Shown here piece by piece: positions 1-32,992 of a stretch of DNA of 32,992 nucleotides. The stretch comes from a virus, in IMG/VR virus record IMGVR_UViG_3300045988_150650; one strand, given 5' to 3'. Below the pieces are notes generated by a model, which saw only the letters and a list, made by a program, of their open reading frames with translations, was not told the DNA's origin and did no database searches. How positions within the stretch are numbered: the stretch's first letter is position 1; every line of letters starts with the position of its first letter. The position numbers and the translations under genes were made by a program.

Positions 1-55
1 AGATTATAAGTCAACTTATTTTTTTGCAAAACTCAAAAAAAGTTGACTTTTAATA
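1..55. repeat. 55-bp terminal direct repeat, left copy (identical to 32938..32992)
   Basis: AGATTATAAGTCAACTTATTTTTTTGCAAAACTCAAAAAAAGTTGACTTTTAATA occurs at 1-55 and again at 32938-32992, base for base. This fits end overlap of a circular contig. Confidence 0.95.
8..49. promoter_or_regulatory. Putative operator of the lysis/lysogeny switch: 10-bp inverted repeat whose arms carry two back-to-back -35 boxes
   Basis: AAGTCAACTT (8-17) and AAGTTGACTT (40-49) are exact reverse complements separated by a 22-nt A/T-rich spacer. Each arm contains TTGACT in the outward direction. The site lies between divergent HTH genes 92..520 (+) and 32644..32883 (-) once the contig is circularised. Confidence 0.6.
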
Positions 56-91
56 TATTGAATGTTATTTTTATTTTATGGAGGTCTCTAC

Positions 92-520
92 ATGTCAAAA
101 ATAGGCGAACGTATATACACAGCTCGAAAGGCCAAAGAGTGGACTCAAGAAGAACTTGCCCATAAGATGGGCTATAAATCCAAGTCGACAATAAATAAGA
201 TAGAAATAGGTATAAATGACATACCTCAATCTAAAATTGCAAAATTCGCAGATATTTTAGGTGTTACAATCCCTTATCTTATGGGATGGACAAACGATCC
301 CAGCCCCTCCTTTCATTTGGGGGCTGCTTCAGGATCCATTACTTTCTCTCCGGATGAGGAGCAAATAATTCTCGCCTATCGCAATGCCGATGAAATTACT
401 AAGGGCATGGTTAGACGTTGTTTGGGACTTGATGAGGAAGAAGTAGTACCTGGCCGAAAAGCCGCTTTAAAAGTTGCAGAGGAGTTTTTGGGCGCCCCTG
501 CTAAAAAACTAAAATATTAG
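92..520 (+). CDS. XRE/cI-like phage repressor (HTH only, no S24 peptidase-like C-terminus seen)
   Basis: The N-terminus reads MSKIGERIYTARKAKEWTQEELAHKMGYKSKSTINKIEIG...IAKFADILGV, a typical Cro/C1 HTH. ATG 92 is preceded by GGAGG at 80-84, while the track start at 62 has no RBS. It is divergent from the cro-like gene across the junction. Confidence 0.8.
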   Translation: MSKIGERIYTARKAKEWTQEELAHKMGYKSKSTINKIEIGINDIPQSKIAKFADILGVTIPYLMGWTNDPSPSFHLGAASGSITFSPDEEQIILAYRNADEITKGMVRRCLGLDEEEVVPGRKAALKVAEEFLGAPAKKLKY

Positions 521-899
521 ATGTATTAGGCCTCTTTGGCCTTTGGGATTGGTGGTAATGACTAATACTTTTGATTCTACTATGTAAATTGCATAAACGT
601 TATTATCCTCAATATATCTGTAATATTTATACACACTTTACGACTCCCCTTCTTTAAGGGGCACCCTGATGTAAATTTTACCAGTTTTTTAATATGGAAA
701 ATACCGGTACTTTCTGGGAGGTTTGACCAGATGTCCGTTTTTGTAACTTGTTTTATATCATCTCGCTCACGTGGGCGAGATGATCCCTATTTGATACATT
801 TCTGAATAAAAATATGAGCAAAAATAGGGTGATAAAATTTTGTCTTTTATTTTTATCAATTTTGAGAGAATTTAAGACAATCAAAATTTTACGTTTTTA

Positions 900-931
900 T
901 TGACATAATTGGTGGGTTATTGTAATATAAT
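900..931 (+). promoter_or_regulatory. Sigma-70-like promoter upstream of the Abi gene
   Basis: TTGACA lies at 900-905 and a 17-nt spacer leads to TAATAT at 923-928, with TATAAT also at 926-931. It sits in an otherwise non-coding AT-rich stretch. Confidence 0.55.
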
Positions 932-941
932 ACTAATAGAT

Positions 942-1003
942 CCCGCCGGGCCTCTGTTGCACTGTGTGCAGCATGCACAAATTCGGCGGGCCTTTTGTTT
1001 TTT
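942..1003 (+). terminator. Promoter-proximal intrinsic-terminator-like hairpin (candidate attenuator) in the Abi leader
   Basis: CCCGCCG (942-948) pairs with CGGCGGG (984-990) and is followed by CCTTTTGTTTTTT. The enclosed loop can form two mutually exclusive small hairpins: TGCAC 958-962 with GTGCA 966-970, or TGTGCA 965-970 with TGCACA 974-979. Confidence 0.5.
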
Positions 1004-1016
1004 GAGGATAAGGATA

Positions 1017-1946
1017 GTGGAACACAAAATTTTTAAAAATATCGAAGAGCAGATCGCACTTTTAAGTAATGACAAGGGACTTATTATTGACGACGTTGAA
1101 TATGCGAAAAATTGCCTAAGTGAACTAAATTATTATAGACTTAGTGGCTACTCTCTTACTCTGCGCAAAAATGATCACTTTTATAAGGATTCTAAGTTCA
1201 GCGATATAATGCAAATTTATAATTTCGATAGAGAAATCAAAATTTTATTGTTGGGTTATCTTGAAAATGTTGAAATTTCCCTTCGCACCCATATAGCCTA
1301 TGAGCTTGGCCAGCAAGACAATGTTTCTTCTGGCACTATAAGCTATATGAAAAAAGACAATTATATAAGTAACTGTCACTATAATAGATTTATGGAAACT
1401 ATAACAAGGGAAATCAGTAACAATAGAGACGAGGCGTTTGTTAAACATCATCAACGAAAATATGATGGGGTCCTTCCTATATGGGCTATGGTTGAAACTC
1501 TATCTTTCGGAAAATCATCAATGCTTTTTGCGTCATTAAACAATGATCTCAAAAAACAAATTTGTGATAAATATTATTACGGTATTAGATATACTGTAAT
1601 TGAAAATTTTCTTGAAGGGTTAGTAGTTCTCAGAAATATCTGTGCCCATCACTCTCGCTTATATAATCGTGGATTGCCCCATAAACCCAATTTTTCTAAT
1701 TGGGAGATTAGTTATTTTGAAAAACAATCATATGAACGTGAAAGCATAGGCAATAAACTTTTTTTCCGTCTACTTGTGCTTATTAGGCTATCCCCAGATA
1801 GATTGGGCATTTCAAATACAATAATTAACGATATTTGCAATTTAAAAGAGAAATATCCTTTCGTCGATTTGAAACATTATGGATTCACTAAAAATTGGAA
1901 AAATATAATAGACCATTTAGTTTATGAATATGAAAATAATAAATGA
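1017..1946 (+). CDS. Abi_2 family (AbiD/AbiF-like) abortive-infection protein
   Basis: Motifs remembered from Pfam Abi_2 (PF07751) are present: LNYYRLSGY, LPIWAMVETLSFGK and LRNICAHHSRLYNR. The track start (TTG 909) lies inside the promoter. GTG 1017 follows AGGATAAGGA and gives a family-typical N-terminus (EHKIFKNIEEQIALL). Confidence 0.8.
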   Translation: MEHKIFKNIEEQIALLSNDKGLIIDDVEYAKNCLSELNYYRLSGYSLTLRKNDHFYKDSKFSDIMQIYNFDREIKILLLGYLENVEISLRTHIAYELGQQDNVSSGTISYMKKDNYISNCHYNRFMETITREISNNRDEAFVKHHQRKYDGVLPIWAMVETLSFGKSSMLFASLNNDLKKQICDKYYYGIRYTVIENFLEGLVVLRNICAHHSRLYNRGLPHKPNFSNWEISYFEKQSYERESIGNKLFFRLLVLIRLSPDRLGISNTIINDICNLKEKYPFVDLKHYGFTKNWKNIIDHLVYEYENNK

Positions 1947-1977
1947 GGTCTTTTGTGTTATTTAAGGAGGTTCCATC

Positions 1978-3399
1978 ATGAAAACAGCAGCCGCCTACAT
2001 ACGTGTATCTACAGATGAACAAACAGAACACAGCCCAGATTCGCAGCTGAAAGAGATAAGGAACTATGCTGATAGGCATGGCTTGATATTAGACCCGTCC
2101 CATATCTATATAGACGCAGGAGTCAGCGGGAGAAAAGCCAAAAAGCGGCCGCAGTTTCTGAAAATGATTGCGACGGCCAAAGGAGAGCCGTCGCCTTTTT
2201 CTGTTGTCTTAGTGTGGAAATTTTCGAGATTCGCACGTAACCAGGAGGAAAGTATTGTATATAAATCTCTCTTGAATCGTGAATGTGGAGTCGAAGTCGT
2301 TTCTATTACCGAGGAAACCCAGGACAAGATGTTCGGTTCGCTGGTAGAACGTATGATAGAATGGATGGATGAATTTTATTCTATCCGGCTGGGTGAGGAA
2401 GTCAGAACCAAAATGACCTATGTTGCCGAAACCGGCAAAATACAAACAGCCCCCTCCTTTGGATTTTCTAAAAATTCCGAAGGAGAATACGTTTTAAATC
2501 CGGACGAAGCCGAGTGGGTGCTGTTTATGGCCGAAAGTTTATTACAGAAAAAAAGTCTGCGCTGGATTGCGAAAGAATTGAACAGCCACGGGGTTCGAAC
2601 TCACCGGGGGAATAAATTTGAGCCCCGGACTGTAAGATACATTTTGAAAAATCTGACCAATACAGGCGCCTCGCATTGGACGCCAAACCGTGAAGATCAC
2701 GAAAATGAATACCACCCCTATTCCGATTCGACGATAGTAGTCGATGGCGTATGTGATCATATATATACCCGGGAATACTATGATAAAATTATTGCAGAAT
2801 TAGACACCCGGGCAGAAAATCGTAAAAAATATGATAAACCAGACACGGTAAAAAAACATTGGCTCTCAGGATTCCTGAAATGTTCTAACTGCGGGTCTAC
2901 TATGGTCTACTCTCTGGCCAACAAGGGTTTTCAATGTTACAAATATGGTAAATCTCTATGCGATGTTTCTCATTTTATTTCTGCGTCAAAAATTGAGGAA
3001 TCGGTAATTCAGGCCATTAAAAACGTAACGGTGAATGATAAATTCATTAAATCTGTAACCAAACCCCCAAAAAAAGCAGATCATAAAAAGGACATACGGC
3101 GGCTGGAGGGCATGCTTCAGCGGGCAAAAATCGCCTATATGGAAGAAATTGACACGCTGGAAGAATATGCGGCTAATAAAGAACGTATCGAAAAAGAAAT
3201 CTTAAAATTCAAAAAAGAAGATGAAAAGGCGACTGCCTATAGACCGGCGGAAGATGTTAGGCGGCAATTCGCTGAGATAGTCGACCTTTTATCCTCCGAT
3301 TCTGAAGACGCTATTAAAAGGGCGGCTCTGGGGGAAATCGTTGAAAGTATCGTATTTTCACGGCCTAATACTGCTATAAAAATTTATTTCCGCCTTTAA
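1978..3399 (+). CDS. Large serine recombinase (phage integrase)
   Basis: The N-terminal resolvase domain has the catalytic-serine context AAYIRVSTDEQ. It is followed by a recombinase domain, a Cys-rich zinc-ribbon (CSNCGS...CYKYGKSLC) and a C-terminal coiled coil. AGGAGG lies upstream of ATG 1978. Confidence 0.9.
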   Translation: MKTAAAYIRVSTDEQTEHSPDSQLKEIRNYADRHGLILDPSHIYIDAGVSGRKAKKRPQFLKMIATAKGEPSPFSVVLVWKFSRFARNQEESIVYKSLLNRECGVEVVSITEETQDKMFGSLVERMIEWMDEFYSIRLGEEVRTKMTYVAETGKIQTAPSFGFSKNSEGEYVLNPDEAEWVLFMAESLLQKKSLRWIAKELNSHGVRTHRGNKFEPRTVRYILKNLTNTGASHWTPNREDHENEYHPYSDSTIVVDGVCDHIYTREYYDKIIAELDTRAENRKKYDKPDTVKKHWLSGFLKCSNCGSTMVYSLANKGFQCYKYGKSLCDVSHFISASKIEESVIQAIKNVTVNDKFIKSVTKPPKKADHKKDIRRLEGMLQRAKIAYMEEIDTLEEYAANKERIEKEILKFKKEDEKATAYRPAEDVRRQFAEIVDLLSSDSEDAIKRAALGEIVESIVFSRPNTAIKIYFRL

Positions 3400-3482
3400 T
3401 TATATGCATTTGAAGTATGGAGGTCCCTATTGCAGATACATATAATTTTTTAAAAAATCCTGAATTTTTTTGAAAAAAGGTG

Positions 3483-3511
3483 TTGACAATTCACGGAATC
3501 CGTGATATTAT
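3483..3511 (+). promoter_or_regulatory. Strong sigma-70-like promoter with a perfect 15-bp palindromic operator filling the spacer
   Basis: TTGACA (3483-3488) is followed by a 17-nt spacer and then TATTAT (3506-3511), which is preceded by TGA (extended -10). The spacer contains the palindrome TCACGGA-A-TCCGTGA at 3491-3505. Confidence 0.65.
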
Positions 3512-3542
3512 ATAATTACAGAAAGGGAGAAAGGAGGTAACG

Positions 3543-3671
3543 ATGAGCAAGCAAAAGAAAAACCGCCGAAAAGATAAACGAGTAGACAACAAGTTGAATC
3601 TTGTAACAGCGGTTATCAACCTCATTATAGCAGTTATAAATATAATTGCAATAGTGAAAATTCAAAGCTAA
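3543..3671 (+). CDS. 42-aa small membrane peptide with a basic N-terminus and one TM helix, below the ORF-track cutoff
   Basis: Manual translation gives MSKQKKNRRKDKRVDNKLNLVTAVINLIIAVINIIAIVKIQS. A strong RBS (AAAGGAGGT) lies 5 nt upstream and the gene sits directly downstream of the 3483 promoter. A GAGGGC-GAAA-GCCCTC hairpin follows the stop. Confidence 0.6.
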   Translation: MSKQKKNRRKDKRVDNKLNLVTAVINLIIAVINIIAIVKIQS

Positions 3672-3714
3672 GGCAGAGAGGGCGAAAGCCCTCCTGCAAG
3701 CTCATCAAAATTAT

Positions 3715-3798
3715 ATGAAAATAGCATTGTTGATAATGGCTGCGATTGCGGTAATATTATCACTAACCGTTATCGTCAGAAATTTCAAGAAAAAGTAA
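3715..3798 (+). CDS. Possible 27-aa hydrophobic peptide
   Basis: Manual translation gives MKIALLIMAAIAVILSLTVIVRNFKKK, a TM helix with a basic tail. No convincing RBS is present, so the call is weak. Confidence 0.3.
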   Translation: MKIALLIMAAIAVILSLTVIVRNFKKK

Positions 3799-3817
3799 GT
3801 ATAGGAGAAGGTTAAAA

Positions 3818-4225
3818 ATGAGTGATAAACTAAGAAAAGCGAGAAAAGCTGCGGGATTGACGCAGTTGCAGATGTGCAAAAAATTCCAAATCCCTAAAAG
3901 AACATTGGAAGACTGGGAGTACGGAGTAAGTAAGTGCCCCATCTATTTGGAAAAATTATTGTTGAAGGAGCTGAATAATATGTATTGCGAGAAGAGAGAT
4001 CTGTATTATATTAGAACTAACGACTATGATTTTGTATTATCAGACGATGGCGAAGTGCGCAGAGTCCTGACAGATGACAAGGATCCGACCATGCACGACG
4101 TGAGGCCGACAAAATATTTAGCTGCTGTTGTAGACGACAGCAGCTGGGAGGTCTATGAGGAAACGGCAGAGGATCTGATCTCAGAGGGTGAAGTTCTCGC
4201 AAAAATGCTTGACCGGACAATCTGA
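3818..4225 (+). CDS. HTH (XRE-like) protein with an uncharacterised C-terminal domain
   Basis: The N-terminus LRKARKAAGLTQLQMCKKFQIPKRTLEDWEYG is HTH-like. The RBS is TAGGAGAAGG. It is the last gene of the plus-strand cassette, before the bidirectional terminator. Confidence 0.7.
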   Translation: MSDKLRKARKAAGLTQLQMCKKFQIPKRTLEDWEYGVSKCPIYLEKLLLKELNNMYCEKRDLYYIRTNDYDFVLSDDGEVRRVLTDDKDPTMHDVRPTKYLAAVVDDSSWEVYEETAEDLISEGEVLAKMLDRTI

Positions 4226-4270
4226 TTTCTCTGATTTGAGAGCAGTGTAGTTTCATATGGTAGTCTAACT

Positions 4271-4298
4271 AAAAGCGGGGCACTCAGCCCCGCTTTTA
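4271..4298. terminator. Bidirectional intrinsic terminator between the convergent plus-strand cassette and the minus-strand late operon
   Basis: AAAA-GCGGGGC (4275-4281) is followed by the loop ACTCA and GCCCCGC (4287-4293)-TTTT. The A-run and T-run make it usable on both strands. Confidence 0.85.
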
Positions 4299-4299
4299 T

Positions 4300-4593
4300 T
4301 CAGAAAAAGTACCCCATGGCCATGCCTATAACAGCCGTGACTATATACCCTATAGCCTTGCGCCACATTTCCCCATCTCGATTCTCGAGAACTTCGAGGC
4401 GTTCGCCATGCTTGACCTGCTCTTTCACTGTCATCTCTATGCTCTGAGCCAATTTTTCGACGGATATTGTCAGGGAGCTGATCTGCTTCGTATTCTGTTC
4501 CAGTAGCTCTATTCTCTTATCCTGTCTTTTTTCCTCCGCCTCAAGGCGGCGGCGGAACTCTTCGTGCTCCGCCCTGGTTATCGGTGAATCCAT
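4300..4593 (-). CDS. XhlA-like lysis-associated membrane protein (coiled coil plus C-terminal TM)
   Basis: The protein has a long coiled coil, an ENRDGEMWRK motif and a C-terminal TM segment (AIGYIVTAVIGMAMGYFF). This resembles the hemolysin XhlA family (PF10779) found in Firmicutes phage lysis cassettes. It is the last gene before the terminator. Confidence 0.55.
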   Translation of the reverse strand: MDSPITRAEHEEFRRRLEAEEKRQDKRIELLEQNTKQISSLTISVEKLAQSIEMTVKEQVKHGERLEVLENRDGEMWRKAIGYIVTAVIGMAMGYFF

Positions 4594-4603
4594 GTCTTTC
4601 CTC

Positions 4604-5521
4604 CTATAGATCTGCTTTTTTGACGAAGCCCGTCACCTGTCCTGCGACTCCGACCCTATTCTTGGCGTTAGTTATTCTATATCTGCCATTCAGCTCTTTG
4701 CCGTCCCACAGGTAATATGTGCCGGTTACTCTTCCTGCCGGATTTGCGGCCGCTGAGCTACTATACAGCGGACAGTTTGTCAACGTGAACGCCTGACCCC
4801 TGTTATAGGTCTTAGGAACTTCCGCTTTTACACCCATCAGTTCGTTTACTTTTGCCTGTACCGCTGTATAGTCATATCCTGCGGCGGTCAGACGCTTCTT
4901 TCTGTCGTCTCCATTTCCCCATTTCCCGGCTAAAACTTCTTTTGCGATGGTCTCAACGGACTTTGCTGGGGATTCTTCGGGGGCTCCTGAAAACGCTACG
5001 TCAAAATATTTACAGATACCCTGCGCCAACGCTTTTCCCACGCTTTCCGAATCGTGGATGAAACTGTCTACGTCGGTCTGGTTAGTGTGAAATCCAAGTT
5101 CGCAGTAAAGTGTCTTGGCTTTTGGCGTTTTAATTTCTGTCAGCTCAGGTCTTGCTGAAAAATGTGCCTTTACTCCTCCCGGGTATATCGCTTCAAGGAA
5201 CGGCGCCACAGCATTATATATAGCTCTGTATGCAGTGTTATCCTGATAGAACATGAAGAGAAGATATCTGGCCGAGGCTCCTGCGGCGTTGGTATGGATA
5301 GGCACGTAGAGGGAGGCTCCCTTGCTGTTTGCCTCCTGACATCTTGTCGCCATGTTCTGGGACGTCTTTCCTATTATGACATCGAAACCGCTGTTTTTAA
5401 GGTACTTTGCGCATACTTCGGCTATAGGCCTGGTATGTTTATCCTCATAACAGTCCGGTCTTAAACATTTATTTTGTCCTGGTCCGTGGTTAGACGGGCT
5501 TAAATATATCAATTTTGCCAT
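4604..5521 (-). CDS. Endolysin: N-acetylmuramoyl-L-alanine amidase (Amidase_3-like) with a CW_7-like repeat and a C-terminal SH3b-like domain
   Basis: The catalytic region contains VPIHTNAAG. The central KWGNGDDRKKRLTAAGYDYTAVQAKVNEL looks like a Cpl-7 CW_7 repeat. The C-terminus YYLWDGKELNGRYRITN is SH3b-like. AAGGAG lies upstream of ATG 5521. Confidence 0.85.
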   Translation of the reverse strand: MAKLIYLSPSNHGPGQNKCLRPDCYEDKHTRPIAEVCAKYLKNSGFDVIIGKTSQNMATRCQEANSKGASLYVPIHTNAAGASARYLLFMFYQDNTAYRAIYNAVAPFLEAIYPGGVKAHFSARPELTEIKTPKAKTLYCELGFHTNQTDVDSFIHDSESVGKALAQGICKYFDVAFSGAPEESPAKSVETIAKEVLAGKWGNGDDRKKRLTAAGYDYTAVQAKVNELMGVKAEVPKTYNRGQAFTLTNCPLYSSSAAANPAGRVTGTYYLWDGKELNGRYRITNAKNRVGVAGQVTGFVKKADL

Positions 5522-5525
5522 TTTA

Positions 5526-5792
5526 TTACTCCTTTGTTCCTTCTATAAAATTTCTAAATAATTCGTACATACCAGTCGAGGCGAGGCCTGAGATTATACC
5601 GCCAATAATTACCTCAGGAACCACTGTCCAGTCATTGATCCACATATTAAATGCTATGCCGATGACTGATAAAATAAACGGTATATATTTGTTCGGGATA
5701 AACTGCAGGGAGTGTTTTATCACATACCCTATTGCCAGGCAAAACGCCACTACCCCGACCACTAAATAGTCGGCCAAAATTCCAATATCCAT
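5526..5792 (-). CDS. Holin (88 aa, multi-TM)
   Basis: MDIGILADYLVVGVVAFCLAIGYVIKH...GGIISGLASTGMYELF has at least two TM segments and lies immediately upstream of the endolysin. ATG 5792 follows GAGAGG. The track start at 5840 is a TTG without an RBS. Confidence 0.75.
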   Translation of the reverse strand: MDIGILADYLVVGVVAFCLAIGYVIKHSLQFIPNKYIPFILSVIGIAFNMWINDWTVVPEVIIGGIISGLASTGMYELFRNFIEGTKE

Positions 5793-5840
5793 TTTCTTTC
5801 CTCTCTTTCTTTTTTTCAAATTTCTTTTATTTTTGCCCAA

Positions 5841-7235
5841 TTATTTCCAGCGGCCGAAGCAATGCACTTGCGCCGACAGGGTGCGTGTGTTTGCATCGCT
5901 GGTCGGTGTCCATATGTATATATTCAATAAGGACTTGGTATTTCCGGTTCCAACTGAAGCTCCTCCTATCCAGTTGCCAGATACTGTCACTATGCTGGTA
6001 GGCGTGCTGATGAAGAGCCCTGTGGGAAGTGTCGCTTTCGATATCACATAATATAGTCCTCCTTCTGTGCTGGATGTTTGATACGTCGCAACGCCTGAAC
6101 CCCAACACTCAGAGGTCCCACCGTTCCACTTTCTGTATGTCCATGCCCCGGAAGTCCCTTGTTCAACTATATAGTCGGCAGTATTCACATTATCCAGATG
6201 TAGCCTCCACGCGTCTCTGCCGTCTACGTCCGCGTTGCCGTTCCAGCCTACCTCATTACCGGCACGTACATACATCTGTCCGTACTGCTGTTCCAGCCAG
6301 ATCTGCTGTATGGTCAGGGCGCTACCTACTGTTTGTAACGCCTGAATCAGCGTTCCGTATCCTGATGGCTTGTTGATAATGGTCGACCCAATCCCATAAT
6401 AGCATGTGAAATTTCCAAATTCCGCCCATGCGTTCGGGGTATCAGCAGTAGGCCGCGTATTGTTGGGCAATTTTAACAGGTTTTGAATAGCGTTCGCCCT
6501 ATCTTCCGCACCGGTTCCGCCCTTTTCTATGGCTATGGGGAAACCGCCTACGGCTTCGGCTGCTTTTCTTGCTTCTTCGGCCGCTTCGTCGGCCCCTTCC
6601 GCTGCCGTAGTCGCTGATGTTGCCGCATTATTGGCTGCCGTAGCCGCTTGACTTGCCGCTTGGGCTGATGTATTAGCCTCCCTTGCCGCAGTATTAGCAG
6701 CCTCTGTGGCTATCTCCGCTCCGCCAATAGCTGTATTAGCGTCCTTGATCACATCGTCTACTCTGTCAGCTGCTTTATTGGCTGCCGCAGCTGCATTATT
6801 GGCCGCCGTAGTCGCCTCTCCCGACTCGGAAATGGCTTTCTGCGCCTCCTTTATCAGTTCATCTAACACCCCGAACTCATTGGACGACTCTATGGCGCTG
6901 TCTGATATCAGGTTTCTTTCAATTGCAAATTCCAATATGAATGAGACGAGAATATCGTCACCTATTACTACCTGAATCTGGCCGTTTTGCCTTCCTGATT
7001 CTGCGAACGTCTGCGCAGTAGGCTTTAACGTAACTTTTTGCCCCGACACCAGGCACTCGTTATATATCTCCAGTCCGCTTGGCTTTTTAAGATAAAATCT
7101 TGCGGTCGCCCCGGGCGGAACAATATAGTCTTTTATGTAAAATTCTATGGGAATTTCCGTTGAATACTGAACGTAGTGTATTATCTCGGCAGGATCCCAC
7201 TCGATTACACTTAATTTTATATTTTTACTGTCCAT
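5841..7235 (-). CDS. Tail fibre / receptor-binding protein with a BppU-like N-terminus and an Ala-rich coiled coil
   Basis: The N-terminus (KLSVIEWD...FYLKKPSG) resembles the baseplate upper protein Ig-like domain. It is followed by a long alanine-rich helical stretch, an IEKGGTGAEDRANA motif common in phage fibres, and a distinct C-terminal domain. It lies after Tal. Confidence 0.7.
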   Translation of the reverse strand: MDSKNIKLSVIEWDPAEIIHYVQYSTEIPIEFYIKDYIVPPGATARFYLKKPSGLEIYNECLVSGQKVTLKPTAQTFAESGRQNGQIQVVIGDDILVSFILEFAIERNLISDSAIESSNEFGVLDELIKEAQKAISESGEATTAANNAAAAANKAADRVDDVIKDANTAIGGAEIATEAANTAAREANTSAQAASQAATAANNAATSATTAAEGADEAAEEARKAAEAVGGFPIAIEKGGTGAEDRANAIQNLLKLPNNTRPTADTPNAWAEFGNFTCYYGIGSTIINKPSGYGTLIQALQTVGSALTIQQIWLEQQYGQMYVRAGNEVGWNGNADVDGRDAWRLHLDNVNTADYIVEQGTSGAWTYRKWNGGTSECWGSGVATYQTSSTEGGLYYVISKATLPTGLFISTPTSIVTVSGNWIGGASVGTGNTKSLLNIYIWTPTSDANTRTLSAQVHCFGRWK

Positions 7236-7246
7236 GTTTCACCTCC

Positions 7247-9001
7247 CTAATACTCCACTATCGTCTTTCCGTCTCTGAAAATAGTTAAATGCCCCGGGGT
7301 TATGCTGACATAATCGCCATTTTTATTGCTAACTTGGACGATTCCGCCCGTATCTCTGGCCGCTACAGTTATAGTATTCTGGTCGATTTCCTCGCCGTAA
7401 AAGGCATATAGGCCATTGGCATTTAATTCCGCCTTTTGCTTCGTGCCATCATCCCATTTTACATCAAAACGCAGCGAACCTGTATATAGCTGGAAACTGC
7501 GGTTAATCGAAAGGATCTCTCCTTCGCTGCTGATAACTCCGTTTTCTATAACAATATCAGACCGTAGATTCGGCATGCTTGCCGGGCTTACAATCTTCAC
7601 CCCAGATATCGTGCCTCCGTTTATTATGTCGGCTATCAAACCGCCGGCAGTGAGGGCTGTTGTCCAAATCCAGTCGTCATTTGCAGCGGTGCGCCGCCTG
7701 CTGATCTGTAATCCTTGGGTTCCTATTGATAACGCACCAAAGGTTTCACTATCTGGGTCCAGGTCCTCAAATAGTATAGCTCTGACATCTTGTTTTTTAG
7801 CAGCGGTATTTTGTATTCTTAGCTGCGACCATGTGCCGTCGATGAACCCCTTTATTTGCTCAGCCACCACGGAGCCGTCCAGACGAATGGCTGAATCTAT
7901 CCTGTTGACTGACGATGTAACATTGTTGAAATAGTTATACTCGGCCTCGCCGATTACTACGCTGTCCACTTTTTTCAAGATAGAATCGTACACTAAACTG
8001 ATGACCCGCGCCGTCGTGGTGATTCCCAGATGGTTGTTAATGCAATGTATTGTATCGCCTAAACTTACATTTTCTAATACAGCATAGTCCTTATACTGCT
8101 CTGTGTTCTGCAATAGTATCATATCGGCGGATATAGTCACTTTAGGTTTATCCAGCCCCGCTTCAAACTGCTGGTTACACTTTTCTTTCAGAGCAGCGTC
8201 CAGCTCTTCCTGTGTGTCACAGACAATTATGCCTTCCTCCTCATCGCCTTCTCTTGCGTCTTCTCGCATTTTCACGTCTTCGAAGGTGATGGTCGCTATT
8301 TTAATGGTCGGATAGCTATTTATCAGCGGGCTATCAACATAACTGCTATTGGTCATCGTCCACCCGTTATATGCCTTAGGGTATATGCGGGTAACTACTT
8401 CCCGCATGTCTACTTCCTGACTCATGCCGTCCTCTGGGATATTCTTGCCATATCTCAATTCTACGCCGTTGTCCTCGCCTATATGGTCATTGATTATGAC
8501 CATGTAGTTATCGAACAGTATCTCGCCGCCCCAGCGTGATATGAATGAATTGTCGTCGTTTCCGTTTATGGCCTCAATCAGATTTTTGAATTGATAGTAT
8601 GCGGTAGATTTCTTTGATATGTTTGAACTACCCTTGTATTTGTTATTGACCGCAGTCATTATGTCCAGTGCGTCCTGCCCGTTTTTATCGGTCGGCCTGA
8701 CGTCGACCAAAAAACAATCGTCCATAGCGTCGTAGAAAATGGGTTCAAGGGTGGCCGTTATACCGCTGTCCGATTTTGTTTTTGCTTTAATTCTGAACAG
8801 CTGATCGCCGTTAAAGGACGGCATTTTTACAACTGCCTCATCCTCTATATATTTCCATCTGCCTTCCGGGTCTATGGGACAGGTCATTTCTGCCGACCAT
8901 GATTTATTTAGCTCAGCCGTCACTTTTGCTGATATTGGGAACAGCACTATGTCGCCGTTTTTGCTATAGTCTGTGTTATCTGATTTGTATGTCTGAATCA
9001 T
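7247..9001 (-). CDS. Tail-associated protein (Tal / prophage tail endopeptidase family)
   Basis: The assignment rests on size, position after Dit, and an N-terminus typical of phage minor structural proteins (MIQTYKSDNTDYSKNGDIVL...). Its ATGA start overlaps the Dit stop. Confidence 0.7.
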   Translation of the reverse strand: MIQTYKSDNTDYSKNGDIVLFPISAKVTAELNKSWSAEMTCPIDPEGRWKYIEDEAVVKMPSFNGDQLFRIKAKTKSDSGITATLEPIFYDAMDDCFLVDVRPTDKNGQDALDIMTAVNNKYKGSSNISKKSTAYYQFKNLIEAINGNDDNSFISRWGGEILFDNYMVIINDHIGEDNGVELRYGKNIPEDGMSQEVDMREVVTRIYPKAYNGWTMTNSSYVDSPLINSYPTIKIATITFEDVKMREDAREGDEEEGIIVCDTQEELDAALKEKCNQQFEAGLDKPKVTISADMILLQNTEQYKDYAVLENVSLGDTIHCINNHLGITTTARVISLVYDSILKKVDSVVIGEAEYNYFNNVTSSVNRIDSAIRLDGSVVAEQIKGFIDGTWSQLRIQNTAAKKQDVRAILFEDLDPDSETFGALSIGTQGLQISRRRTAANDDWIWTTALTAGGLIADIINGGTISGVKIVSPASMPNLRSDIVIENGVISSEGEILSINRSFQLYTGSLRFDVKWDDGTKQKAELNANGLYAFYGEEIDQNTITVAARDTGGIVQVSNKNGDYVSITPGHLTIFRDGKTIVEY

Positions 9002-9693
9002 AGCGTCCTCCAGTTTGGAATGATCTGCAGACTGAATGGGTTATTTATCGTCAGATCATTCTCGCCTTCTTTTAGGTACAGCCCTTCATAATCGCCTGTC
9101 ACCTTCGTGTTTTGGATCGTACCGTCTTCCTTGTATGCGATCATCAGGTCTGTGTCTATAGTCAGGTTCCCTTCAACGTTTGCAGTCATTATATTACCAT
9201 TAACCCATAGCTTGCACTCCCCTGTTCCGGTCACTATATATATTGGTTTTGATAGTGAATACGGATTCAATATAGTGGGCGTGGTCTGTTCTATGGGTAT
9301 GGTTCCGGATTCAAAGTATGCATATGGTTCGCACAAAAAAGAGGCGGTGAACTCTCCCGCTTCTTTCACTGTCCTATATACAGTGTCTATGGACACATTT
9401 TTGCATTTATAAAAGTTTCCATTTTCGAATGGAAACTTTAACCGGCCACTACCTTTTAGCCACTTTTTAATCTGGGAGAACCTATAACCCCAATCTGTTG
9501 GTCTCGATATGAAGTTCATTTCAACGTCTATAGTTATGTCGTTATATGTACTATCTGAAATGATAAGGCTTCCATCTCTTCCCGGAATCTTTATGCTTTC
9601 GATAGACCTCTGCGGCACAGGCATGTCGGGGCGATATGCTATCTTTATCCCCAGCATACTGGCCGTACGCCCATTAAATTCTAAGTCATACAT
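8998..9693 (-). CDS. Distal tail protein (Dit, siphovirus tail component)
   Basis: MYDLEFNGRTASMLGIKI...IKIPGRDGSL is typical of the Sipho_tail family. ATG 9693 follows a perfect AGGAGG and overlaps the tape-measure stop by 8 nt. The longer track start has no RBS. Confidence 0.75.
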   Translation of the reverse strand: MYDLEFNGRTASMLGIKIAYRPDMPVPQRSIESIKIPGRDGSLIISDSTYNDITIDVEMNFISRPTDWGYRFSQIKKWLKGSGRLKFPFENGNFYKCKNVSIDTVYRTVKEAGEFTASFLCEPYAYFESGTIPIEQTTPTILNPYSLSKPIYIVTGTGECKLWVNGNIMTANVEGNLTIDTDLMIAYKEDGTIQNTKVTGDYEGLYLKEGENDLTINNPFSLQIIPNWRTL

Positions 9694-12600
9694 TCTTGCC
9701 TCCTGCTCTTGCAATATTTCTCTGCAGATTAGATATTCCCCTACTTGCTGTGTCAACTATGTAACCTTGAAACTCTTTGTTTCCAATCATGACGGTAACG
9801 TGGTTGTCCAGCTTCGTTTCATTGACCGGCGAAACTTTTATTGCATTATTATCCATGTTCTTTAAGGCGTTTGGTGAAAGTTGTGGTAATGCCATTTCAG
9901 CTCCCATCAGTGCCGTATTAAGCAGATCTTCTGAGGCTACTTCTACCATTTTAGACGACTGTTCGAGACCTACTGCAATACCCTCACCTATAGGCAGGCC
10001 GACTTTGTCACGCCATACTTTTGATGGGGAATTGACTTTTAGATGTGTCCTTACACCGCTCACTAAGTTGTCCATGATGTTAATGGCACCATTAAGTATA
10101 TTGGCTGAACTCATTCCCGAAAGAAAGCCTTCCGCTGCAGCTCTTCCTTCGGGCTCAAGGTCAACTTTCCCTGCTTTTTTTACATCTTCCATAGTCTGCT
10201 GTACAATAGGCGGAAGTTTGTCCAGTTCATCATCAGCTGCGCCTGTTAAAACTCTTATTGCGGTCTCAACATCTATATCACCCGATCGAATAGACGATGT
10301 TAGGGCGCTAACGAGATTTGATCCGTCAGCCCCCGCTTTATTTACAGCCTCTTGAAACGTTATGAGGGCGTTCAATTCATCCACTGTAGTAGGTATAATG
10401 TACTTGCCTGCGTTTAATGCCTCTACCAATCCATTTGGAAGATCTTCCTTTAACTTTCCGGCCTCTTCTAAAAGTGAATCAAATGCTCCTGTCTGCATTG
10501 CTGCTGCGTTTGAAGCTTTTGTCGCTTCCTCGCTATATGTTCTCTGGGCCTCGTTTAGGTCTCCAAGCTGTGAGTCACAATCTTCTATAGTTCCGGTAAG
10601 GGTTTCTATTGTGGCCTTATCCTGTTCGGTGACGTTTCTTCCTTCTTCTATTAGTTTATTCAGCTTTTCTTGCGCTTCGCTTCTTCTCGCCTCAAGCTCA
10701 GTCACTTTAAGCTGGCTTTCGGCGTACTTCTCTAACGCCTCTTGAGATTGTTTTAAAAACGCGTCCGCCAACGCCTCGTCTTGTCGGGCCTTTATTTTTT
10801 CCCTAATGGCGTCCGTTGTATCGCTCAACATATCGGCTTCTTCATCGTATGATACATTTAATCCTTCCACCGATTCGTTTAGCTGATCGACATACGTTTT
10901 CATTATTTGTCTTTGGGCAGCAGTTTTATCCTCGACTTTATTTAACTCTTCTATTTTTGATATATAGAACTCAGCTTTGTCCCCTTGCGAGGTTATCTCA
11001 TCTATCTGCTTCTCGTGTTCTGCGATTAAATCATTGGCGGCCTTGGTTTCGGCGTCAATACTTTCCACTATCTTCATAACAGCCGTAGCCGCACCAAGCG
11101 CAAGCGTCGCGGTAAGCGTCCATGGATTTTTTGACAATATGCCAAAAAGTCCTTTTGTGGCGCCCTCTGCTTTGCTCATATTCCCGCTCAAAATACCTAC
11201 AGCATTTGAAAGTTTCCCCGCTACTTTTAATGTGGGGGAAGCCGCAGCGCCTATCCCTATTATAGATAAGGTGATTTTTTTTGCTTCCGGCGACATTTTG
11301 CTGAATTTTTCTGTTAGGTTTTTCAACCAGTCAGCAAAACTTTTTACAATCGGTAGCAGCTCATCTCCCATATTCACAGCAACTTCTACCAGGGTGGCTT
11401 TGACTTGCTTTAGTTTTGCGGCTGTGGTCTCATATCTTTGTTGCGCTTCATCTTGCAAAGCGCTATTTTCGTCCCATGCGTTATTGGCTGTATCAATAGA
11501 ACGTGTCAGCAAATCGCCTGATTTTGATAGTGAAAGAAGCGTGTTTGACATGCGTACTTCTTTAATATCCATTTCGTCAAGTATGGCTATTGCACTCTTT
11601 CCGTTTCTTTCCGTATCATTTAATCCGGATATGAACGCCCCTATAGCTGCCACTGCATCTTTTTCGAAAGCCTTCTTAAACTCATCGACAGTCATATTGG
11701 CTACTTTCGCATAGTCTTCCAAGCTTGAAGAGCCCGTTTCTACAGCAACCTGTACTTGTTTAGTAAATTTTGAAAACGCACTTCCGCCCGCCTCTGCTTC
11801 AATTCCTACGGAGCTCATTGCTGTTGCTATGGCTAATATTTGTGGTTCCGTAAATCCGGCAAGGCTTCCGGTTGCGGCAAGTCGTTGGGACATCTCTACA
11901 ATGTCGCGTTCAGTTGTCGCAAAATTGTTTCCCAGCTCTACTATTACAGATCCAAGGCGGCTGTAATCCTCTGCGCTGGTTCCTGTGATATTGGCAAATT
12001 TAGCAAGAGCCGTGGCTGCTTCTTCGGCGCTTAGGTTGGTTGAATCGCCTAACATTACCATAGTTTCAGTGAAGCTCAGTATGTCATCTGTAGCAATTCC
12101 AAGTTGCCCTGCGGCGGCGGCTACACCTGCAATTTCTGTTGAAGAACTGGCTGTATTTTCTGCTAAATCTAATATTCCTTGTCTCAGCGTTTCAAACTGC
12201 TCGTTAGTGCCATCTACGGTTTTCTTAACGTCCGCCCAGGCAGACTCAAAATCTATAGCTGTCTTAGCTATACCAGCGCCTACTGCCGCAAAGCCTGCGG
12301 ACATATATTTGGTCTTGCCGGCGGCTGCTTCAAGCTTGCTTCCCATTTCAGTAGCTTTTATAGAAAACTCTGCCAGCTTGGCGCTTCCGCTGCCAACGGT
12401 GTCCTTTAGGCTTTTTAGTTTGTTTTCGGTTTCTGCAATTTCACGTTGCAAGGCATCATATTTATCTTGCCCCAGATCCCCCGATTCAAGTTGTTTCTGT
12501 GCCTCCTCTGATGCTTTTTTGAGTTCTTGTAATCTACCTTCGGTTTCTTCTATAGTCTTACTCAAATAGCTTTGCTTTTGGCTTAAAAGCTCCGTATTGG

Positions 12601-12745
12601 TAGGATCCAACTTTAAAAGTCTGTTGATATCTTTTAACGCAGTATTGCTCTCTCGTATTTTGGCGTCAACCTTACTCAGTGATTGGGACAGACCAGTTGT
12701 GTCCCCATCTATTTTTATGGTGATTCCCTTAATTCTGTTTGCCAT
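9686..12745 (-). CDS. Tail tape measure protein
   Basis: This 1019-aa protein is helical and Ala/Glu-rich. Its core resembles the TP901-family TMP region (AIDFESAWADVKKTVDG...). It lies directly downstream of the G/GT chaperone pair. Confidence 0.9.
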   Translation of the reverse strand: MANRIKGITIKIDGDTTGLSQSLSKVDAKIRESNTALKDINRLLKLDPTNTELLSQKQSYLSKTIEETEGRLQELKKASEEAQKQLESGDLGQDKYDALQREIAETENKLKSLKDTVGSGSAKLAEFSIKATEMGSKLEAAAGKTKYMSAGFAAVGAGIAKTAIDFESAWADVKKTVDGTNEQFETLRQGILDLAENTASSSTEIAGVAAAAGQLGIATDDILSFTETMVMLGDSTNLSAEEAATALAKFANITGTSAEDYSRLGSVIVELGNNFATTERDIVEMSQRLAATGSLAGFTEPQILAIATAMSSVGIEAEAGGSAFSKFTKQVQVAVETGSSSLEDYAKVANMTVDEFKKAFEKDAVAAIGAFISGLNDTERNGKSAIAILDEMDIKEVRMSNTLLSLSKSGDLLTRSIDTANNAWDENSALQDEAQQRYETTAAKLKQVKATLVEVAVNMGDELLPIVKSFADWLKNLTEKFSKMSPEAKKITLSIIGIGAAASPTLKVAGKLSNAVGILSGNMSKAEGATKGLFGILSKNPWTLTATLALGAATAVMKIVESIDAETKAANDLIAEHEKQIDEITSQGDKAEFYISKIEELNKVEDKTAAQRQIMKTYVDQLNESVEGLNVSYDEEADMLSDTTDAIREKIKARQDEALADAFLKQSQEALEKYAESQLKVTELEARRSEAQEKLNKLIEEGRNVTEQDKATIETLTGTIEDCDSQLGDLNEAQRTYSEEATKASNAAAMQTGAFDSLLEEAGKLKEDLPNGLVEALNAGKYIIPTTVDELNALITFQEAVNKAGADGSNLVSALTSSIRSGDIDVETAIRVLTGAADDELDKLPPIVQQTMEDVKKAGKVDLEPEGRAAAEGFLSGMSSANILNGAINIMDNLVSGVRTHLKVNSPSKVWRDKVGLPIGEGIAVGLEQSSKMVEVASEDLLNTALMGAEMALPQLSPNALKNMDNNAIKVSPVNETKLDNHVTVMIGNKEFQGYIVDTASRGISNLQRNIARAGGKNV

Positions 12746-12754
12746 TTTATCTCC

Positions 12755-13341
12755 TTACAGGGCGTCTATGTCTTCTTGGGTGGCAATGAGAGGGTATTTA
12801 TATTTGTCATTTTGATTTTCTGTGAAAATGTCGAAAACCATGCCCATACTCATTTCTTCAAGATCTGACATAGACAGCCCGGCTTGAATACAACGCAATA
12901 AAAAAAGGGCAGTGTTCATCTTGCGGTCTATTCGCCGCTCTTTTTTTTTGCCGTTGCAATCTGCTTGTTTTCTTCTATCCAAATATCTATCAGCTCCGAA
13001 AATATGTCGTATATACCAGTGAGACCGAATTGTTCGAGCCATTCTGTTATTTCATCGGGCTGACTTGGGTCGCCATTTTTATGCAGTATGTATGCAAAAT
13101 TTTCGAGAGTTTTAGTATGCTCCGGAAGAAGATCCTCGCTCACCTTTTTAGCTTCTTTCCCCTCTTTTTTCGCCGCCTCTTCTATCTCTTTATTTATCTG
13201 CGACCTTTGAGCTATCGACATGAATATTTCATTCATTGCTACAATTAGGTCTTCTTTGAACTTTTCGCGATACATCCTTACGACGGCTGCCGAAGATTTA
13301 AGGCGGCATTTTTTACCGCCTATCTTAACCTCTTTTACCAT
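12755..13341 (-). CDS. Tail assembly chaperone GT-like fusion made by -1 programmed frameshift
   Basis: The G frame reads GCA AAA AAA AAG and the -1 frame reads GGC AAA AAA AAA GAG, continuing as ...KKKERRIDRKMNTALFLL to 12755. This matches the conserved siphovirus G/GT architecture. Confidence 0.7.
12928..13341 (-). CDS. Tail assembly chaperone (G-like)
   Basis: This 137-aa ORF lies between the major tail and tape measure genes. It ends just after an A9 slippery run, and an overlapping -1 frame ORF continues to 12755. Confidence 0.8.
   Translation of the reverse strand: MVKEVKIGGKKCRLKSSAAVVRMYREKFKEDLIVAMNEIFMSIAQRSQINKEIEEAAKKEGKEAKKVSEDLLPEHTKTLENFAYILHKNGDPSQPDEITEWLEQFGLTGIYDIFSELIDIWIEENKQIATAKKKSGE
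12941..12949 (-). other. Slippery A9 run for the -1 ribosomal frameshift (T9 on the plus strand)
   Basis: Nine consecutive T lie at 12941-12949 on the plus strand. They sit at the junction of the two overlapping chaperone frames. Confidence 0.7.
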
Positions 13342-13345
13342 TTTC

Positions 13346-13906
13346 TTACGCTCCTATCTCTTGGTCCTTTTTATATACATCCGTATACCACGCACTCAGC
13401 ACTGCTTCTTCTGTAGTCCCGGTAGTTTTCGCCCTAACGGTACCGTCCTCAGCAGCGGCTGCGGAAATCGTGAGCGTATCCGTCTGCGGTGTGATAGCGT
13501 CCTCGTTGGTTTGTGCCTCTACCGACGGTCTTGTCGCCGTGCAGTTATAGAACCAGAACTTAGTACTTCCCTTATCACCATCCACATCAAAGCCGAGCGC
13601 AAATTCCACTGGTAGCTTATTGGCATTTTCAAACAACACCTTATTTGTGTCCTCGGCTTCCCCGAGTATGTCTGTCCTAAATTCATCAGGTATTAAAGCT
13701 AATACCAAGTCACCTTCATATCCGCCGTTAGAGGATGATACATAGTATTTTATACCGTCCGCATAGAACGGGCTTAATTGCCCCTGCTGTGCAAGGGATA
13801 TGGATACGGCTCCCGGAATTGCGACCGGCGTTTCATATGTTCCCTCGGCCGTCTTTTTGGCATAATGTACATTGTGAATGTTAAACTTCACCTTATTCTC
13901 TGCCAT
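13346..13906 (-). CDS. Major tail protein (phi13-like family)
   Basis: The assignment rests on position and an N-terminus MAENKVKFNIHNVHYAKKT...GAVSISL typical of Phage_TTP_1 / phi13 major tail proteins. Confidence 0.8.
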   Translation of the reverse strand: MAENKVKFNIHNVHYAKKTAEGTYETPVAIPGAVSISLAQQGQLSPFYADGIKYYVSSSNGGYEGDLVLALIPDEFRTDILGEAEDTNKVLFENANKLPVEFALGFDVDGDKGSTKFWFYNCTATRPSVEAQTNEDAITPQTDTLTISAAAAEDGTVRAKTTGTTEEAVLSAWYTDVYKKDQEIGA

Positions 13907-13907
13907 T

Positions 13908-14228
13908 TTAAATTACCTCCATTTCGTAAATAACTTCATATAGTTCCTCTGACTCAATCCATGTTTCGTCTTTTTCATAACAAAAACCGTACTTGTCTAA
14001 TACGGTTTCTATCATTATCTCGTTCTCTAAATTTTTTTCGTCTGTATATAGTTCTATATACAGTCTGTTTATTTTTTGATATACCTCTCCATCAGCAAAA
14101 TAGTTATCGCTTTCAGGGTAAAGATAGCATATAAATGGCGGTGAAACCGCCTCTTTTGTTTTGAAATGGTGATACCTATATGGAATCCCTATTTCATCGA
14201 GCATTTTTTCTATTTCCGACATCTTCAT
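13908..14228 (-). CDS. Hypothetical head-tail joining / tail completion module protein
   Basis: The ORF is translationally coupled and sits between the gp10-like and major tail genes. I recognise no motif. Confidence 0.6.
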   Translation of the reverse strand: MKMSEIEKMLDEIGIPYRYHHFKTKEAVSPPFICYLYPESDNYFADGEVYQKINRLYIELYTDEKNLENEIMIETVLDKYGFCYEKDETWIESEELYEVIYEMEVI

Positions 14229-14608
14229 AGCTTTTTCAATAACCTCTTCTGGGCTTGATCACTCGCCCAATCTTCTACAGGCTTTATATGTACTTTAGGT
14301 TTGACCTCGCCATATGTTCTGCCTCCTTTTCGTAGCGCATGTCCGTGTTCCAATAAATGGGTTAATCTATAATATTTTGCGTTGTATACTGTTGACTTCA
14401 CCCTTGTGTTGGAACTCATTTGTACTCTTGATCTCCAGCTTTTTCTATATCTGCCGCTTCTTTTAGGTGATGTCTGCCTCAGCTTTTTTGCTGCCTCTTT
14501 TCCCACCTCTTTTATTACTTCCTTTGTGATTTCAAATTCAGTGTCAGCAAACGCTTTTAATACCTTTGTGATTTCTGCCGCGAGAGCGTCTGGTCTAACC
14601 TTGCTCAT
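14225..14608 (-). CDS. HK97 gp10-family tail component
   Basis: ...AKKLRQTSPKRSGRYRKSWRSRV... and the gene's position match the HK97 gp10 family pattern. Confidence 0.7.
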   Translation of the reverse strand: MSKVRPDALAAEITKVLKAFADTEFEITKEVIKEVGKEAAKKLRQTSPKRSGRYRKSWRSRVQMSSNTRVKSTVYNAKYYRLTHLLEHGHALRKGGRTYGEVKPKVHIKPVEDWASDQAQKRLLKKL

Positions 14609-14952
14609 TTTTGCCTCTTGTCCACAAACGTCACTTTATTTTCTTCCAACGAAACCAAATTTTCAGGCGGCTTAGCGTCAAACTTCTCTTGCACCTGCAA
14701 GACTTTATATTGCTTCCCATCTATCAATATCATATCAAGCGTGGTAAGTTTTATATCAAAAGGGATTGCCACCGTTTTATCAACCGTCGATGAGTTTATT
14801 TTCGCATTCCAAAAACGAGAAATGCCGACGGTTCGGTTTCCAAACCTTATGTCAGCAAATGTCGTTTTTATAATATTTCTTCCTTCTACCTCGCAAATAT
14901 CAAGAGTGCCGTCATTGAAAGTGTTGAATATTCTATCTTTAATTTTCGGCAT
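14605..14952 (-). CDS. Head closure / head-tail adaptor protein (SPP1 gp16-like)
   Basis: Its size, synteny and a C-terminal DGKQYKVLQVQE-type motif fit head-tail joining proteins. Confidence 0.65.
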   Translation of the reverse strand: MPKIKDRIFNTFNDGTLDICEVEGRNIIKTTFADIRFGNRTVGISRFWNAKINSSTVDKTVAIPFDIKLTTLDMILIDGKQYKVLQVQEKFDAKPPENLVSLEENKVTFVDKRQK

Positions 14953-15226
14953 TATTTTTCACCCTTTCATTTAGGTTGAGTGCTATTATCTCATCGAGAT
15001 ATGCTGCAAAAAACTCATTTAATACTCCGCTTCTTTCATACATGACATAATTAAAAAGGAGTTCTCTCGGCTTGTCCTCTTTTGAATAGTCAAATTCAGC
15101 GCCGCCTTTGTCATTTATGTAACTCATGCCGCGCTGAATCATTCCACTCAGTTTTTTTTCGCCAGCTGGGTCATTCCATGTTATGTCTAAATAGTTTTTG
15201 ATATCATCAAGCAATCCTTCTGGCAT
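14939..15226 (-). CDS. Head-tail connector (gp6-like, Phage_connect_1)
   Basis: LLDDIKNYLDITWNDPAGEKKLSGMIQRG resembles the gp6-like connector N-terminus. It lies directly after the capsid gene. Confidence 0.65.
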   Translation of the reverse strand: MPEGLLDDIKNYLDITWNDPAGEKKLSGMIQRGMSYINDKGGAEFDYSKEDKPRELLFNYVMYERSGVLNEFFAAYLDEIIALNLNERVKNNAEN

Positions 15227-15236
15227 TTTTCTCTCC

Positions 15237-16709
15237 TCAACTCTTAGTTACGGTTACGGTATATTTCTTTGTAGCTTCTCCATCAGTTACGTCTATAGTT
15301 ACGGTATTCGCACCATCTACCCATGTTGCAGCACCACCGTTTTGTATAACAGTATCGCCTACTTTAATCAGTACCTCAGCCGAGGCTTTTGCCGGCGTTA
15401 CTTTTATCATATTTGTAGCATTTGTAGTCCCAGCCGTATAAGTAACTATTTTTGGTGCGAATGTCGGAGATAAGGTCAGATTCCCTATTTGGAGAGCTGC
15501 AAGTGTAGCGTCATCTTCACCTGCTTCAGGTGTTACCACTTCCACTTTGTAACGGAATGGCTGAACTTCGGAAATGTCGAGCAGCACAAACGCATTGTTA
15601 TCCATTGGGAATCCGTTACCATAAAGCTTTATGATATATGTTCTGTCATCCTCAATGAATCTATAGTGGTCTGAATAGTCAATCTGTCCGTCTTTAGATG
15701 TTCCGAGACCCATGAAATACTTATATCCGATTCCGAATATTGCCTTGCCCTGTGGTACGGCAATAGACTGAATTATATCGGCCGGAACCGGAAATACATC
15801 TGCGTACGCCCCATCAGGGCGCAGCATTCTTGTAGCTGGTAATACCTTTCCAAAATAGTCGATAGGATTTACCAGCAGAATAAGATCCTCAACCATTCTT
15901 GGCTTGCCGGAGCCGTCTACAGCAATCTGGGAAACTATGTTTCCAACCTGCTGCATATCAAACGCAGTGATTTTTATTGGTGTCTTGTCAGGATATACAC
16001 CGCCAGACACTATTACATCATCACCCACTTGTTTTATCATTCCAATAGGTTCATCTTTTCCGCTTCCTGCTACGATTCCCATTTCAAGACCATTCTTTAA
16101 TGCCTCGTAAAGCATCTGCCTTATGTAGCTATCAAGCCATATAGGTCCCAGGTCAAGCATGGCCTTGCACACAAATACAAACGCTGAAAGTTTCAAGAGG
16201 CTCATGTCTACCTCTCTTAAGCCTGAAGTTAATTCTTTGATTATTTCATCGCAGAGTTTCCCCCACTTGGCTGCCTCTAAAGGATTGTCATTCAAAAGCA
16301 TTTTTGTGAGACCTGTGGTAGGTGTGAACGAGATTTTTTCAAGGAGCGGATGCCTCGTTTGGAGCTCATCAAACACGGCATCCAGTACCGTCTCCGGCAT
16401 TGCAATATCAAGGTTTGCAACGGCTTCTTTAGGATTAGCGCTTCTTAAGGCTCCTATTACCTTCTCATAATATTTCGTTTCCTCGGCGGTAAGCTGTCTA
16501 ACCCCTCTTTCTGCTAAAACCGCACGGTCTGCCGATGCACTAATAGCCGCCAAGTCTTCACTTGCTGCATCTAATACGGCCTCCTGAATTAAATCCGAGG
16601 CTTCTTTCCAGTATTCGAAGAATTTTTCATTATCTCCTTTGGCAGCTGCTTCATTCATATTTTTGAAAATTTCATTTTTTCTCTGTTCTAATAAATCCTT
16701 GTTTTTCAT
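15237..16709 (-). CDS. HK97-fold major capsid protein with a C-terminal cadherin-like/Ig-like domain
   Basis: It follows the ClpP-type protease and the central region is HK97 capsid-like. The last ~90 aa (LAALQIGNLTLSPTFAPKIVTYTAGT...KKYTVTVTKS) look like the cadherin-like beta-sandwich repeat common in Clostridia. ATG 16709 follows AAAGGA, and GTG 16733 is an alternative start. Confidence 0.85.
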   Translation of the reverse strand: MKNKDLLEQRKNEIFKNMNEAAAKGDNEKFFEYWKEASDLIQEAVLDAASEDLAAISASADRAVLAERGVRQLTAEETKYYEKVIGALRSANPKEAVANLDIAMPETVLDAVFDELQTRHPLLEKISFTPTTGLTKMLLNDNPLEAAKWGKLCDEIIKELTSGLREVDMSLLKLSAFVFVCKAMLDLGPIWLDSYIRQMLYEALKNGLEMGIVAGSGKDEPIGMIKQVGDDVIVSGGVYPDKTPIKITAFDMQQVGNIVSQIAVDGSGKPRMVEDLILLVNPIDYFGKVLPATRMLRPDGAYADVFPVPADIIQSIAVPQGKAIFGIGYKYFMGLGTSKDGQIDYSDHYRFIEDDRTYIIKLYGNGFPMDNNAFVLLDISEVQPFRYKVEVVTPEAGEDDATLAALQIGNLTLSPTFAPKIVTYTAGTTNATNMIKVTPAKASAEVLIKVGDTVIQNGGAATWVDGANTVTIDVTDGEATKKYTVTVTKS

Positions 16710-16723
16710 ATTTTTCCTTTCTG

Positions 16724-17383
16724 TTATTTGCACAAAAAATCTATAAGATAATTTTTTTTAGTCGCCTCAATTTTTTTCTCAGATATTTTTTGCATTACAT
16801 TTCTGCGGACATTCTGAGAAACGCCTGCGTATGATTCGTTATGCGATGATGTAGCGAATCCCCACTCCAATGCTTCTGACGGAGTTATCCATGTCTCCTC
16901 ATCCATTTTCCTTTTAAGGTCATTCTCATCGATATTTACGACACTCATGTATGCATTTATGGACGCCTGCGTTATTTTATCCAGGTCATCTGCACTCTTT
17001 CTAAGCTCGCTTGCATTTCCAGACGCATAAGTCCATGCATTATGAATCATTAAAAGTGATGCTTCCGACATGACTCTTTCTTCGCCGGCCATAAAAATAA
17101 CGCTTGCTATGCTACAGGCAAAGCCGTCGCAAAATGTATTGACTTTAGCTTTGCAGTTTTTTAATGCGTTAAAAATCGCAAGACCCTCAGCAACCTCTCC
17201 GCCGTATGAGTTAATGTGTACGTCTATTTCGTCCACATCAAGCCCCGCAAGTTGCTTTGAAAGGATAAAACTCGATACATCGCTTTCGAGCCACGGCCAA
17301 CTTGTTATGTCGCCGTAAATTATCAACTCAGCTTTCCTTTCTTCTGTTAATAATGAGTAGTATTTTTTACCTACTGTTGTCAT
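16724..17383 (-). CDS. ClpP-family (S14) prohead maturation protease
   Basis: HINSYGGEVAEGLAIFNALK...CDGFACSIASVIFMAG...LMIHNAW is a ClpP-like signature. It sits between the portal and capsid genes. Confidence 0.9.
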   Translation of the reverse strand: MTTVGKKYYSLLTEERKAELIIYGDITSWPWLESDVSSFILSKQLAGLDVDEIDVHINSYGGEVAEGLAIFNALKNCKAKVNTFCDGFACSIASVIFMAGEERVMSEASLLMIHNAWTYASGNASELRKSADDLDKITQASINAYMSVVNIDENDLKRKMDEETWITPSEALEWGFATSSHNESYAGVSQNVRRNVMQKISEKKIEATKKNYLIDFLCK

Positions 17384-17389
17384 TCTTTT

Positions 17390-18541
17390 TCACCTCCTTT
17401 GCATTTGATTTAAAGCTTCAGCAAATGTGCTGTAGTTTTTTGTCAAGAAATGCTCATATGCCCACGACTCCTCTATTTGAGGCATTCCAATGAGCCGTAA
17501 AATATCGTTTATGCAGGCCACCCCGGAACCTATGAGTTTATCCACCGATGTGCCTACGTCCATGAGGTCTATATGCTTAACGGCTGCCGTGTCTACTTTT
17601 ACGAATGTACCTTTAAGTACGGATTTTCCATTACGCTGTCTGTTGATCTCTGTTTCAATCATGTCAACTAATGGGTCAAGGCAGAATGTCAGCATTTCAT
17701 CAACAGCTTTATCTGTGTCTTGCACGTCCCCTTTTGCAAGGGACGGAGGGAAGTTGAAGCCTCGCGCCATAAAGTCAAAAACATCATCCATCTGCCCCTT
17801 TATATCCCTTGTATTTTCGCCGGAATATGTCTTTTCATTCAAATCGTTATAGTCATATCCCTTGAATAGCGGAAGTACTCCGTTTTCAGAATTAAAAAAC
17901 TCCTTAAAATCTTTTTCAAGGAGTTTTTTAATATTTTGTTCAAAATCTTTGTTCCCTGAGGCTATGGAATCTATGTTTAAAATGCCCCTTGACCCTTTAG
18001 ATTTTTTATACGCTTTAATACTAAACTCTATTAAATTCTGATAAAGTTCGTACATACTTTTGACAATAGGCCTCATGTTCTCGTGGTTTAATTTGAAGTA
18101 AAGAACATCTCTCCTCTTATATTCTCGACCTATACCTATGCCATTTATTGTTACTCCCTCAAAGGTCATTTCGGTTGTTCCGTTTTCGTTTTTAGAAAAA
18201 CTGTCGGCCACATATAGCCCTCCGCCGTCTTCTATTACCAGCGCCTCGTTATCCATATATAGCCTTGATACAATTTCTTTCAAAAATGTATCAGAGGTCT
18301 GATTTTTGTTTGGGGCATAATTCCAAAGGTAATATTCTTCGCCTTTTACTTCTTTGTTTTTGACATAGGTTCGAAACTCGCACTTGCTGACCGCGTTAGC
18401 TATTCGGTTAACTATGCTCCAAAAAGCGATTTTTTCTATAGATAATTTTTCGGCGATTTCTCTTATCTCTTGGCATGTTATTTCTATAGTGCGGTCGTCT
18501 ATACCCGTTATAGACCGCAGCCATTTTTTCAAGCTGATCAC
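17390..18541 (-). CDS. Portal protein (HK97 family)
   Basis: This 383-aa protein lies directly downstream of TerL. Its GTG start is preceded by GGAGGAG. Confidence 0.85.
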   Translation of the reverse strand: MISLKKWLRSITGIDDRTIEITCQEIREIAEKLSIEKIAFWSIVNRIANAVSKCEFRTYVKNKEVKGEEYYLWNYAPNKNQTSDTFLKEIVSRLYMDNEALVIEDGGGLYVADSFSKNENGTTEMTFEGVTINGIGIGREYKRRDVLYFKLNHENMRPIVKSMYELYQNLIEFSIKAYKKSKGSRGILNIDSIASGNKDFEQNIKKLLEKDFKEFFNSENGVLPLFKGYDYNDLNEKTYSGENTRDIKGQMDDVFDFMARGFNFPPSLAKGDVQDTDKAVDEMLTFCLDPLVDMIETEINRQRNGKSVLKGTFVKVDTAAVKHIDLMDVGTSVDKLIGSGVACINDILRLIGMPQIEESWAYEHFLTKNYSTFAEALNQMQRR

Positions 18542-18555
18542 ATTACTCCTCCTGT

Positions 18556-20247
18556 CTAATATGTGTAAACTCCTATTGTTGGTATTGCGGCCATTTGATG
18601 AATTGGGATTTCTTCTTCTATCACCATTGAAGCCACAAGCGCCATGAATGGGTCTGTTTTTCTGCTCTTGCCTTCGATTTTGCCATATATAAAATTGCCT
18701 ACATCGGCGTCAGCCGCTTTTCCTATGGCTCGCCCGGCCCGTATTAGTTTTGTGTTATTAGTAGCCCATCTAAGCACGGGGTTGTTTCCCCAAACATAAT
18801 AATGGTTCGCGAAGCAGCTTTCGATGACCGGCGCAATTTTCATTATGTCTGACGGCCGCACCAACTTGAGATTTTTTCTTTCTTTGGGACTGTACCCTAT
18901 TTCTGAAAGATATTTTGAAAGGAGCGTATACCTATAGTCATCTATTGCCACTTTTTTTATATCGTATATCTCACCTTGCTGCTTCAGGTAATCCGCAACA
19001 ATTTTAGGGTGAATTTCAACATCATCTACTAATGTCAGCAAGCCTTTCTCTGCCCACTCTTTCCATGGAACTTTTAACCGCCATAAATCTTTTGACTGTA
19101 GGCATAGCCACGAGTGGTTTATATCATATCGCAAATCTCCATCTCTAAAATGTAGATTTATGGATAGCATGTCGGTTGTTTTCGTATAGTCCACTCCGGC
19201 AACACAATTTCTTCCACTTAAATCTATAAGTTCTTTCTTGGTGGCGATAATATTAGCCCAAACTGTAACTACAGTTTCGGTTGCAGATTCAGGCCAGTTC
19301 ATTCTTTTTGTCATGAATGACGTTAATGTATTCGGGCGCTCTTTCCATCTCAAATATTCTTTTCTTGTTTCTTTAAGCAGATGTGGAAAATATGGTAAAG
19401 ATGGATTTGCCTTAGCCCAATTTCTTTCATCATGCACTTCTTCCTTGTCATCTATTCGGCATATAAAATATAACTTCCCATTGTCGGGAGCTTCTCCGTT
19501 TAGCACTTCCTCAGCTTCCGCCAGTTCATCATCTAATGGACCTTCTCTAACATCTCCCTGCGTGGTATACATGCTCGAGCGGGGGTGCTTTTTCTTTCCC
19601 AGCCCGGTAGTGAATACTTCTATATTTTTGTAATCTTGATATTGATGGACTTCGTTGAATATGATTATACCGGATCTCATACCATCACGACCCTTAGGGT
19701 TATTAGTTCTACCCCGTATTACAGCGCCTGTTTTTATACACCTGATTTTTTCTTTTGTCCAATAAAAATATTTTTTTAGCTTTTTCTCCCACCTTATATC
19801 TTCAAAGGCCTCTATGATGTCGAGCACAGGCCGCATGGCTTGTTCTTCATTGTTGGCACATATGTCTACATCATATTTTTTTATTTTATTATATGGCGAG
19901 GAAAGACACTCACTTTCCCACGCTATAGTCCCATCTTTACCTGCGCCTCTTCCGATTAAACAAAAAAGATCCGGCCATCTTGGCTCGCCGGTTTTTTGAT
20001 AATAAGTACAATCATGTAGTCCTACGACAAACTTTTGCCATGGTAAAAGTTTGTCCCATGGGAAATATCCTGCCATTTTTATATAATGTTCAAACTGTTC
20101 ATCATCTGTGTAAATATCTTCTTCCTCGAACGCTTTTTTAACGAGTTTTACAAGTTTTTTTTGCTCTTGGCATACACGAAAAGGCTCTTTTTCAACTATA
20201 TCAATCCATTCTTGAATATGCGGGTTTATTTTAGAGCTCGTCGTCAT
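18556..20247 (-). CDS. terL: Terminase large subunit
   Basis: A ~560-aa Terminase_1-like protein with a Walker A-like region (LIGRGAGKDG). ATG 20247 overlaps the terS end. Confidence 0.9.
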   Translation of the reverse strand: MTTSSKINPHIQEWIDIVEKEPFRVCQEQKKLVKLVKKAFEEEDIYTDDEQFEHYIKMAGYFPWDKLLPWQKFVVGLHDCTYYQKTGEPRWPDLFCLIGRGAGKDGTIAWESECLSSPYNKIKKYDVDICANNEEQAMRPVLDIIEAFEDIRWEKKLKKYFYWTKEKIRCIKTGAVIRGRTNNPKGRDGMRSGIIIFNEVHQYQDYKNIEVFTTGLGKKKHPRSSMYTTQGDVREGPLDDELAEAEEVLNGEAPDNGKLYFICRIDDKEEVHDERNWAKANPSLPYFPHLLKETRKEYLRWKERPNTLTSFMTKRMNWPESATETVVTVWANIIATKKELIDLSGRNCVAGVDYTKTTDMLSINLHFRDGDLRYDINHSWLCLQSKDLWRLKVPWKEWAEKGLLTLVDDVEIHPKIVADYLKQQGEIYDIKKVAIDDYRYTLLSKYLSEIGYSPKERKNLKLVRPSDIMKIAPVIESCFANHYYVWGNNPVLRWATNNTKLIRAGRAIGKAADADVGNFIYGKIEGKSRKTDPFMALVASMVIEEEIPIHQMAAIPTIGVYTY

Positions 20248-20557
20248 CACTCATCTCACCTGCCGCTGGTTTAATTTCGAGGTTGTCCAAAATTTTTAAC
20301 ATTTGGGCATTGACCCTGATGACTTGGTCAACCGAATCATTCTTTTTTACTCCTCTTTGCCCTCCTCCATTGTCATAAATTACCGACACCCCTCGCGCTT
20401 CTATATCCTCAAGAAGTGCGTTCTTAGTGTCCCAAAGTCGCATGTAATCTTCTATTAAGTCCTCAAAAAAACGGCCAAAAGTACCGTTTCTTTCAAGCTG
20501 ATCGTATAAGTCCTTTTTTATTTCCTTCCTTATAGTCATTTTTGATTTACGGCCCAT
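20231..20557 (-). CDS. terS: Terminase small subunit, P27 family
   Basis: MGRKSKMTI...DYMRLWDTKNALLEDIEARGV...KKNDSVDQVIRVNAQMLKIL matches the P27-family pattern. ATG 20557 follows GGGAGGGGG. Confidence 0.8.
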   Translation of the reverse strand: MGRKSKMTIRKEIKKDLYDQLERNGTFGRFFEDLIEDYMRLWDTKNALLEDIEARGVSVIYDNGGGQRGVKKNDSVDQVIRVNAQMLKILDNLEIKPAAGEMSDDDEL

Positions 20558-20692
20558 TACCACACCCCCTCCCTTCACATGTGCATAATAAATTTAGATA
20601 GTCGGGCTTTGCCCTCGGTCAGTAGCTGCGGATTAAATTTTCGTTTTTTTCGACCGGGGGTATGTTTTTTATATTTTTCATACTTTTTTGTC

Positions 20693-21028
20693 CTACCATT
20701 TTTCTTCTGTTAGCCATTCTTTACTTTCTCTTGTTCTTTTGTGTCTTTTTTCGTGGCAACTATGGCATAAGCTTACAAGGTTTCTCTTTCTCTTGTTGCC
20801 TACATAGCAGTATTGTTCAATGGCATATTCTGGATACTGCTTCAGGAAAAAGTTGTGATGCACCGTCGTCGCTTTTGTTATTACCCCTCTGTGCTTACAG
20901 TCTTGACATTCGCCCCTGTCAGCTTTAAGGGTTTCCTCTCTTGCTTTTAACCATTTACTCCATGTATAAAATCTATGTATATCGTTTTCAATGCACCATG
21001 CGGTATATGCTATATCCTCTTTTGTCAT
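20693..21028 (-). CDS. HNH endonuclease (terminase-associated)
   Basis: CQDCKHRG...TTVHH...NLVSLCHSCHEKRH is an HNH motif. Its position just upstream of terS is typical of HK97-like cos phages. The 20579-20692 gap is the likeliest cos region. Confidence 0.85.
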   Translation of the reverse strand: MTKEDIAYTAWCIENDIHRFYTWSKWLKAREETLKADRGECQDCKHRGVITKATTVHHNFFLKQYPEYAIEQYCYVGNKRKRNLVSLCHSCHEKRHKRTRESKEWLTEEKW

Positions 21029-21252
21029 CTGTTTCCTTGCAATCTATCTATGGTATTCTTTACTGCCACGCTGGTTTGTACCGTTATTTCAGGGAAAATC
21101 ATTTCATCAGTATTACGACCAACACTTATAACTAAGCGTACATCTGTAATTTCTGTCAGCCCCTTTCCTACGAGGCTCTCTGCTCTGTCTATCAATTCTT
21201 GTCCCGCTTCTTTTATTTGCTGGACAACTTCATCTCTATAAGGGTTTATCAT
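21025..21252 (-). CDS. Hypothetical protein, first gene of the late operon
   Basis: AGGAGG lies upstream of ATG 21252, and the stop forms an ATGA overlap with the HNH start. Confidence 0.6.
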   Translation of the reverse strand: MINPYRDEVVQQIKEAGQELIDRAESLVGKGLTEITDVRLVISVGRNTDEMIFPEITVQTSVAVKNTIDRLQGNR

Positions 21253-21281
21253 TTATTCCTCCTGTTTAATTTTTGTATTAT

Positions 21282-21310
21282 AAAAGACGCTCTGCTTCAA
21301 AGCGTCTTTT
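21282..21310. terminator. Intrinsic terminator A (A-run / hairpin / T-run, bidirectional shape)
   Basis: AAAAGACGCT (21282-21291) pairs with AGCGTCTTTT (21301-21310) around a 9-nt loop. Confidence 0.7.
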
Positions 21311-21332
21311 ATAATATTATCTGCATACACTT

Positions 21333-21369
21333 TTTAATAAAAGACCGCAGGCCCGAAGGTCACTGCGGT
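21333..21369 (-). terminator. Minus-strand intrinsic terminator with a UUCG-type tetraloop
   Basis: The minus strand reads ACCGCAG-TGACC-TTCG-GGC-CTGCGGT followed by CTTTTATT. The stem arms lie at 21344-21350 and 21363-21369. Only the minus strand has the U-tail. Confidence 0.65.
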
Positions 21370-21496
21370 ACATTCCAATTCTCTATTAGGGCTTCGCCCT
21401 ATTATATATTATAAATTAAAAAGTTTTCCCGTGCGTCTCATTTTTTATATTAACATTAGTTTTTTATTCCCCATATATCAAATATTTTTTAATTAT

Positions 21497-21526
21497 AAAG
21501 GACGCTCCATTTTGAAGCGTCCTTTT
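21497..21526. terminator. Intrinsic terminator B, immediately after hicB
   Basis: AAAGGACGCT (21497-21506) pairs with AGCGTCCTTT (21516-21525). It is a sequence relative of terminator A with compensatory stem changes. Confidence 0.7.
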
Positions 21527-21530
21527 AATG

Positions 21531-21965
21531 TTATCTGCGCACATCTAATTTTTTCATTAAAGCCTCTTGTAACACCCTTGAGACGTTTAGATTCGCAGCC
21601 TCCGCCTCTTGATTTAACCAATTCGGCAGGGTTACATTTCTTCTTACAGTTTTATTATCTACCTTTCTGCGATATTCCGCCAAGTCAACGTCCACTAAAG
21701 AAACGAGTCCCTTTCCTTCTTCCGCAAAGGTTCCCTTGCTAACGTCTATATCCTCTATGGCGGAAGCCTCTGCAATCATTTCCCCTTCATCTTCTGCCGA
21801 AATGCACGAAAGTCCTATTACGTCTCTTGCGACTATAATCGCCTCCGCAAAAGAAGCCTTTTCTTTTCCTTCCTCGTTCGCCTCCGTGAGTATTTTTAAG
21901 TCTGGAACTTCTATCAGTATATTTGTGCTAACATCTGTAAAAATAACCGGATAAACCTTTTTCAT
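21531..21965 (-). CDS. hicB: HicB-family antitoxin with a C-terminal ribbon-helix-helix-like tail
   Basis: MKKVYPVIFTD....ILIEVPDL is a HicB-like N-terminal fold. The C-terminus RRNVTLPNWLNQEAEAANLNVSRVLQEALMKKL is CopG/RHH-like. AGGAGG lies upstream, and the gene follows hicA. Confidence 0.8.
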   Translation of the reverse strand: MKKVYPVIFTDVSTNILIEVPDLKILTEANEEGKEKASFAEAIIVARDVIGLSCISAEDEGEMIAEASAIEDIDVSKGTFAEEGKGLVSLVDVDLAEYRRKVDNKTVRRNVTLPNWLNQEAEAANLNVSRVLQEALMKKLDVRR

Positions 21966-22004
21966 ATCTATTGACCTCCTATTTATTGTTACCCTTTAGT
22001 GGGG

Positions 22005-22175
22005 CTATAAGCCCCACTTTTTCAGGATTGCTCTCGCCAGCTTTTCGTTGATTTCTTTATGTCTTGGTATCGTCTCCGAATCTTTGCCTCTGCGATATAT
22101 GTCGTGGCTTCCGCCATGCCTGTAAAACTCAAATCCGATACTTTCAAGTTTTTTAATCAACTCTTTCTGCTTCAT
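22005..22175 (-). CDS. hicA: HicA-family mRNA interferase toxin (56 aa, below the ORF-track cutoff)
   Basis: Manual translation gives MKQKELIKKLESIGFEFYRHGGSHDIYRRGKDSETIPRHKEINEKLARAILKKWGL. This carries HicA hallmarks (KELIKxLE..GF, GSH, IPRH). GGAGG lies 8 nt upstream of ATG 22175. Confidence 0.8.
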   Translation of the reverse strand: MKQKELIKKLESIGFEFYRHGGSHDIYRRGKDSETIPRHKEINEKLARAILKKWGL

Positions 22176-22198
22176 CAATGTGTCCTCCTTATGTCATT

Positions 22199-22227
22199 AT
22201 TATACACATTGAATACATACTTGTCAA
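22199..22227 (-). promoter_or_regulatory. Consensus sigma-70 promoter for hicAB
   Basis: The minus strand reads TTGACA (22227-22222), a 17-nt spacer and TATAAT (22204-22199). It lies ~25 nt upstream of the hicA RBS. Confidence 0.7.
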
Positions 22228-22254
22228 TAGTTTTATGCACATTTTTTACACATT

Positions 22255-22644
22255 TTAAATTAAGGTTAATTGCTTCGCTGCTTCATATACGAATCTCGAC
22301 TTATATCGGCTGTATGTAGCTCGTCCGGCGTCGTGCGGGAAAGGCGCGTCGTATAATATATTTTGCCATACACCCTTTATGTACTCCTCCGGTATTATTT
22401 TCTTGGCTGCTTCAATAGCTTTTATGCGGCTGTGTATTTTTTCTATCTTTATCGCCGTTTCTGCCGTAGGGTCCCCTACTCGGCTCCCATGGGGCAGCCC
22501 GTCTAATTCAACGGCCCTTCCCTGAATCATGTATTCATATTCCTCTTTCAGTCTCTCATAATCCCTTATGGCATATAGGGTTTGGCGGTATAGGTTTGTC
22601 GGCAATATCCATTTATTATTTTTCATACGCTGGTAATCTCTCAT
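22255..22644 (-). CDS. RinA/ArpU-like phage late-gene transcriptional activator (tentative)
   Basis: The protein is 129 aa. The pattern LYAIRDYERLKEEYEYM...GDPTAETAIKIEKIHSRIKAIEAA...YSRYKSRFVYEAAKQL resembles RinA-family regulators, and it lies upstream of the late region. Confidence 0.45.
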   Translation of the reverse strand: MRDYQRMKNNKWILPTNLYRQTLYAIRDYERLKEEYEYMIQGRAVELDGLPHGSRVGDPTAETAIKIEKIHSRIKAIEAAKKIIPEEYIKGVWQNILYDAPFPHDAGRATYSRYKSRFVYEAAKQLTLI

Positions 22645-22680
22645 GGAATTTCTCCTTTGTTCAATACAAATAGGCCCATT

Positions 22681-23490
22681 TTAAAGAATGAGCTGCTCCT
22701 CGTCGTATGTAGGTTTGTAAAATTCTCGGCCGGATATTATTTCGCCAAAAGGCCATATTTTATATTTTATAGGTTTGCCAAGAGCCACCATTGTGTATTC
22801 TAAATGTTCTATGCCTGTTACCGGATGTTCAAAACGGCGGCAAAGTTCTTTTGGTATGTAATAGCCCTTTAAGGGCGCTGGGTCTTCAAATAATTCCTCT
22901 GGGTCTATTTCTACTCTTACAATTTCCGGCCGCTTTATGTTTTTACTTGTGGTGTATCTTTTTTTATACGGGTTTTCTCCCGTCCTGAATGTCTTTTGGG
23001 TTTCTTTCAGCAGATACGCGGCTAATTTTGAATAGTCACCGGTTCCGTCTAATGGCGTCGCTTTTACGAAGCCGTATTCCCATAAATCGGTGAGCAATTT
23101 TATATCCGAAACGTTTATCACGACGTGGTGGTGAAGTCTTTTATGTTCACATTCGATTACATGAACATATGACAGTTCTTTATCTTCTTTTCTCATGGCG
23201 GCCCTTAAGGCTCTTATAAATTTGTCGTAGGTTTTCATGGCTGTATTTTTATCCGCCTCGTTTTTATATGTTAAGACCACATGCAGGTCACCCTTTTTGA
23301 AATTCGCGTTTAAAATGGCCGTTAAGTTTCTGAGAGCTAACCTGTCATTATTTTTTCTCACTTGCTCGGGCGTTATGTTTTTTCTTTCTCCTCTTTTGCC
23401 CTTGTGATTTCCTGATGTGCTTTTTAGGCTGCACATTATTGTCTTTCCCGCTATGCAGATATCTTTTACAGCTTTTATCTTGAATTTCAT
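22681..23490 (-). CDS. HUH-superfamily Rep-like (rolling-circle initiator-like) protein
   Basis: Three ordered motifs are present: DLHVVLTY (motif I-like), KRLHHHVVIN (HUH) and DYSKLAAYLLKE (catalytic Tyr, YxxK-like). ATG 23490 follows GGGAGA, and the track start at 23520 is a TTG. Confidence 0.5.
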   Translation of the reverse strand: MKFKIKAVKDICIAGKTIMCSLKSTSGNHKGKRGERKNITPEQVRKNNDRLALRNLTAILNANFKKGDLHVVLTYKNEADKNTAMKTYDKFIRALRAAMRKEDKELSYVHVIECEHKRLHHHVVINVSDIKLLTDLWEYGFVKATPLDGTGDYSKLAAYLLKETQKTFRTGENPYKKRYTTSKNIKRPEIVRVEIDPEELFEDPAPLKGYYIPKELCRRFEHPVTGIEHLEYTMVALGKPIKYKIWPFGEIISGREFYKPTYDEEQLIL

Positions 23491-23599
23491 TTTTCTCCCG
23501 CGAGTTAATACTCTAATCAAGTTTCAATGCTCATGCCGAGCGCCGTTTTGTCTATATATATAATGTAAGGATTTTTTACGGCGGAAGGATGTTCCGCCG

Positions 23600-23806
23600 T
23601 TATTTGTTAATTATTGCTTGTCCGATTTTTGTTTTCTCCCATTTTATCGCTTTGTGGGAACGTTCGCCCTCCGCGTTTACTTCTATGCAGGCCAAGCAAT
23701 TCTTGCAGTCTTGGCCGCATGGTATGTAACCCTTTTTCTCAGCCATTGACCTGTCACATTCGCAGCGTATAATTTTATTAAATCCGCCCCTTATTCCCAT
23801 TGGCAT
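23600..23806 (-). CDS. Small Cys-rich hypothetical protein
   Basis: This 68-aa protein has seven Cys (CECD, CGQDCKNCLAC), so it may bind metal. A 9-bp-stem hairpin (23577-23599) follows its stop. Confidence 0.5.
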   Translation of the reverse strand: MPMGIRGGFNKIIRCECDRSMAEKKGYIPCGQDCKNCLACIEVNAEGERSHKAIKWEKTKIGQAIINK

Positions 23807-23829
23807 GATTTTTATACAATCCTTTCAAT

Positions 23830-24243
23830 TTACATTTCTAACATTTGTATTATCATCATTTCCGGTATGTATATTGATTTTATTAGTCTGCTTATTGTAA
23901 ACGGAATAAGTATGGCCGTTATAACCATAATAAATCCTGCCGCAACCCTGCATATAACCGAGAAAACCGAGCTGTAGTCGTAAAATCTGTCAAACCATAT
24001 AGTCCTTGTCCCAATCTTTGCGTCGCGGCTTACACATTTGGTAATTTTTATTATCGCGAACAAGCTCGCCGTGAATAGCGCGGCGCATATTATCAATGTT
24101 ACAATCGAGTCAATAATGAGGTATCTTTCTGCCCGTTCATATAGTTCTGTTAAATATGGGGCTATGTTTTCAGATGTCCAATCAATAGCTATTCCGAATT
24201 TTTCCCCAAGATTGTCTAATATTTTAATAACTTCTTCACTCAT
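23830..24243 (-). CDS. Hypothetical membrane protein (two TM segments)
   Basis: Hydrophobic segments are IIDSIVTLIICAALFTASLFAII and FSVICRVAAGFIMVITAILIPF. Its start forms an ATGA-type overlap with the upstream small ORF. Confidence 0.6.
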   Translation of the reverse strand: MSEEVIKILDNLGEKFGIAIDWTSENIAPYLTELYERAERYLIIDSIVTLIICAALFTASLFAIIKITKCVSRDAKIGTRTIWFDRFYDYSSVFSVICRVAAGFIMVITAILIPFTISRLIKSIYIPEMMIIQMLEM

Positions 24244-24412
24244 TTTGTCCTCCGGTATTTATTCTCTTTTCGTTATCCTTTGCAAATCGCTCTGTCAGGT
24301 CCAAGGCGTACTTTAATCCTTCTACCTCATATCGAAAACTGATATGTTCCTCTTGATATTCGATTTCCTCTTTGAATATTTCTATTAACTCGTCCACGTC
24401 TATTAGTCTCAT
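24236..24412 (-). CDS. 58-aa hypothetical protein (below the ORF-track cutoff)
   Basis: Manual translation gives MRLIDVDELIEIFKEEIEYQEEHISFRYEVEGLKYALDLTERFAKDNEKRINTGGQNE. GGAGG lies 7 nt upstream of ATG 24412, and the stop overlaps the next start. Confidence 0.55.
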   Translation of the reverse strand: MRLIDVDELIEIFKEEIEYQEEHISFRYEVEGLKYALDLTERFAKDNEKRINTGGQNE

Positions 24413-24424
24413 TTTTCTACCTCC

Positions 24425-24838
24425 TTATTGCTCAAGTAATAACTGCCCGCTAATATAGACTTGATAGAGCGTCTGCCCTTCCTTGTTAGTCAAATATGGT
24501 AAAAACGCTTCTTGCAATGTCGCGTTTCCTGCCTCAATGAATGCCATTTGGGCAAGAACCCAATCACGCACATTCCTCCATGCGGTCTTTTTTGCCTGTT
24601 CCATATCAGCTTTAATTTTTTGTCTTTTAAAAACCTCGCAGACCCCGTCTACATTTGCGGGAAGTTGGAACCCCATAAAACCTCTCTCGGTTTCTATTGC
24701 GAAAGCAAGGCCTTTTGGTTCTCCTTTTTCGTCATAATCAATCATCACTTTCTTGGCTCCGCCTTTAGCCAGAGCTGCTTGTATTTCACCTATACTCTCA
24801 AGTGGGTGTTTAGTCGTTGTATAATTTTTAATCGCCAT
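24425..24838 (-). CDS. Hypothetical protein
   Basis: This 137-aa ORF is tightly packed in the operon. I recognise no motif. Confidence 0.6.
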   Translation of the reverse strand: MAIKNYTTTKHPLESIGEIQAALAKGGAKKVMIDYDEKGEPKGLAFAIETERGFMGFQLPANVDGVCEVFKRQKIKADMEQAKKTAWRNVRDWVLAQMAFIEAGNATLQEAFLPYLTNKEGQTLYQVYISGQLLLEQ

Positions 24839-25166
24839 TTTCTTCCTCTCTCATATCTGTGAAACAACCCGGACAAAAGTTTAAAAAGTTGTCATTGCAT
24901 CTTCCTCCACATACTGAGCAGTATATTGCGTTGTATTCTGTCCGTTCGTCTACTCTTATCGTGTGTCGTTCGTCCATATCGTTTATTTCAGCTTGTCCCC
25001 TTGCGTTTTCCCCAATCATGGCATTTAAAATGCACATTGCTATTTCTAAATTGTTATAAACAGCCTTAAGTGACGCTTCATCTGAGCTGATTTCTTTTTT
25101 ATTTATTTCCTCGGCCGGAATCCACGGCTCCGGTAATGGTTTCCATGCGATTACAATATCGTCCAT
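24828..25166 (-). CDS. Hypothetical protein with a C-terminal zinc-ribbon (CSVCGG...CPGC)
   Basis: The track ORF begins inside the radical-SAM gene. The first ATG after that gene's stop is 25166 (MDDIVIAWKPLPEPW...). The RBS is weak, so the start is uncertain. Confidence 0.5.
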   Translation of the reverse strand: MDDIVIAWKPLPEPWIPAEEINKKEISSDEASLKAVYNNLEIAMCILNAMIGENARGQAEINDMDERHTIRVDERTEYNAIYCSVCGGRCNDNFLNFCPGCFTDMREEENGD

Positions 25167-25179
25167 AAACCTGCAATCA

Positions 25180-25983
25180 TTAAACCAATGGCCGCGGCCG
25201 CTGCCACTGACGAGCAAATCTATTCCATTCGACCGAATATTCCGTCTTTTTGTCTGAAAAGTCTCGATATAGCTGCATAAAAGGCATTGCTCCGGCCTCG
25301 TAGATAGTTCTGCATCTTGCCTCATCTTTGTCCATATCCTTTCCACAGGACAACACATAGCAATTTATTTTATTTCTGTTAAACCCTGCTTTTCGCAGCT
25401 TTTCACACGCTCTTTTAAACGCCGGTATTGTGTTGTCAGTATCGCACGCGAGCCACAGTTCCTTTATTCTTAGGCCTGTTATAGCATTTACAAAATGGTC
25501 GTCTATTAAATCCGCCTCTAACCCACCTTTAAAGCATATTCCTTTTTGGGTTTTTAACATTTCAAATACCTTGTCCTTATGCCGCCGTGAGGCTTGAAGA
25601 AAATTATTATCCTGTATGACATTTCCTGGATATATTGGTAATTCCTTCAGCTTGCCCTCAAGTTTTGGGACTATGCACCACGGACAACTGTTATTGCAAC
25701 CACGGGTTGTAAATATGATATTTGATTTAATGTATAGCCCCGGCATGAAATCCTCTGATGGGCTGCCGAAAGCAACGCCGCCGAGCTTTACGGGTTTATC
25801 AGTTGCCACCTCCCACTGATAGGCAAGTTCTCCACAATATTCCTTGTCCCATGTAAATGTACATGATATATGTACCTCGTCATGTTCAGGGATAAAGGGT
25901 TTCAATGGAGGCATTCCGATAAAGACATAATCGTCAATCGGTGTATAACTTGTTCTTTTAGGGAATACCCTTATTATTCTCAT
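25180..25983 (-). CDS. Radical SAM domain protein of unknown specificity
   Basis: The canonical CX3CX2C cluster motif is present in FTTRGCNNSCPWCIV, preceded by a ~95-aa N-terminal domain. GAGAGGAA lies upstream of ATG 25983. Confidence 0.7.
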   Translation of the reverse strand: MRIIRVFPKRTSYTPIDDYVFIGMPPLKPFIPEHDEVHISCTFTWDKEYCGELAYQWEVATDKPVKLGGVAFGSPSEDFMPGLYIKSNIIFTTRGCNNSCPWCIVPKLEGKLKELPIYPGNVIQDNNFLQASRRHKDKVFEMLKTQKGICFKGGLEADLIDDHFVNAITGLRIKELWLACDTDNTIPAFKRACEKLRKAGFNRNKINCYVLSCGKDMDKDEARCRTIYEAGAMPFMQLYRDFSDKKTEYSVEWNRFARQWQRPRPLV

Positions 25984-26025
25984 AATTTCCTCTCTGATTT
26001 ATAAACCGTGTTTACTATCACACCT

Positions 26026-26841
26026 TCAGTAATCTAACCACCATGCCATAACTTCCTCTGGTGTTTTCCATTTAGTTGTTTTCCCTGCTTTCGCTCTTTC
26101 TTTCAACATTCGCTCAAATGCTCTCAGATAGTTACGTTTATATTTCGGATATTTTTCAAGCTCTTTGGCGGCATTTCGATTCATTGGGCAGCCTATACAG
26201 CCTAAACGTGTATATCCATTGTCATATAGGCAGCAATATGGGATTTCGTATCTATGTATAAATTCCCATATATCCTCATCTTCCCAATCGATTATGGGAT
26301 TTAAGATGTGTTTTCCTTTGGTCGGACAAAATCGTGCCATTTCCGCATTGTCAGGGTTGTCTGGGTCGGTTCGCACGCGCCAACCTGTTTTGGTGCCGTC
26401 TGAGATTTCCAAGCCTGCCCTATTGTTTCGGCGATTGGCTGATTCCGCCCACCTAACTCCCGTTACAGTGAACCGTCCCTCACCGCCACACTCCTTTAAA
26501 AATTCGCAGCAGTACCGCATTATTCGTGTCGGCGGCATTTTCTTTTTTGGGATTAAGTTCCACATTGTTATCCTGCTGCCGTCTTTATATCGTGGGTACT
26601 CAATCTCCACATTTGAGTGATGTTCTCGTATAAAATATATCAGCTCTGGCGGGTCTACTGACGTATGGTTATAATGCGCGTCATATTTTACGCCTGCCAT
26701 GTCTGCCAGCGCCTTTATGACGACGCTGTCTTTGCCTCCGGAGAAGGCTAAATAATATCCTTCAAGGGGTTCAAATGTTTGCAGTCGTTTTATGGCTACC
26801 TCTACCCTATTCAATCCGGCGATATTTAATTGTTCTAACAT
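26026..26841 (-). CDS. PAPS-reductase-family PP-loop ATP pyrophosphatase (phage type)
   Basis: The PP-loop is FSGGKDS. The C-terminal part reads ILNPIIDWEDEDIWEFIHRYEIPYCCLYDNGYTRLGCIGCP, typical of the PAPS_reduct family (CysH/DndC-like). Its start overlaps the methyltransferase end. Confidence 0.8.
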   Translation of the reverse strand: MLEQLNIAGLNRVEVAIKRLQTFEPLEGYYLAFSGGKDSVVIKALADMAGVKYDAHYNHTSVDPPELIYFIREHHSNVEIEYPRYKDGSRITMWNLIPKKKMPPTRIMRYCCEFLKECGGEGRFTVTGVRWAESANRRNNRAGLEISDGTKTGWRVRTDPDNPDNAEMARFCPTKGKHILNPIIDWEDEDIWEFIHRYEIPYCCLYDNGYTRLGCIGCPMNRNAAKELEKYPKYKRNYLRAFERMLKERAKAGKTTKWKTPEEVMAWWLDY

Positions 26842-28004
26842 AATCTCCTCGCTATTTCGTAAATCACATTTACAGTCACGCTGTTTCCCGCCTGTTTATA
26901 TAGCTGGCTGTCACTGTTTACGGCAGCTGCTCTCTCAAAATATTCGTCTGGGAACCCCTGGAGGCGAAAGCACTCCTTCGGCGTTAATTTTCTGATTTTT
27001 TGCTTTTCCTCTTCAAATACGCCATGTCTGTCTTTCGTAGTTAATGTAAACATTGACTCTTCGTTTCCTTTTATTCGTCTGCCATTTTGTTTTTTATTCA
27101 AAAATTCTACTGATGACACAGGATAGATAACGCCCGCGTCATGCTTATTGGCTTTTAATGTGCGGCTTATATTAGCGATTGGCGGTCTTTTAAATTTCTC
27201 GCTGGTTTCTGTATATATACCATATGCAATATATGGTTATCTGCCTCCGCCGCTACCCTGGTTTAAACACGGGCTCAGTCCGTTTATATCGTAAACTCTT
27301 CCCTGATTGGGATTATCTCGTTTCTTGGTGGGCATACAGTTGCCTATTTGTTTAATTTTCGCATGCTGTTTATTTTCAACAACATATGTTCCGACTGCTG
27401 TCCCTTCGCCCGTCCTTGTTGTAATGGTTCCAGCTTCTTGTCTTTGTAGGTTATCAGCCTCTTTATTGCCGTTTCTGAAAGGAAATACTTTTCGGAAACT
27501 TCGTCCTCTAAGATGTCCGATAATAAACACTCTTTCCCGGTTCTGGGGCACTCCGAAGTTTTTGCTGTTACATACCTGCCATTCGACATCGTACCCCAGT
27601 TCATCCATCGTTCTGATGATAGTTCCGAATGTTCGCCCCCCCTCGTGGCTGAGAAGGCCCTTGACATTTTCGGCGAATAATATATCAGGCTTTCTGACTT
27701 TAGCCAGCCGCATGACTTCAAAAAAGAGAGTGCCTCTTGTATCTTCGAAACCTCTTCGCTTTCCAGCAATACTGAAAGCCTGGCATGGAAATCCGAAGCA
27801 GTACACTTCTGCTTTTGGCAAATCTCCGGGGTTAACTCTTCTAATGTCATCTGCATACCATTCACTCTCCTTTGGACTGTGCATTGCTATGTATGATTTA
27901 TTTGCGAATTTATCTATTTCGCAGTGGCCGACGCATTCATGGCCGGCCATTTCCATTCCTAACCTGAATCCTCCGATTCCGGAGAAAAAATCTATAAATC
28001 TCAT
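26835..28004 (-). pseudogene. DNA (cytosine-5)-methyltransferase reading frame interrupted by one in-frame TAA (27239..27237) inside the variable/TRD region
   Basis: The upstream part (28004..27240) carries motifs I FSGIGG, IV GFPCQAFS, VI ENV and VIII QNRER. The downstream part (27236..26835, same frame) carries IX/X RKLTPKECFRLQGFPD and QAGNSVTVNV. The two track ORFs (27237..28088 and 26835..27119) are in the same frame and differ only by the TAA. It could be a dead gene or a two-subunit enzyme. Confidence 0.75.
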
Positions 28005-28446
28005 AATATATTCCTTTTTTCTTAAGGGCGGAGTTATAAAATCAAAAGGCTTCCTTTCTGTATTTTTTCTCCGCCCTTTTTTCGGCAAGGTTCATGCAAT
28101 CTCTATTACTACCATAATTATCCTTATTGAATTTTGTTTCCTTGCCTTTTTTTGGGTCCTCGCCCATTCTTTGATGGGCTCGCCTACATTTTTTCCCAAA
28201 GTAGCCAGACAGTTAGGCTCATGGCCGTCTGATGGAACTGCCCCGCCCGGCCAAGATTGCTACTCTTGTCGCAAACCGTTTATCTTTGGGATTTTCGAGA
28301 AATTATCCGTCTTTTTTCTCGTTTAGAGCTGCCCACTAACGGCTGGGTAACCGCTGTTTTTTCATTTTCGCAGGCCCACCGGTGCTCTTGGGGCGGGACT
28401 TTCGGCGCCCGCCATACCGTGTATGTATTAAATTTTAAGGAGAAAC

Positions 28447-28854
28447 TCAGTTCTCGCAGCTGACTTTTCTATAAAAGTTGTCTTCATATTTTTCTCCGAT
28501 GGCGATTCCGCCCGGGTGAATCGTTTTATCATATTTCATGATTATTTCTATGCACTCATTGGCACAACTACAGACAGCCTCATATTCTTCCGGCGTCAAA
28601 TCCCTGATTTTTTTCATGTATGTCCATTCCATACGTCCTTCAGGTTTTTGCCATTCAGGCGTTAGTACCAATCTGATTGTATCGACCATCTTTGCAGTGT
28701 CGATATACCTGTCTTCTATAATCCCTTTAAAATTTATTACCGGATATGTCAGCTTTTCTTTGATCTTTATTTGGGCATGGCTTAAACTCCTAAGTTCGCT
28801 TCCCAGTCTACTCATCTCTGCTTTGATCTCTCTTATTCTTTCTTCTTTACTCAT
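28447..28854 (-). CDS. Hypothetical protein, first gene of the methyltransferase operon
   Basis: The protein is 135 aa. AGGAGG lies upstream of ATG 28854, downstream of the 28913-28941 promoter and the GTGTCT/AGACAC operator. Confidence 0.65.
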   Translation of the reverse strand: MSKEERIREIKAEMSRLGSELRSLSHAQIKIKEKLTYPVINFKGIIEDRYIDTAKMVDTIRLVLTPEWQKPEGRMEWTYMKKIRDLTPEEYEAVCSCANECIEIIMKYDKTIHPGGIAIGEKYEDNFYRKVSCEN

Positions 28855-28881
28855 TTGCTTTTCCTCCTCGTTCTCGTTTTG

Positions 28882-28941
28882 GTGTCTTGTTGAGACACTT
28901 ATTTACATCCTTATTTTAGTGTATTATTAAGACACCGTCAA
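28882..28941 (-). promoter_or_regulatory. Minus-strand promoter plus GTGTCT/AGACAC operator sites in the divergent region
   Basis: The minus strand reads TTGACG (28941-28936), a 17-nt spacer and TAAAAT (28918-28913). A 17-bp palindrome GTGTCT-TGTTG-AGACAC lies at 28882-28898 in the leader. A third half-site AGACAC at 28930-28935 abuts the -35. Confidence 0.5.
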
Positions 28942-28965
28942 GTACTTTTTAGGAGGTTTTTTATT

Positions 28966-29193
28966 ATGTTTCCAAAACGCTTAAATTCAACTCGTAAATC
29001 TAAGGGGATTACTGCACAACATATGGCGAACCATCTTAATATGCAAATTCGGGGTTACCGGAAATATGAAAGTGGTGACACCTCTCCTTCTCTTGATACT
29101 CTTATTTTAATAGCTGATATCTTAGATGTGTCTATCGACTGGCTTCTCGGCCGGGATGAGTGGCTGAAATCTCACGGAGTTTACGTTGATTAA
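28966..29193 (+). CDS. Small XRE-family HTH regulator (controller-like), plus strand
   Basis: MFPKRLNSTRKSKGITAQHMANHLNMQIRGYRKYESGDTSPSLDTLILIADILDVSIDWLLGRD is a classic XRE HTH. AGGAGG lies upstream. It is divergent from 28447..28854. Confidence 0.8.
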   Translation: MFPKRLNSTRKSKGITAQHMANHLNMQIRGYRKYESGDTSPSLDTLILIADILDVSIDWLLGRDEWLKSHGVYVD

Positions 29194-29353
29194 CTCCTGT
29201 GATATCTTCAAGGGTATCCCAGACAAAAATGCTCCCAAGCATTTTACCAGCCTCAATTTTTTTATAATATCTCAGGCTAATGCCCAGCTTATCGGCCATT
29301 GCTTGCTGTGTTAGCCCGGCCTCCTGCCGGGCTTTTTTTAGGTTACTCCTCAT
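29132..29353 (-). CDS. Small XRE-family HTH regulator
   Basis: LKKARQEAGLTQQAMADKLGISLRYYKKIEAG is HTH-like. GAGGAG lies upstream. Its 3' end overlaps the convergent 28966..29193 gene by 62 nt. Confidence 0.7.
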   Translation of the reverse strand: MRSNLKKARQEAGLTQQAMADKLGISLRYYKKIEAGKMLGSIFVWDTLEDITGVNQRKLREISATHPGREASR

Positions 29354-29362
29354 ATGGTCTCC

Positions 29363-29617
29363 TCATATCCTGTTATTTTTCATATATTCCAGTGCCTTGT
29401 ATCTGCCGTATGAGATTCCTTGTTCTCTGGCTTTTTCGTTTGCAACGCTGAGGCTATCTTTTTCTTTCGTTTTTCTACTGTTCTTTTTTTCTTCCCGTTT
29501 TATAGCGTTAGTCATTATCTGCCGTTCCCGCCTACATTGTTCTGAACAGGTGAAGGCTGTATGGCGGTCTGAGTAAAATGTGCCGCCACAGATTACACAT
29601 ATGTGTTCGTGTAGCAT
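29363..29617 (-). CDS. Hypothetical zinc-ribbon protein
   Basis: The motif CVICGG...CSEQC is followed by a basic tail. Confidence 0.55.
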   Translation of the reverse strand: MLHEHICVICGGTFYSDRHTAFTCSEQCRRERQIMTNAIKREEKKNSRKTKEKDSLSVANEKAREQGISYGRYKALEYMKNNRI

Positions 29618-29973
29618 TATCCTTGTAGCTCCTCTTGTTTTGTTTTAGTCCTTGTAAACTTTATCTGTCCCTTGCTATTTTCTCCAACTTTGTATTTTAC
29701 TTCTCCGACGTTTAAAGTCAGCTGGTTGATTTGGCCTCCTAAAATCATCATTCCCGCAGCTCTTAAAATATTCATGATATCTTCGTCTTTATTTTCTACG
29801 ATTAGTTCTGCATTTTTTTCGACCGCCTCTTTTTTCTTTTTGGCGTCTGCACCTGTACAATCACATTCTTCGCTTGCCAATCGATCTGCCGCCTCTTGTG
29901 TTTTTGCCAAAACCGGTATTATCTGACCACAATATCTGCATACGCCTTCATATGTCATTATTTCGTCTTTCAT
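29617..29973 (-). CDS. Hypothetical protein (CxxC near the N-terminus)
   Basis: This 118-aa ORF is coupled to its neighbours. Confidence 0.55.
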   Translation of the reverse strand: MKDEIMTYEGVCRYCGQIIPVLAKTQEAADRLASEECDCTGADAKKKKEAVEKNAELIVENKDEDIMNILRAAGMMILGGQINQLTLNVGEVKYKVGENSKGQIKFTRTKTKQEELQG

Positions 29974-30563
29974 ATCGTCATCTCCTCTTTTAATATCATT
30001 ACGCTTTGGGTGTATTCGCTTCTTTCTCCTATAGATCTATTAAAATCCGCCTTACTTTTTCCGGCATTATAGGCCGTCACTGCCCACTCTATGTCGTTTT
30101 CTTCATTTATTAGTTCCGCCAGTAGGTCTATTCCTATGGTCACATTCTGATATGGGTCTAATAGGTCGGTTATTCCCAGTCTGTCCATGCGCTGCCGGTG
30201 GTGCATGGGCTGAATCTGCATTAGTCCTATGCTATTGCCATTGTCTCCCACCGCCGCTGGATCATAGCCTGATTCTTGTCCTATGACGGCCAGAACCAGG
30301 GACATATCTACTCCGTAGGTCTCGCATAAATCATTGATATGTATCTGCAAATCAGCGTCCAAAGGAACGTCATATATCTTGCTTGGCTCTTTCTGTTCCA
30401 TATCCTGGTTGATTTCTACAACGGCGCCCTCAGCTTTTGGATTTCCTGAAAATCCGATCATGACCAGCAATACTGCGCCTATTATCACCAATGTCCATAG
30501 GCTCATGAATACGTTTTTTATATGCCACAAAAAACTTTTTTCTCTGATCTTATACTTTTTCAT
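29970..30563 (-). CDS. Membrane-anchored lytic transglycosylase (SLT domain)
   Basis: The N-terminal TM segment is FMSLWTLVIIGAVLLVMIGF. SLT motifs are GQESGYDP, GLMQIQ and AYNAG. Confidence 0.8.
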   Translation of the reverse strand: MKKYKIREKSFLWHIKNVFMSLWTLVIIGAVLLVMIGFSGNPKAEGAVVEINQDMEQKEPSKIYDVPLDADLQIHINDLCETYGVDMSLVLAVIGQESGYDPAAVGDNGNSIGLMQIQPMHHRQRMDRLGITDLLDPYQNVTIGIDLLAELINEENDIEWAVTAYNAGKSKADFNRSIGERSEYTQSVMILKEEMTI

Positions 30564-30751
30564 GTTTCTCCTCCGTATGAGTTACATAGTTCTTTGAACT
30601 CTTTCTCCAGCTCATCTATTTTTTTGCCTATCATCGCAGCGGCTGTATGCCAGTTTTGCTTTACGGCATACTGCTTTTGTTTCTTCAATTTCATGATCTC
30701 GTGAGGGATTTTGTTGATCCTCTCCGCTCTCGTTTCTTTTATATTCATCAT
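30560..30751 (-). CDS. Hypothetical protein
   Basis: This 63-aa ORF overlaps the start and stop of its neighbours. Confidence 0.5.
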   Translation of the reverse strand: MMNIKETRAERINKIPHEIMKLKKQKQYAVKQNWHTAAAMIGKKIDELEKEFKELCNSYGGET

Positions 30752-30752
30752 T

Positions 30753-30986
30753 TTAGCTATAGATGGCGTCTATAATGGCTTTGGCATTGGCTCCGTTGCT
30801 GTTGCCGGTGGCCAAAATATTTTTTGTACTGCCGCCCAGGAATGTGATGGTTATCATCTCCTCTTTTGTCGCCCAGTCATGTATGTAGTCGACTCCTGCC
30901 AGGCTGTTTCTTTTTTTGTCTAAAAACAATGCCATTTCCAGATTTTTTATAAATATATACTTTTCCATGTGTTCATTCAGTTCCAT
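30753..30986 (-). CDS. Hypothetical protein
   Basis: This 77-aa ORF lies in the early operon. Confidence 0.5.
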   Translation of the reverse strand: MELNEHMEKYIFIKNLEMALFLDKKRNSLAGVDYIHDWATKEEMITITFLGGSTKNILATGNSNGANAKAIIDAIYS

Positions 30987-31030
30987 ATTTTTTCCTTTCT
31001 GCTTGCAACTATTTCAATAATTACTTTTTG

Positions 31031-31171
31031 TTAAAATCGGCAGCTGATAACAATTATTGCCGTTATTGCGGCTATTAGTGCGCCAAACCGTAGCCCATGA
31101 CTGAATCCGATAGCGTATTCTCGTAGATTTTCATCAATATATTTTATTGCCTGGTTAATTTTTTCTTTCAC
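31031..31171 (-). CDS. Possible 46-aa membrane peptide
   Basis: Manual translation gives (GTG)KEKINQAIKYIDENLREYAIGFSHGLRFGALIAAITAIIVISCRF. Its start overlaps the upstream stop (TAGTG). Confidence 0.35.
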   Translation of the reverse strand: MKEKINQAIKYIDENLREYAIGFSHGLRFGALIAAITAIIVISCRF

Positions 31172-31554
31172 TATAGATAGTTCCTCCCGATAAGGTTCAG
31201 CCATAAATCTCTGGCCTGTTCCGGTTTTATGCCAGTATCAATCAGCTTGTCCTCATATTCTTTTTGATATTTTTGCCGCCAAAATTCGTTTCTTTCTTTG
31301 GCTCTCTCGGTTATATTTTCCTGCATTTCCCTATGGCAGTCCCGGCACAGATCGACCTGGAAACCGTTGTCTATACTGATCTGCCGGTTAGAATTTCCGT
31401 AAACCTCATGACGCTCAGCCCCATAGGTTCCGCAATAGTAGCAGCGTCTTTTATGTTTGTCCTTATATCCGTTGACTTTCTTCTTTTTCTTTTTATCTAC
31501 GGGTTTAGGGAATGGGCACGTTCTATAGTAGTCGCTTATCTCTTTTTTAGCCAT
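31171..31554 (-). CDS. NinG/HNH-like zinc-binding protein (tentative)
   Basis: A basic stretch is followed by RCYYCGTYGAERHEVYGNSNRQISIDNGFQVDLCRDCH. ATG 31554 follows GGAGAGG. Confidence 0.45.
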   Translation of the reverse strand: MAKKEISDYYRTCPFPKPVDKKKKKKVNGYKDKHKRRCYYCGTYGAERHEVYGNSNRQISIDNGFQVDLCRDCHREMQENITERAKERNEFWRQKYQKEYEDKLIDTGIKPEQARDLWLNLIGRNYL

Positions 31555-31690
31555 GTGCCTCTCCACTTTTTACTCGTTCATATCCCGCAGCCGCAAAGGC
31601 TCTCTCAGTCAGTTTTACTTTGATCTCTTCCAGTTCTTTTGGGTCGTATTCTTCTATTGGCTTGTTGTTTATGTATATTTCTATTTTCAT
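31547..31690 (-). CDS. Small hypothetical protein (47 aa)
   Basis: ATG 31690 is preceded by GCGGAGG. The longer track ORF starts at a TTG inside the upstream gene. Confidence 0.45.
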   Translation of the reverse strand: MKIEIYINNKPIEEYDPKELEEIKVKLTERAFAAAGYERVKSGEAHG

Positions 31691-31743
31691 AAAAACCTCC
31701 GCTTTTTTATAATCTATGCGGTTTTGATTTTGTCCTATTACTT

Positions 31744-32004
31744 TTAATCTATTTGTTCTGCGACCCTCATTTTCAGTTTCCAAAGGTACTCTATTATGTC
31801 GTAGAAGTCCAGTTGTTTTTTCAATGCTTCCGTTTCATATATTTCCAATGATAGTGTCAGCGTCTTCTCATATAGTTTGTCATCTGCATACCATTCATAA
31901 ATTTTAAACGGCCAGATATCATTAGACCTTTGTTTTTCCATAGTAGGGTTTTTAGCTGGGGTTGCATACTCACATTCAGCCGGTTCTTTTTTTATTTTTC
32001 TCAT
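31744..32004 (-). CDS. Hypothetical protein
   Basis: This 86-aa ORF starts directly after the upstream stop. Confidence 0.5.
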   Translation of the reverse strand: MRKIKKEPAECEYATPAKNPTMEKQRSNDIWPFKIYEWYADDKLYEKTLTLSLEIYETEALKKQLDFYDIIEYLWKLKMRVAEQID

Positions 32005-32241
32005 TTATTTTTCTTCCTTTTCATCATTTTTTTCTTCTTTTTTAAATATGCAAAATTCATAGCCTAATGTCTCTAAAATTTTTTCAACCATTTGTAAACT
32101 GATATTTCTTTTTCCATGTTTCCAATAGCTTATCGATCTATTTGTACATCCGGTTTTTTGCGCAATTATAATTGCTGACATTCCATTTTTTTTCTGCTCT
32201 TTTTCTAATATCTTAATAATTTCGTCTGTAATTTTTCTCAT
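32005..32241 (-). CDS. Small XRE-family HTH regulator
   Basis: NGMSAIIIAQKTGCTNRSISYWKHGKRNISLQMVEKILETLG is an HTH. It lies next to the 22-bp palindrome at 32280-32301. Confidence 0.7.
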   Translation of the reverse strand: MRKITDEIIKILEKEQKKNGMSAIIIAQKTGCTNRSISYWKHGKRNISLQMVEKILETLGYEFCIFKKEEKNDEKEEK

Positions 32242-32247
32242 TTTCTC

Positions 32248-32301
32248 TTGACCTTAATAATTATAAATGTTAATATTTTAATTAGAACAAATGTTCTAAT
32301 T
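32248..32301 (+). promoter_or_regulatory. Plus-strand promoter followed by a 22-bp palindromic operator
   Basis: TTGACC (32248-32253) is followed by a 17-nt spacer and TAATAT (32271-32276) with an upstream TG. The palindrome AATTAGAACA-AA-TGTTCTAATT lies at 32280-32301. Confidence 0.55.
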
Positions 32302-32324
32302 GTTATAAGAAGGAGGTGTGAAAT

Positions 32325-32531
32325 ATGCTTAAGAGTAGTCTCCAGCGATATGTCGAAAGAGCCGTATCAGAAAATATCAAGTCAGATGTTATATCTAAGA
32401 AAGATTTAACAAATGTGATAACTGATTCTTTATATTCGCTTATTACATCGTCTGAATTTATAACCCATCTTGGCAATGAGTTTGGTAAAAGAGTGCAAAG
32501 CATAAACCGCTCAAAAGGCAAACTGAGATAA
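32325..32531 (+). CDS. 68-aa hypothetical protein on the plus strand, a stand-alone transcription unit
   Basis: A strong RBS (AAGGAGGTG) lies 7 nt upstream of ATG 32325. The unit has its own promoter/operator upstream and a terminator downstream. Confidence 0.55.
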   Translation: MLKSSLQRYVERAVSENIKSDVISKKDLTNVITDSLYSLITSSEFITHLGNEFGKRVQSINRSKGKLR

Positions 32532-32625
32532 TGCAGTCTAAAAGAAGCATTCGCTTTATATGTGTCTGCTTCTTTTCTATTTCAGCTATCTTTTCAAAAA
32601 AATTTAATTCTTTTTGTTTTTTCAT
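32458..32625 (-). CDS. Possible 55-aa membrane peptide downstream of the cro-like gene
   Basis: Manual translation gives MKKQKELNFFEKIAEIEKKQTHIKRMLLLDCIISVCLLSGLCFALFYQTHCQDGL. AAGGAG lies 5 nt upstream of ATG 32625. The ORF contains the terminator hairpin and overlaps the convergent plus-strand gene, so it is uncertain. Confidence 0.3.
   Translation of the reverse strand: MKKQKELNFFEKIAEIEKKQTHIKRMLLLDCIISVCLLSGLCFALFYQTHCQDGL
32541..32580 (+). terminator. Intrinsic terminator after the 32325..32531 gene
   Basis: AGAAGCA (32543-32549) pairs with TGCTTCT (32567-32573) and is followed by TTTCTATTT. Confidence 0.55.
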
Positions 32626-32643
32626 TTTTTCTCCTTTTTATTT

Positions 32644-32883
32644 TTATGCAGTTTTAGTAGATTTTGAATCAATTAACTTTGCAAAAAAAATATCTTCTTT
32701 TTCTTGTAAATCTGCTATATTTAGAATTTTGCAAATTCGACTTATTTCCTCGGCTTTAAATTCTGTTATTCCCTTTATTTTCTTTGAAAGGCCATAGGGA
32801 GTTAAATTTAATTTTTTGGCTATATGAACCTTAGTAATTCCGGACTCTTTTATTTTTTCCTCTAATCTTTTCGTATCTGTCAT
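32644..32883 (-). CDS. Cro-like XRE HTH regulator (first early gene)
   Basis: KESGITKVHIAKKLNLTPYGLSKKIKG is an HTH. AAGGAG (32895-32890) lies upstream. It is divergent from the cI-like gene across the circular junction. Confidence 0.75.
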   Translation of the reverse strand: MTDTKRLEEKIKESGITKVHIAKKLNLTPYGLSKKIKGITEFKAEEISRICKILNIADLQEKEDIFFAKLIDSKSTKTA

Positions 32884-32922
32884 TTATATCTCCTTTCGTA
32901 GATTTTAAATCTATTTTTCTAT

Positions 32923-32951
32923 AATATACCACTAAGTAGATTATAAGTCAA
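32923..32951 (-). promoter_or_regulatory. Early (cro-side) promoter
   Basis: The minus strand reads TTGACT (32951-32946, inside the operator arm), a 17-nt spacer ending in TGG, and TATATT (32928-32923). Confidence 0.55.
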
Positions 32952-32992
32952 CTTATTTTTTTGCAAAACTCAAAAAAAGTTGACTTTTAATA
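32938..32992. repeat. 55-bp terminal direct repeat, right copy (identical to 1..55)
   Basis: Same 55-mer as 1-55, read directly from the sequence. Confidence 0.95.

Follow-up and report, generated by a model that had tools for sequence, protein, structure and literature searches.

A PAPS-reductase domain has been shown experimentally to serve phage counter-defence in a Vibrio podovirus, where its fusion to Dam, an N6-adenine methylase, within a protein of 479 aa allows the phage to evade Dnd (Piel et al.; bioRxiv 10.1101/2021.05.05.442762; cited in PMC13551039). Several virome studies, by contrast, take phage PAPS reductases as auxiliary genes of host sulfur metabolism (PMC13369170, PMC12323421, bioRxiv 10.64898/2026.02.18.706556), and a survey of honey-bee gut phages places the gene in about 4% of caudoviruses (PMC13369170). 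For phage-encoded radical-SAM anti-defence genes, and for a phage system combining a PAPS-reductase-like with a radical-SAM protein, we found nothing relevant in the literature.

Genes for both kinds of protein lie next to each other in the stretch of viral DNA analysed here (IMG/VR record IMGVR_UViG_3300045988_150650, 32,992 nt; hereafter the window). This DNA is a temperate prophage of the siphovirus type, and its host is a gut Firmicute living as a strict anaerobe. Its hallmark genes are those for integrase, terminase, portal, major head protein, tape measure and Rep, and every ORF of at least 250 aa has been assigned: integrase, Abi, lysin, tail, head, packaging, Rep, methyltransferase, the PAPS-reductase-like (PAPS-like) protein and the radical-SAM enzyme. 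The initial annotation had joined the last two into one modification or counter-defence pathway. We think it fairly likely that they are, rather, separate and individually mobile accessory genes sitting side by side in a hot spot, each acting alone with host-supplied factors. The functions assigned to both proteins below draw on motifs, fold and context only.

The PAPS-reductase-like protein

The PAPS-like gene (26026..26841, minus strand) encodes a stand-alone PAPS-reductase-like PP-loop ATP pyrophosphatase of 271 aa. Its placement in the PAPS_reduct family, proposed initially from SGGKDS and GCIGCP motifs, is confirmed by Pfam (PF01507, 72.9 bits against a gathering score of 22.5), by a match to PHROG 424 and by the sequence itself, in which SGGKDS occupies residues 34-39 and GCIGCP is present. 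Among 46 sequences of the family SGGKDS, CC (111-112) and CxxC (215-218) are invariant, as are the columns of C172 and C203. The CxxC aligns with GCEPC, which supplies Fe-S cluster ligands in the APS reductase 2goy, and from these ligands we infer an APS-reductase-type [4Fe-4S] site. FAD synthase, CysD, APS reductase and TtuA were the Foldseek matches.

In PAPS and APS reductases a C-terminal catalytic Cys of the ECGLH type forms the enzyme-thiosulfonate intermediate. The PAPS-like protein shares with CysH and APS reductase the PAPS_reduct fold and a CC...CxxC arrangement placed like the [4Fe-4S] ligands of the latter, but it has no Cys after C218 and its tail ends ...KWKTPEEVMAWWLDY. Since the catalytic Cys is missing, the protein is not CysH, and it would be incapable of reducing PAPS or APS. 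NCBIfam scores likewise fall far short of their cut-offs, at 36.9 against 165 bits for cysH (TIGR00434) and 38.7 against 235 bits for APS reductase (TIGR02055). Moreover, viruses infecting methanogens, Altiarchaeum, Clostridium and Bacteroides carry members of the subfamily, and there they lie beside DNA-metabolism genes. Set against this evidence, and against the anti-Dnd role of the vibriophage domain, it is very improbable that we are dealing with a genuine cysH, an auxiliary metabolic gene boosting assimilatory sulfate reduction in the host, with the radical-SAM gene unrelated to it, even though the Pfam and PHROG names of the PAPS-like gene, and the usage of the virome studies cited above, speak for such a reading.

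Phage proteins of PHROG 424 are the nearest comparators. Clostridium phage LPCPA58 ('cysH') and Methanosarcina virus MetMV ('PAPS reductase-like domain protein') encode proteins with the same domain, of about 270 aa, in an early or DNA-metabolism gene setting and with 46-47% aa identity; by sequence comparison, the present protein is a further member of this group with no essential difference. With DndC, SspD and BrxP it has in common the PP-loop and a Cys-ligated Fe-S site (predicted here), but it is much the smaller, at 271 aa against roughly 470-780 profile positions. The match to BrxP (1e-10) covers residues 180-247 only, of a 779-position profile, and that to the PADLOC DndC model is weak (E 0.0055-0.0097, about 13 bits). 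Among the window's ORFs of at least 250 aa there are no DNA phosphorothioation partners (DndA/IscS, DndD, DndE, SspA-C) and no BREX core. The earlier statement that no 7-deazaguanine or Dnd gene set is present also stands, there being no large unassigned ORF that fits DpdA, QueC/D/E, FolE or DndA/D/E.

The PAPS-like protein probably acts on nucleic acids or against host defences as a DndC-like enzyme. Most likely it would adenylate a substrate and then thiolate or otherwise substitute it, as DndC, SspD or TtuA do; a nucleic acid would be the likeliest substrate and counter-defence the likeliest role, for which the vibriophage PAPS-Dam fusion offers a precedent. Compared by description, the two cases are alike in that a PAPS_reduct domain is tied to a DNA methyltransferase, here through a start that overlaps a C5 methyltransferase stop, and in their variable anti-defence region. 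They differ in that the gene here stands separate, next to a C5 methylase gene broken by an internal stop, and in the host, here an anaerobic Firmicute. More generally, a large phage 'PAPS reductase' subfamily in which the catalytic Cys is gone and the Fe-S ligands are kept argues against routine annotation as an auxiliary gene of sulfur metabolism, and the same Cys pattern speaks for a DndC-like or counter-defence role.

The radical-SAM protein and its relatives

The neighbouring gene (25180..25983, minus strand) encodes a stand-alone radical-SAM enzyme of 267 aa. The GCNNSCPWC motif by which it had first been recognised is in agreement with its match to PHROG 9298 ('radical SAM domain protein', 7e-25) and with an AlphaFold2 model (pLDDT 89.4) that resembles radical-SAM structures; the score against Radical_SAM PF04055, 23.7 bits, lies under the gathering score of 29.5. 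Within RGCNNSCPWC the cluster motif reads C96-x3-C100-x2-C103, and these three residues, together with G153-G154-L155, are kept in 21-22 of 22 diverse family members. Outside CxxxCxxC, C208 is the only Cys conserved across the wide family.

An N-terminal domain of about 95 aa had been noted as having no known function. It does have a fold: a small alpha/beta domain (residues 1-70, approximately) precedes a partial TIM barrel, and the model as a whole is nearest to methylthiotransferases and to radical-SAM enzymes with a B12-like domain. The best Foldseek matches in PDB and BFVD were MtaB (TMq 0.59), a viral MTTase, AprD4 and B12-like-domain enzymes, with viperin a weak match at rank 16 (TMq 0.46); these searches gave a fold class and no functional assignment. 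Sequence and profile searches of PDB returned the MiaB cluster loop only (E 0.05-0.12), and none of the Pfam, NCBIfam and PADLOC models for QueE, NrdG activase, viperin-like proteins and DUF5131/Gp37-Gp68 matched at E<=0.01.

The likeness to MiaB, MtaB, RimO and AprD4 thus lies in an N-terminal alpha/beta domain ahead of the radical-SAM core and, for MiaB, in a near-identical cluster loop, RGCNNxCxxC(I/V)VP. Unlike methylthiotransferases, however, the protein lacks the UPF0004 Cys triad for the auxiliary [4Fe-4S] cluster: in its N-terminal domain C41 alone is invariant in close relatives, and no Cys there reaches 85% in the wide family. It also ends after the barrel with no TRAM RNA-binding domain, family proteins measuring 267-281 aa against some 430-450 aa, and it scores 16.6 bits against TIGR00089, where the cut-off is 251. 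It would accordingly be described, by its layout, as a putative single-cluster enzyme of the methylthiotransferase/B12-like two-domain type without auxiliary cluster and TRAM, which would make a 5'-deoxyadenosyl radical acting on some substrate. To judge by its neighbours, our best guess for the target is a nucleic acid or nucleotide.

PHROG 9298 comprises more than 700 clusters at 50% identity, found only in viruses and prophages whose hosts, ranging from Firmicutes to archaea, are strict anaerobes. Bacteroides phage BI-TP1 gp92, LoVEphage, Marinitoga camini virus 1 and Methanomassiliicoccales virus vir215 provide examples; they are stand-alone proteins of phages of anaerobes with 25-32% aa identity to the present one, which appears no different in kind. 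Nearly all of the best 150 family representatives are stand-alone and 270-300 aa long. Informative domain fusions were lacking among these 150, and the longer proteins carry no Pfam domains save for one intein/HNH insertion. The family is a widespread, strongly conserved and uncharacterised radical-SAM family of anaerobe phages, and a reasonable target for biochemistry.

The accessory region and the methyltransferase junctions

The two genes occupy a hot spot of variable early genes, flanked on one side by the replication genes and on the other by the late-gene activator. In relatives the same region holds DNA methyltransferases, Lar, DUF551, Mom, RusA and similar genes, in keeping with the general setting first proposed for the pair. 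The neighbours of both families vary greatly, DNA methyltransferases, ParB_N, Lar, DUF551, RusA, SSB and Mom being the commonest. In a search for a conserved partner of the radical-SAM family, C5 methyltransferases seemed enriched in viral loci (7 of 86 neighbours) but not in genome loci (2 of 98), and a specific methyltransferase partnership was rejected; ParB_N leads in the latter (10/98), apparently mostly in Acetobacterium-type prophage loci, as judged by locus names.

In the window the gene upstream encodes a C5 cytosine DNA methyltransferase in two parts, both on the minus strand and in the same frame. The N-terminal part (27237..28004) covers motifs I-VIII and runs into the target-recognition region (PF00145, 4.6e-66, profile positions 1-203), and the C-terminal part (26835..27236; the listed ORF begins at GTG 27119) holds motifs IX-X, with QAGNSV (PF00145, 4.9e-17, profile positions 243-322). 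The identity given to this gene in the initial annotation is therefore upheld by PF00145 and motifs I-X, but not its integrity, as an in-frame TAA (27239-27237) splits the gene. The same stop is found in the related loci L004, L039 and L188, whereas L199 has an intact homologue of 320 aa, to which the read-through translation was aligned.

The methyltransferase TAG (26837-26835) does overlap the PAPS-like ATG (26841-26839), the junction reading ATGTTAG, as had been noted. In the sister phage L004, however, the methyltransferase stop overlaps the radical-SAM start with no PAPS-like gene between them. The overlap serves either gene equally and is thus uninformative on a functional link. Translational coupling of the PAPS-like and radical-SAM genes, also proposed, is not seen: they do not overlap and are separated by a 42-nt spacer (25984..26025, minus strand) with a ribosome-binding site of its own, GAGAGGAAA. 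This spacer repeats, in degenerate form, roughly the final 40 nt of the methyltransferase gene, including RBS and ATG, as established by a BLASTN map and a three-way DNA alignment with the window's own methyltransferase end and the methyltransferase-to-radical-SAM junction of L004. The spacer is what remains of a methyltransferase 3' end, and it identifies the PAPS-like gene as an inserted cassette. On this alignment, the ancestral order is shown to have been the C5 methyltransferase followed directly by the radical-SAM gene, with overlapping stop and start, and a PAPS-like cassette to have recombined between them, leaving the copy of the methyltransferase 3' end as an insertion scar before the radical-SAM gene. 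The flanks of L004 are 97-98.6% identical in nucleotides to the window; its radical-SAM allele is only 84% identical. Close packing or overlap of genes in a phage accessory hot spot calls for caution: it does not amount to evidence for a pathway, since whichever cassette comes next makes use of the same overlapping methyltransferase junction.

Further genes flank this group. Downstream of the radical-SAM gene, as described at the outset, lie a 112-aa protein with a C-terminal Zn ribbon (CSVCGG...CPGC; 24828..25166, minus strand; N-terminus MDDIVIAWKPLPEPW) and then small ORFs. The Zn-ribbon protein has no Pfam match, and its gene, which recurs in L004, L018 and L039, stands outside any conserved unit with the methyltransferase, PAPS-like and radical-SAM genes. 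Upstream of the operon, a small XRE-type regulator gene (HTH_3; 29132..29353, minus strand) corresponds to the controller that had been predicted; it is overlapped by a convergent HTH_3 ORF (28966-29193, plus strand), the Pfam E-values being 2.7e-10 and 2.2e-11. In L039 the methyltransferase is preceded by the same 73-aa and 135-aa genes. Scans for promoters and terminators gave signal at chance level only.

The interrupted methyltransferase raises the question of decay. The radical-SAM protein lacks the conserved C-terminal tail of its family (about 15 aa), and sister prophages hold remnants of both genes (PAPS-like, 51 aa; radical-SAM, 59-68 aa), all of which could be taken to mean that the prophage is domesticated or defective and the whole block a set of eroding, non-functional morons. 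We regard this as unlikely. Both ORFs span all conserved core motifs, the same intact pair occurs on an independent metagenome contig (L198), the structural and lysis gene set of the prophage is complete, and dN/dS against solitary homologues is 0.03-0.065 for the PAPS-like and 0.03-0.04 for the radical-SAM gene.

Co-occurrence of the two families

Were the two enzymes partners, they might form a facultative pathway, the pair acting as a functional module when together. In a first step, the PP-loop/[4Fe-4S] protein would activate a position in nucleic acid and supply sulfur like TtuA or DndC; in a second, the methylthiotransferase-like radical-SAM enzyme would complete a C-S or C-C modification, on phage DNA or host RNA. 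The kinship of the radical-SAM protein with methylthiotransferases, its nearest structural relatives, is in line with such a route, as is the resemblance of the PAPS-like Fe-S ligands to those of sulfur-transferring PP-loop enzymes. Nevertheless, the radical-SAM protein has neither TRAM nor the auxiliary cluster, the sulfur handler of methylthiotransferases, no fusion of the two domains occurs among the best 150 radical-SAM representatives, and adjacency in this phage is the result of a secondary insertion.

The distribution of the genes weighs further against the pathway. Within 6-8 kb on either side of the radical-SAM gene, a PAPS-like ORF turned up at 3 of the 39 viral loci, in one case as a remnant of 51 aa, and at 3 of the 67 genome loci, where two were weak and the third a remnant; conversely, 4 of 80 PAPS-like loci had a radical-SAM gene nearby. 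Some 94-95% of the loci of either family therefore lack the other. The overall rate of 6 in 106 radical-SAM loci (about 6%) is close to the caudovirus rate reported in the survey of PMC13369170. Furthermore, the nearest homologues of both genes are solitary: those of the PAPS-like gene (88-93% aa identity) lie in phages without the radical-SAM gene, and those of the radical-SAM gene (91-93% aa; L004, L005 and L018) in loci without a PAPS-like gene. Purifying selection is equally strong on both genes across paired and solitary copies (dN/dS 0.03-0.065).

A partnership does find some support in adjacency elsewhere. At least two further lineages have the genes adjoining in the reverse order, the radical-SAM gene directly upstream of the PAPS-like gene (L085 and L107); in L110 one gene separates them, and in L021 and Bacteroides phage BI-TP1 they are no more than 3 kb apart. 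Neither gene was present in 42 TerL-related phages (0/42 for each), a sample too small to part 5% from the base rate, and a background sample drawn through the late-activator gene comprised 5 loci only. A modest enrichment of the pair may thus be possible. All the same, with the co-occurrence test that the initial annotation itself had set as refuting having failed, a joint pathway appears improbable to us; relatives nearly always have just one of the two genes, which indicates separate accessory genes and not a two-step DNA-modification pathway.

It is tempting to speculate that the two proteins, where both are present, cooperate in marking phage DNA with sulfur, as a thio or methylthio group, or that PHROG 9298 by itself represents a new radical-based nucleic-acid-modifying or anti-defence enzyme. 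We hold the chances of this to be slim.

One prophage, represented by L039 and L188 (99.6% identical), carries separate internal deletions in the PAPS-like and in the radical-SAM gene. Deletions in both genes, which can be counted in favour of the two-enzyme route, would also be expected under functional linkage.

Gene order and insertion at the methyltransferase junction

The window is a temperate siphovirus-type prophage, with PHROG matches to serine integrase (1978-3399), Abi-like, endolysin, tape-measure (9686-12745), major head, portal and large terminase (18556-20250) genes, as well as to a rolling-circle-type Rep (22681-23520; PHROG 3584, Pfam REP_ORF2-G2P) and an SLT-like protein (29970-30563). 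This Rep, encoded here in a tailed prophage, is found again beside the radical-SAM (rSAM) gene in several related loci. The operon is closely preceded by two small HTH_3 (XRE-type) ORFs (28966-29353) on opposite strands, which overlap by 62 nt; one of them may not be genuine.

The PAPS/rSAM block belongs to the early or accessory operon, flanked by Rep and the SLT-like gene. On the minus strand, the DNA reads as a C5 cytosine methyltransferase (ATG 28004 to TAG 26837-26835; Pfam DNA_methylase, positions 1-203 at 4.6e-66 and 243-322 at 4.9e-17), the PAPS_reduct gene (26841..26026), a 42-nt spacer (25984-26025), the rSAM gene (25983..25180) and, 13 nt beyond it, a 112-aa Zn-ribbon ORF (25166..24828). 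The initial annotation had described this gene set largely correctly, and its motifs and coordinates for the PAPS-like and rSAM genes agree with the DNA. The translational coupling it proposed is seen where the methyltransferase stop and PAPS ATG overlap, as ATGTTAG; it does not reach the PAPS/rSAM boundary, because the spacer there separates the two genes and carries a ribosome-binding site, GAGAGGAAA.

A related locus, L004, suggests how this order arose. It matches the window at 97-98.6% nucleotide identity on both flanks and lacks 26838-26006, so that the methyltransferase stop and the rSAM start overlap there; the rSAM alleles of L004 and the window are only 84% identical. The 42-nt spacer aligns both to the ~40 nt that close the methyltransferase gene, ribosome-binding site and ATG included, and to the L004 methyltransferase-to-rSAM junction. 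It duplicates the methyltransferase 3' end in degenerate form, the scar of a cassette insertion at a gene boundary, and these alignments show that the PAPS cassette was recombined later into a methyltransferase-to-rSAM junction already present. As a docking site the overlapping junction is generic: it is open to any cassette, and indicates neither coupling specific to PAPS nor a functional link to it.

The region is in flux. In two sister prophages of Firmicutes bacterium CAG:145 (L039, at 5803-6262, and L188; 99.6% identical), separate internal deletions have reduced PAPS to a 51-aa in-frame remnant and rSAM to fragments, and in L036-L038 (6001-6207) just the first 68 aa of rSAM remain.

Co-occurrence of the two genes

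The two genes had been read, beside the methyltransferase, as one candidate nucleic-acid modification or anti-restriction pathway. For each gene we gathered the loci that surround its relatives, and all ORFs in them were scored with an HMM from 120 homologues. A PAPS-like ORF lay within 6 kb in 3/39 rSAM-seeded phage and viral loci (L021, Bacteroides phage BI-TP1 and the L039 remnant) and within 8 kb in 3/67 rSAM-seeded genome loci, two of them weak hits and the third, L188, carrying the same remnant as L039; combined, this is 6/106, about 6%. Conversely, rSAM was present in 4/80 PAPS-seeded viral loci (L048, L085, L107 and L110), L048 and L021 being one contig. Neither gene occurred in a background set of 42 phages, each with a related terminase and 7 kb or more of sequence upstream; base rates are therefore low, but 42 phages are too few to establish or dismiss a modest enrichment of the pair. 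One honey-bee gut phage survey found PAPS reductase in ~4% of caudoviruses (PMC13369170).

The nearest homologues carry one gene only. PAPS proteins 88-93% identical to ours (P0122, P0123 and P0124; 25 contigs) come from related phages without rSAM, where a PDDEXK gene, an N4/N6 methylase or a small ORF lies upstream, and no PAPS gene was found at the loci of rSAM homologues 91-93% identical (L004, L005 and L018). Among nearest relatives the pair is repeated only in L198, a 1.8-kb fragment of essentially the same phage. Both proteins are under strong purifying selection, with dN/dS of 0.034-0.042 for rSAM and 0.032-0.065 for PAPS between window and solitary copies; each therefore does its own job without the other. 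Given the sparse co-occurrence, the solitary relatives and the cassette insertion, a single pathway is unsupported, and the two are independently selected accessory genes whose juxtaposition is specific to this lineage. There is some evidence for occasional cooperation: adjacency recurs in a few lineages, one sister prophage has lost both genes, and insertion of sulfur would be plausible chemistry. We consider such cooperation improbable.

Neighbour censuses found a conserved partner for neither family. The genes most often found beside them are several classes of DNA methyltransferase, ParB_N, Lar, DUF551, RusA, SSB, G39P, DUF4406 and Mom, a typical anti-restriction and DNA-metabolism hot spot. 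In a different gut-phage lineage (L085 4204-5983; L107 5063-6813), an rSAM family member that is only distantly related (HMM score about 207 bits) lies directly upstream of a PAPS-like gene (about 42% identical), the opposite order to the window.

The PAPS-like and radical-SAM proteins

Both proteins belong to phage families already known. The PAPS-like family is very large in phages and prophages (at least 7,800 clusters at 90% identity, E<=0.001), and its members from isolated phages include those of Clostridium, Ruminococcus and Bacteroides phages, Methanosarcina virus MetMV and an Altiarchaeum virus. The PP-loop SGGKDS, C111-C112, C172, C203 and C215-x2-C218 are among the invariant residues, and the CxxC aligns to the [4Fe-4S] ligands of Pseudomonas APS reductase (2goy). 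The AlphaFold2 model (pLDDT 77) is least confident near the cysteine-bearing loops 131-136, 172-175 and 213-219, as might be expected if a cluster is missing from the model. In Foldseek the hits are to the PP-loop/PAPS-reductase fold in general (FAD synthase, CysD, APS reductase, TtuA, LarE), and PADLOC matches are no better than partial for BrxP and marginal for DndC. The chemistry is most likely ATP-dependent adenylation, then Fe-S-assisted substitution of a nucleic-acid substrate, probably a thiolation.

Sulfonucleotide reductases carry a catalytic cysteine at the C-terminus; the PAPS-like protein lacks it, since no cysteine lies beyond residue 218. Together with scores far under the NCBIfam cysH and APS-reductase cut-offs, this leads us to reject a CysH assignment. 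The literature is divided between sulfur metabolism and anti-defence: several virome studies read phage PAPS reductases as sulfur auxiliary metabolic genes (PMC13369170, PMC12323421, bioRxiv 10.64898/2026.02.18.706556), whereas a vibriophage PAPS-Dam fusion conferred escape from Dnd (bioRxiv 10.1101/2021.05.05.442762) and Aca-regulated forms are proposed anti-defence genes (PMC13551039).

The rSAM protein belongs to PHROG 9298 (1,261 clusters at 90% identity; at 50% identity, 202 representatives <1e-30 and 721 <1e-10), whose representatives are nearly all stand-alone proteins of 270-300 aa; NCBI labels members 'hypothetical protein'. Named bacterial hosts include Oscillospiraceae, Acutalibacteraceae, Acetobacterium, Selenomonadaceae, Cloacimonadota, Aminicenantes, Omnitrophota and Atribacterota, and the family extends to an Aenigmatarchaeota contig and a Methanomassiliicoccales virus; we take the named host taxa to be strict anaerobes. 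The AlphaFold2 model is confident (pLDDT 89.4, pTM 0.84), with top structural matches to MtaB (TMq 0.59), a giant-virus methylthiotransferase, AprD4 and rSAMs with B12-like domains. The cluster loop, RGCNNSCPWCIVP, is nearly identical to that of MiaB. Across 22 diverse members, C96/C100/C103, IQDNN (123-127), H135, GGL (153-155), D181, C208, R223 and RxWxRP (258-263) are conserved and no second conserved cluster-cysteine set was found; as the TRAM domain is also missing, the protein is predicted to be a minimal single-cluster enzyme. In one homologue (P0365, 550 aa), an intein with an HNH homing endonuclease interrupts near the CxxxCxxC loop.

The conserved C-terminal ~15 residues of the family (...WQRPAAIxAHMEKGTDF...) are missing from the L004 rSAM and from that of the window, which ends ...WQRPRPLV* (25180-25195). 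L039 (6113-6998) retains the consensus tail and has, downstream, an additional gene, MTNFEKYKDEIL..., absent from the window; this gene's family comes after PAPS in L197 and L200.

An in-frame stop in the C5 methyltransferase

A single in-frame TAA (27239-27237, minus strand) falls inside the methyltransferase target-recognition region, after which the same frame resumes to the TAG. The TAA and its surroundings are identical in L004, L039 and L188; the L199 homologue is intact (320 aa), with a different and shorter recognition region. The interrupted gene could encode an enzyme split into two subunits, for which phage MM1 records with annotated alpha and beta subunits offer a parallel; it could also be expressed by read-through, or be a pseudogene. 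Finally, a 163-281-aa protein that often adjoins rSAM (cluster c20; L036 5124-5969 and relatives) is without a Pfam match and carries C5-methylase-like motifs (FEQSGTF..., FFPC(V/T)RFE); it may represent a divergent methyltransferase family.
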